Origin: an uncultured Lachnospiraceae bacterium
GTDB lineage: Bacteria; Bacillota; Clostridia; Lachnospirales; Lachnospiraceae
Direction: 5' to 3'
Length of the DNA: 44,205 nucleotides
Assembly: GCA_947631695.1 (NCBI GenBank)
Contig: CANRMH010000001.1
Span: forward strand, 1-44,205
Shown here: piece by piece, positions 1 through 44,205 of the stretch
How positions within the stretch are numbered: the stretch's first letter is position 1
Layout: every line of letters begins with the position of its first letter
Notes under the pieces: generated by a model
The model's database searches: none
What the model saw: only the letters and a program-made list of their open reading frames with translations
What the model was told of the DNA's origin: nothing
Made by a program: the position numbers and the translations under genes

Positions 1-63
1 TTTTTACATCAGCCGCTTGAAAAAAACTTTTTATACATTTTTCATTTTACCTATTGACATTTC

Positions 64-2694
64 TTAGCTGGACTTATCAGATTCTCCATAATAACATTTC
101 AGATAAATTTCCTTCATATCCTTCATAAGCGGATATCTCGGATTCGCACCCGTACACTGATCGTTAAACGCCTGTTCCGTCATCTCGTCAAGCGTATCCA
201 GAAATGCCTTCTCGTCGATTCCGTACTCCCTGATGGATTTTTTGATGCCGATCTTTTCCTTCAGCTCTTCCAGCTTATCGCAAAGCTGATCAAACACTTC
301 CCTGTCGTTCTCTCCATGGCACCCCACAAACCGCCCGAGCTGCGCATATCTTTCCAGCGCGTGCGGATATTGATACTGTGAAAACGTCCCCATCCTGCCG
401 ACGTCATCCTGCGCATTATATCTCATCACTTCAGTCAGCAGCACCGCGTTGGCTATCCCATGGGGAAGATGGTGGTACGCGCCGAGTTTATGGGCCATCG
501 AATGATTCAGGCCGAGAAACGCGTTCGCAAACGCCATGCCGGCCAGGCAGGAAGCATTGGCCATTTTCTCACGGGCAGCCGGATCATTCGCTCCGTTCTC
601 ATAAGCGGACGGAAGGTAATCGAACACCATCTTCGCCGCCTTCATAGCCAGGCTGTCCGTGTAATCGGACGCCATAACGGAAACATAAGCCTCGATCGCA
701 TGCGTCATGACGTCAATTCCGGAGGCCTGCGTCAGCCCCTTCGGCTGCGTCATCATGTTATCCACGTCCACAATCGCCATATCCGGCATAAGCTCGTAAT
801 CGGCGATCGGCCATTTCACGCCTGTCTCGTCGTCCGTGATGACGGCAAACGGCGTCACCTCGGAGCCGGTTCCGGAAGAAGTGGGAATCGCTACAAAATA
901 CGCCTTTTCCCCCATCTTCGGAAAGGTGTAGATGCGCTTGCGGATATCCATAAAATCCATAGCCATATCTTCAAAATCTGCTTCCGGATGTTCATACAGC
1001 AGCCACATGATCTTTGCCGCATCCATCGCGGAACCGCCGCCAAACGCAATAATAACGTCCGGTTCAAACGCTCTCATCTGATCCGTCCCCAGTTTCGCGG
1101 ACCGAAGGGTCGGATCCGGCTCGATTTCATAAAAGCAGGTGTGACGTATTCCCAGTTCGTCCAGCTTCGCTTCCACAGGGCCGATAAATCCATTCTGATA
1201 CAGAAACGTATCCGTCACGATAAAGGCCTTTTTCTTATTCAGCGCCGTTTTAAGCTCCTCCAGGGCCGCTGGCATGCATCCCTGCTTAAAGTATATTTTT
1301 TCAGGCGTCCTGAACCACAGCATGTTCTCTCTCCTCTCAGCAACCGTTTTGATATTCAGCAGATGTTTGACGCCGACGTTATCCGATACGGAATTTCCGC
1401 CCCACGAACCGCATCCCAGGGTAAGCGACGGCCTCAGTTTAAAGTTATACAGATCGCCGATACCGCCGTGTGAAGACGGGGTATTTATCAGGATCCGGCA
1501 CGTTTTCATGGCGTCCGCGTGCTTCAGGATCTTCTCCTTCTGGGACGGATGAATAAAGAGAGAAGCCGTATGGCCGTATCCGCCGTCCGCCACGAGCCGC
1601 TCCGCTTTGCGGATCGCTTCGTCAAAATCCTTAGCCCTATACATCGCAAGTACCGGAGAAAGTTTTTCATGCGCAAATTCCTCGGAGATATCCACCGATT
1701 CCACCTCTCCGATCAGGATCTTTGTATTTTCAGGAACCTCCACTCCTGCCAGGCAGGCGATCTCGTATGCGGATTTTCCGGGTATCTTATTGTTCAGAGA
1801 TCCGTTGATAATGATCGTCCTGCGGACTTTGTCCAGCTCCCCGTCCCGCTTCAGGAAATAACACCCTCTGCGCGCAAATTCCTCTTTCACCTTATCGTAA
1901 ACGCTGTCCAGCACGGTAACGGACTGCTCCGACGCGCAGATCATCCCGTTGTCAAACGTCTTGGAATGAATGATGGAATTCACCGCCATCCGAATATCCG
2001 CCGTGTCGTCGATGATTGCCGGGGTGTTCCCCGCGCCGACGCCCAGAGCCGGTTTCCCGGAAGAATAAGCCGCCTTCACCATGCCGGGGCCGCCGGTCGC
2101 AAGAATAATATCCGCTCCCTTCATCACCGTATTGGTCAGTTCCAGAGAAGGAACGTCGATCCAGCCGATAATTCCCTCTGGAGCCCCCGCTTTCACCGCC
2201 GCGTTCAGGATCACCTTTGCCGCGGCAATCGTACACCGCTTTGCTGCCGGGTGCGGGCTGAAAATGATTGCGTTCCTGGTCTTCAGACAGATCAAAGCCT
2301 TAAAGATCGCCGTCGAGGTCGGATTCGTCGTCGGAATGACTGCGGCCACCAGGCCGATCGGTTCCGCGATTTTCCGGATACCGTAGGCGGGATCCTCCTC
2401 GATCACTCCGCATGTCTTTGTATTCTTATATGCGTTGTAGATATACTCGGAAGCATAATGGTTCTTGATCACTTTATCCTCCACGATTCCGCGTCCGGTC
2501 TCCTCCACAGCCATCTTCGCCAGCGGAACGCGCATTTTGTTCGCCGCCACCGCCGCCTGAAAGAAAATCTCGTCTACCTGCTCCTGGGTGTAGGAGGCGA
2601 ATACTTCCTGCGCCTCTTTCATCGCCTTCATCTTCGCTTCCAGAGCTTCCACGGTATCTATCACCTGAGGCGTCTCTGTTTTCACTGATTCCAT
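64..2694 (-). CDS. adhE: Bifunctional acetaldehyde-CoA/alcohol dehydrogenase
   Basis: 876 aa. ALDH half has PTTNPTST, ATGGPGMV and GMICASEQ; linker GCGSWGGNS; Fe-ADH half has GGGSAMDAAK, PTSSGTGSEVT and HSMAHKLG. Confidence 0.97.
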   Translation of the reverse strand: MESVKTETPQVIDTVEALEAKMKAMKEAQEVFASYTQEQVDEIFFQAAVAANKMRVPLAKMAVEETGRGIVEDKVIKNHYASEYIYNAYKNTKTCGVIEEDPAYGIRKIAEPIGLVAAVIPTTNPTSTAIFKALICLKTRNAIIFSPHPAAKRCTIAAAKVILNAAVKAGAPEGIIGWIDVPSLELTNTVMKGADIILATGGPGMVKAAYSSGKPALGVGAGNTPAIIDDTADIRMAVNSIIHSKTFDNGMICASEQSVTVLDSVYDKVKEEFARRGCYFLKRDGELDKVRRTIIINGSLNNKIPGKSAYEIACLAGVEVPENTKILIGEVESVDISEEFAHEKLSPVLAMYRAKDFDEAIRKAERLVADGGYGHTASLFIHPSQKEKILKHADAMKTCRILINTPSSHGGIGDLYNFKLRPSLTLGCGSWGGNSVSDNVGVKHLLNIKTVAERRENMLWFRTPEKIYFKQGCMPAALEELKTALNKKKAFIVTDTFLYQNGFIGPVEAKLDELGIRHTCFYEIEPDPTLRSAKLGTDQMRAFEPDVIIAFGGGSAMDAAKIMWLLYEHPEADFEDMAMDFMDIRKRIYTFPKMGEKAYFVAIPTSSGTGSEVTPFAVITDDETGVKWPIADYELMPDMAIVDVDNMMTQPKGLTQASGIDVMTHAIEAYVSVMASDYTDSLAMKAAKMVFDYLPSAYENGANDPAAREKMANASCLAGMAFANAFLGLNHSMAHKLGAYHHLPHGIANAVLLTEVMRYNAQDDVGRMGTFSQYQYPHALERYAQLGRFVGCHGENDREVFDQLCDKLEELKEKIGIKKSIREYGIDEKAFLDTLDEMTEQAFNDQCTGANPRYPLMKDMKEIYLKCYYGESDKSS

Positions 2695-2737
2695 AATATC
2701 TTCCTCCCATCACTGTGTGATTTCTTTCTTTCCACAC

Positions 2738-2766
2738 ATTATATTTTTTTGTTAATTATTTGTCAA
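2738..2766 (-). promoter_or_regulatory. Sigma-A promoter of adhE
   Basis: Minus strand TTGACA (2766-2761), 17 nt, TATAAT (2743-2738): perfect consensus. Confidence 0.85.
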
Positions 2767-2791
2767 TATATATTTGATATTTTCTTAACAA
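2749..2791. promoter_or_regulatory. Two tandem Rex-like operators
   Basis: TTGTTAA-TTAT-TTGTCAA (2749-2766) and TTGATAT-TTTC-TTAACAA (2774-2791), each 12/14 to the clostridial Rex box TTGTTAA-N4-TTAACAA. The first overlaps the adhE -35. Confidence 0.8.
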
Positions 2792-2839
2792 TCTTTTTAT
2801 GCCGTCCGGACATAAGGGGAACAATATTCTATTATATGC

Positions 2840-2867
2840 AAAACGCACCCGGATCTCTCCGAGTGCG
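2840..2867 (-). terminator. Intrinsic terminator of the ribosomal superoperon, after rplQ
   Basis: Minus strand CGCACTCGGA-gaga-TCCGGGTGCG followed by TTTT. Confidence 0.75.
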
Positions 2868-2875
2868 CAAAAATC

Positions 2876-3412
2876 TTATACCAATTCAAGAAAAACTTCC
2901 AGAGCCGCGTCGCCTTTACGCTGGCCGATCTTCACGATTCTCGTGTAACCGCCGTTTCGGTTCGCGTATTTCGGTGCGATCTCGTCGAACAGTTTCGCAA
3001 CCAGATCGACTTTCTTTGTGTTTTTCTTCCTTCCCGCCGCTTCCGTGGGAACAAATGTTACAGGATAAAGAACCTTCATCATCTGCCTTCTGGCGTGAAG
3101 CCTGGAGGGAAGATCCTTCTTGATCTTCTTATCCACTTCATCGTACACCGTATATTTTTTGCCGTCTACGACTTCCTTTACCCTCTTGCCGTTGGAGTCC
3201 TTGCGCGGCACCTTAGCCTTTACCGTAACTTCCTCATAATTATCTTTTTCCTTTACGGCCAGAGCGATTATTCCCTCCGCGATCTTACGGACTTCTTTCG
3301 CCTTCTGTTCCGTCGTGCGGATCTTGCCGTGATCAATCAGAGCCGTAACCTGACTCCTCAGCAGCGCTTTTCTCTGGCTTGATGTTCTGCCAAGTTTTCT
3401 ATACTTTGCCAT
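2876..3412 (-). CDS. rplQ: 50S ribosomal protein L17, long form with internal insertions
   Basis: [19 protein letters not shown] ... [19 protein letters not shown]; follows rpoA. Confidence 0.97.
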
Positions 3413-3523
3413 TTCTTATTTCCTCCATACTTTAAACACCTGGTTATACTCTTCGGGCTTACTAGCCAAATGCCGCCGCCACGCACGTTCGGTCTTACTG
3501 GCGGCTCGTTTTCTTTTAATAAT

Positions 3524-4483
3524 TTATTCTTCTCCCTGACTCAGTTCCAAACCGAGTTCTTTTAATTTTGCCAATACCTCTTCCAGAGATTTCCGTCCGA
3601 GGTTCCGAACCTTCATCATATCTTCCGGAGTCCGGTTGGTCAGTTCCTCGACCGTGTTGATCCCCGCCCTCTTCAGGCAGTTGTAGGAACGAACGGAAAG
3701 CTCCAGCTCGTCGATACTCATCTCCAGCACTTTTTCTTTTTCGTCGTCTTCCTTTTCGATCATCACTTCCGCCGCCTGCGCAACTTCCGACAGATCGATG
3801 AAAAGTTTCAGATGCTCGCTGAGTACCTTTGCCGCCAGGCTCACAGCCTCATCCGGAAGCAGCGTACCATTGGTCCAGACGTCAAGCGTCAGCTTATCAA
3901 AGTCCGTAATCTGACCCACACGCGTATTCTCCACCGTAAGGTTCACGCGTTCTACCGGCGTGTAAATGGAATCGATCGGGATCACAGCGATCGGCAGGTC
4001 GTCATTCTTATTTTTATCCGAACTCACATAACCTCTGCCCTTTGTGATCGTAAGCTCCATATACAGTTTGCTGTCGGCGCCGCCGTTCAAAGTCGCGATC
4101 ACAGTCTCCGGATTCATGATCTCAATATCAGAATCCACCTGGATGTCAGCGCCTGTCACCACGCCTTCTCCTTCAAATTCAATATAGGCCGTCTTAGGTT
4201 CATCCGTCTCCGATGTGCTCTTGATGGCAAGCGATTTCAGATTCATGATAATCTCTGTGACATCATCTTTCACACCGGGAATCGAACTGAATTCATGCAG
4301 CACTCCGTCAATCTTTACCTGGCTGATTGCAGTGCCGGGAAGCGAAGAGAGCATAATTCTGCGAAGGGAATTTCCGAGTGTCGTGCCGTATCCTCTTTCC
4401 AGGGGTTCTACGACAAACCTTCCATACCGCTTATCTTCCGAAATCTCAGTTATCTCAATATTGGGTTTATTAAAATCAAACAA
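3524..4483 (-). CDS. rpoA: RNA polymerase alpha subunit
   Basis: [22 protein letters not shown]; [17 protein letters not shown]. Confidence 0.99.
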
Positions 4484-4526
4484 TCTGTGGTCCCTCCTTG
4501 TGACTGTTCGGATTCACCGATGAGAA

Positions 4527-5120
4527 TTATTTGGAATACAACTCGACGATCAGCATTTCATCTACAGGAACATCGATTTCTTCACGTGTCGGGAGTTCCT
4601 TTACCGTTCCCTTCAGGGCTTCCGTATCCACTTCGATCCAGGCCGGCACCATGCGTCCGCCCGTCACTTCCAGGATATCTTTATATCTCTGGGATCCCTT
4701 GCATTTTTCTTTAATCTCAATCTCATCTCCGGCTTTCACAAGATAGGATGGAATATTCACCTGTTTGCCGTTTACCAGCACATGTTTGTGATCCACGATC
4801 TGCCTTGCCTCGCGGCGGGTTCTCGCCAATCCCATACGGAATACGACATTGTCCAGCCTGGACTCCAGAAGGATCATCAGGTTAGGACCTGTCAGGCCGT
4901 TCATCTTCTGCGCTTTCGTGAAATAATTTCTAAAAGGCTTCTCCAGTACGCCGTAAATAAATTTCGCTTTCTGTTTCTCGCGCAGCTGCAGACCATATTC
5001 GCTCATTTTTCTGTTTGCTCTCTTTAACTGTCTGTTAGATTTCTTATCAATTCCCAAATATACCGGATCCATTCCGAGAGAACGACATCTCTTAAGAACC
5101 GGAACTCTATTTACTGCCAT
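4527..5120 (-). CDS. rpsD: 30S ribosomal protein S4
   Basis: [24 protein letters not shown]-terminal LIVELYSK. Confidence 0.98.
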
Positions 5121-5138
5121 GCTTTGCTTCCTCCTATA

Positions 5139-5534
5139 TTAAACTCTTCTGCGCTTCGGTGGACGGCATCCGTTATGCGGTACGGGAGTCACGTCCCTGA
5201 TACTTGTCACGTTAATTCCGCATGCCTGCAGAGCGCGGATCGCCGCTTCTCTTCCTGATCCCGGTCCGTTTACCATAACATCAACAGATTTCAAACCATG
5301 AACTAATGCAGCCTTTGCAGCAGTTTCCGCTGCCATCTGCGCTGCGTAAGGAGTAGATTTCCTTGAACCTCTAAATCCCAGACCACCGGCGCTTGCCCAT
5401 GAAAGAGCATTCCCCTGCGTATCCGTCAGCGTAACAATCGTATTGTTAAAAGATGACTGGATATGTGCTTGTCCGCGTTCAACGTTTTTCTTGACACGTT
5501 TTTTTGTCACTTTCTTTGTAACTTTCTTTGCCAT
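5139..5534 (-). CDS. rpsK: 30S ribosomal protein S11
   Basis: [38 protein letters not shown]. Confidence 0.99.
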
Positions 5535-5565
5535 AATAAAACTAACCTACACTTTCCCTGTTATA

Positions 5566-5934
5566 TTATTTCTTCTTATTTGCTACCGTTCTCTTCGGAC
5601 CTTTTCTGGTTCTCGCGTTGTTCTTCGTGTTCTGACCGCGAACCGGAAGCCCCTTTCTGTGGCGGATACCCCTGTAGCATCCGATTTCCTGAAGTCTCTT
5701 GATGTTCAGCGCGATCTCTCTGCGGAGATCACCTTCCACCATCTGAGTCTCATCGATCACCGAGCTGATCTTTTTTACATCCTCGTCGGACAGATCTCTG
5801 CAGCGAATGTCAGGATTCACTCCTGCTTCCTTCAAAATACGCGCTGCGCTTGATCTTCCGATCCCATAGATATAGGTCAGTCCGATCTCGACGCGTTTGT
5901 CTCTTGGTAAGTCTACACCTGCGATACGAGCCAT
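5566..5934 (-). CDS. rpsM: 30S ribosomal protein S13
   Basis: Starts [10 protein letters not shown] at ATG 5934 behind GGAGGA (ORF track over-extends); [15 protein letters not shown]. Confidence 0.98.
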
Positions 5935-6244
5935 GTGATTTTCCTCCATTTTCTTTTTGTTTGTCTGAAGCTCACGGACGTCCTGCCCGCGCTTCTTCAT
6001 TGTCACATATCGTCTTTAATAGGGGAAACGCTTCCTGCGCCTCCCAGGCGCGTTCGGTATCCACGCCCTTTCCGGTCACCGGAATATTCATGCCCCGCAT
6101 GATCTTCCCGGTAATGACGGACCGGCATTATAAGCAATATACGAAGGATTCCCACCGGCTAAAGGTGTTTCCCTGTATATTTTAAATAGTCCGCACGCCC
6201 TTTGGCATGCCGGCTATCAGCCGCCTGATTCATTTGCGCGCCAT

Positions 6245-6361
<117 letters not shown>

Positions 6362-6446
6362 GTCAAATCCTCCTTTCATCCATTGCCTGCCTATCTATTC
6401 CAGCGCATTTCCGCACACACCAAAATACCCGGAAATACGCCTATAT

Positions 6447-6475
6447 ATTATAGCACCAGCCATTTATCCAGTCAA
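6447..6475 (-). promoter_or_regulatory. Internal sigma-A promoter for rpmJ-rpsM-rpsK-rpsD-rpoA-rplQ
   Basis: Minus strand TTGACT, 17 nt, TATAAT with TGn extension, in the infA-rpmJ gap. Confidence 0.8.
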
Positions 6476-6492
6476 TAGATTTTTTCTGATAT

Positions 6493-6711
6493 TTATTTAT
6501 CTCTCCAGATAATCCTTCCCTTTGAAAGGTCATACGGGGAAAGCTCCAGCGTCACTTTGTCGCCCGGCAGGATCTTAATGTAATTCATGCGAAGTTTTCC
6601 GCTGATATGGGCCAAAACCTTGTAACCGTTCTCCAGCTCTACCTGGAACATCGCGTTCGGAAGCTTTTCCAGCACTGTCCCTTCTACTTCTAATACGTCA
6701 CCCTTTGACAT
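6493..6711 (-). CDS. infA: Translation initiation factor IF-1
   Basis: [11 protein letters not shown] ... [19 protein letters not shown]; 72 aa from ATG 6711. Confidence 0.98.
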
Positions 6712-6961
6712 TTCCAAATCCTCCTAAATAAAATTCCTTCAAAATTCTTTTGACCGCTGCGTCATCGACGGCGGTAATATCATGCTGCGCGCAGATCAGC
6801 TGCACATGCTTTTTTTTCTTTTTTTTCGGGCGATCCAGCGTTCTGATCCTTCCGTCCGCTAAATATACATATGCCTGATCCACATCCATTATTACATACG
6901 TCTGCCCGGCGTCATGTCCAGCCTTCGACGTTGCAAGCATTCCTGGCCTAAATCTGTCCAT
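6698..6961 (-). CDS. KOW-motif RNA-binding protein (L14e-like)
   Basis: SKAGHDAG ... [20 protein letters not shown]; usual Firmicute position between map and infA. Alternative start 6967. Confidence 0.85.
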
Positions 6962-6987
6962 ATTCATCCCTCCACCGGCAAAAAAGC

Positions 6988-7776
6988 TTAATTTTTATTT
7001 TCGGCCGTCCTCATCGGGCCGCTTCCGGTCAGGGTCAAAAGTTTCGGTTCATCCTCGGTGATCAGGATCGTATTTTCGTAATGTGCGGACAAAGACCGGT
7101 CTCTCGTAACCACCGTCCACTGATCGTCCAGCCAGTCTACCTCCCAGCCGCCCGCATTGATCATGGGTTCCACGGCAAGGGTCATTCCCGCCTTCAGTTT
7201 CACGCCTTTTCTGTTCATCTCGCAGTTCGGTATCTCCGGAGCTTCGTGCAGGTTCGTTCCGATCCCGTGTCCGCACAGATCCCGCACCACTCCGTATCCC
7301 CTTTCCTGCGCATATCTTCCAATCGCTGCCGAAATATCAAATAGATGGTTGCCCTCTTTTGCGTATTTTATTCCTTCAAAAAAAGATTCTCTTGTGACTC
7401 TGATCAGATCAGCCGCTTCTCTGCTGATCTCCCCGATTCCATATGTCCGCGCCGCGTCGGAATGGTATCCCTTATAGATCACGCCCGCATCCAGACTTAC
7501 GATATCCCCCTCCTTCAGGATCCGTTTGCCATCCGGTATCCCGTGAACGACTTCCTCGTTCACGGATACACAGATGGATGCGGGATATCCGTTGTAATTC
7601 AGGAAAGAGGGAGTGCAGCCGTAACTGCGTATCACTTCCTCCCCCAGACGGTCGATGTCAAGCGTACTCATTCCGGGTCTCAGCACCTTTGCCAGTTCCT
7701 CATGTACGATTTCCAGAATCCTTCCGGCTTCCGCCATCAGCTCGATCTCTCTCGCCGATTTGATTGTAATTGGCAT
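6988..7776 (-). CDS. map: Type I methionine aminopeptidase
   Basis: SVNEEVVHGIP, DAGV..GYHSDAART, GHGIG..LHEAP, SAHYENT. Alternative start 7782. Confidence 0.97.
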   Translation of the reverse strand: MPITIKSAREIELMAEAGRILEIVHEELAKVLRPGMSTLDIDRLGEEVIRSYGCTPSFLNYNGYPASICVSVNEEVVHGIPDGKRILKEGDIVSLDAGVIYKGYHSDAARTYGIGEISREAADLIRVTRESFFEGIKYAKEGNHLFDISAAIGRYAQERGYGVVRDLCGHGIGTNLHEAPEIPNCEMNRKGVKLKAGMTLAVEPMINAGGWEVDWLDDQWTVVTRDRSLSAHYENTILITEDEPKLLTLTGSGPMRTAENKN

Positions 7777-7781
7777 ACGCA

Positions 7782-8426
7782 TTACTCTCCCAAAAGATTT
7801 ACAATTTCCTGGAACACATCGTTGATGTCCGCCGTTCCGTCCACTGTTCTCAGGATTCCCTCGCCGGTATAATAGTCAATCAGCGGCTGTGTCTGCTCAT
7901 GATATACGTTCAGACGCTTCTTGACAGTTTCCGGTTTGTCGTCGTCTCTCAGTATCAGTTCCCCGCCGCAGGTATCGCAAATGCCTTCCTTCTTTGTCGG
8001 AGCATATTCCAGATGGTAGGTTGCTCCGCACCCGACGCAGGCTCTTCTTCCGGACATGCGGGTCACGATATTTTCATCCGGCACGTAGACGTCGATCGCA
8101 TAATCCATCTTTTGTCCCATTTCGGCCAGGGCCCGGGTCAGCGCTTCCGCCTGCGGGATCGTCCTCGGAAATCCGTCCAGGACATATCCGTTCGCGCAGT
8201 CCTCCTGGTTTACGCGGTCCACGACCAGATCCGCAACCAGTTCGTCCGGAACCAGCAGGCCCTGATCCATATAGGTCTTTGCCTTCTTTCCGAGTTCCGT
8301 ACCGTTCTTGATGTTCGCACGGAAAATGTCTCCGGTGGAGATGTGGGGAATTCCATACTTCGCGGCAATCTTCTTTGCCTGCGTACCCTTGCCCGCTCCC
8401 GGCGCGCCTAACATGATAATTTTCAT
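7782..8426 (-). CDS. adk: Adenylate kinase with Zn-type LID
   Basis: [22 protein letters not shown]...CDTC. Confidence 0.98.
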
Positions 8427-8569
8427 ATGCTTTTCCTCCTTTATAGCATTTTAACCCGCGAAGGTCTTCCGCGAGTTGTTGCCTGAAATATCTCCGACAT
8501 AAGCCGGGAAGCGGTTTTCTGCGCCGCGTCCCGGTTATCTGCCCGAGATCAGTGTCCGAAACCGGACTA

Positions 8570-9886
8570 TTAACTATTTAAAAATCCCTTGTAGTTCCGC
8601 ACAAGCATCTGAGATTCGATCTGCTTCAGAGTCTCCAGGATCACGCTGACGATAATGATCAGCGACGTGCCTCCGAACGATACCTTCGCGCCCAGCCATC
8701 CGTTGAAGAAGATCGGGATCACCTGAACGATGACCAGCCCGCAGGCTCCGATGAAGATAATGTTGTTCAGTATCCTTGTCAGATATTCAACCGTCGGTTT
8801 TCCCGGACGGATGCCCGGTATAAACCCGCCGCTCTTTTTCATGTTATTCGCGATTTCCATCGGATTGAAGGTGATCGACGTATAGAAATACGCGAAAAAT
8901 ACCGTCAGTACAATGTACACCAGCAGGCCCCAGCTATACTGCAGATTCTGCGGATTGCACCAGTTCCCCTGGCTCAGTCCGCGAAGGATCTCGCTGCCGA
9001 TCCCCGTGCCGTTCCCTTTTCCGAGGAAGGACGCGATGATCACCGGCGTCTGCATCAGGGACGATGCAAAGATGATCGGAATTACGCCCGCCGTGTTGAT
9101 CTTGAGCGGAATATGCGTAGACTGACCGCCGTAGGTCCTTCTCCCCTGCATTTTCTGGGAATACTGAACAGCAATCCGGCGCTCGCCGTCCTGTAAAAGG
9201 ACAACCAGAACAACCAGAAGCAAAATGATCGCGATGATGATCAGAAGAGCAAGTCCTCCGATCGCCAGGCTTTTTCCTTTTACAAACTGCTCAAACAGCG
9301 TTGTCATATCACTCGGAATACGGGAAATAATGTTGATGATCAGCACGATGGATATCCCGTTTCCAACGCCCTTTTCCGTAATCCTCTCGCCGATCCACAT
9401 CAGGAATGCGGAACCCGCTGTAAACGTAAGAACTACGATCGCCGCATTTACAAAATTGTACTCGACCAGAAGTCCCTGGCGGCCAAATCCGATCGCCATA
9501 GCCGTTGACTCGATCAATGCCAGGCCAACTGTGACATAACGTGTGATCGCCGCGATCTTCTTTCTTCCATCCTCGCCTTCCCTCTGCATTTCCTCAAGCT
9601 TCGGAATCGCGATCGTGAGAAGCTGCATAATAATGGAAGATGTGATATACGGCGTGATACTCAGAGCAAATACGGACATCTGCTCAAAAGAACCTCCGGT
9701 AAAAGCATTAAACAGGTTAAATGCCTCTCCGGTATTCTGTGCAAAGAAATCCTTGATGTAGGATGAATTCACTCCCGGCGTGGGAAGCTGTGATCCGATC
9801 CTGATTACCACCAGCATAAGAAATGTATAAAGGATTCTTTTGCGAATATCTTCAATTTGAAATGCCTTGCGCAATGTCTTGAACAA
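8570..9886 (-). CDS. secY: Preprotein translocase SecY
   Basis: LSITPYITSSII, GVGNGISI, FIPGIRPG, FGGTSLII; multiple TM segments; TTG start. Confidence 0.99.
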   Translation of the reverse strand: MFKTLRKAFQIEDIRKRILYTFLMLVVIRIGSQLPTPGVNSSYIKDFFAQNTGEAFNLFNAFTGGSFEQMSVFALSITPYITSSIIMQLLTIAIPKLEEMQREGEDGRKKIAAITRYVTVGLALIESTAMAIGFGRQGLLVEYNFVNAAIVVLTFTAGSAFLMWIGERITEKGVGNGISIVLIINIISRIPSDMTTLFEQFVKGKSLAIGGLALLIIIAIILLLVVLVVLLQDGERRIAVQYSQKMQGRRTYGGQSTHIPLKINTAGVIPIIFASSLMQTPVIIASFLGKGNGTGIGSEILRGLSQGNWCNPQNLQYSWGLLVYIVLTVFFAYFYTSITFNPMEIANNMKKSGGFIPGIRPGKPTVEYLTRILNNIIFIGACGLVIVQVIPIFFNGWLGAKVSFGGTSLIIIVSVILETLKQIESQMLVRNYKGFLNS

Positions 9887-10327
9887 TTAGATCACCTCTG
9901 CTTTTCCGCCAAGAGCTTCGATTTTAGCAGCCGCGCTCTCGCTGAACGCATTTGCCTGAACCGTAAGTTTCTTAGTCAATTCTCCTTTTCCAAGAATCTT
10001 TACCCCGTCTCTCGGATTTTTAATGATGCCTTTTTCTATCAACGTGTCTACTGAAACAACAGCGTCATTATCAAATACTTCCAAAGCGCTGATATTGATC
10101 GCCACAATATCTTTTGTATTTATATTCGTAAATCCTCTCTTTGGAATTCTTCTGTATAATGGCATCTGTCCGCCTTCAAAACCCGGCCTTGTACCTCCGG
10201 AACGCGCCTTCTGTCCTTTGTGTCCCTTGCCGGCCGTCTTGCCGTTTCCGGAACCGTGTCCGCGTCCGCGTCTGAAATTGTTGCTCTGTTTTGCTCCGTC
10301 AGCAGGTCTTAAATTTGATAAATCCAT
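9887..10327 (-). CDS. rplO: 50S ribosomal protein L15
   Basis: [35 protein letters not shown]. Confidence 0.98.
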
Positions 10328-10355
10328 CATGCCACCTCCTTACTCTTATATTTTA

Positions 10356-10538
10356 TCATTCCGCTTCTTCTACTTTCACCAGATGACGTACCTGGTTTAC
10401 CATCCCTCTTGTCGCCGCATTGTCCGGAAGTACGACCGTCCTGTTCAGCTTCCTGAGTCCCAGGGCCTCCACTGTCCGTCTATGCTTCGGCACGGCGCCA
10501 ATCGTAGATTTTACCAATGTGATCTTTAAATTTGCCAT
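10356..10538 (-). CDS. rpmD: 50S ribosomal protein L30
   Basis: [11 protein letters not shown] ... TVEALGLRK; spc operon synteny. Confidence 0.97.
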
Positions 10539-10552
10539 TTCCGTCTACCTCC

Positions 10553-11062
10553 TTAGGCCATGATCTCTTCCACGGATTTCCCGCGCAGTCCGGCTACTTC
10601 TTCCGGAGTTTTCACCTGGCTTAATCCTTTGATCGTGGCAAGCACAACATTCTGCTTGTTATTGGAACCGAGAGATTTTGTACGGATGTTTCTGATCCCC
10701 GCCATCTCGATCACCGCACGGGCCGGGCCGCCGGCAATCACTCCGGTACCTTCCGGGGCTTTCTTCAGCAATACCGAAGCGCTTCCGAATTCACCGATCA
10801 AATCATGTGTAATACTTCCATTGTCGTCCATCGCAACAGAAATCAGCTTCTTCGCGGCGTCCTCCTTGCCCTTGCGGATCGCCTCGGGGATCTCGGTCGC
10901 CTTTCCCAAACCTGCGCCAACATGGCCGTTTCCGTCGCCTACAACCACTAAAGCTGTGAATCTCATATTACGGCCACCCTTAACAACCTTGGTAACACGT
11001 TTAATTGATACTACCTTTTCTGTTAATTCTAATGAACCAGCATCAATACGTTCCTGTTTCAT
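10553..11062 (-). CDS. rpsE: 30S ribosomal protein S5
   Basis: [18 protein letters not shown]. Confidence 0.98.
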
Positions 11063-11076
11063 GTGTGTTCCTCCTT

Positions 11077-11445
11077 TTAGAAATTCAGCCCGGCTTCTCT
11101 CGCTGCGTCTGCCAACGCCCGAACTTTACCGTGATATATATAGCCGCCTCTGTCAAAGACAACGTCCTTAATGCCTTTTTCCAGCGCTCTCTCAGCAATG
11201 ACTTTTCCCACATATGCCGCCGCCTCAACATTGTTGGTCTTTTCCAGGTTCTCCTTCACATCCTTCTGAAGAGTGCAGGCAGAAACCAAAGTGCTTCCAA
11301 CTGTATCGTCAATGATCTGAGCATACATATGGTTATTGCTTCTGAATACGGCTAAACGCGGGCATTCCGGCGTACCGCTGAAACGGTTACGTATTTTTTT
11401 GTGCTTTTTCATACGAACTTCACTTCTCGTTTTTTTGCTAACCAT
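11077..11445 (-). CDS. rplR: 50S ribosomal protein L18
   Basis: [21 protein letters not shown]; ATG 11445. Confidence 0.98.
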
Positions 11446-11462
11446 TTTCACACTCTCCTTAT

Positions 11463-12005
11463 TTATTTCTTACCGGTCTTACCAACTTTGCGTCTGATCA
11501 CCTCATCGGCATACTTGATTCCTTTGCCCTTGTACGGCTCCGGTCTTCTCTTGTCTCTGATCTCAGCTGCGTACTGACCTACTTTTTCTTTATCGATTCC
11601 CTGAACGGTGATCTTATTCTGGCCTTCCAGGACCGTCTCCAGCCCTTCCGGGTCGATCATCTCCACCGGATGGGAATACCCCAGGTTCAGGGTGAGCTTG
11701 TTTCCGGATTTCGCGGCCCTGTAACCGACTCCGTTCACTTCAAGAACTTTCTTATATCCTTCCGTTACGCCGATCACCATGTTATTGATCAGCGTCCTTG
11801 TAAGACCGTGCAATGACTTCATCTTCTTCAGGTCATTTGGTCTTGTCACGACGATCGAATCGCCTTCCTGCTTAATTTCCATCTCTGTCGGAAGTTCCTT
11901 TGACAGAGTTCCCTTCGGACCTTTTACGGTCACTTTGTTGTTCTCAGCAATCTCAACAGTCACACCCGCCGGGATCGTAACCGGCAGTCTTCCTATACGT
12001 GACAT
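11463..12005 (-). CDS. rplF: 50S ribosomal protein L6
   Basis: [20 protein letters not shown]. Confidence 0.99.
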
Positions 12006-12083
12006 ACCTCGTTCCTCCTTAACTTAAATTTTCGGAGCAGAAATCTCTGGCTGCTCTGTTTTCAGTTTCCTGTTCTGACGGGG

Positions 12084-12485
12084 CTACCAGACAAAGCACA
12101 ATACTTCTCCGCCGACATTCAGCTTTCTCGCTTCCTTATCTGTGATCACACCCTGATTTGTTGAAATGATCGCGGTCCCAAGTCCGCCAAGCACTCTCGG
12201 CAGTTCCTCGCTTCCCGCATACACACGCAGACCCGGTTTGGAAATCCTCTTCAGGCCGGTAATTACTTTTTCGTTCTTATCTGCGCCGTACTTCAACGTT
12301 ACGCGGATCGTCTTAAATGTTCCGTCCTCTATAATGTCATATTTCGTGATATATCCTTCGTTTGCCAGAATATCCGCGATCGCGATCTTCATCTTTGATG
12401 CAGGCACATCTACTGTATCATGTTTCGCAGTATTTGCATTACGGATTCTTGTAAGCATATCTGCAATTGGATCACTCATAGTCAT
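12084..12485 (-). CDS. rpsH: 30S ribosomal protein S8
   Basis: [30 protein letters not shown]. Confidence 0.99.
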
Positions 12486-12544
12486 TTATGTTTTACCTCC
12501 TTCTTCACTGTAATTCAACGATGGTTATGGCAGTTCTGCGATGC

Positions 12545-12730
12545 CTACCAACTGGCTTTCTTAACGCCGGGGATCTCTCCCTTGTATGCTAATTCACGGA
12601 AGCAAACACGGCAAACTCCATATTTTCTCAAATACGCATGCGGACGGCCGCAGATTTTGCAGCGGTTGTATTCCCTTGTGGAAAATTTCTGTTTGCGCTG
12701 CTGTTTGATCTTCATTGCTGTTTTAGCCAT
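12545..12730 (-). CDS. rpsN: 30S ribosomal protein S14, 61-aa Zn-binding type Z
   Basis: RCKICGRPH ... CRVCFRELA ... KKASW. Confidence 0.98.
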
Positions 12731-12741
12731 AATCTACCTCC

Positions 12742-13281
12742 TTACTTCATAAACGGCATATTGAACTGTGCGAGCAGTTCCCGCGCCTCTTCGTCTGTCT
12801 TGGCTGTGGTTACAAAAACGACGTCCATGCCTCTCACCTTATCGACCTTATCGTACTCGATCTCCGGGAAGATGAGCTGCTCCTTGATGCCGAGCGCATA
12901 GTTTCCTCTTCCGTCAAACGCGTTCGGATTTACTCCTCTGAAGTCACGCACGCGGGGAAGCGCGAGATTGATCAGACGATCAACGAACTCATACATCTTT
13001 TCCCCTCTCAAGGTGACTTTACATCCGATGGACATTCCCTCTCTCAGCTTGAAGTTTGCAACCGACTTTTTCGCCTTACAAACAACCGCTTTCTGTCCCG
13101 CAATCGTTTCCATGTCGTTGACTGCGGACTCCAGCGCCTTAGCGTTATCCTTTGCCTCGCCGACTCCCATGTTGATCACAACTTTATCGAGTTTCGGCAC
13201 TTCCATAATATTCTTATATCCGAACTTTTTGATCAATGCGTCAACGATCTCGTTCTGATACTGTTCCTTCAGTCTACTCAA
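12742..13281 (-). CDS. rplE: 50S ribosomal protein L5
   Basis: [21 protein letters not shown]. Confidence 0.99.
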
Positions 13282-13304
13282 AGTCCTGGACCTCCTTCCT
13301 CAAC

Positions 13305-13643
13305 TTAATCAATCACATCGCCCGTCTTCTTCACAACGCGGCGAACTTTTCTCTTTTTCCTGCCGTTTTCGTCCTCAACTGTCTCCACCTGAAAGCCGAG
13401 CCTTGCCGGCACGCCTTTGTGTACGTACATGACGTTGGAAATATGAATGGAGCCTTCCTGATGAACGATACCGCCGTTCTGGTTCGCCATGCTCGGTTTC
13501 GTATGTTTGGTCAGAATATTGACGCCCTCGACCACTACTCTTCCATTTTTACGGTCTACGGAAAGGACTTTGCCTTCTTTTCCTTTTTCCGCACCGGCAA
13601 TCACTTTCACAAGGTCGCCCTTCTTTATTTTTGTCGTTGCCAT
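13305..13643 (-). CDS. rplX: 50S ribosomal protein L24
   Basis: KOW motif IKKGDLVKVIAGAEKGKEGKV; IHISNV. Confidence 0.98.
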   Translation of the reverse strand: MATTKIKKGDLVKVIAGAEKGKEGKVLSVDRKNGRVVVEGVNILTKHTKPSMANQNGGIVHQEGSIHISNVMYVHKGVPARLGFQVETVEDENGRKKRKVRRVVKKTGDVID

Positions 13644-13661
13644 CTTATCTATCGCACCTCC

Positions 13662-14030
13662 TTAAAGTACTTCCGGAGCCAGAGAAACGATCTTCATAAA
13701 CTGCTTGTCACGAAGTTCTCTCGCCACCGGCCCGAAGATACGGGTTCCTCTTGGATTCTGGTCGTCTTTTATAATTACAGCTGCGTTCTCATCAAAGCGG
13801 ATATAGGATCCGTCTTTGCGCCTGGTACCCTTCACGGTACGTACGACTACAGCTTTTACTACATCGCCCTTTTTAACAACGCCGCCTGGTGTTGCATCTT
13901 TAACAGTCGCAACGATAACGTCGCCGATTCTTGCATATCTTCTGGTAGAACCGCCAAGCACACGGATGCAGAGCAATTCTTTCGCGCCTGTGTTATCTGC
14001 CACTTTCAGTCTGCTTTCTTGCTGTATCAT
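13662..14030 (-). CDS. rplN: 50S ribosomal protein L14
   Basis: [16 protein letters not shown] ... SLAPEVL. Confidence 0.99.
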
Positions 14031-14049
14031 GCAGGTTTCCCTCCTTATA

Positions 14050-14304
14050 CTATTTCACTTTTTCCATGATTTCCACAAGTCTCCATCTCTTGTCCTTTGA
14101 CAGAGGCCTTGTTTCCATAACTCTTACCTTGTCACCGATATTGCACTCGTTTGCCTCATCGTGCGCCTTTAACTTATAAGTTCTTTTTACGATCTTCTTG
14201 TAAAGGGGATGTTTTACATGGTCCTCAACCGCAACAACGATCGTTTTATCCATCTTGTTGCTGATTACCTTGCCCACCCGTGTTTTTCTCAAATTTCTTT
14301 CCAC
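14050..14304 (-). CDS. rpsQ: 30S ribosomal protein S17
   Basis: [19 protein letters not shown]; GTG start. Confidence 0.98.
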
Positions 14305-14324
14305 GACTTCTGCTCCTTTCCGGC

Positions 14325-14531
14325 CTATTCAGCTTTAGCCATCTCAGTAATCACTGTCTGGATTCTGGCGATATTTCTTCTTACTTCCTTGATCCTGCTC
14401 GTATTATCCAACTGATTCGTTGCATTCTGGAACCTCAGATTAAAGAGTTCCTTCTTAGCAGCTACTAATTCTTCATTCAGCTCTGCAGCTGATTTTGTCC
14501 TTAAATCTTCTACATATGGCTTAATTTTCAC
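14325..14531 (-). CDS. rpmC: 50S ribosomal protein L29
   Basis: [14 protein letters not shown] ... RRNIARIQT; likely GTG start at 14531 overlapping the rplP end. Confidence 0.96.
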
Positions 14532-14958
14532 TGTTATCACCGCCTTCTAAGTCTGTGCGAGAAACGATTTTACATTTACAGGGCAGTTTGTGAATCGCAA
14601 GACGGAGAGCTTCTCTTGCCACATTCTCAGGAACTCCCGCGATCTCAAACATCACGCGTCCCGGCTTCACGACCGCTACCCAGTATTCCAGGGTACCTTT
14701 ACCGGAACCCATACGTGTTTCAGCTGGTTTCGTAGTTACTGGCTTATCCGGAAAAATCTTGATCCAGACTTTCCCTCCACGCTTGATATAACGCGTCATG
14801 GCAACACGGGCCGCCTCGATCTGATTGGAGCGGATCCAGCATGGCTCTGTTGCAATAATACCGTATTCACCATATGAAAGTGTATTTCCGCGAAGAGCTT
14901 TTCCCTTCATGGAACCACGGAACTGTTTACGACGTTTTACTCTTTTTGGCATTAACAT
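14521..14958 (-). CDS. rplP: 50S ribosomal protein L16
   Basis: [15 protein letters not shown]. Confidence 0.99.
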
Positions 14959-15614
14959 TATTTATCGCTCCCTTCCTTTGCTGCCTTTTCCGGAAGAATC
15001 TCGCCTTTGTATACCCACACTTTTACTCCTACTTTTCCGTAGGTGGTGTCTGCCTCAGCGAATCCGTAGTCAATGTCTGCTCTCAGTGTCTGAAGCGGAA
15101 TCGTACCCTCGCTGTAGAACTCGGTACGAGCCATATCGGCGCCGCCGAGACGTCCGGACACAGAAGTCTTCACACCCAGCGCACCCGCCTTCATTGTTCT
15201 GGACATACAGGATTTCATCGCGCGGCGGAATGAGATACGGTTCTCAAGCTGCTGCGCAATATTCTCAGCCACAAGCTGAGCGTCCTTATCCGGCCTCTTG
15301 ATCTCCTTGACGTCCACTACAAGCTTTTTATTTGTAAATTTCACCAGTTCAGCTTTCACTTTCTCGATCTCGGAGCCGCCTTTTCCGATCACTACGCCCG
15401 GCTTCGCCGTGTAGATCGTGATCTTTATGCGATCCGACGCCCTCTCTATCTCAACTTTGGAGATACCGGCGCTGTATAATTTCTTTTTGAGAAATGTCCT
15501 GATCTCATGGTCTTCCACCAAATAATCCGCAAATTCTTTTTCCGCATACCATTTAGAGTCCCAATCCTTAATGATGCCGACTCTCAAGCCATGAGGATTA
15601 ACTTTCTGTCCCAT
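14958..15614 (-). CDS. rpsC: 30S ribosomal protein S3
   Basis: [22 protein letters not shown]. Confidence 0.99.
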
Positions 15615-15625
15615 GATTACCCTCC

Positions 15626-16012
15626 TTATCTTTCATCAAGCACAAGTGTGATATGGCTCATTCTCTTCTCGATCCTGTAAGCCCGTCCCTGCGCTCTCGG
15701 TCTGATTCTCTTCATTGTTGGTCCTTTGTTTGCGTAAGCCTCTGCGATATAGAGATTCGCTGCATTCATACCATTGTTGTTCTCAGCGTTAGCAACTGCG
15801 GACTCCAGTAACTTCTTTATTAAACTTGAGGCGTATCTTGGGTTGTAAGTCAAAATACCAAGCGCCGTTTCTACATCTTTCCCTCTGATGGCATCCAATA
15901 CAAAGCATGCTTTCTGGACAGAAACTCTGGCATAAGATAATTTTGCTTTCGGCCTGGTGTCCTTATTAGCATTTCTTTCTCTCTTAATTTGGGATCTATG
16001 TCCTTTTGCCAT
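15626..16012 (-). CDS. rplV: 50S ribosomal protein L22, with N-terminal extension
   Basis: [17 protein letters not shown] ... SHITL. Confidence 0.98.
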
Positions 16013-16043
16013 GGATGTACCCTCCTTTCAAATTCGCTGTTTT

Positions 16044-16325
16044 TTATCTGACTTTTGATTTCTTCTCATCTTTTCCATGTCCCCTGTACGTTCTGGTCGC
16101 AACAAACTCTCCCAGTTTGTGTCCGACCATGTCTTCCGTAACGTATACCGGAACATGCTTTCTCCCGTCATGGACGGCAATCGTATGCCCAACCATGCTT
16201 GGGAAGATCGTGGAACGACGAGACCATGTTTTAATAACTGACTTCTCGCCTGATGCGTTCATAGCATCTATCTTTTTAAGCAGACTGGCGTCTGCAAACG
16301 GTCCTTTTTTCAGTGAACGAGCCAT
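16044..16325 (-). CDS. rpsS: 30S ribosomal protein S19
   Basis: [23 protein letters not shown]. Confidence 0.99.
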
Positions 16326-16348
16326 GGTTCTACCTCCTTACAAATCTA

Positions 16349-17191
16349 TTATTTGATACCTCTGCCGTCGCGTCTTCTTATGATCATCTTATTGGACTGC
16401 TTGTTCTTCTTGCGGGTCTTCAGTCCAAGCGCCGGCTTGCCCCATGGAGTGCTCGGTCCCGGACGTCCGATTCCGGCCTTGCCTTCTCCACCGCCGTGCG
16501 GATGGTCGTTCGGGTTCATAACAGAACCGCGGACAGTCGGCCTTATACCCATGTGACGCTTGCGTCCCGCATTACCAATGTTGATCAGGTTGTGATCTCC
16601 GTTCCCCACAACTCCGACGGATGCGCGGCAAAGGATCGGAACCATTCTCATCTCTCCGGACGGAAGACGAAGAGTCGCATATTTTCCCTCTTTCGCCATC
16701 AGCTGAGCGCTGTTTCCCGCAGAACGCACCAGCTGTCCGCCTTTGCCCGGATGCAGCTCGATGTTATGGATCTGCGTACCTACCGGGATCTCGGACAGAG
16801 GAAGGCAGTTGCCCACTCTCACTTCCGCTTCCGGTCCGTTCATAACTTTCATTCCATCCTTCAATCCCTCCGGTGCAAGAATATAATTCTTCACACCGTC
16901 TGCGTAACAGATCAGGGCGATATTGGCCGTTCTGTTCGGATCGTACTCGATTCCGATCACAGTAGCCGGAATACCGTCTTTTCTTCTCTTGAAATCAATG
17001 ATCCTGTATTTCTGTTTTTCTCCGCCCCCGCGATGTCTAACTGTGATTTTACCCTGGTTATTACGTCCCGCCCGTTTGCTCTTTGGAGCCAACAGAGATT
17101 TCTCCGGGGATTTTTTGGTGATCTCCGCAAAATCAGATCCGGTCATCTGTCTTCTGGAAGGCGTATATGGGCGATATGTTTTAATTCCCAT
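16349..17191 (-). CDS. rplB: 50S ribosomal protein L2
   Basis: Starts MGIKTY at 17191; [21 protein letters not shown]. Confidence 0.99.
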
Positions 17192-17223
17192 GATTGCTTC
17201 TCCTTTCAATACTGTTTGTTATC

Positions 17224-17529
17224 TTACAGTCCCTCGAAAATCTCAATATCCGCGCTGTCCTTCGTCAGCTGAACGATCGCCTTCTTCGACTTTGCGGTCC
17301 AGCCGTATTTATAAGTTCCGCGCACTCTTTTTTTCTTGCCCTTGATATTCATGGTGTTTACGCTCTGCACTTTGGTTCCCGCAAACATTTTCTCGACAGC
17401 CTCTTTGATCTGGTTCTTTGTCGCGTCCGTGTGTACCAGGAACGTATATTTCTTATCCGCCATAAGTCCCATGCTTTTCTCGGTGACCACCGGCTTAAGG
17501 ATCACATCATAATATTGAACGTTAGCCAT
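17224..17529 (-). CDS. rplW: 50S ribosomal protein L23
   Basis: [14 protein letters not shown]. Confidence 0.98.
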
Positions 17530-18149
17530 TATGCGTACACCTCCTCAATACTGGCAACAGCAGCTTTCGTCGCGATCACTGTGTTGTACTTCAAAATATC
17601 GAATACGTTGATCGTATTTGTTCTGGCCGTCTTGACGTCCGCGATATTTCTCGCTGAAATCTCCGCGTTCGTATTGCCGTCCTCCAGCACGACCAACGCT
17701 TTGGATACCTCTAAATTCTTTAATATATTCGCAAATTTCTGAGTCTTGATCTCGTCCATTTTGATCTCGTCGATCACGATGAATTTCTTTTCTTCCACCT
17801 TTGCGGTGAGAGCGGATTTGAGAGCGGCTCTCTTTTCTTTTCTGTTCATTTTAAATGAATAATCTCTCGGTACCGGAGCAAATACTACTCCGCCGCCCGT
17901 CCACTGGGGAGCTCTCGTAGATCCCTGTCTCGCGTGGCCGGTCCCCTTCTGTCTCCACGGCTTTCTGCCGCCGCCGGATACTTCAGAGCGCGTTCTTGCT
18001 TTCTGAGTTCCCTGACGTCTATTTGCAAGCTGATTTACAACCGCCATGTGTACCAGATGCTCGTTTACTTCCACGCCAAACACGGCATCGTTCAGGTCGA
18101 TCGTACCAACTTCTTTACCTTCGATATTGTAAACTGCTACGTTTGCCAT
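17529..18149 (-). CDS. rplD: 50S ribosomal protein L4
   Basis: [15 protein letters not shown]. Confidence 0.99.
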
Positions 18150-18179
18150 CTCTAGTGTTCCTCCTTTCTTCGTTAAAGC

Positions 18180-18860
18180 CTAAACCGTCTTCACTGTCTC
18201 TTTGATCGTTACCAAAGATTTCTTCGGCCCCGGTACGGAACCCTTTATCAGAAGCAGTCCCTTCTCTGCATCTACGCGGACAACTTCAAGGTTCTGAACG
18301 GTAACCTTCTTATTACCCATCTGTCCCGGCATCTTCTTTCCCTTGAATACCCTGCTCGGATCAGACGCCGCGCCGTTGGAACCCGCGTGACGGTGATACT
18401 TGGAACCATGAGTCATAGGCCCTCTATGCTGATTATGTCTCTTGATCGCTCCCTGGAAACCTTTTCCTTTTGAAACAGCCGTAGCGTCAACCTTATCTCC
18501 CACTTCAAAAATGTCAACCGTGATCTCCTGAGCCAGTTCATATTCATCCGCGTTGTCGAATTTGAATTCTCTCACGAATCTCTTTCCGTCAACGCCTGCT
18601 TTCGCAAAATGTCCCTGTTCCGCCTTTGTAAGGCCGTGGCGGTGAACGACTTCCTTCTTGCCGTTCTTGTCCTTATTGACGATTTTGGATTTCTTATCGC
18701 CGAATCCAACCTGTACTGCGCTGTAGCCGTCGTTGTCAACCGTCTTGATCTGCGTTACCACGCACGGTCCGGCCTGAAGTACGGTTACCGGCGTCAGCGT
18801 GCCGTCTTCGCTGAAGATTTGAGTCATTCCGACTTTGGTAGCTAAAATAGCTTTCTTCAT
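18180..18860 (-). CDS. rplC: 50S ribosomal protein L3
   Basis: Starts [14 protein letters not shown] at 18860 behind AGGAGGT; [14 protein letters not shown]. Confidence 0.98.
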
Positions 18861-18934
18861 TATAATTACCTCCTGTGATTTACAGCGGAGCGCATGATGC
18901 GCGCTCATCCTAAATATTAGGAATTTACTGTGTC

Positions 18935-19252
18935 CTATTTGTTTTTCATTTTGATATCAATGTACACGCCCGCAGGCATCTCCAGCCTTGACAGTGCGTC
19001 GACTGTCTTCTGGGTCGGGGTGATGATATCGATCAGTCTCTTATGAGTCCTTTGCTCAAACTGTTCCCTGGAATCTTTGTACTTGTGAACCGCGCGCAGG
19101 ATCGTGATCACTTCCTTCTTTGTCGGAAGCGGCACCGGTCCGCTCACCTGTGATCCGTTCTTCTTAACAGTGTCGATGATTTTCTTCGCCGATACATCTA
19201 CCAACTGATGATCGTACGCCTTCAAAGTGATCCTCATTATTTGACTTGCCAT
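18935..19252 (-). CDS. rpsJ: 30S ribosomal protein S10
   Basis: [32 protein letters not shown]. Confidence 0.99.
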
Positions 19253-19530
19253 AAAAAAAGTCGCCTCCTTTTCGTACTTAAAACTTCAGTACGACAAGCG
19301 GTGACTGTACACTCTCCCGTGTGTGTCGTGAGAAACCCACACGCATATTCCTTCTACTGCTTCCCTGTAAGGACTTCTTACCGTTCCGGAAGGTTTCCTC
19401 TTTCTCAAGCGGCAGTGAAAGTAGCTCGTACAGTGACTTGTCGCCAGTTTCCTAACTTGACATTCGCTCCACGGAAAAACCTGCCACACAGGGCAGCAAC
19501 CTCTCGCTTCACAGCTATCAATGTCACAGC
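19253..19530 (-). ncRNA. Structured S10-operon 5' leader
   Basis: About 280 nt between promoter and rpsJ. The 5' part GTGAAGCGAGAGGTTGCTG...TTTCCGTGGAG resembles the Firmicute S10 leader as I recall it; a long-range stem joins 19443-19428 with 19310-19292. Confidence 0.65.
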
Positions 19531-19536
19531 TTTTAC

Positions 19537-19565
19537 AGTATATCTGATAAATCGGCGCTTTGCAA
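19537..19565 (-). promoter_or_regulatory. Sigma-A promoter of the S10 operon
   Basis: Minus strand TTGCAA, 17 nt, TATACT. Confidence 0.8.
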
Positions 19566-19633
19566 GTACTTTTTGCCATTTATTGCAGATTTTTTCCATC
19601 AGCCTTCCACCGCGTGCCTTTTTTTGCTTTCTC

Positions 19634-19771
19634 TCAATACCTGAGCTGTATCCCCTGCTCCTCGATCCAGTCCTCCAGCTCATCCTGGGAATCCGCCGCC
19701 CAGGTCTCGTTCAGTTCCTTCTTTTCCGGCTCTTTTTCCGGCTCCGGTTTCCTGTTCCTGTCCTCGCTCAT
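19634..19771 (-). CDS. Small acidic hypothetical protein, 45 aa (not in ORF track)
   Basis: MSEDRNRKPEPEKEPEKKELNETWAADSQDELEDWIEEQGIQLRY*; GAGGAGG RBS; G/C-ending codons like neighbouring genes; upstream promoter. Confidence 0.65.
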   Translation of the reverse strand: MSEDRNRKPEPEKEPEKKELNETWAADSQDELEDWIEEQGIQLRY

Positions 19772-19857
19772 CTCTTCAGGCCTCCTCATTCAATCGGAAA
19801 AGCGGCAGTTCCCCCTCCCGGGGAAACCGCCGTCGGTTCCTTTCCTATAACATGATC

Positions 19858-19886
19858 AATATAACATTTTTCCCTTCCCGCGTCAA
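19858..19886 (-). promoter_or_regulatory. Sigma-A promoter upstream of the 45-aa ORF
   Basis: Minus strand TTGACG, 17 nt, TATATT with TGn extension. Confidence 0.6.
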
Positions 19887-19899
19887 CCGGTGAAGCCCC

Positions 19900-19925
19900 T
19901 TTTTTCCCGCGCTTTTTTCCCGCGC
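19900..19925. repeat. Perfect 13-bp tandem direct repeat
   Basis: TTTTTTCCCGCGC twice (19900-19912, 19913-19925); partial third copy TTCCCGCG at 19875-19882. Confidence 0.8.
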
Positions 19926-19967
19926 CGATGAGGAGCTTCGATAAAGGGCCTTCTTCCTGCGAACTCC

Positions 19968-21170
19968 TTACGGCAGGCGGATCTCGAAATCGGCCAGCGG
20001 CACCGGCTCGGTGACCGTATCCGGCGTATCCCCCGCCCTTCCCGGGATCTCCGCGTGCAGGGTCAGGTCCTTCTGCCCTTCGTTCAGGAACATCGTATTC
20101 ACGAAGGCTCCTCCCGCCGCCTCATTCCATCCGGCGGTCTCCGCGACATAGCTTCCGCCATTCATCCAGAAGCAGACTCTCTCTAATCCGTCCTCCCCGG
20201 AGACGTCGTGATATTCTTCGTCCGAAATACCGGGAAGCTGCGCCTCCACCAGAAGTCCCGCCCGGGTCCTGATGATATCCCTGATATGAATGTCCGCCGC
20301 GGTCTGATCCACCGGGATCGTCTCATTGTAGCTCCTGTCCACGCTCACCGGGAACCGCAGGTTCCACGCCCCGGTCAGGGAACTCTCCTTCACGGTCTGC
20401 AGCTTGCCGGTCTCTTTTGCTTTCGCCCACACGCCATCGGTCGTCAGCCCGCTGATATCCACCGTGGCGACCAGGGTATCCATCGCCTGGTACGCGGGAT
20501 CGGAGATGAGCTGCGGGGACAGCATATGGATCTGGTTCATCAGCACATAGGAGCCGTCCTCCGTCTTCCGGAAGGAACCCACAGTGCCGCCCATATTATT
20601 TTCAAACGGATCGATCCCATCTACCCCGGCGTCCGCCCACGGGAGAATCTCTTCCGCCCCGTCAAGAGCGCTGTCTCCCGTCTCCAGCATCAGCGCATAG
20701 TAGAGGATGTATCCGTCGCAGTAGACGTCCGTCACGGAGATCTTCACGCCCTTATCCTCCGTCTCCGTCACATACCCTTCCTCGCCCGCGCGCTTCGCGA
20801 GTTCCTCCTCGATGGGCAGCGCGTACTCTCCGATCTTCACGAGGGTCTCCTCCTCGCCCAGCACATAGGCGCCGCTCTCCTTTTCTTCCTTCGCGATCTC
20901 AATCAGGCTTCCGAAGACCCTGCTGAACAGATCCTTCGCCAGCGCCGGGTTGACCATTCCCGTCACTCCTACGGCGACCGCCAGCGCCGCCGCGATCCCT
21001 GAAGCCGCTTTCCATGCGCGGCCTTTTCGATTCTCATGCTTCATTTCCCGCACCTCCTTCAAAATCTTCTGCTTCTGCGCTTCCTTCTCCCCGGAAGACA
21101 GTTCCTTCATCTCATACTCGCCGAAATCCGTCTCGACTTCATTCAACAGTCCATAAATATTCTTCTCCAT
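19968..21170 (-). CDS. Putative membrane-anchored anti-sigma factor (DUF4179-like)
   Basis: Short charged N-terminus, one TM (AASGIAAALAVAVGVTG), large acidic extracytoplasmic part (GVKISVTDVYCDG, GAWNLRFPV); 1 nt downstream of the ECF sigma gene. Confidence 0.75.
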   Translation of the reverse strand: MEKNIYGLLNEVETDFGEYEMKELSSGEKEAQKQKILKEVREMKHENRKGRAWKAASGIAAALAVAVGVTGMVNPALAKDLFSRVFGSLIEIAKEEKESGAYVLGEEETLVKIGEYALPIEEELAKRAGEEGYVTETEDKGVKISVTDVYCDGYILYYALMLETGDSALDGAEEILPWADAGVDGIDPFENNMGGTVGSFRKTEDGSYVLMNQIHMLSPQLISDPAYQAMDTLVATVDISGLTTDGVWAKAKETGKLQTVKESSLTGAWNLRFPVSVDRSYNETIPVDQTAADIHIRDIIRTRAGLLVEAQLPGISDEEYHDVSGEDGLERVCFWMNGGSYVAETAGWNEAAGGAFVNTMFLNEGQKDLTLHAEIPGRAGDTPDTVTEPVPLADFEIRLP

Positions 21171-21171
21171 T

Positions 21172-21723
21172 CTAAACGCCCCTTTCCCGCCGGTATTGTC
21201 TGCGAATCCTGTTTTTGCCCCTGGACAGCCGGTTGTAGATGACCTCTTTTTTCATCCCCGTCTCCTCGCTCACCTGATCCATGCTCATCCCTTCCACATA
21301 GAGCTTCCGGAACAGTTCCCGGTCCGGCGGACTCAGGCAGTACAGCATCGTCTCAACCTCCTCCGAGATCTCCCTCTCAAGGATCCCGGCCAGCGCCCGG
21401 TCCTCCCCGGAGACCTGCACGCCGTCGATCCCCACCGTCTCCAGTTCCTTCCGGTACTGTCTCAGATAGTCGATGCAGCGGTACCTGGCGACCGCCGCCG
21501 CCCAGTTTTTAAATGTCGTCCTGCTCTCATCAAACTGCGGGATATTCATCCAGATCTTCAGCAGCACGTCATTGAAACATTCCTCCTGCCGGTCCGGGAT
21601 CCGAAAAAGGTGCCTTCGGATGACGGACATCAAAAGTCCTCCGTACCGGTCGATCACATACAGGAGAGCATCCTCGTTATGCAATTGTAATTGCCGGATA
21701 AAATTGTGTTCCCCGATTCTCAT
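21172..21723 (-). CDS. ECF-family RNA polymerase sigma factor
   Basis: Region 2 (EECFNDVLLKIW, FKNWAAAVARYRCIDYLR) and region 4 (IYNRLSRGKNRIR); ATG 21723 behind GAGGAGG. Confidence 0.93.
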   Translation of the reverse strand: MRIGEHNFIRQLQLHNEDALLYVIDRYGGLLMSVIRRHLFRIPDRQEECFNDVLLKIWMNIPQFDESRTTFKNWAAAVARYRCIDYLRQYRKELETVGIDGVQVSGEDRALAGILEREISEEVETMLYCLSPPDRELFRKLYVEGMSMDQVSEETGMKKEVIYNRLSRGKNRIRRQYRRERGV

Positions 21724-21773
21724 AGGTTCCTCCTCTTTCAGACGCGCCTGCCTGTTTGGTTCTCTCACTTATT

Positions 21774-21802
21774 ATTACGGATCCGGGGATGTTTTTCTAT
21801 CA
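21774..21802 (-). promoter_or_regulatory. Candidate autoregulatory ECF promoter
   Basis: TGATAG, 17 nt, CGTAAT about 50 nt upstream of the sigma start; a CGT-led -10 is typical of Firmicute ECF promoters. Confidence 0.5.
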
Positions 21803-21833
21803 CAAATGAAAAAAAAGAAAAGGAACGATTTCC

Positions 21834-21862
21834 TTTACTTTCCATCTGATCTCTTCTATAAT
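21834..21862 (+). promoter_or_regulatory. Sigma-A promoter of the methyltransferase gene
   Basis: TTTACT, 17 nt, TATAAT. Confidence 0.6.
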
Positions 21863-21949
21863 AAATCCGACGCATCGCCGCCTTAAGCGCATGCGCCGCA
21901 CAGGTATTTCAAGCGAAACATTTTTTACAAAAATAAAGGGGAAAAATTT

Positions 21950-22807
21950 ATGTGGATTGCCAATGACTGGAAAGATTATGAAGTGTTAGACTGCAGCGGA
22001 GGGGAAAAGCTGGAACGCTGGGGCGACTATCTTCTCGTGCGCCCGGATCCGCAGGTCATCTGGGACACGCCCAGAACCCACAGGGGATGGAAACACAGGA
22101 ACGCCCACTACCACAGAAGCAAAAAAGGCGGTGGGGAATGGGAATTCTTTCAGCTTCCCGAGCAGTGGCCGATCCACTATAAGGGCCTGACCTTCCACCT
22201 GAAACCGTTCAATTTCAAGCACACCGGCCTGTTTCCGGAGCAGGCCGTCAACTGGGACTGGTTCTCTGAAAAGATCAGACGGGCCAACCGCCCGGTGAAG
22301 GTGCTGAACCTGTTTGCCTACACCGGCGGAGCTACGCTCGCCGCGGCCAAAGCCGGAGCCAGCGTCACGCATGTGGACGCGTCGAAAGGCATGGTCGCAT
22401 GGGCGAAGGAAAACGCTGCCGCCTCCGGCCTGAAAGACGCTCCGATCCGCTGGCTGGTGGACGACTGCGTAAAATTTGTGCAGCGGGAGATCCGGAGAGG
22501 CAGCCGCTATGACGCCGTCATCATGGATCCTCCCTCCTACGGGAGAGGTCCGAAAGGAGAGATCTGGAAGATTGAAGACTCCCTTCACCCCTTTCTCAGA
22601 CTGTGCGTGAAGCTCCTGTCCGACCGGCCCCTTTTTTTCCTTATCAATTCTTATACGACCGGGCTTGCGCCGGCCGTGCTGACCTATCTGCTCGGAACGG
22701 AACTCAGGGATTACGGCGGGCATGTGGAATCAGAGGAAATAGGCCTGCCTGTGACGGAGAGCGGGCTGGCGCTGCCCTGCGGCGCTTCCGGAAGATGGGA
22801 ACGGTAG
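21950..22807 (+). CDS. Class I SAM-dependent methyltransferase (RlmI/RlmK-like, probably acting on RNA)
   Basis: HTGLFPEQ, VLNLFAYTGG, HVDAS, YDAVIMDPPSY. Confidence 0.88.
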   Translation: MWIANDWKDYEVLDCSGGEKLERWGDYLLVRPDPQVIWDTPRTHRGWKHRNAHYHRSKKGGGEWEFFQLPEQWPIHYKGLTFHLKPFNFKHTGLFPEQAVNWDWFSEKIRRANRPVKVLNLFAYTGGATLAAAKAGASVTHVDASKGMVAWAKENAAASGLKDAPIRWLVDDCVKFVQREIRRGSRYDAVIMDPPSYGRGPKGEIWKIEDSLHPFLRLCVKLLSDRPLFFLINSYTTGLAPAVLTYLLGTELRDYGGHVESEEIGLPVTESGLALPCGASGRWER

Positions 22808-22862
22808 ACAGATATCCCCGCATTCCCATCTCCTTCGCCGTCCGCATCGGACAACACATATC

Positions 22863-23744
22863 TTAACATCCGCCTTTTTCCTCTCCTGTTCCTGCGATAA
22901 ACAGAACGCCCAATGTTCCAGGCCCGCAGTGGCTGGAAATCACGCCTCCCGCCCTCGTCTCATGGATCTCGTCGAAATGTTCCAGGGATTCCAGATACTC
23001 CCGAACCCGGGCGACGATCCCGGCATCCATCCCGGAATGGGTGATAAACACCCGCTTCCGGTCGGCTCCCAGAAGCGCCTCTTCCATATCCTTCACATAG
23101 TGCATGAGTACCTTCGCCATACCGCCCCGGTACTTTTTTCCCACTTCCATTTTCCCGTCCAGCACCTGAATACAGGGGTGCAGCTTCAGCGTATTGGCCA
23201 GAAGAGCCGTCGCCCCGGAGCAGCGTCCTCCTCTCGCCAGGTATGTCAGTGTGTCAACCACGAAACTCGCCCGTATCCTGCCGCATAACCGCTCCGCCCC
23301 GGCCACGATCTCTTCCGCCGGCAGTCCCTGCGCCGCCAGTTCCGCGGCGTGCAGCACCTGAAGCCCGATCCCCGTGGAAAGATTCCGGGAATCGATCACG
23401 AACACCCGGCCATTCTCAAATTCCCGGGCGGCAAGCCGGACCACATTGCAGGTCGTACTCATCTCCTCCGAAATTCCGAAGAAGATCACATCCTCCCCCG
23501 CCTCCATGCACGGCCTCAGCATCCTTTTGACATAGTCGAAAGCCACCGCCGCCGTCTTCGGCGTCTTCCGGTTTTTCTCCGCCCACGCAAAGATCTGTTC
23601 CGGCGTCAGTTCCTCCTTATCATAGTAGCTCTTCTCATCCAGCACGATGCACAGAGGGATGATTGAAATTCCATATTTCCCGATCAATTCCTCCGACAGA
23701 TCGCACGTGCTGTCGGCAAAAATTCTTACTCTTCTCTCCTCCAT
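22863..23744 (-). CDS. DegV (FakB-like) fatty-acid-binding protein
   Basis: IFADSTCDL, PKTAA, VIDSRNLSTG, TLTYLARGGR, SHCGPGTLG. Confidence 0.93.
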   Translation of the reverse strand: MEERRVRIFADSTCDLSEELIGKYGISIIPLCIVLDEKSYYDKEELTPEQIFAWAEKNRKTPKTAAVAFDYVKRMLRPCMEAGEDVIFFGISEEMSTTCNVVRLAAREFENGRVFVIDSRNLSTGIGLQVLHAAELAAQGLPAEEIVAGAERLCGRIRASFVVDTLTYLARGGRCSGATALLANTLKLHPCIQVLDGKMEVGKKYRGGMAKVLMHYVKDMEEALLGADRKRVFITHSGMDAGIVARVREYLESLEHFDEIHETRAGGVISSHCGPGTLGVLFIAGTGEEKGGC

Positions 23745-23745
23745 C

Positions 23746-26466
23746 TCAGTCTCCCTCCTCTTTTTCCGGCTCTTTGGGAAGCTCTCTTCGCCCGAGCCTT
23801 ACCTCCTCCATCTCCCGCGCCATCTCGCGGTCCATATGGTCAAACAGGTAATTCCTTCTGCGGCGTCCTCTCTGCCGGCCGCATTCTTCCCGGATCTGCC
23901 GCCGGACGATCTCCATCTCCTCCTGAAATTCCGTCGCGGACATCAAAGTCCCGCCCTGGCCGAGCGTGACCACCTGCTCCACCCCGTCCGAGGTGGCCAC
24001 CGTGACATGGTATTTCCTTCCGATCTCATGGACGACCTTTTCTATATACTGGTCCGCCGTCTCCGCCTCTTTGGTGTAGACTACATGGATATTATGATAT
24101 TTCTGGATCTCCATCGTGCATCCTTCCACGCGGTAAGCATCAAACACCAGGATCACCGCGCACTTCCGGAACCCCTGGTAATTGCACAGGATATCCATCA
24201 GGCGGGCGCGGGCCGCTTCTATATTTACTTCGGCAAGTTCTCTCAATTCGTCCCACGAAAAGATCATATTGTAACCGTCCACCAGAAGATACTCCCTGAG
24301 CGTTTTTTCCCTTCCCGGCCTCGCCGCATCGGCCCTCACCGTCTTTGCGGACACGTCCGGCTTCCGTTCGATCTTTCCATAAGTCCGGATAAAAATTTCC
24401 TCCAGTTCCTTCTCCTCCGTCCGCTTCGCCGCGGATGTCTGGCGCTTCCGAAAAGCCCCCTCACCGGAGGCCTCTGCGCCGGCGCTTCCCGGTTTCAGGC
24501 GGCTCTGCACATGCATATGCTCCGGTGCCTGGTCCCAGGGGATGTAAACCCCTGCGCCGTGCGAGCAGAAAATCGAGCCGGCGGGATTGTCTGTATCCCG
24601 TTCCGGGTCATACCCGCACGCCTCTATCACTTCCTTTTCATTATGGCAGGGCGCGTATCCTCCAAAGGAACAGAACAGCCTTCCCTGTCCCCGGGTATAG
24701 ACGGCAACCTCCCTCTGGTAATCCCGCATCGCCGCTACCGGAGCGCTTCCCGTCAGCACGGACATTCCCCTCCTGATCTCTGGCGTCCCGCATTTCCCGT
24801 ACATTCTCTGGACGTCTGTAAGCGCCCGGCCGACCGTCCCAGACGGGACTTCCAGCCGGAACTGATAGTACGGCTCCAGCAGCACGCTCCTGGCACTCAT
24901 CAGGCCCTGACGCACCGCCCGGTAGGTCGCCTGCCGGAAATCTCCCCCTTCGGTATGCTTTATATGCGCCCGGCCGGCCGTCAGCAGGATCTGCATATCC
25001 GTAATCGCCGCTCCGGTCAGCACCCCTCTGTGAACCTTTTCCGCCAGATGCGTCAGCACCAGTCTCTGCCAGTTCCTATCCAGCATATCTTCACTGCAAC
25101 ACGTACCGAACGTCAGACCGCTTCCCCGCTTCCCCGGCTTCAGCAGCAGATGTACTTCCGCGTAATGGCGCAGCGGCTCATAATGGCCCACGCCCTCCGC
25201 CTCCGTGCATATCGTTTCCTTATATACGATACTTCCCGTATCGAAAGTGACCGAAACGCCAAACCGCTCCCTGATCAGGCTCTGCAAAATCTCGATCTGC
25301 ACCTCTCCCATCAGCTGCGCGTGGATCTCTCCCGATTCTTCCCTCCACACGATCCTCAGCATCGGGTCCTCCTCCTCCAGCTGGCGGAGATTCTGCAGCA
25401 TGGTATGTGCATCGCATCCGTCCGGCAGCTGGATCCGGTAATTCAACACAGGTTCCAGAACCGGAGCGCCGGAATCCTTCTCCACTCCCAGCCCTTCCCC
25501 GGGATACGTATCGTTCAGCCCCGTAACCGCGCACACAACGCCGGCTTTTGCCTCCTGCACCGCCTCAAACTTCTCCCCGGAATAGATCCGGATCTGATTT
25601 ACCTTTTCCTCCCGGTGATCCTGCGCGCTCTTCGCATTTCCCAACACATCCTTTACCTTCAGGATCCCGCTCATGACTCTCATGTGGGTCAGCCGGTTCC
25701 CCTGCGCGTCCCTGGAAATCTTATACACCTTTGCGCCGAAAGGCGCGCCTTCCTCCCGGCTGCGGGGGATGCCGAAGCGTTCCAGTCCGTCCAGCAATTC
25801 CTTTACTCCCTGCATTTTCAGAGCGGAACCAAAAAAGCACGGGAACACTCTGCGCTGCGCGATCAGGGCGGCGATTGTTTCCGCCCCAACCGTTCCGCTG
25901 TTTAAATATTCCTCAAGCGCGCTCTCGTCACACACGGCAACGTTCTCTTTTAATTCGTCGCTTTCAAAGTCTCCGAAATCAATGCATCCTCCGTCCAGCT
26001 CACGCTGTAACTGATCCAGCAGCGCGCCGCGGTCCGTTCCCTCCTGATCCATTTTATTGACAAACAAAAAGACCGGTATGCGATATTGCTGCAGAAGGTT
26101 CCAGAGCGTACGGGTGTGTCCCTGTACTCCGTCCGCGCCGTTGACGATGAGTACCGCATAATCCAGAATCTGAAGGGTGCGTTCCATCTCCGCAGAAAAA
26201 TCTACATGTCCCGGGGTATCGAGAAGCGTCACATCCGTCTCGCCAAGCCGGAACACCGCCTGTTTGGAAAAAATAGTGATCCCCCGGTTTTTTTCCAGCG
26301 CATACGTGTCCAGAAAAGTATCGCCGTGATCCACCCGCCCGGGCTTCCTGATCCTGCCGCTTAAATACAGGATGCTCTCGGACAACGTGGTTTTTCCGGA
26401 GTCCACATGGGCCAGCAAACCCACGCAGATATGTCCGGGCGAATGATTTTCAGCTGCCGTTCCCAT
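23746..26466 (-). CDS. TetM/EF-G-like translational GTPase fused to a C-terminal YacP/Rae1-type NYN ribonuclease domain
   Basis: G1-G5 motifs AHVDSGKTT, RGITI, DTPGH, NKMD, GSAL; EF-G-like domains III-V (LEEEDP, LMGEVQIEI, LLEPY); NYN motifs LLVDGYNMI, LVFDA, ETADQYIE, VATSD. Start uncertain (26466 ATG or 26502 TTG). Confidence 0.9.
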   Translation of the reverse strand: MGTAAENHSPGHICVGLLAHVDSGKTTLSESILYLSGRIRKPGRVDHGDTFLDTYALEKNRGITIFSKQAVFRLGETDVTLLDTPGHVDFSAEMERTLQILDYAVLIVNGADGVQGHTRTLWNLLQQYRIPVFLFVNKMDQEGTDRGALLDQLQRELDGGCIDFGDFESDELKENVAVCDESALEEYLNSGTVGAETIAALIAQRRVFPCFFGSALKMQGVKELLDGLERFGIPRSREEGAPFGAKVYKISRDAQGNRLTHMRVMSGILKVKDVLGNAKSAQDHREEKVNQIRIYSGEKFEAVQEAKAGVVCAVTGLNDTYPGEGLGVEKDSGAPVLEPVLNYRIQLPDGCDAHTMLQNLRQLEEEDPMLRIVWREESGEIHAQLMGEVQIEILQSLIRERFGVSVTFDTGSIVYKETICTEAEGVGHYEPLRHYAEVHLLLKPGKRGSGLTFGTCCSEDMLDRNWQRLVLTHLAEKVHRGVLTGAAITDMQILLTAGRAHIKHTEGGDFRQATYRAVRQGLMSARSVLLEPYYQFRLEVPSGTVGRALTDVQRMYGKCGTPEIRRGMSVLTGSAPVAAMRDYQREVAVYTRGQGRLFCSFGGYAPCHNEKEVIEACGYDPERDTDNPAGSIFCSHGAGVYIPWDQAPEHMHVQSRLKPGSAGAEASGEGAFRKRQTSAAKRTEEKELEEIFIRTYGKIERKPDVSAKTVRADAARPGREKTLREYLLVDGYNMIFSWDELRELAEVNIEAARARLMDILCNYQGFRKCAVILVFDAYRVEGCTMEIQKYHNIHVVYTKEAETADQYIEKVVHEIGRKYHVTVATSDGVEQVVTLGQGGTLMSATEFQEEMEIVRRQIREECGRQRGRRRRNYLFDHMDREMAREMEEVRLGRRELPKEPEKEEGD

Positions 26467-26571
26467 CAAAAATACCCCTTTCCGCCGTCTGTCGTATTTC
26501 AATCCTTATCATATCACAGAAAAAGAAATCCGTCGATATTTCTTATCGCTATGCCGTCCGCCATAAAATGC

Positions 26572-26604
26572 GGGAGGGCAGAAACCTTTCGGCTCTGCCC
26601 TCCC
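26572..26604. terminator. Strong hairpin, probable terminator downstream of the GH97 gene
   Basis: GGGAGGGCAGA ... TCTGCCCTCCC, 11-bp perfect stem; U-tail weak on both strands. Confidence 0.55.
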
Positions 26605-26764
26605 TTATTTAAATTATAAAAAGGAAAATGAATGAAACTGCCGGCTTAATTTACTGTTCAATTTCTTTCATAAATCTCGCCCTGACATCTTTCTGCATTT
26701 ATTATACATAGATCTTATCCTTTTCGGTATTCTAAAATTTTAAACTGAGTGGAGTTTTTTATAC

Positions 26765-29700
26765 TCATTTTACCGGTTCTACATACTTCAGGAACCTCTG
26801 GATGATCGTTGCGCAGACAGAGCGGAACGTCTTCCCCTGCGGGTTCAGCAGGCCGGTCTCGCCTTCGCCGCTGATCAATCCGTTCTCCACCGACCAGGTC
26901 ATACCGTCCGTCAGGGTGACGTCCTTCCAGTCCGGGAATCCCGTCAGGTCAGTGTCCGTCACCGTAATATAACCTTTATACGCTGCGTATCTCAGCATCA
27001 TAACCGCCATCTGCTCCCTGGTAATATCGTCGCCCGGGCCGAAGAATCCGGTGGGATTTCCTTTCTCATCTTCGTACCCTTTGACAATGCCCGCGCCGGT
27101 CGCCCATGTCACCGCGTCCAGATAGAAGCAGTCCTTATCGTCATACGGCACATCCCGGAAGACAACTGCGTTCTCTCCCTGCGCAGGCGGTACATTTCCC
27201 TCCATTCTGTACAGGATCGTCGCAAACTGCGCGCGGCTCAGTTTTTCCCCCGCTCCGAAAAATGGAGTCGGCTGTCCCTTTTCATCCTTTAATCCGGTCA
27301 TGATCCCTTTGTCGTAGACGTATTTCACCGCGTCCGCATACCAGTTCTTCTCCTTGTTCACATCCTGGAAAGGCAGATTCCAGACGGGATCCTCCGGTTT
27401 CTCCTCCGCTTTCAGATCCCTGAGCGCGATCCGGTCGATGTTCGGCGCGTCCGCCTCGTTGTTGTACAGGCAGATGCTGTTGTCTCCGGCTTTCAGACTC
27501 ACTTTTGTGTTCACTGCCCCAACCGCTTCCCAGTCTCCTGAAATTCCCAGAAGCCCCGACAGCCGAACGGGTTCGCCGTCGTTGACTTTTATGTACAGAT
27601 CCCTGGGCGATCCGGTCACAAAGAACACCCGCAGATCATACTCCCCTTCTTTGTCGGCCTTTACATTCCGGAAGGTCAGCGTATTGCCCTCGCCATTTCC
27701 TATGTATCCTACGACATTCAGCATAGAAGAATAATTGTTCTTTGCGATCCTTGCGTTGCCGCCAATCTCCGCGTCCTCCGCTTCAAAGTAAGTGTACCTG
27801 TCGTACTCCAGCTTTCTGGCCGGCTGGGTCGGCTCGTCCGTCTGAGGATCATTCTTCACAAGCTTCACCACGCACCCGCCGTATTGCATAAGATCCAGTT
27901 TCAGCACCGTATTCACATTCGCCTTCTGCACGGCCGTTTCAATATTTGTGCCGGCCGCGTTGTCACGGTAAATGTATGCGGTGTAGGAAACTCCCTTGTC
28001 CAGGAAATCAAGCGATACTTCATAAGCGCCAGCCGCATTGGTCATTGCGCCCAGATACCAGCTTTCCCCGTTTCTCCTTGCACGGATCACATTCTCTGCC
28101 GGGTATCCGTCCAGAAGAAGGCTCTCATCCCAGACCGTCGGCAGATCTGCCAGCAGGGAAAGTCCCGGATATCCTTCATACACATACGCGGACGCCGCAT
28201 AGGTCTGCACCGCCGACTCGTAGACAACCGGCATCGCCAGCATGAAACCTGCCGTTCCGTCCGACCTTGCCACCTTATATGCCGTTGGAGTAAATTCCAT
28301 AGAGCCGAGTACGTTTCTGGTATACGGCAGCGTCAGCAGGGAACCGATGCTGGATCCGTTGCTCCACTTAAAGTTCTCCGCTCCCGCGACCGCCTCGTTG
28401 GCGAGAATGTTCGGATAGGTGCGCGCCTCCCCGTTCGGATTGGTCGCGCCGTGATAGTTCAGTACCAGGTGATGTTTTGCGGCAAAATCCGCGAGCAGAT
28501 ACATCACCTTCATGGCAAACTGGCTGTCGCTGTTGATATAATCCACTTTCACGCCCTTAACGCCCATCCTCTCGCACCATGCGAACGATTCCTCGATCGC
28601 GTCTTCGCTGTCCAGGTCGAAGATATGCGCGTTGTCGAATTTATTTACGCCGTACCACAAAAGCAGGCCGACATTTTTCTCGTTCGCATATTCTACCAGG
28701 GAGGCGATCTTCGTCTCGTAGTCGGGCCACATTTCCCATCCGTAGTCCACCAGGCAGTAGGGCATTCCGCAATTTGCCGCAAAATCAATATAATCCCGCA
28801 TCTGATCGTAATCAATGCCGTCCGCCGCAGTCGACCACCAGGACCAGACGGAGCCGCCCGGTTTCACCCAGCTGAAGTCGCCGTCCGCAGACGGATTCAG
28901 ATCCGTGATCAGGCTGCTGTTCGCGATTCCTTCCAGATCATCCGCAATGACCGCAACACGCCACGGCGTATGGAAGGTTCCCTGCATGTTCACTTTGTCT
29001 ATGGTATGGTAGATGGGATCGTAAGTCCGCCGGTCAAAACTCTCATCAGCCTCCTGTTCCAGATAATTTCCAAAAGTCATCCGGAAGGACTTCTTTCCCG
29101 TCTCCGTCTTAAATACAGACGCGCAGTACGGATTTTCTTCATTATATACGTTCGCTTCGGATAACAGCACCCATCTGTTCCCCGAATCCTCACCGAGGGA
29201 GGCAAGAAGCGGCGTGGAATAATTTGCCGCCGCGCTGTACTGTTCGGCTACCGTATGCTTCGTATACTCGTAATTCTCGTAGGTTGCGCTCGGTCCGATC
29301 GTCCAGATATCGCCCTTGTCCGGCAGAGTGAATTCACTTTTTTCACTGGTTACCGCCGTTGTCTCATTCTCGCCGGCGACATCTGCGTCCACCAGATACC
29401 GATAACCGATCCCATCGTCGAAGACACGGAAAATAACCGTCATCTCACTGTTGTTTTTATAAAGCATGAAGGATAACTCGTTGTATTTCTTATCCACGGA
29501 GGAAACGCTTCCCTGGATCAGGTCATATTTTTCCTCCCCGCTCTTTGCGCTGATGGAATCCTCCTTCAGCGTCAGTCCGGAAGTCAGATCCTCCTTGTCG
29601 GTTGTCATTCCGAGTGCGGAACACTCCACGACTACCTTATCCTCCTTGGACACGGAATAATAATAAGCGTCCCTGCTGTCTTTCCAGATCTTCACCTTGA

Positions 29701-30649
29701 TCTTTCCATCTTCCGAGGCTGCCAGGAGCTGTTCTACCTGCGTAAGCCGCGTACCATCCTGATAGATTCCCTCCTGCGCGTTTTCGCCGGGATCCTCCTT
29801 CGGATCGGAAACTTCCAGTCCATAGCCTTCCGCGATCGTCTTCACGTCCTTTGCGGACAGAGCCGTCCTGTAAACCGCCACGTCGTCAAGCTGCACTTTG
29901 CAGTCCGGATCGCCCCAGGTGGAGCAGGTCTTCCCCAGCGCATTATTGACCAGTTCGCCGATGGAATCCAGCCGGGTTTTCAGATTGGATACGCTCCCTC
30001 CCTGAAAGCTGGAACCCACAACTTCACCGTTCACATAGAATACCACCTTGTCCGCCGACACGGTAATCGTTATATAGTTCCACACGTTCTTCTCCGGTTC
30101 CGTCGTGTAAATATGGCGGTACAGATTGGTCGTGTCAAAGATCAGATTCCACACGTGGTCGTCCGCGTACGGGGCGTAAGCAAATTCATCCGAGCTGCCT
30201 GCGTTGGCCGAACTGAATACCCTGGAGTACTTTACCACATCAGGATCCGTCTTCATCCAGAAGGACCAGGTAAGCCCGGTAGATGAGTTCACGCCCGCAT
30301 ACAACTCGGACGGCAGATCCACATAAGAGCTTCCGTTGTTTCCTCCTTTTAACGTCAGTACATGGTTGGTGTCGGAAGAATACGCCTTATCTCCGATTTT
30401 GATCGTTCCGGCGTCCACGCTGGCCGTCCCGCGCAAGGCTGCGTTCCCTGCGGATACGGAACCGCTGTTGGAAATCTCCGCGCCGTTTACTGTCTCAAAA
30501 TCCCATTGGTACGCCGGGACGGCCTCTGCAGCCCGAACTTCTCCGGAACCTGCCTCCTGCGCGTTCACCGGAACGGCATACACGCCCTGCGGAAGCAGCA
30601 TCGCCGCCGCCAGCAGCGCCGACAATTTTTTTGCTGTTGTTCGTCTCAT
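26765..30649 (-). CDS. Secreted SLH-anchored glycoside hydrolase family 97 (signal peptide, LamG-like, GH97, CBM6/35-like, SLH)
   Basis: Signal peptide; LamG-like WNYITITV..VFYVNG, LDDVAVY; GH97 FRVFDDGIGYRY, TPWRVAVI, SWVKPG, GVKVDY, NYHGAT.PNG, GSMEFTP; CBM FEAEDA ... PNIDRI; SLH WYADAVKYV, SRAQFATILYR, TREQMAVMM. Confidence 0.9.
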   Translation of the reverse strand: MRRTTAKKLSALLAAAMLLPQGVYAVPVNAQEAGSGEVRAAEAVPAYQWDFETVNGAEISNSGSVSAGNAALRGTASVDAGTIKIGDKAYSSDTNHVLTLKGGNNGSSYVDLPSELYAGVNSSTGLTWSFWMKTDPDVVKYSRVFSSANAGSSDEFAYAPYADDHVWNLIFDTTNLYRHIYTTEPEKNVWNYITITVSADKVVFYVNGEVVGSSFQGGSVSNLKTRLDSIGELVNNALGKTCSTWGDPDCKVQLDDVAVYRTALSAKDVKTIAEGYGLEVSDPKEDPGENAQEGIYQDGTRLTQVEQLLAASEDGKIKVKIWKDSRDAYYYSVSKEDKVVVECSALGMTTDKEDLTSGLTLKEDSISAKSGEEKYDLIQGSVSSVDKKYNELSFMLYKNNSEMTVIFRVFDDGIGYRYLVDADVAGENETTAVTSEKSEFTLPDKGDIWTIGPSATYENYEYTKHTVAEQYSAAANYSTPLLASLGEDSGNRWVLLSEANVYNEENPYCASVFKTETGKKSFRMTFGNYLEQEADESFDRRTYDPIYHTIDKVNMQGTFHTPWRVAVIADDLEGIANSSLITDLNPSADGDFSWVKPGGSVWSWWSTAADGIDYDQMRDYIDFAANCGMPYCLVDYGWEMWPDYETKIASLVEYANEKNVGLLLWYGVNKFDNAHIFDLDSEDAIEESFAWCERMGVKGVKVDYINSDSQFAMKVMYLLADFAAKHHLVLNYHGATNPNGEARTYPNILANEAVAGAENFKWSNGSSIGSLLTLPYTRNVLGSMEFTPTAYKVARSDGTAGFMLAMPVVYESAVQTYAASAYVYEGYPGLSLLADLPTVWDESLLLDGYPAENVIRARRNGESWYLGAMTNAAGAYEVSLDFLDKGVSYTAYIYRDNAAGTNIETAVQKANVNTVLKLDLMQYGGCVVKLVKNDPQTDEPTQPARKLEYDRYTYFEAEDAEIGGNARIAKNNYSSMLNVVGYIGNGEGNTLTFRNVKADKEGEYDLRVFFVTGSPRDLYIKVNDGEPVRLSGLLGISGDWEAVGAVNTKVSLKAGDNSICLYNNEADAPNIDRIALRDLKAEEKPEDPVWNLPFQDVNKEKNWYADAVKYVYDKGIMTGLKDEKGQPTPFFGAGEKLSRAQFATILYRMEGNVPPAQGENAVVFRDVPYDDKDCFYLDAVTWATGAGIVKGYEDEKGNPTGFFGPGDDITREQMAVMMLRYAAYKGYITVTDTDLTGFPDWKDVTLTDGMTWSVENGLISGEGETGLLNPQGKTFRSVCATIIQRFLKYVEPVK

Positions 30650-30715
30650 TGTTTTCCTTCCTTTCCTCGTTTATTCACCGGCAAAAAATTATAAGCAAAT
30701 GCCCTGTATTGTTAA

Positions 30716-30744
30716 ATTATATCTTATGAAGCCGTAAAATTCAA
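30716..30744 (-). promoter_or_regulatory. Sigma-A promoter of the GH97 gene
   Basis: Minus strand TTGAAT, 17 nt, TATAAT. Confidence 0.65.
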
Positions 30745-30829
30745 CAAAACGGCCCAAATAAACCGTGCATTTTCCGTCGTCCGGTTGTATACTGTAATCA
30801 AATCTATTTCGAGAAAGGAACCGACAGCC

Positions 30830-31348
30830 ATGAATGAAGTATTGAACAATATTTACACAAGAAGGAGCATCCGCAGATTCCGGGAACAGGCCGTCCCGAA
30901 AGATCTGCTCGATGAGATCGTCAGAGCCGGTACGTACGCGCCTACGGGAAAGAACCTGCAGTTGTTCCGTTTCTTCGTCACTCAAAGCGCGCATACGATT
31001 GAAAATCTCCGCGCCGTTATGGCAGACGCGCTTAAAAATCCCGCCTACAATTTCTATGGAGCGAAAACCCTGGTAATGGTAACCGTCCCGAAAGACGCCG
31101 TAAACGGTATCGCGGACGCGTCCTGCGCGATGGAAAACATGATGCTGGCCGCTCATGCTCTGGGACTCGGAAGCTGCTGGATCAACCAGCTCAAATACTG
31201 CGGAGACGAGCCTGAGGTTGCTTCCTTCCTGACGGGGCTTGGCGTTCCCGCCGATCATCATTGCGTAGGAATCCTTGCGGTCGGCTACGCCGCCGAGGAA
31301 GGGACGCTTCACCCGCGCAAAGAGAATCTGGTCACTTATCTGGATTAA
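30830..31348 (+). CDS. Nitroreductase-family flavoprotein
   Basis: IYTRRSIRRF, YAPTGKNLQ, ENMMLAAHALGLGSCWI; ATG 30830 behind AAAGGA. Confidence 0.93.
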   Translation: MNEVLNNIYTRRSIRRFREQAVPKDLLDEIVRAGTYAPTGKNLQLFRFFVTQSAHTIENLRAVMADALKNPAYNFYGAKTLVMVTVPKDAVNGIADASCAMENMMLAAHALGLGSCWINQLKYCGDEPEVASFLTGLGVPADHHCVGILAVGYAAEEGTLHPRKENLVTYLD

Positions 31349-31439
31349 ATAAAAAAGAATGTGCCTCCGGCACATTCTCCGCCTGCGGCGGACTGCGGAT
31401 GCGGGCGCTGAGTTTTTGTCAGGGGAGGGAGAAATAGCT

Positions 31440-32120
31440 ATGCGGATATTGCTGGCCGAAGACGAACGGGACCTGAATCATATTATCACGCAAAAACTGA
31501 CTTCCGACGGATACAGCGTTGACAGCTGTTACGACGGGGCGGAGGCAATCGATATCCTGTCCTGCACGGAGTACGATGCAGTCGTCCTGGATATCATGAT
31601 GCCGAAAGCGGACGGCTACGAGGTTCTTCGCCGCCTTAGAACCGGCGGCAAAACGACCCCCGTACTGTTCCTGACCGCAAAGGACGCGGTCTCGGACCGC
31701 GTGAGGGGTCTGGACAGCGGCGCAAACGACTATCTGGTCAAGCCATTTTCTCTGGAGGAGCTGTCCGCACGCCTGAGGGCCATGACGCGGACCGCCTTCG
31801 GCAAGACGAGCAACATTCTCCATGCCGGAGACCTCACGCTGGACTGCGCCTCCCACATCGTCAGACGCGGCGGAAAGGAAATCCGGCTGTCCGCGAAGGA
31901 GTACTCGCTCCTGGAATATCTGATGATCAATCAGGGAATCGTACTGTCCAGGGAAAAGATCGAGGACCACATCTGGAATTTTGACTATGAGGGCGGCACG
32001 AACGTTGTGGACGTATACGTCAGCTATCTGCGCCGCAAGATCGACAGCGGACACGAAAACAAGCTGATCCACACTGTCAGGGGGCGGGGATATGTCCTGC
32101 GGGAAGAGGTGGCAACATGA
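31440..32120 (+). CDS. OmpR-family response regulator
   Basis: MRILLAEDE, LDIMMP, GANDYLVKPF, wHTH NVVDVYVSYLRRKI, TVRGRGY. Confidence 0.96.
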   Translation: MRILLAEDERDLNHIITQKLTSDGYSVDSCYDGAEAIDILSCTEYDAVVLDIMMPKADGYEVLRRLRTGGKTTPVLFLTAKDAVSDRVRGLDSGANDYLVKPFSLEELSARLRAMTRTAFGKTSNILHAGDLTLDCASHIVRRGGKEIRLSAKEYSLLEYLMINQGIVLSREKIEDHIWNFDYEGGTNVVDVYVSYLRRKIDSGHENKLIHTVRGRGYVLREEVAT

Positions 32121-33520
32121 AGCGTCTGTCGTTGAAATTAAAAATCACTCTCTGGTTCACCGCAGCGCTTCTGGTGATTGTCTCCTTTACGTATTTTATC
32201 GTTTTGTCCGTCAGCGACCAGATCCTCCAGAAGACGATAAAGGACAATCTGATCGAGACGGTCGAAGCCAATTTAGATGAAATTAAATTTCATGCCACGA
32301 TCGGCAAAACGGATCTGGAAAAGAACGCCAGCCGTTTCCTGGAATTCGAGGGAGGGTATCTGGAGGTCGACGACGATTTCCTGGACGAAGTCAATCAGGT
32401 ATACTCGTCTCTGTACAGCGCGGATCATATTCTGATATATGGGGAAAATCCGATCTCAAAGGCCGCCTCCGATCTTCCTTTTTCCAATTCACGAATACAG
32501 AGGCTTAAATCGGACGGCGTCGTCTACTATATATTTGACCGCCAACTGACGACAAAAGGGCTGGAAGGACTCTGGATGCGCGGCGTTGTGTCGGAAACGC
32601 AGGGCAGGACGCAGATGACGGATATCACTCGCATCTGCCTGTTCATCCTGCCCGTACTGGTGCTTTTCTCGTCTGTCGGGGGATATCTTCTCGTCCAGAG
32701 AATGCTGCGTCCGATCCAGAAAATTTCAGAGACGGCCCGCCAGATCGGCCAGGAAAACGATCTGAAAAAGCGGATCCGGCTCGGCAGCGGAAACGACGAA
32801 CTGCACCAGCTCGGCGACACCTTTAACGATATGTTTGAAAAACTGGACCGCTCCTTCGAAACCGAACGGCGATTCATCTCCGACGCATCACATGAGCTGC
32901 GCACGCCCATGTCGGTGATCGCCGCCCAGTGTGAATATTCCCTTGAGCAGAGCAGATCCCCCGGGGAATACGAGGAAGCCTTCCGCGTCATCCAAAGGCA
33001 AAGCCGGAAGATGTCGAGGCTTATCCACGATATGCTGGATTTCACCCGTCTCGAACTCGGTACCGACCGCTATAAAAAGGAAACGATCGACCTCACGGAA
33101 CTTGTATCTTCCGTCTGCTCCGATATGGCCCTGATCAGAGAAAAAGGGATCTCGCTGCAATACGAGGTTCAGCGGAACATACGCTTCACCGGGAACCATG
33201 AGCTTCTCTCCCGGCTGCTCGTCAACCTGATCAGCAACGCTTACCGTTACGGGCGGGCCAATGGACATATCCTCGTCAGGCTGACGCGGCAAAACCGCGA
33301 AATACGCCTCTGCGTCTCCGACGACGGAATCGGCATCGCAAAGGACGAACAGGAGAAAATTTTTCTGAGATTCTATCAGGCGGATTCCTCCCGGTCCGAC
33401 GCAGGCATCGGCCTCGGACTTTCCATGGCAAAGGAAATTACCCGTTTCCACAGCGGAAAAATCCTCGTGGAGAGCGAACCGGGGAAGGGCAGCGTCTTCA
33501 CCGTTATTTTTTCAGGATAA
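32117..33520 (+). CDS. Sensor histidine kinase (2 TM, HAMP, HisKA, HATPase)
   Basis: FISDASHELRTP, NLISNAYRY, DDGIGI, GIGLGLS; ATGA overlap with the regulator. Confidence 0.96.
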   Translation: MKRLSLKLKITLWFTAALLVIVSFTYFIVLSVSDQILQKTIKDNLIETVEANLDEIKFHATIGKTDLEKNASRFLEFEGGYLEVDDDFLDEVNQVYSSLYSADHILIYGENPISKAASDLPFSNSRIQRLKSDGVVYYIFDRQLTTKGLEGLWMRGVVSETQGRTQMTDITRICLFILPVLVLFSSVGGYLLVQRMLRPIQKISETARQIGQENDLKKRIRLGSGNDELHQLGDTFNDMFEKLDRSFETERRFISDASHELRTPMSVIAAQCEYSLEQSRSPGEYEEAFRVIQRQSRKMSRLIHDMLDFTRLELGTDRYKKETIDLTELVSSVCSDMALIREKGISLQYEVQRNIRFTGNHELLSRLLVNLISNAYRYGRANGHILVRLTRQNREIRLCVSDDGIGIAKDEQEKIFLRFYQADSSRSDAGIGLGLSMAKEITRFHSGKILVESEPGKGSVFTVIFSG

Positions 33521-33528
33521 AAATTTTG

Positions 33529-33563
33529 TTTCTAATGTTTTTCTAATCTTTTGCTCTTATAAT
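33529..33563 (+). promoter_or_regulatory. Candidate OmpR-type direct-repeat box and -10 element
   Basis: TTTCTAAT at 33529-33536 and 33540-33547 (11-bp period) in the -35 region; TATAAT at 33558-33563. Confidence 0.65.
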
Positions 33564-33639
33564 CTGAGTATAGGGTCGGGGAACAAAGAATAAAACGTCT
33601 CCGGCGCCGGCATAAATATAAGAGAGAGGAGTGAACGAC

Positions 33640-34542
33640 ATGACAAAATTTAAAAACCTTTCCACTACGAAAAAAATTATCCTTGCGCTGGTCTGCATCG
33701 CTTCCATTCTGGCGATCCTCATAATATGCACAGTACTTTTTATCAATACCAGCGTAAAGAATTCTTCTATCGGAAGAGACAACGCCATGAATTTTGCGCT
33801 TGCGGACGCGAATATCGATCCGGCGTCCGTTCAGAGTTCCCGCACGGAACTTGAGTTTGAGCAGGGACATTTTGTATATGAAGTGGAATTCATTGCAGAC
33901 GGTACGGAATATGATTATTGGATCAAAGCCTCCGACGGTTCCGTCGTAAAAAAACAGATGGAGATCGTTTCGCCCGGAGAAACGCCCGCCGCAATCACGG
34001 AAGATACGACGCCCGGCAAGGATACAGCGGCCGGCAGCAATACAACGGCCGGCAGCAACGCGGCGTCCGGCGGTACGAACGGGACTGTTACAGCGGAAGA
34101 CGCAAAAAAAATCGCGCTTGAGGACGCGAAAGTCTCCGCCACAGACGCCGTATTTACCAAGAACAGGCTGGACTATGACGACGGTATGAAGGTATATGAG
34201 ATTGAATTCTACACGGATTCGGCCGAATATGAGTACGAAATCGACGCGGCAACCGGCGCCGTTCGAAGCAGAGATTCCGAAGCGCATCGGGCCTCCGGTA
34301 CGGCCGGTACGGGAAACTCCGGCTCCTACATCGGAATTGAGAAGGCGAAATCCATCGCTGTCAGCCAGATGGGATTCTCGCTTTCCGACGTGAACTTTTC
34401 AAAAGCGAAGCTCGACTCCGACGACGGCTACATCGTATATGAAATCGAATTTTACAGAGACAATCAGGAATATGAATATACCATCGACGCGGTCACCGGA
34501 AAAATTCTGGAGCATTCCGCTTCCCACGCATTTGACGATTGA
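33640..34542 (+). CDS. Membrane-anchored protein with three PepSY domains
   Basis: N-terminal TM; three repeats of A..IA...YE(V/I)EF...EY.Y.I.A..G; low-complexity T/A/G/S linkers. Alternative start GTG 33631. Confidence 0.88.
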   Translation: MTKFKNLSTTKKIILALVCIASILAILIICTVLFINTSVKNSSIGRDNAMNFALADANIDPASVQSSRTELEFEQGHFVYEVEFIADGTEYDYWIKASDGSVVKKQMEIVSPGETPAAITEDTTPGKDTAAGSNTTAGSNAASGGTNGTVTAEDAKKIALEDAKVSATDAVFTKNRLDYDDGMKVYEIEFYTDSAEYEYEIDAATGAVRSRDSEAHRASGTAGTGNSGSYIGIEKAKSIAVSQMGFSLSDVNFSKAKLDSDDGYIVYEIEFYRDNQEYEYTIDAVTGKILEHSASHAFDD

Positions 34543-34595
34543 ATCCGATCACTTCCACGCCATACGGAGCGCGATCGCTGCCGATCGGATATCGG

Positions 34596-34628
34596 CGGGC
34601 AGGGCCAAAAGCCCTGCCTGTTTTTTTT
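34596..34628 (+). terminator. Intrinsic terminator between the convergent PepSY gene and queF
   Basis: CGGGCAGGGC-caaaa-GCCCTGCCTG followed by T8. Confidence 0.8.
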
Positions 34629-34632
34629 ATCT

Positions 34633-35130
34633 TTACCGGTTATCCACACTCTCCGGATACAGATCGTGGCGCGAAAGTCTCTTCCAGGCGACTTCCTCCC
34701 ACTTCGTCCCCGGCTTCCCGTAATTGCAGTAGGGATCGATGGAGATCCCGCCTCTCGGCAGGAATTTGCCCCACACCTCGATATATTTGGGATCCATCAG
34801 CCGGATCAGATCCTTCATGATAATATTGACGCAGTCCTCGTGAAAATCTCCGTGATTCCGGAAGCTGAACAGATACAGCTTCAGGGATTTGCTCTCGACC
34901 ATCACCTTTCCCGGCACATACGAAATATAGATCGTTGCGAAATCCGGCTGCCCCGTGATCGGACACAGGCTGGTGAACTCCGGGCAGTTAAACTTCACAA
35001 AATAGTCGTTCTGGGGATGCTTGTTCGGAAAGGTTTCCAGAATCTTTGGATCATAATCCGCGCTGTAGGCCGTGTGCTGATTTCCCAGCAGAGAGATATT
35101 GCCCTTCTCGTCTTCTTTTCTTCCGCTCAT
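34633..35130 (-). CDS. queF: NADPH-dependent preQ0 reductase, unimodular QueF
   Basis: [16 protein letters not shown], QueF motif [18 protein letters not shown]. Confidence 0.97.
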
Positions 35131-35819
35131 CTTTCTTCTCCCTTCATCAGAGGATCCGTGACCCCGTTCGCCTGAAACGCGGCGATGCGGTCGCGGCAGG
35201 TCCCGCAGGTCCCGCAGGGCTTCGCTCCGCCCTCGTAGCAGCTCCAGGTCAGTTCATAGGGAACCTGAAGTTTTAGTCCCCTCTTCACAACCTCCGCCTT
35301 CGTGAGATTGACGAACGGCGCCTCAATGCGCAGCTTCTTCCCGCTCCCAAGCCAGATCGCCTCATTCATCGCATCATTAAAACTGCTGCTGCAGTCGGGG
35401 TAAGCATTTCCGGCCGCATCGTCGCTGTGCGCGCCGTAATAGACGATCCCGCAGCCGTTGGAGAGGGCGACGCTGGCCGCCGACGCCAGGAAAAGGCCGT
35501 TTCGGAACGGTACATAAGTGGATACGGGATCCCCGTTCGTCCCTGCGAGCTGGCTGGCATAGCTTTCCTTCGGAATTTCTTCCTGCGACCCTTTTAAAAG
35601 AGAACAGTCAGAATCCGCAAAGATACGCGCCAGGTCAAGCGTCTTTAAGGGGACGCCGTAATACGCCGCAACCTTTTCAGCCGCCTCCATCTCCCTGTCA
35701 TGTTTCTGTCCATAATAGACGCAGAGCGCGAGAACCTCCTGCGCCCCGTATCTGTCCACCGCCATCGCAAGGCAGGTGGAGCTGTCCACGCCCCCGCTGC
35801 ATAATACAAGTGCTTTCAT
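35127..35819 (-). CDS. queC: 7-cyano-7-deazaguanine synthase
   Basis: [33 protein letters not shown]. Confidence 0.97.
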
Positions 35820-35832
35820 CTCTGTCCTCCCG

Positions 35833-36396
35833 CTAATCGATCAGTTTTTTCAGTTCCGGATCCGTTTGAAACGCTCCGATGTACGTCCTCGTCTCAGTGG
35901 ACGAGGATGCGTTTCGAATCCCCCGCGCCGTCATGCAGCTGTGGGATCCCCGTATCCGCACGCCCACATCCGGGGTACCCGCCGCCTCCGAGATGATCTC
36001 GGCGATGTCCCTTCCCAGACGTTCCTGGAGCTGCAGCCTTCTGGCCGCCATATCGCAGATGCGCGCGATCTTGCTAAGCCCCAGCACCCGGCCCCGCGGA
36101 ATATACGCGACATTGACGTACATATCGTACATCAGCGCCATATGGTGTTCGCAATAGCTGAACACCGTGATATCCTTCATCACAACCGCCGTCTCAGACC
36201 TCTCCGGCTCAGAGATTTCAAAAGTCTTCCCAAACATTTCCGCGATCTCATGGTTGCTGTAGGATATTCCCTCGAAGACTTCCTCGTACATCCGCGCCAC
36301 GCGGGCGGGCGTCTCCCGGAGTCCTTCGCGCTCAGGATCCTCTCCGATCGCCTTCAATATTTCCCTTATATGATATTCTATTGCCTTTTTATCCAT
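35833..36396 (-). CDS. folE: GTP cyclohydrolase I
   Basis: GLRETPARVARMY, SYCEHHM, GLSKIAR, LQLQERL, HSCMTARG. Alternative start GTG 36405. Confidence 0.96.
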   Translation of the reverse strand: MDKKAIEYHIREILKAIGEDPEREGLRETPARVARMYEEVFEGISYSNHEIAEMFGKTFEISEPERSETAVVMKDITVFSYCEHHMALMYDMYVNVAYIPRGRVLGLSKIARICDMAARRLQLQERLGRDIAEIISEAAGTPDVGVRIRGSHSCMTARGIRNASSSTETRTYIGAFQTDPELKKLID

Positions 36397-36410
36397 TCTT
36401 TTCACCCCCG

Positions 36411-37070
36411 TCAGACCCCGCGCGCTTGCGGATCCCAGATATACTTGTGAAGCTGAAGCTGGAGCCTTGTGTGATTCATCTTATTTTTTTTCATAAATTC
36501 TGCGATCGTCTCCGGATGGATCCTCCCGAACACGGGACTGAAATAGACATGGCACCGCTTCGTCAGATCGTACTCCCGGATCACCTGTGCGGCGCGCTCG
36601 AGATCTTCCTCGTCCCCGACGACAAATTTCACCGTGTCCTCCTCCCGCAAAAATCCGAAATTTTCCATCCTCATTCCCGCTTCCATGCCGCTTGACGGAA
36701 GCTTATAGTCCATCGTAAAAACAGGGCGGTACGGTTTGTCCGAAAATTCCTTCAGATCGATGCTCCCATTCGTCTCGATCTCGACGCTCCTTGCGTCCTC
36801 CATCAGCGCCGCGATCAGCGGATAGATGTCCCTCTGCAGCAGAGGCTCTCCCCCGGTGAGAGTGACGTTCGTAATCCCGGCGCCGGATACATATTCCGCG
36901 ATCTGAGCGCAGGTCAGAAATTCCGCCTTTCCCCGGCTGTCGTTCGCCCACCTCGTATCGCAATAGGAACAGTTCAGATTGCATCCCCGAAAGCGTATAA
37001 ATACCGCAAGTTCCCCGGCTCGGGTCCCCTCGCCGTTGATGCTCACGAACTTTTCAGCTACAGCGTACAT
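36411..37070 (-). CDS. queE: 7-carboxy-7-deazaguanine synthase (radical SAM)
   Basis: FVSINGEG, CNLNCSYCDT, TGGEPL, IETNGS, QLHKYIW. Confidence 0.96.
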   Translation of the reverse strand: MYAVAEKFVSINGEGTRAGELAVFIRFRGCNLNCSYCDTRWANDSRGKAEFLTCAQIAEYVSGAGITNVTLTGGEPLLQRDIYPLIAALMEDARSVEIETNGSIDLKEFSDKPYRPVFTMDYKLPSSGMEAGMRMENFGFLREEDTVKFVVGDEEDLERAAQVIREYDLTKRCHVYFSPVFGRIHPETIAEFMKKNKMNHTRLQLQLHKYIWDPQARGV

Positions 37071-37495
37071 TGCAGTTCCTCCTCATATACGGCACAGTTC
37101 TCAGGCGTCTCGTACACGGAGACGCTCTTTACCGGCAATCCTTTCGCCCGAAGCTCATCAAAAAAATACTTTGCGAAATTCTCCGCCGTCGGCTGGAAGA
37201 AAACCGTGACCATCTCAAATCCTTCGCCCTCCAGCGCCTCGACGGTCGCCGCGCGCAGAGTGTTTTCCTCGTAAATAAACGTATGATCGAAGCGGTTTGC
37301 CAAAGCGCGCACTTCACGCTTGACGTCCGCAAAATCCATGAGCATCCCCTGCTCCGAGCCGGACGGTTTCAGCATCTCCCCGTAGAAGGAAGCCTCGACC
37401 AGCCAGCGGTGTCCGTGGATATTGGCGCATTTGCCCTGATAGCCGGACAGAAAATGTGCGCTGTCAAAGGATGCGGATGTTTTCAACAGATACAT
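37058..37495 (-). CDS. queD: 6-carboxy-5,6,7,8-tetrahydropterin synthase
   Basis: FDSAHFL, KCANIHGHRW, FDH, PTAEN, VYETP. Confidence 0.96.
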   Translation of the reverse strand: MYLLKTSASFDSAHFLSGYQGKCANIHGHRWLVEASFYGEMLKPSGSEQGMLMDFADVKREVRALANRFDHTFIYEENTLRAATVEALEGEGFEMVTVFFQPTAENFAKYFFDELRAKGLPVKSVSVYETPENCAVYEEELQCTL

Positions 37496-37523
37496 AAAAA
37501 ATCTCCTTGTATAAAATAGAATC

Positions 37524-37584
37524 CCGCCGCAGTGCGATCCCGCGTCTTACAACGGCTGAAGTTCCCTGTAAGGCAAAAAGTGCG
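37524..37584 (-). repeat. Two-hairpin repeat, copy B (homologue at 43365-43438)
   Basis: 21-nt identity CGCGGGATCGCACTGCGGCGG, a 29-nt hairpin 17/29 identical to copy A, and shared CGCACTTTTT. Confidence 0.75.
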
Positions 37585-37603
37585 CCTGCCGCCGCAGACG
37601 CAC
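37575..37603 (-). terminator. Terminator of the preQ1 riboswitch expression platform
   Basis: GTGCGTCTGC-ggcg-GCAGGCGCAC followed by TTTTT, between aptamer and queD. Confidence 0.8.
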
Positions 37604-37626
37604 CTATGTTCTCCATAGAAATGCCC

Positions 37627-37666
37627 TGGTTTTGTTTATAGACAGGATGGCGCAAACGAACTGTCT
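37627..37666 (-). ncRNA. preQ1-I riboswitch aptamer
   Basis: P1 AGACAG/CTGTCT, loop TTCGTTTGCGCCATC, A-rich tail ATAAACAAAAC; directly after the promoter and upstream of the que genes. Confidence 0.88.
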
Positions 37667-37673
37667 GACTGCC

Positions 37674-37702
37674 ATTATAGGATATCCTCCCGGCAATGTC
37701 AA
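37674..37702 (-). promoter_or_regulatory. Sigma-A promoter of the que operon
   Basis: Perfect TTGACA, 17 nt, TATAAT; the -35 contains the TGA stop of the upstream ABC gene. Confidence 0.88.
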
Positions 37703-39525
37703 GCGCCCGCCGTCTCAAACTGTGCATTGTAGAGTCCGGCATAGAAGCCGTTTTTCTCCAGAAGCTCCTGATGAGTCCCCTGCTCCACAATATCTCCGTC
37801 CTTCATAACAAGGATCAGGTCGGCGTTTCGGATCGTTGAAAGCCGGTGGGCGATCACAAAGGAGGTGCGTCCTTTCAGCAGGGTATCCATCGCCTTCTGG
37901 ATCAGATGCTCCGTACGGGTATCCACGGAAGAGGTCGCCTCATCCAGGATCATGATCGGATTATCCGCCAGGATCGCCCGCGCGATGGTCAGAAGCTGCT
38001 TCTGTCCCTGCGAAATATTGGATGCCTCCTCGTTGATCTCCATCTGGTAACCGCCGGGCAAGGAGCGGATGAACTTATCGGCGCGCGCGAGAACCGCGGC
38101 CCGGATTACTTCCTCATCCGTCGCTTCCAGCCTTCCATAGCGGATATTTTCCATGATCGTTCCCTTAAAAAGCCACGTATCCTGGAGAACCATACCAAAG
38201 CCCCGCCGCAGTTCGTTCCGGTCAAAATCGCTGACCGGATGTCCGTTCAGGCGGATCGTTCCGGAATTTACATCGTAGAACCGCATGAGCAGCTTCACCA
38301 TCGTCGTCTTTCCCGCCCCTGTCGGTCCGACGATCGCCACCATCTGTCCGGGCTTAATCTCACTGTTGAAATCGTGAATCACGATTTTATCCGGCTGATA
38401 GCCAAACTGCACATGGTCAAAGGTCACTTCCCCGTTGATGACCGAAGGATCGACGGGATGTTCCGTAACCTGGACTTCCTCTTCCTCGTTCAGAAAATCA
38501 AAAATCCGCTCGGCCGCCGCAGCCATTGACTGCATGAGGTTGGATACCTGCGCCATCTGAGTGATCGGCTGCGTAAAGCGCTTGACGTACTGGACAAACG
38601 CCACGATATCGCCGATCTCGATCGTCCCGGCTGCCGCCAGCATCGCACCCGCAACCGCGACCGCCACATAGCCGAGATTGCTGACAAAATTCATGATCGG
38701 CATCATAAGTCCCGATAAGAACTGACTCTTCCATGCGGACTCATAAAGAATCCGGTTCGTCCCGCAGAACTCCTTAAGTTCCTCCTTCTCCCGGTTAAAC
38801 GCCTTCACCACATCGTGTCCGGCGAAGGTTTCCTCGATCTGGCCGTCAATCTTTCCCAGATAATTCTGCTGCGCAATGAAATATTTCTGAGATTTCTTCA
38901 CGATCCCCAGAACCAGCGCCGTAGACAGCGGAAGGATCAGAACCGTGATCAGCGTCATCAGCGGGGAAATCGTAAGCATCATCACCAGCGTCCCGACGAG
39001 GGTACACACCGATGTGATCAGCTGTGTGATAGACTGGTTGAACGTCTGCCCCAGAGTATCCACGTCGTTGGTAATGCGCGAGAGGACGTCCCCCACCGAA
39101 TTGCCCTCAAAATAGGACAGCGGCATCCGGTTGATCTTCTCGCTGATGTCCTTTCTCATCCGGAAACTCATCTTCTGCGACATCTCCGTCATGACCAATC
39201 CCTGGATGAAAGAAAATACCGCGCAGAGTCCATAGATACCCAAAAGGGTCAGGAGGATCCTCCCGATCTTTGCGAAGTCAATGCTCCCGGTTCCGGTCAG
39301 CTTGGCGATCAGCCCGCCAAACAGCTCCGTCGTCGCATTTCCCAGTATTTTGGGGCCGATGACATTGAAAACCGTGGATGCAACCGCAAAGACCACAACG
39401 GCGGCCAGGGCGATCTTGTAGACGCCCATGTAGCGCAGCAGGTTCCGGATCGTCCCCTTAAAGTCTTTTGCCTTTTCACCGGGCATACGCCCGCGGCCTC
39501 TCATCGGCCTTCTACCTGGAGCCAT
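37699..39525 (-). CDS. Heterodimeric ABC exporter, TMD-NBD subunit with consensus Walker B and H-switch
   Basis: GPTGAGKTT, ISQGQKQ, ILDEATSS, IAHRLST; start MAPGRR at 39525 behind GGAGGG (ORF track over-extends). Confidence 0.93.
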   Translation of the reverse strand: MAPGRRPMRGRGRMPGEKAKDFKGTIRNLLRYMGVYKIALAAVVVFAVASTVFNVIGPKILGNATTELFGGLIAKLTGTGSIDFAKIGRILLTLLGIYGLCAVFSFIQGLVMTEMSQKMSFRMRKDISEKINRMPLSYFEGNSVGDVLSRITNDVDTLGQTFNQSITQLITSVCTLVGTLVMMLTISPLMTLITVLILPLSTALVLGIVKKSQKYFIAQQNYLGKIDGQIEETFAGHDVVKAFNREKEELKEFCGTNRILYESAWKSQFLSGLMMPIMNFVSNLGYVAVAVAGAMLAAAGTIEIGDIVAFVQYVKRFTQPITQMAQVSNLMQSMAAAAERIFDFLNEEEEVQVTEHPVDPSVINGEVTFDHVQFGYQPDKIVIHDFNSEIKPGQMVAIVGPTGAGKTTMVKLLMRFYDVNSGTIRLNGHPVSDFDRNELRRGFGMVLQDTWLFKGTIMENIRYGRLEATDEEVIRAAVLARADKFIRSLPGGYQMEINEEASNISQGQKQLLTIARAILADNPIMILDEATSSVDTRTEHLIQKAMDTLLKGRTSFVIAHRLSTIRNADLILVMKDGDIVEQGTHQELLEKNGFYAGLYNAQFETAGA

Positions 39526-39538
39526 TTGCCGTCCCTCC

Positions 39539-41689
39539 CTACAGCGCGCTCTGTATCTCTTCCTCAGAGAGCTGGCCGCGCGCAATTTCCAGATATGTCT
39601 CGCAGCTCTCCAGCAGTTCCGCATGGGTTCCCGTCCCGACGATCCTGCCATCCTCCATCACGAGGATCCGGTCGGCGTGCATGATCGTGGAGATCCGCTG
39701 CGCCACGATCACCACCGTCGCGTCCTTCGTCCGCTCAGCAAGAGCCTTGCGAAGAGCCGCGTCCGTCTTGTAATCCAGCGCGGAGAAGGAATCGTCAAAG
39801 AGGAAAATCTGCGGATGCTTCGCGATCGCCCTCGCAATGGAGAGCCTCTGGCGCTGCCCGCCGGACACGTTGGATCCGTTCTGGGCGATGGACGCCTGAT
39901 AGCGCTTCTTTTTGGTCTCGATAAACTCCTCGGCCTGCGCGATCTGCGCGGCGGCTTCCATATCCTCGTCCGTGATCTGATCTCCGCCGTATTTCAGATT
40001 GCTCTCGATGGTTCCGGAAAACAGGATTCCCTTCTGCGGCACATAGCCGATGCTGTCCCGGAGCTTTCTCTGGCTGATCTCCCGGATATCTACCCCGTCG
40101 ATCGCAATGCTTCCCTCCGTCACATCATAGAACCGGGGGATCAGGTGCATAAGCGTAGATTTTCCGCATCCTGTGGAACCGATGATCGCGGTCGTCCGCC
40201 CCGGCTCGGCCGTAAATGTAATGTGTTCCAGCACGGGTTCCTCCGCACCGGGATATGTGAAGGAAACATCCGAAAATGTAAGCGTCCCCTTCATATTCTC
40301 AAGCTCTTTATCCCTGGTCTCCCGCGCATCTTTCAGGGAAACCGGCGTATCCAGGACCTCCCGGATACGGTCCGCCGCAACGCCCGCGCGCGGCAGCATA
40401 ATGGAGATCATCGAAAGCATCAAAAACGACATGATGATGACCATAGAATAAGTAATAAACGCAGTGAGATCGCCGACCTGAACCGTTCCCTGATCCACTC
40501 CTTTGCCGCCGACCCACACGATCAGCACGGAGACTCCGTTCATGATCAGCATCATCACAGGCATCATAAACGTCATCGTCCTGTTGGTAAAAAGCTGCGT
40601 CCGGAACAGGTCGGTATTCGCCTTCGCAAAGCGCTCTTCCTCATACTTCTGACGTCCGAACGCACGGACGGGCATCACCCCGGTCAAAAGTTCCCTGGAA
40701 ACCAGATTCAGCCGGTCAACCAGCTGCTGCATGATCTTAAACTTCGGGTACGCCACGGCAAACAGGATCGAAATGCACACCGCCAGCGCAAGAACCGCGA
40801 CCACGATGATCCAGCTCATCTGCGATCCGGTCTGAACGACCTTGATCACACCCGCAACCGCGAGGATCGGCGCGTAGCTCACCATCCGAAGGAGCATCAC
40901 GGACAGCATCTGCACATGCTGAATATCGTTGGTGCAGCGTGTGATCAGCGACGCCGTGGAGAATTTCTCAATTTCCGCGCTGGTAAAACTCATCACCTTC
41001 GTGTAGAGCTGTTCGCGCAGGTCGCGCCCTATCCCGGCGGATACCACGGACGCGATATAGCCAACCAGAATGGCAACCACCGCCATAAGGAGCGCCATGA
41101 CCAGCATTTTTCCCCCAACGCGGAACAGGTATCGGTTGCGGATCTGGTTCAGATCTATTCCCTGCGTCTCATACTCCGCAGAGACATAGCCGATTGCCAC
41201 CTGACTCAGATAAGTCTCCGTCAGTCCTTCCATCTGCGAAAGTTTCTCCTCCATCTGCCGGCGGACGTCCGCACCGGACATCGCCCCGGAGGCCACCGCC
41301 GCCTGGATCTGCTCCAGCATGGCAGCTCCCTCGTCGCTTCCTGACATCTGAAAGACCACGCTCTCCGGCAGGAGCAGGATCTCGTCGAGAACCTCCCTGT
41401 CTGCATCCTCCGAAAGCTTTCGGATCCCGTCCGCATCTTCCTCCCGGTAAGCCTTCTCCAGAACCTCCGCGTCCTCATCTGCCAGAAACAATTCCAGCGT
41501 TCGCAGGCTCTCGTCCCGGATCGTGTCCGGAACCGCGTCCTCCACGCCGTTCTGCTGTAGTCCCACATTCAAAAGGTCACTGGTGTAGGAGGGAATCGCC
41601 AGGTCGCAGTACGCCTGCACGATCAGAAGCAGTACGATCCCCAGCACCGCGCCCTTCGCCTTTGCCATAAACCGAAAAATATTTTTCAT
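39539..41689 (-). CDS. Heterodimeric ABC exporter, degenerate TMD-NBD subunit with a large extracellular loop
   Basis: GSTGCGKST, VSGGQRQR, FDDSFSALD (E to D), VAQR (H to Q); about 150 hydrophilic aa after TM1. Confidence 0.93.
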   Translation of the reverse strand: MKNIFRFMAKAKGAVLGIVLLLIVQAYCDLAIPSYTSDLLNVGLQQNGVEDAVPDTIRDESLRTLELFLADEDAEVLEKAYREEDADGIRKLSEDADREVLDEILLLPESVVFQMSGSDEGAAMLEQIQAAVASGAMSGADVRRQMEEKLSQMEGLTETYLSQVAIGYVSAEYETQGIDLNQIRNRYLFRVGGKMLVMALLMAVVAILVGYIASVVSAGIGRDLREQLYTKVMSFTSAEIEKFSTASLITRCTNDIQHVQMLSVMLLRMVSYAPILAVAGVIKVVQTGSQMSWIIVVAVLALAVCISILFAVAYPKFKIMQQLVDRLNLVSRELLTGVMPVRAFGRQKYEEERFAKANTDLFRTQLFTNRTMTFMMPVMMLIMNGVSVLIVWVGGKGVDQGTVQVGDLTAFITYSMVIIMSFLMLSMISIMLPRAGVAADRIREVLDTPVSLKDARETRDKELENMKGTLTFSDVSFTYPGAEEPVLEHITFTAEPGRTTAIIGSTGCGKSTLMHLIPRFYDVTEGSIAIDGVDIREISQRKLRDSIGYVPQKGILFSGTIESNLKYGGDQITDEDMEAAAQIAQAEEFIETKKKRYQASIAQNGSNVSGGQRQRLSIARAIAKHPQIFLFDDSFSALDYKTDAALRKALAERTKDATVVIVAQRISTIMHADRILVMEDGRIVGTGTHAELLESCETYLEIARGQLSEEEIQSAL

Positions 41690-41774
41690 ATGCAAAATCC
41701 TTTCCGAAATTTTTTGTTATCCGGCCTCCGCCGCTGGGAAATCTCACTCTCAAAACCCAAGTGAAATCAAATCC

Positions 41775-42218
41775 TCAAAACCGGAGCCGCTTGATCCTGT
41801 CCGCATTCTCATTGATGACCTTCAGACATCTCATGCCGGCTTCCCTGTCCTCTTCCGTCAGGCCATCATAGATCTCCGCGAAAAACGCCTCCTGCGCGGC
41901 TCTTCCCCTCTCAATGATCCGCTGCGCCTTCTGCGTACACACGAGCTGCACCTTCCTGCGGTCCCCCTCCACGGAGAGACGCTCGAGATATCCCTCGACG
42001 ACCAGCTTGTTGACATTCACCGACAGGATGTTCTCCTTAAATCCCCTCCCTCTGCTGATGTCCTTCGCCGTACAGCCTTCGGGATTGTACGCCAGAAACA
42101 GCAGGATGTCAAGCGCCATCTGCGGCATGCCAAGTTCCCTGCACAGCGGCTTACAATAATTCTCATAGGCCTCAAGATAATTCTGCAGCACGGCGATACT
42201 GTTTTCCCCGCTCATCAT
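41775..42218 (-). CDS. MarR-family transcriptional regulator
   Basis: TAKDIS ... SVNVNKLVVEGYLER ... GDRRKVQLVCT; ATG 42218 or 42215 behind GGAGG. Confidence 0.9.
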   Translation of the reverse strand: MMSGENSIAVLQNYLEAYENYCKPLCRELGMPQMALDILLFLAYNPEGCTAKDISRGRGFKENILSVNVNKLVVEGYLERLSVEGDRRKVQLVCTQKAQRIIERGRAAQEAFFAEIYDGLTEEDREAGMRCLKVINENADRIKRLRF

Positions 42219-42233
42219 TTGCACCTCCAAAAG

Positions 42234-42298
42234 TTCAAATTCGGATTCTCCAAAATTGAAGTATTCAATATTGTAATACCTTCCCTGCGATGTGTCAA
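42234..42298 (-). promoter_or_regulatory. marR-ABC promoter with three palindromic operator-like boxes
   Basis: TTGACA, 17 nt, TACAAT; then TACAATATTGAA, TTCAATTTTGGA and TCCGAATTTGAA at 15-bp period. Confidence 0.65.
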
Positions 42299-42479
42299 GA
42301 GGAAATGTGCCTGGAGAGTTCTTCTCAACTCCAAAATTTGGCGGCATCAGTCAGGAATTAAGTGTCTTCTGTCTTTAAAAATCATGGCTGGAAAAAGAAA
42401 GAACCGGGAATCCTTACTGGTCACGGAGTGAACAGTAACCGGGAACCTGTGAAAAGATTTTTAGATTACATAAAAATAA

Positions 42480-42508
42480 TTGAAAAGGTAAACCCTATAT
42501 GCTAAGAT
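42480..42508 (+). promoter_or_regulatory. Sigma-A promoter of the small toxin mRNA
   Basis: TTGAAA, 17 nt, TAAGAT with TGn extension. Confidence 0.65.
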
Positions 42509-42574
42509 ACGAATAGGAACAATCGTGTTGCAGGGTGGCTGACCTCTATTCTACATAGAATGGGGGTGGTGCTG

Positions 42575-42664
42575 ATGAAGAACAAATTCAGTTTCAATGA
42601 TCTGATGCAGTTCGGTTTATTCATCCTGGCATTGCTGACATTTATTTATTTGATCTGTCATTGA
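42575..42664 (+). CDS. Putative type I toxin, 29-aa single-TM holin-like peptide (not in ORF track)
   Basis: MKNKFSFNDLMQFGLFILALLTFIYLICH*; RBS GGGGGTGG; flanking UTRs are complementary to each other. Confidence 0.78.
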   Translation: MKNKFSFNDLMQFGLFILALLTFIYLICH

Positions 42665-42675
42665 TGTTATAAAGC

Positions 42676-42773
42676 ATAGAAAAACCACCCTATAAACTTT
42701 GACCAAGTGACCCGGGTGGAATTTCTATCTAAATTACGAGGTCAACCCCTTGTGGGCGATTGTTCCTTTTCAT
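42676..42773 (-). ncRNA. Putative antisense antitoxin RNA, about 100 nt
   Basis: Convergent promoter at 42808-42780; ends in hairpin CCACCC...GGGTGG-TTTTT (42728-42676); covers the toxin 3' UTR. Ends are estimates. Confidence 0.6.
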
Positions 42774-42779
42774 ATTTTT

Positions 42780-42808
42780 AATATAGCACATTTAACGGCA
42801 AGACGCAA
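42780..42808 (-). promoter_or_regulatory. Sigma-A promoter of the antisense RNA
   Basis: Minus strand TTGCGT, 17 nt, TATATT with TGn extension. Confidence 0.6.
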
Positions 42809-42832
42809 GCAGTTTCGAAAATCGGGATAACG

Positions 42833-43300
42833 CTACAGTTCTTCCGTCTTAAACGCCTCGTAGCCCTCATAACAGTAGCTGTGGTCGATACCTTTCATAT
42901 AGACCTCCCGGCTGTCCACATCGCCGGTCAAGGCATTTTTCAACAAATGTTTGATCTCGATGTCCTTGATCGGACTGCGTTCCATGGCAAGGAGATAGTC
43001 ATCCTTGTCCACCCGGCTCCAGTCTACAACTTTGTGCAGAGCAGCTTTCAACATCAGATCCAGCCAAATGCGGGCGCTGCGTCCATTTCCTTCCCGGAAC
43101 GGGTGAGCGATATTTATTTCTATATATTTTTCGACGATCTCGTCAAAGGTGGACTGTGGCATTTTTTCGATGTTTGCAAGAGCCGCCTCCAGATACATCA
43201 CCGGTACAAATCTGAAATTGCCTTTTGCGATGTTCACGGTGCGGATCTTTCCGGCAAAATCGTAAATCTCATCAAAAAGGTATTTATGAATGGCTTGCAA
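42833..43300 (-). pseudogene. fic: 5'-truncated class III Fic-family adenylyltransferase
   Basis: Fic motif [12 protein letters not shown] and C-terminal inhibitory SYCYEG. No RBS at the TTG; in-frame Fic-like sequence continues upstream ([15 protein letters not shown]) and meets a stop with no start codon. Confidence 0.75.
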
Positions 43301-43364
43301 AGCAGAAAAAGCACCCGGCGTCAGCGTATGCCTCGGCCTGGTCTGAACAGTAACATCTTCCCAT

Positions 43365-43438
43365 CCGCCGCAGTGCGATCCCGCGGAACGCTTTTTGTTT
43401 CATAGGGGACAAAGTTTCCTGTGAAACAAAAAAGTGCG
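43365..43438 (-). repeat. Two-hairpin repeat, copy A, abutting the tRNA-Leu 3' end
   Basis: See copy B at 37524-37584. First hairpin TTTTTGTTTCACAGG...CCTATGAAACAAAAA could also serve as the tRNA terminator. Confidence 0.75.
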
Positions 43439-43514
43439 GATAACAGGACTTGAACCTGCACGGGAATCCCACCAGATCCTAAATCTGGCGCGTCTGCCAT
43501 TCCGCCATATCCGC
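43435..43514 (-). tRNA. tRNA-Leu (anticodon TAG)
   Basis: Acceptor GCGGATA/TATCCGC plus A, anticodon arm CCAGA-TTTAGGA-TCTGG, variable arm GGGATTCCC, T arm GCAGG-TTCAAGT-CCTGT; CCA not encoded. Confidence 0.97.
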
Positions 43515-43552
43515 ATATCCGAGGGAACCTAAGGATCCCTGGAAACATGTTG

Positions 43553-43581
43553 ATTTTATCCCATTTTCTGCTTTTTGTCAA
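43553..43581 (-). promoter_or_regulatory. Sigma-A promoter of tRNA-Leu
   Basis: TTGACA, 17 nt, TAAAAT. Confidence 0.8.
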
Positions 43582-43595
43582 TCTGCAAAAAAGCA

Positions 43596-43624
43596 TTGAG
43601 AAATTTCTCTTCTTATGCTATGAT
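43596..43624 (+). promoter_or_regulatory. Sigma-A promoter upstream of hydG
   Basis: TTGAGA, 17 nt, TATGAT with TGn extension. Confidence 0.7.
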
Positions 43625-43733
43625 ATTTGAGTCGATTGACAACATACGTACTGATCATAAAGGAATCCCTGAGTGAAAAGGCGCGATATAAAATGAATGA
43701 TCCAGAAGGCGGTACACGTCCTTCTTTTCATGA

Positions 43734-43764
43734 CCTGCGCCCGCTCGGCGCGGGTTTTTCTTTT
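43734..43764 (+). terminator. Intrinsic terminator inside the hydG leader
   Basis: CCTGCGCC-cgctc-GGCGCGGG followed by TTTTTCTTTT, about 30 nt before the hydG ATG. Confidence 0.75.
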
Positions 43765-43793
43765 AAATGACGATATCACAGGAGGGAAAAAAC

Positions 43794-44205
43794 ATGTATG
43801 ACGTTCATTCCAAACACGCAGACGACTTTATCAACCATGAGGAGATTCTGGATACGCTGGCATACGCGGACGAAAACTGCCGGAATCTTCCGCTGATCGA
43901 ATCCCTGATCGAGAAGGCGAAGCTCCGCAAAGGACTCTCCCACCGGGAGGCGTCCGTCCTGCTCGCCTGTCAGGATGAGGAGATGAACCAGAAAATTTTC
44001 AAACTGGCGGAGCAGATCAAGAAGGATTTCTACGGCAACCGCATCGTAATGTTCGCGCCGCTGTACCTGTCCAACTACTGCATCAACGGATGCACCTACT
44101 GTCCGTATCACATGAAAAATAAACATATCGCCCGGAAGCAGCTCTCCCAGGAGGAGATCCGCCGGGAGGTCATCGCCCTTCAGGACATGGGCCATAAGCG
44201 GCTCG
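43794..44205 (+). CDS. hydG: [FeFe]-hydrogenase H-cluster radical SAM maturase HydG, 5' part (runs off the window; not in ORF track)
   Basis: Manual translation MYDVHSKHADDFINHEEILDTL ... FYGNRIVMFAPLYLSNYCINGCTYCPY ... LQDMGHKRL; AGGAGG RBS. ThiH is the close paralogue, but this N-terminus fits clostridial HydG better. Confidence 0.88.
   Translation, partial: MYDVHSKHADDFINHEEILDTLAYADENCRNLPLIESLIEKAKLRKGLSHREASVLLACQDEEMNQKIFKLAEQIKKDFYGNRIVMFAPLYLSNYCINGCTYCPYHMKNKHIARKQLSQEEIRREVIALQDMGHKRL

Follow-up and report, generated by a model that had tools for sequence, protein, structure and literature searches.

A Tet-like translational GTPase fused to a Rae1-type nuclease in a Lachnospiraceae genome: a candidate factor for stalled ribosomes

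Rae1 is a nuclease which, where characterised, makes translation-dependent cuts in mRNA (PMC10351889), does so behind stalled ribosomes (PMC12407103) and is described in a preprint as driving tmRNA tagging on collisions (PMC13622287). A model placing its cut in the A site (PMC10351889) has been withdrawn by its authors, with three cuts mapped 12 nt upstream (PMC12407103), which tells against the A-site premise of the first-pass annotation of the present DNA. The means by which Rae1 recognises a stalled or collided ribosome is posed as an open question in the 2026 preprint, which attributes the lack of a Rae1-ribosome structure to transient binding (PMC13622287). In E. coli disomes, queued ribosomes have their factor site obstructed by bL9 (PMC10897467), and in Tet(M) it is loop III that displaces the drug (PMC4750697).

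Fusions of a TetM-like GTPase with an NYN_YacP domain are already in print for Clostridia (Atkinson 2015, PMC4342817; Matelska et al. 2017, PMC5499597). The first of these papers lists ten species, files the proteins under Tet and suggests RNase-based resistance or a role with rRNA, and the relevant passages of both leave the function of the fusion open. The architecture is therefore not new; the first-pass annotation was right that it exists in databases under misleading Tet labels, though not that databases are its only home. As that annotation had also supposed, no functional study was found in the literature, with most subscription journals lying outside coverage, and the text of two recent Rae1 papers contains no mention of TetM, GTPase or Clostridia.

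Anatomy of the gene and its product

The window (the whole stretch of DNA analysed, 44,205 nt) encodes the fusion on its reverse strand. Every Pfam domain of the 906-aa protein scores above its cut-off, and the features are as follows:

23746..26466, (-), whole gene, Tet-like translational GTPase fused to Rae1 (NYN_YacP), one open frame of 906 aa
26475..26480, (-), ribosome-binding site AAGGGG, 8 nt ahead of the ATG at 26466, read from the sequence
25780..26433, (-), G domain, GTP_EFTU, aa 12-229 (Pfam)
25243..25740, (-), domains II and III, aa 243-408 (Pfam; II 243-323, III 338-408)
24892..25233, (-), domain IV, aa 412-525 (Pfam)
25153..25188, (-), domain IV loop I, signature GH[FY]EPLRHYAE (alignment)
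24928..24975, (-), domain IV loop III, signature H-x-KHT-x-GGDFR, replacing the Tet and EF-G loops (alignment)
24649..24885, (-), domain V, aa 528 to about 606-611 (Pfam)
24502..24648, (-), family-specific C-terminal extension, aa 607-655, helix, beta-hairpin, helix
24295..24501, (-), charged linker, aa 656-724, predicted disordered
24379..24435, (-), conserved mid-linker helix ELEEIFxRTYG (alignment, predicted model)
23797..24294, (-), Rae1-type NYN domain, aa 725-890 (Pfam NYN_YacP 727-890, E 2e-53)

A complete GTPase, a charged linker and an intact NYN domain in one frame had been described in the first pass, and this description stands; the motifs that it named are in place, VDGYN starting at 24282, VFDA at 24147, TAD at 24060, ATSD at 23997 and the domain IV sequence GRAHIKHTEGGDFRQA at 24975. 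The extension of about 50 aa past domain V and the mid-linker helix, both conserved, had escaped it. The fusion is not an assembly join, since GTPase domains and PF05991 lie in one protein in all 119 other best homologues listed. A promoter scan returned 2 promoter-like sites (shuffle mean 2.3) and a terminator scan 6 terminator-like sites (shuffle mean 3.6, sd 1.7).

The G domain retains G1, switch I RGIT, DTPGH (which includes the catalytic His87), NKxD and G5 in intact form, and residues D22, G24, K25, T26, R61, G62, T64, D83-H87, N137, K138 and D140 are invariant in 53/53 non-redundant fused relatives. With G1-G5, the catalytic His and domains II-V all present, the protein belongs to the EF2-family translational GTPases, and by analogy from this membership it would be expected to hydrolyse GTP at the factor-binding site under stimulation by the ribosome. 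Its G' insert is short, like that of Tet proteins. In the EF-G/Tet geometry, domain IV occupies the A site in the bound factor. Domain IV is the most conserved part of the fusion, with a mean identity to 8 relatives of 76% against 64% for the G domain. The aligned loops read EPLRHY (loop I) and HIKHTEGG (loop III), and H434 and E437 of loop I are invariant in all 108 non-redundant members, fused and unfused. In the alignment, loop III falls opposite YSPVST in two true ribosomal protection proteins and opposite YHEVDSS in the genome's own EF-G and matches neither, in keeping with the earlier remark that domain IV has neither the Tet nor the EF-G loop.

The extension carries near-invariant residues (C607, Y619, D624, S631, F633, C634, G637, W644, H652) and is also present in members of the family that have no nuclease. 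Alignment to TetM (3j9y) extends to model residue 646, while alignments to bacterial EF-G end near residue 620. ESM Atlas gave no match at 0.9 or above for residues 600-700, and the extension was barely covered by the wide fold search.

The nuclease half scores 181 bits against PF05991 (cut-off 24.6) and has the D-GYN motif. Its D730, D776, D805 and D827 align with D7, D53, D81 and D104 of Rae1, whose catalytic mutant is D7N/D81N (PMC10351889), and all four catalytic-type Asp are invariant in the 53 non-redundant fused relatives. The predicted nuclease model superposes on 5mq8 with Z 18.0 and rmsd 2.0 over 137 residues (next match Z 8.5), and Foldseek matches it to Rae1 with an E-value of 3e-12. 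Its mean identity of 71% is on par with that of the GTPase, whereas the linker, at 28%, is variable in length (67-123 aa in 23 proteins). In the AlphaFold model the linker is disordered, and the pTM of 0.71 for the 906 aa fits an undocked nuclease. The linker would reach about 200 A at most and about 50 A as a coil (a rough estimate); delivery on the ribosome would need it well extended.

Family relationships and distribution

The fusion scores 416 against NCBIfam NF012153 (cut-off 775) and 284 against NF033148 (cut-off 1100), tests which two true Tet members pass, and 289 against the EF-G model TIGR00484 (cut-off 659). In the tree, its GTPase family forms a clade of its own (support 100/100), the sister of a separate Tet/Otr-like clade (100/98) that is represented only by 2 true Tet rows, 2 of Otr-like type and 3 further Tet-like ones. 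A degenerate fusion with a long branch (L036) distorted the first GTPase tree and was omitted from later ones; the pattern-based locus search with generic G-domain patterns supplied outgroups and names, not the census. The profile search and phylogeny that had been suggested as checks thus confirmed the domains and a separate clade. By score and tree the fusion is a member of neither the Tet ribosomal protection family nor canonical EF-G, and this genome encodes a canonical EF-G of its own plus a second EF-G-like gene. The earlier statement that it is neither a Tet protein nor a translocase holds to this extent, resistance itself being only judged unlikely.

This genome has one PF05991 match, the fusion. 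Long fused frames are the sole Rae1 in 79 of the 100 Lachnospiraceae genomes and in 40/119 Clostridia genomes from 20 families (1 more is frameshifted), and long fused frames also occur in 6 of 130 Bacillota genomes. No sampled genome has a second, stand-alone Rae1 above the PF05991 cut-off beside the fusion. Both halves are absent from 12/100 Lachnospiraceae genomes, so the gene is dispensable. Among the best 150 homologues, 76 of the 99 full-length 50%-identity representatives are fused (75 when counted by motif, a count including P0365, which Pfam confirmed); the first pass had named mostly separate encoding of the two domains as a finding that would count against it, and they are mostly fused.

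Stand-alone rae1 lies after rlmB at 29/29 Bacillota loci fetched and at 5 of 6 Lachnospiraceae loci, whereas the ancestral rlmB-rae1-sigH slot is without rae1 in all 29 fusion carriers. In the present genome sigH directly follows rlmB, and the fused Rae1 sits at an unrelated locus. An empty slot is not confined to fusion carriers, since the rlmB-sigH junction is also closed in four of five tested genomes lacking both halves. In five out-of-class genomes the fusion is 59-65% identical to a Lachnospiraceae member, against 47-51% for RlmB, and the operon rae1 is absent; this is consistent with displacement of the operon copy after transfer. Within Lachnospiraceae, divergence of the fusion follows that of RlmB (Spearman 0.69, 1/2000 permutations, 17 genomes), and by this measure inheritance is mostly vertical. 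The nuclease-domain tree does not separate the deep branches, a resident rae1 being one possible source of the fused nuclease. Scanning of 71 of the 87 extracted neighbours found no conserved gene neighbourhood, translation-related genes being scattered (YlmH 2, RF3 2, RsmF 1), and no transposase, integrase or relaxase families. The best 30 plasmid matches all lie on replicons of 138-760 kb.

Nuclease-less members of about 650 aa retain the same domain IV loops and extension and form the deeper branches of the GTPase clade, apart from a Ligilactobacillus member which is nested among the fused proteins. The tree fits a single fusion event (clade support 100/100). Ten genomes with a nuclease-less member were found, five of them with no PF05991 match, and just 1 of 35 Clostridia genomes with a stand-alone Rae1 also carries this GTPase. 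The earlier description as a one-protein factor is hence unproven, the same GTPase family occurring also without the nuclease and sometimes with no Rae1 detected in the genome.

The Lachnospiraceae sample alone had hinted at pairing of the nuclease-less GTPase with a stand-alone Rae1 (Rae1 in 4/4 genomes with this GTPase, and the GTPase in 0/12 Rae1-less genomes), but obligate pairing was rejected, as five of six Clostridia carriers have no PF05991 match. A link to the zinc-free S14 gene beside the Ligilactobacillus member was likewise dropped as a one-off, since the similar-sized ORF beside a Neobacillus member proved to be a tRNA cluster read as an ORF.

Proposed function and alternatives

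Translation-dependent mRNA cleavage is the likely activity of the putative Rae1-type half, and that the fusion does Rae1's job can be held with considerable confidence. That docking by the GTPase directs the cut is put forward with less assurance, as probable. The full reading, in which the GTPase docks on stalled ribosomes, delivers the tethered Rae1 and feeds tmRNA rescue, is given an even chance. To our knowledge, the GTP form of all characterised EF-G family members binds the factor-binding site. The GTP form of the fusion would bind there too, and it would favour the leading, stalled ribosome because the site is blocked by bL9 on queued ribosomes in E. coli disomes. The invariant His/Arg-rich loops of domain IV, together with the extension, would then probe a long-vacant A site, which is the least-supported step. 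The nuclease on its tether would cleave the mRNA behind the stalled ribosome and the trailing ribosome would go to tmRNA rescue, GTP hydrolysis would free the factor and trans-translation would clear the truncated message. tmRNA and SmpB are present in this genome. Against tight coupling, as far as gene content tells, is the existence of the GTPase without Rae1 and of Rae1 without the GTPase.

The best-surviving alternative, doubtful but to be taken seriously, is that the chain holds two jobs: the nuclease would be an ordinary Rae1 that finds its own target, the GTPase would have its own task on the ribosome (unjamming, recycling or stress response) and the fusion would simply co-express or concentrate the two. 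Each half persists alone in many genomes, the long, poorly conserved linker leaves the nuclease undocked in the model, fused and nuclease-less members have the same domain IV signature, and the nested Ligilactobacillus protein lacks a nuclease. On the other hand, the tree fits one fusion event, its product being retained in 20 families and also where transfer took it into other classes, a conserved helix is retained inside the linker and the fused form prevails among the 50%-identity representatives.

It is improbable that the nuclease, placed by the GTPase, acts on rRNA or tRNA, in maturation or in disposal of faulty subunits, as passages of PMC4342817 and PMC5499597 propose. The origin of rae1 in the cysS-mrnC-rlmB operon, with the stand-alone gene beside Mini-III and RlmB, would suit such a role, as would the few translation-related neighbours; however, the characterised orthologue from this very operon makes translation-dependent cuts in mRNA, the neighbourhood lacks conservation and the gene is missing from part of the Lachnospiraceae. 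The analysis gives no pointer to the rRNA target which the first-pass annotation had offered as an option.

Shielding of the ribosome from tetracycline or some other drug of the A site, the nuclease being an accessory, is more doubtful still. Tet proteins are the best NCBIfam and PDB sequence matches, and the sister position to Tet/Otr, the TetM-like short G' and C-terminal extension and the database labels all point that way. Yet the score of 416 falls well below 775, the drug-displacing loop III is replaced, and the gene is single-copy, widespread and largely vertical, without mobile families among its scanned neighbours and with its best plasmid matches on large replicons. Moreover, nine fusion carriers also have separate frames of 643-644 aa, and both of the two tested pass the TetM/W/O/S cut-off. 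Least credible is a RelE-style cutter, for which the GTPase would open up or clear the A site so that the nuclease on its tether could then cut the codon there. The first model of Rae1 did place it in the A site (PMC10351889), and the extension from which the linker leaves would, by analogy with TetM, lie near the decoding centre; but that model has been withdrawn (PMC12407103), and as long as the GTPase is bound its own domain IV would occupy the A site.

If delivery by the GTPase is correct, the fusion would offer a trappable handle for the missing Rae1-ribosome structure and a bacterial rescue factor with GTPase and nuclease on one chain. Being naturally joined to a translational GTPase, this Rae1 could be trapped on the ribosome by a non-hydrolysable GTP analogue or by a mutation that kills GTPase activity, which would open the question of recognition to direct test. 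A GTPase family present in most genomes of a major gut family would also gain a function, and the 'TetM/TetW/TetO/TetS' labels on these genes may cause resistance to be overcounted in the genomes of gut and probiotic bacteria. Only tentatively can the wider proposal be made that an uncharacterised translational GTPase family, wrongly filed under Tet, serves specifically to sense stalled ribosomes whose A site is vacant, and that one of its lineages captured Rae1 and displaced the ancestral rae1 across gut Clostridia, so that GTP-driven docking at the factor site would license mRNA cleavage.

Comparison with known systems

The Clostridial fusions of 2015 and 2017 have the same architecture and come from the same taxonomic group, the comparison being one of architecture and not of sequence identity. 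The status as sole Rae1, the replacement of the operon copy and the GTPase clade outside Tet/Otr go beyond the passages that describe them. With the Tet proteins (TetM, TetO, TetW, Otr(A)) the fusion has in common the five-domain EF-G plan, the short G' and a C-terminal extension. It differs in loops I and III (PNPFW and YSPVST in Tet), in the added nuclease and in its largely vertical inheritance, and is 25-28% identical to them from domain IV to the extension. EF-G and the EF-G2 paralogues share with it the G motifs, the order of domains and the fold (Z up to 41), but the GGRGQYGH and YHEVDSS loops of EF-G and most of its G' are missing.

Rae1/YacP of B. subtilis (5MQ8, 5MQ9) has the same fold and aligned Asp residues and is likewise a single PF05991 gene, but it is a stand-alone protein of about 170 aa encoded in the cysS-mrnC-rlmB-rae1-sigH operon, whereas here the nuclease is tethered to a 655-aa GTPase encoded elsewhere. 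SmrB of E. coli, MutS2 and the Rae1/tmRNA 'CART' pathway (PMC13622287) are akin to the fusion in the logic proposed, mRNA being cut at stalled or collided ribosomes and tmRNA rescue following; MutS2 and a protein of RqcH type are likewise encoded in this genome. In the accounts consulted, none of these systems uses a translational GTPase to reach the ribosome, unlike the route proposed for the fusion.

The fused gene and its surroundings

The fusion is encoded by a single 906-residue frame whose ATG is preceded by a ribosome-binding site, as read from the sequence. Pfam analysis matched all five EF-G domains as well as NYN_YacP (PF05991, the Rae1 domain) at residues 727-890, and the motifs quoted in the first-pass annotation were found in their places, confirming the fusion it had observed. 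As both parts lie in one chain in all 119 other best homologues listed, the fusion is not an assembly join; few of these homologues have a named source, these being Dorea, Bariatricus and Faecalicatena, names that would point to a Lachnospiraceae-like genome. Its GC content (57-59%) is like that of the downstream neighbours. The features in this part of the window are:

23746-26466 (-), the fusion
22863-23744 (-), DegV/FakB-type fatty-acid-binding gene, starting 1 nt past the stop of the fusion
26765-30649 (-), SLH-anchored GH97 glycosidase gene, flanking the fusion opposite the DegV gene, an ordinary neighbour
19968-21768 (-), ECF sigma factor and DUF4179 partner, ordinary neighbours
21950-22807 (+), RlmI/RlmK-like methyltransferase gene, an ordinary neighbour
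26572-26604, perfect 11-bp inverted repeat seen by eye in the gap that separates the fusion from the GH97 gene

The fusion and the DegV/FakB-type gene are probably co-transcribed; no DegV family match was present among 71 neighbours scanned in relatives. The inverted repeat was not picked up by a terminator scan, and an extended -10 promoter-like site at 26536-26508 is not above chance. Further features of the window, all on the minus strand, are two leaders, S10-Clostridia and S4-Clostridia, and a tRNA (19438-19520, 6015-6072 and 43435-43514). A ribosomal protein operon starts at 19252, some 4.5 kb from the fusion.

The architecture is already known, having been noticed in ten Clostridiales and put on a list for testing (Atkinson, 2015; PMC4342817), with its role described as unclear (Matelska, 2017; PMC5499597). 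No functional study was found in the literature searched. The gene itself is real, and it adds a member to a family that has been catalogued but not studied; its status as the Rae1 resident in a major gut group bears on an open question.

Distribution of fused and stand-alone Rae1

The only PF05991 match in the genome of the fusion (91% complete) is the fused protein itself and, judged by gene content, the fusion is its cell's Rae1. Three samples of genomes, which share four members and contain related genomes that are not independent, were surveyed for this domain. It is present in 88 and absent from 12 of the 100 genomes of the family sample (one per genus), the carriers having 79 frames of at least 840 residues, six stand-alone proteins and three shorter frames that also have a GTPase match. 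In the class sample (119 genomes scored, G319 left out) there are 76 carriers, comprising 40 fusions, one frameshifted fusion and 35 stand-alone proteins, with the 41 fusions spread over 20 families, while the phylum sample has matches in 74/130 genomes, six of them fused. No genome in any of the samples has both forms above the cut-off; one (G250) has an additional match below it.

Stand-alone rae1 lies directly after rlmB in all 29 phylum loci fetched, out of some 67 stand-alone matches, and in 5/6 family loci. It was found there in none of 24 fusion carriers, nor in five further ones, and is absent from this position in the genome of the fusion, where sigH begins 14 nt past the rlmB match; of the 24, 15 have rlmB and sigH separated by 9-68 nt. 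The empty slot alone is no proof of cause, since the junction is also closed in four of five Rae1-less genomes tested. The pattern fits a takeover by the fused form from the operon rae1. Across 17 genomes of the family, fusion identity follows RlmB identity (Spearman 0.69; 1 of 2000 permutations). In five out-of-class genomes the fusion is 59-65% identical to a family member and RlmB only 47-51%, and the operon rae1 is missing, which would fit transfer of the fusion followed by displacement of the operon gene.

The GTPase family and protein anatomy

In a GTPase tree of 54 rows (LG+G4, rooted on four EF-Gs, long-branch row L036 excluded), members with and without the nuclease group in a single clade (100/100), the sister of the Tet/Otr-like rows (100/98); on this phylogeny the GTPase is a family of its own. 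An inner clade (100/100) takes in all 28 fused rows together with a frameshifted fusion and a Ligilactobacillus protein that has no nuclease, and other nuclease-less members branch deeper, a topology that fits one fusion event with later loss. Of the 150 top-ranking representatives (50% identity), both the G domain and the extension described below occur in 99; the NYN motif is present in 73, a looser motif adds two (one Pfam-confirmed) and one further protein of 914 residues is unconfirmed as a fusion, giving 75-76 fused and 23-24 not fused.

The nuclease-less protein within the fused clade (L201:3825-5759, Ligilactobacillus salivarius pMP118) is annotated as Tet and is transcribed divergently from an 89-residue S14 gene. 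The 843-residue fusion of L057, a record titled Barnesiella intestinihominis, clusters with Oscillospiraceae members though the record is from another phylum, reflecting either transfer or bin contamination. Four other Tet-like GTPases (L035:5831-7756, L138, L139, L141) cluster with Tet/Otr, outside the family of the fusion; L035, the one scanned, is under the resistance cut-off, and its His-rich loop III (HHLEHT) is intermediate between the Tet and fusion-family types.

The AlphaFold model of the fusion (mean pLDDT 88, pTM 0.71) predicts disorder at residues 660-681 and 697-721, flanking a weak helix, and a model of the C-terminal part on its own agrees with this. The part so modelled matches B. 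subtilis Rae1 with Z 18.0 (rmsd 2.0, 137 residues), the next match having Z 8.5. D730, D776, D805 and D827 align with Rae1 D7, D53, D81 and D104, numbered by counting from this alignment; the published catalytic mutant is D7N/D81N (PMC10351889). For conservation, 159 fused and 122 nuclease-less proteins were made non-redundant at 75% identity, leaving 53 and 55 respectively. None of the 53 fused proteins departs from the four aspartates or from the main G-motif residues, His87 among them, and across the fusion conservation is highest in domain IV. An extension of about 50 residues past domain V is common to fused and unfused members and missing at those columns in 29 outgroup rows, and the linker varies from 67 to 123 residues across 23 proteins. 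Near-invariant Cys607, Cys634 and His652 in the extension (24502-24648, minus strand) and His428, His434, His501 and His504 at the domain IV tip (24928-25188, minus strand) could form a metal site or RNA contacts.

Possible mode of action and alternatives

The premise of the first-pass annotation that the nuclease cuts in the A site is out of date. Rae1-dependent tmRNA tagging upon collisions has been shown, with the recognition step called open (2026 preprint, PMC13622287), and the queued ribosome of E. coli disomes has its factor site blocked by bL9 (PMC10897467). With that site blocked, the GTPase would dock on the leading ribosome. Tet-type factors work on ribosomes whose A site is vacant, and from this and the bL9 block it is proposed that the fusion docks on a stalled ribosome via its GTPase, that the domain IV tip does the sensing, and that the tether (about 200 Å fully stretched, a rough estimate) would reach to the mRNA exit, where the nuclease would cleave and tmRNA rescue follow. 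Our confidence in this mechanism is evenly balanced. The genome encodes tmRNA, SmpB, MutS2 and an RqcH-type gene, and the fusion might be usable as a lockable Rae1-ribosome complex bearing on an open question.

The main rival, that the two halves act independently, is rated unlikely. Each half occurs apart somewhere, which counts against tight coupling: of ten sampled genomes with a nuclease-less member, five have a stand-alone Rae1 elsewhere and the other five (95-99% complete) have neither a PF05991 match nor rae1 beside rlmB, while the GTPase is present in only 1/35 class genomes with stand-alone Rae1. The excluded row, a 978-residue fusion (L036:1132-4068, G063), has a GTPase half that is degenerate, with G1 altered and both the domain IV loops and the extension lost, but keeps all four nuclease aspartates, and seems to be a natural case of the Rae1 half alone being maintained.

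As to neighbours, two related genomes (L042:4035-4778, L065:3239-3988) have a gene with a YlmH domain overlapping or abutting the start of the fusion, an RF3 gene adjoins the fusion in two others (L046, L057), and a TIGR03916/TIGR03915 radical-SAM DNA-repair pair is directly upstream of two nuclease-less members (L032:3990-6187, L034:8393-10725). No mobile-element family was found among the 71 of 87 neighbours scanned. The best 30 of 1184 plasmid records with matches are all replicons of 138-760 kb, 26 of them Ligilactobacillus salivarius megaplasmids, and a family member occurs in 2/28 phage records.

The fusion scores 416 as a Tet protection protein (cut-off 775) and 289 as EF-G (cut-off 659), and a canonical EF-G is encoded separately in its genome; with the loops of both replaced, the earlier view that it is neither holds. 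Nine fusion carriers also have Tet-like frames of 643-644 residues, and both of those tested are true TetM/W/O/S members. On present evidence, the fusion does not appear to be a resistance gene. In Tet(M), dislodging the drug is the task of loop III (PMC4750697), a loop that is replaced in the fusion. The family has domain IV loops of its own, GH[FY]EPLRHYAE and H-x-KHT-x-GGDFR, whereas at these places true Tet proteins carry PNPFW and YSPVST, and EF-G carries GGRGQYGH and YHEVDSS.

Follow-up and report, generated by a model that had tools for sequence, protein, structure and literature searches.

Does a complete type I toxin-antitoxin module lie in the low-GC gap (37-40%) that separates a divergent MarR-family gene from a convergent Fic gene, truncated at its 5' end, in this Lachnospiraceae DNA? 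The window, i.e. the whole stretch of 44,205 nucleotides analysed, carries in this gap a cassette of ~330 bases (42480-42808) in which predicted promoters face each other around a hydrophobic ORF of 29 aa (Table 1). An earlier note had proposed a module of the TxpA/BsrG kind, and a sequence check of the window finds every element it named in its place. The general proposal is supported, as the ORF is conserved, the 5'-3' helix covaries and the convergent promoter and terminator are kept in relatives; the wiring it gave to the ribosome binding site, held by an ACCACCC segment, is not supported. Judged from the sequence, the locus is quite probably a self-contained, conserved cassette, in which a peptide of the TxpA/BsrE/BsrG superfamily would be the likely membrane toxin and the predicted convergent RNA the likely antitoxin, acting through the steps described below. 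The module is a branch of a known type I kind and no new class of system.

Table 1. Predicted features of the cassette, in window coordinates.
Feature	Position	Strand	Basis
Sigma-A promoter predicted for the peptide mRNA (TTGAAA-17-TAAGAT; TG-extended -10)	42480..42508	+	consensus scan, 9/12
5' arm of the long-range 5'-3' helix P1; predicted mRNA start ~42514-42516	42515..42546	+	fold, covariation, RNAalifold
Local 10-bp anti-SD/SD hairpin, 42543-52 with 42557-66; first bases shared with the top of P1	42543..42566	+	pair counts, folds
Shine-Dalgarno (SD) region GGGGGTG (GGAGGTG in many homologues)	42562..42568	+	sequence
ORF of 29 aa, one predicted transmembrane helix; marginal score for the TxpA/Hol_Tox superfamily	42575..42664	+	sequence, profiles, pN/pS
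Probable second anti-SD inside the ORF (codons A-L-L-T-F), can pair with 42558-42572	42629..42643	+	RNAalifold, pair counts
Hairpin (core 42685-90 with 42714-19), then minus-strand U-tract (complement of 42680-84): predicted antisense terminator	42676..42728	-	
Predicted antisense RNA, ~97 nt	42677..42773	-	promoter and terminator positions
3' arm of P1, complementary to the 5' part of the antisense RNA	42738..42767	+	sequence, pair counts
T-rich tract right after the base of P1: predicted mRNA 3' end	42767..42779	+	U-tract counts
Convergent promoter predicted for the antisense RNA (TTGCGT-17-TATATT; TG-extended -10)	42780..42808	-	8/12 consensus

Alignment A1 has 36 rows, of which 7 are degenerate; a DNA profile of the other 29 was used to collect homologues and matched 184 of 185 loci. 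Its 203 matches reduce to 177 full-length copies with flanks, 161 unique copies and 131 below 90% identity. The ORF is intact in 122 of these 131, a count biased upward since 152 loci had been chosen by peptide alone; UTR and promoter features were unselected at that step. Conservation in relatives, which the earlier note had put forward as a check, is found both for the ORF and for the 5'-3' helix, which covaries. Both promoters it had placed are also present and conserved. The sense boxes are kept, with variable spacer, in 121/131 homologues against 5.5% of shuffled segments, the antisense boxes, likewise with variable spacer, in 120/131, and the facing pair in 111/131. The antisense promoter was left off the promoter scanner's list owing to its score of only 8/12.

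The distribution of the module is patchy. The source genome carries two copies, 89% identical; a third, partial match is the second copy again, where contigs overlap exactly by 77 nt. DNA matches occur in at least 56 of 301 genomes of the family, a lower bound since only two candidates were scored per genome, and in 14 of 21 genomes of the genus. A phylum-wide draw of 301 genomes, holding only 2 members of the family, gave 2 carriers besides the source genome. Peptide patterns are found in at least 514 GTDB stretches and in 73 viral contigs; the 79 GTDB loci kept are mostly labelled Lachnospiraceae. Cultured commensals with relatives of the module include Blautia hominis KB1, Sellimonas intestinalis BR72 and Anaerocolumna aminovalerica. 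The module is also matched, in unannotated sequence, in three plasmid records of Enterocloster bolteae, and an annotated phage collection gave no module match. At E<=0.001 a profile search returns 353 proteins, many of which carry a long, spurious N-terminal extension, and none of seven exact peptide sequences is in a set of 15 billion proteins. Gene callers miss the module family, common though it is among gut Lachnospiraceae and on their phages and plasmids.

Two or three module copies are held by 17 of the 185 loci. Tandem arrays are seen at L030 (3 copies), L005, L011, L016, L018, L087, L092 and L093, and some of the extra copies (L016b, L030b, L030c) are without SD, 5' arm or reading frame. 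L029 is a further copy lacking SD or ORF.

The peptide is small (29 aa, below 60 aa) and hydrophobic (KD19 2.37). The Kyte-Doolittle scale and the YUNR U-turn motif were used in the computations. A pN/pS of 0.23 over 120 ORFs from the 131 copies indicates purifying selection, and conservation by codon position is 0.80/0.94/0.68 in the same ORFs. An upstream in-frame ATG at 42560 would give 34 aa; this start is rejected, being inside the SD hairpin, preceded by no SD and out of frame in copies such as L024 and L030a. The family has an N-terminal K-N-x-F-x-F-x-D-L motif and a truncated C-terminus ending in C-H or C-K, with the penultimate Cys kept in 90/122 ORFs.

Family profiles place the peptide at the margin of known toxins, and the comparison with the Pfam holin-like toxin family suggested earlier comes out divided. 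The window peptide reaches 20.7 bits against a cut-off of 23.3 for PF16935 Hol_Tox, which is passed by 9 of 37 hand-chosen homologues (23.5-25.1 bits; 36 of the 37 are from the set of 111 members), among them a peptide sharing 90% identity with that of the window. In the set of 111, Hol_Tox matches 14 members at E<=1e-4. The NCBIfam family matched by most members is ComI (NF052249; 69/111 at E<=0.01, best E 3.1e-5), for which the window peptide scores 18.7 bits. PepG1 (SprG1; NF041589) matches 15/111 members at E<=0.01 (best 0.0032), short of a family-level match, and leaves the window peptide unmatched. Among the PHROGs, phrog_9488 (unknown function) matches 92/111 members and a 'holin' family 10. 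The best structure-database match, PDB 7NS1 (SprG1-31), is non-significant (E 0.18), the ESM Atlas gives unnamed clusters and, as a lead only, one Hol_Tox cluster at 0.81, and ten database proteins looked up are all without names. 'Holin-like' is here a Pfam family name only, and as a label of activity it is putative.

A membrane toxin is not the only role such a peptide could have. Under the same antisense control it could be a conditional effector or membrane regulator, ComI-like or non-toxic like YhzE, and no general toxin. The accessible text on ComI (10.1101/2024.02.02.578676) has it kill competent cells only, and YhzE-2, of similar antisense layout, is not toxic according to the part of PMC2887945 at hand, which counts against the main reading. 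So does the missing cationic C-tail: the last 5 aa hold no K/R in 73/122 ORFs, one in 47 and two in 2, where the lysine-rich C-terminus is common among toxins of the TxpA/BsrG/SprG kind, in the accessible portion of PMC8309996. The retained penultimate Cys and the mostly ordinary chromosomal flanks, with one recombinase among 60 flanking proteins, point the same way. Against this, the ComI score is far under its cut-off of 55, and layered SD locking, patchiness, tandem copies and presence in phages and plasmids fit selfish toxin modules, as do the copies without SD or ORF, of the kind reported for inactive toxin-antitoxin homologues (PMC6393307, in part). A conditional effector is on balance rather unlikely, and the toxin reading is kept in what follows.

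The predicted mRNA (42516-42772) is strongly folded, with a minimum free energy of -87.9 kcal/mol against -62.8 ± 4.8 for shuffles (z -5.2; 0/200 as good). Its ends meet in P1. AGGAACAATCG at 42515 and its complement at 42757 occur once each in the window, and TGACCTC at 42540 is complementary to GAGGTCA at 42738. The 11-bp and 7-bp pairings proposed earlier are therefore both present, and P1 covaries; the final two pairs in the 7-bp helix, with 69/129 and 33/130 cells paired, are unconserved. In the P1 core 95% of cells are paired and 173 are changed on both sides, counts that overstate the number of events since the copies are related. In a 40-sequence subset P1, SD hairpin and terminator stem together are 88.6% paired against 84.7 ± 0.3 in shuffles, with 0/500 as high, and 17 of their 37 pairs show compensatory changes on both sides. 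By parsimony on a short, noisy tree that included the 5' arm, three P1 pairs have changed 4-15 times and two terminator pairs 5-6 times. Wobble pairs in P1 favour the sense strand (372 sense G-U against 43 A-C cells).

P1 may also mark the end of the mRNA. A terminator scan lists no terminator anywhere in the module and no separate hairpin after P1 in the window, a terminator-like site lies within 150 nt downstream in only 19/128 homologues, and the local 3' hairpin is weak (family median -5.9, window -4.7). At least five T within 8 nt follow the last G-C pair of P1 in 108/127 homologues, against a background mean of 2.5. By analogy with aapA1, for which the accessible part of PMC5416894 reports that the 5'-3' helix causes termination and that 3' trimming activates, P1 itself would presumably end transcription. 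The T-tract could alternatively reflect the A-rich start of the antisense RNA. In a subfamily (33/119 copies scored; L016, L020, L026-L028, L031, L081, L082 and others) the 5' UTR is ~14 nt longer, upstream of P1; the rows inspected show an extra 5' stem-loop together with a CCTTCC variant of the antisense terminator.

Translation is predicted to be controlled by a local hairpin around the SD, 42543-42566, which the earlier note had missed together with the ORF-internal anti-SD at 42629-42643. In the SD hairpin 95% of cells are paired, the sense strand is the more stable in 126/131 copies, and in 124/131 nascent or antisense-bound folds it is the dominant SD partner. Sequestration of the SD in the mRNA, general among type I systems, is thus predicted by folding and conserved. 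The first two bases of the hairpin also pair in the top of P1 (~120/130 copies), so that the two helices compete. For the window, the predicted cost of freeing the SD is lowest in full-length mRNA, at 5.5 kcal/mol; nascent forms need 11.5-13.4, and a form whose antisense target is blocked needs 12.0. The family medians are 7.7 full-length and 11.4 with the 3' region blocked. The full-length form is easier to open by more than 1 kcal in 114/131 copies, with 14 within 1 kcal and 3 reversed, and shuffling the 3' arm restores the lock in 22/25. In a positive control with real bsrG the minimum-energy hairpin grows from 5 to 9 bp and opening the SD costs 8.8 kcal/mol in place of 8.3, a shift small enough for opening energies to be suggestive and no proof. 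The 5'-3' helix, read earlier as a silencing layer, is on these values predicted to loosen the SD lock (5.5 against 12.0).

Of 1685 cells in the ORF-internal anti-SD, 1597 are paired; this element predominates as SD partner in 45/131 full-length folds, and at three codons its third position is fixed in 114-118 of 131 copies. It is held probable only, as amino-acid conservation fixes most of its bases and third positions just downstream are also conserved. A leader pairing, AGGGTGG with CCACCCT, was considered and its conservation rejected: 83% of cells are paired, 8 are changed on both sides, and the CCTTCC subfamily breaks it. It is predicted as a folding intermediate only.

Taken together, the cassette would work as follows. 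In the nascent mRNA the SD would be locked in the 10-bp local hairpin. Once the 3' end is made P1 would form, probably ending transcription at the U-tract behind it, and would draw in the bases at the start of the anti-SD strand, so that the SD is held less firmly (by the shortened hairpin or the ORF-internal anti-SD). Full-length mRNA would then be the weakly translatable form. The antisense RNA would pair with the last ~97 nt of the mRNA, probably from the hairpin loop, opening P1, restoring the full SD hairpin and making a duplex for RNase III. If the antisense RNA were lost, by loss of the element or under stress, the stable mRNA would yield peptide harming the membrane or envelope, damage that would stabilise the carrying DNA or arrest growth.

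The wiring proposed earlier differs from this scheme: there ACCACCC, just after the stop codon, holds the ribosome binding site, and the 5'-3' helix is inactivating and is trimmed for translation in the manner of aapA or hok. The complementarity between GGGTGGT (42564) and ACCACCC (42684) is real, at 7 bp, ACC is the dominant SD partner in 8/131 full-length folds, and aapA1 does work by 3' trimming in what is accessible of PMC5416894. The pairing is however predicted not to form (0.02 expected SD pairs) and does not covary: 79.3% of cells are paired against 79.0% in shuffles, 187/500 shuffles are as high, and the first pair is broken in 54/130 cells. The ACCACCC arm is changed in 45 copies, together with the other arm of its hairpin, and nearly all of these keep GGRGGTG as their SD. 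The covariation partner of ACCACCC is the antisense terminator hairpin, not the SD. In addition, 3'-trimmed forms ending at or before 42745 are predicted to be more locked (11.5-13.4 kcal/mol) than the full-length form (5.5). This wiring is very unlikely, and the local SD hairpin is retained as the lock.

An antisense RNA of ~100 nt ending at the hairpin had been claimed as well. Here the promoter is conserved and the terminator covaries; the RNA itself is predicted, with predicted ends giving 86-102 nt across homologues and overlap with the ORF in 0/122. Its fold is less marked than that of the mRNA (z -2.2; 3/200 shuffles as good). The terminator hairpin has 67 both-side cells, with arm variants CCACCC, CCTTCC, CCGCCC and others. 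That there is no antitoxin gene, the hairpin being an mRNA element only and the minus-strand promoter a source of transcriptional interference or incidental, would fit a hairpin more stable on the sense strand in 82/131 copies and on the antisense strand in only 49 (a count against the main reading) and a weak -35 in the window (3/6 consensus), but is most improbable given minus-strand boxes conserved with variable spacer in 120/131, at least five T in 8 nt on the minus strand after the hairpin in 131/131, and non-Watson-Crick stem cells that are mostly antisense G-U (41 against 10 sense).

With the convergent RNA taken as antitoxin, the hairpin loop is the likely site of its first contact with the mRNA. 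In the loop (42692-42713) ACTTTG is kept in 118/131 copies and the 3' half varies, also between the two copies of the source genome; SPbeta bsrG carries GTTTGG at the position of ACTTTG. The loop is a candidate for a shared contact motif joined to a specificity segment.

The closest known layouts are bsrE/SR5 and bsrG/SR4 of Bacillus subtilis, placed by T1TAdb in its BsrE/G/H class. Shared with these are the P1 helix, a local anti-SD/SD stem, an mRNA of 200-300 nt, a peptide of 25-35 aa (BsrE range), a convergent 3'-overlapping antisense RNA and its terminator hairpin after the stop codon (both predicted here). Unlike them, the module has no separate terminator stem-loop after P1, a predicted antisense RNA of ~95 nt that misses the ORF (160-180 nt in the known pairs), an SD without AGG in the window, and a peptide without cationic C-tail. 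The BsrE/as-BsrE descriptor of T1TAdb (Table S1 of PMC8594479, compared by eye) agrees in the P1 stem, the 20-40-nt 5' region, the local anti-SD stem with 3-10-nt loop, the 130-200-nt 3' region, the 200-300-nt mRNA and the 25-35-aa peptide. It departs in three points, so descriptor searches would likely miss the family: the SD motif is AGG (GGGGGTG in the window, GGAGGTG in many homologues), a terminator stem-loop SL5 is placed 3-10 nt after P1, and the antisense RNA is set at 160 nt ±20% with an ORF overlap of 3-30 nt (here 86-102 nt as predicted, with overlap in 0/122).

Sequence relationship to BsrG is faint. Rfam RF01412 (BsrG) aligns end to end (model positions 1-259) with 22 bits (E 0.0044) under a cut-off of 55, and gives 23 bits in 2/10 other loci and none in the remainder; the SPbeta control gives 210 bits. 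The family's DNA and peptide profiles do not detect SPbeta bsrG, a result against the main reading, and direct homology is unsupported, as the pairwise score of 88 lies within the shuffled range (68 ± 8, max 94). In bsrG/SR4 antitoxin binding extends the SD stem from 4 to 8 bp (PMC3834814, in part), which the predicted extension on antitoxin binding resembles. Such refolding is absent from bsrE/SR5 and txpA/RatA in the accessible part of PMC6562991, and this is counted against the main reading. The module would work like bsrE/bsrG, stands at the margin of the TxpA/Hol_Tox superfamily and lies outside the BsrG and BsrE families as defined. An L220 copy (L220:1501-1581, in G479 from another family of the phylum) encodes a 27-aa peptide ending RRKK and has P1, an SD hairpin and its own terminator, features that bridge the Lachnospiraceae branch to the Bacillus BsrE/ComI type.

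With the TxpA superfamily of Fozo et al. 2010 (PMC2887945), or Hol_Tox (TxpA, BsrG, SprG1; ComI related), the peptides share a single hydrophobic helix with an F-G-x-F-I-L/I-A-L core. The accessible part of the Fozo alignment holds BsrG, SprG1 and Paenibacillus larvae peptides, the last sharing FGMFILALLTF with the family consensus; SprG1 in the same part shares MxQFGLF. The module family differs in its K-N-x-F-x-F-x-D-L N-terminus, its C-H/C-K end and the absence of a lysine-rich tail, and no member of the branch appears in that part of the alignment or in the supplements searched. The aapA/IsoA systems of Helicobacter pylori, as far as PMC5416894 and PMC6733600 are accessible, share the 5'-3' helix, several anti-SD elements (one in the ORF) and a co-transcriptional SD lock. 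They differ in an unrelated peptide, in IsoA lying over the 5' UTR and in a 5'-3' pairing that sequesters the SD, where P1 of the module is predicted to loosen the lock. The type I systems of Clostridioides difficile (CD0956.2-RCd10 and others) share small clostridial membrane peptides, antisense antitoxins and occurrence in prophages and on the chromosome. Their toxins are described in the accessible part of PMC6563280 as peptides of 34-59 aa that end in a lysine-rich tail and do not resemble the toxins of B. subtilis in sequence; by this description the module family is set apart, having no such tail and not being independent of the TxpA group.

It is possible, and only tentatively proposed, that these copies form a large undescribed Lachnospiraceae branch of type I systems. 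In such a branch P1 would be sole mRNA terminator, partial SD unlocker (the completed transcript being active, the reverse of aapA/hok) and antitoxin target, an RNA of ~95 nt lying off the ORF and ribosome binding site would re-lock the SD from 110 nt away, and the peptide, which has no cationic tail and keeps a penultimate Cys, would have another or a conditional mode of action. The literature searched, peptide motifs included, gave no description of the branch; T1TAdb, TADB and small-protein catalogues could list it. The more than 130 divergent copies are a natural covariation set for asking whether the 'refold at a distance' of bsrG/SR4 is general, and likewise termination by a long-range helix. 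The module could also supply plasmid-stabilising or counter-selection parts for commensals that are hard to engineer.

Of 100 flanking proteins extracted, 60, from 30 loci, were compared; they share no common neighbour family, so the cassette is self-standing. The MarR/ABC and Fic neighbours are rejected as functional partners, as no Fic or MarR family is found at E<=1e-12 among these proteins; so are tRNA-Leu (a tRNA within 3 kb in 5/79 loci only) and hydG (module within 1.5 kb in 0/19 hydG loci of the genus). The Fic gene at window 42833-43350 (-) encodes an NmFic-type adenylyltransferase (NF046029, 270 bits, profile positions 33-177) with its N-terminal part missing. Its frame opens just after an 80-bp repeat, has no ATG start and runs in the same direction as the antisense RNA; the gene is probably a remnant. 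The ~80-bp repeat (window 43354-43434), directly 3' of tRNA-Leu(TAG), is dispersed, contains a long inverted repeat and has 24 blast matches (76-100% identity) on 22 contigs of the source genome; it is REP- or MITE-like, with no Rfam match. Upstream of hydG (window 43640-43760, also without Rfam match) a promoter at 43596-43624 and a strong terminator at 43732-43756 could delimit a regulatory leader or small RNA of ~130 nt.

Two further loci have neighbours of interest. At L046:3255-3911 the module lies directly upstream of cas5, a single case in 30 loci that recalls the link between toxin-antitoxin systems and CRISPR in C. difficile (PMC6563280, in part). At L016:2834-2972 a Clostridiales-1 RNA (RF01699, 62 bits) lies ~1 kb from a tandem pair of modules.
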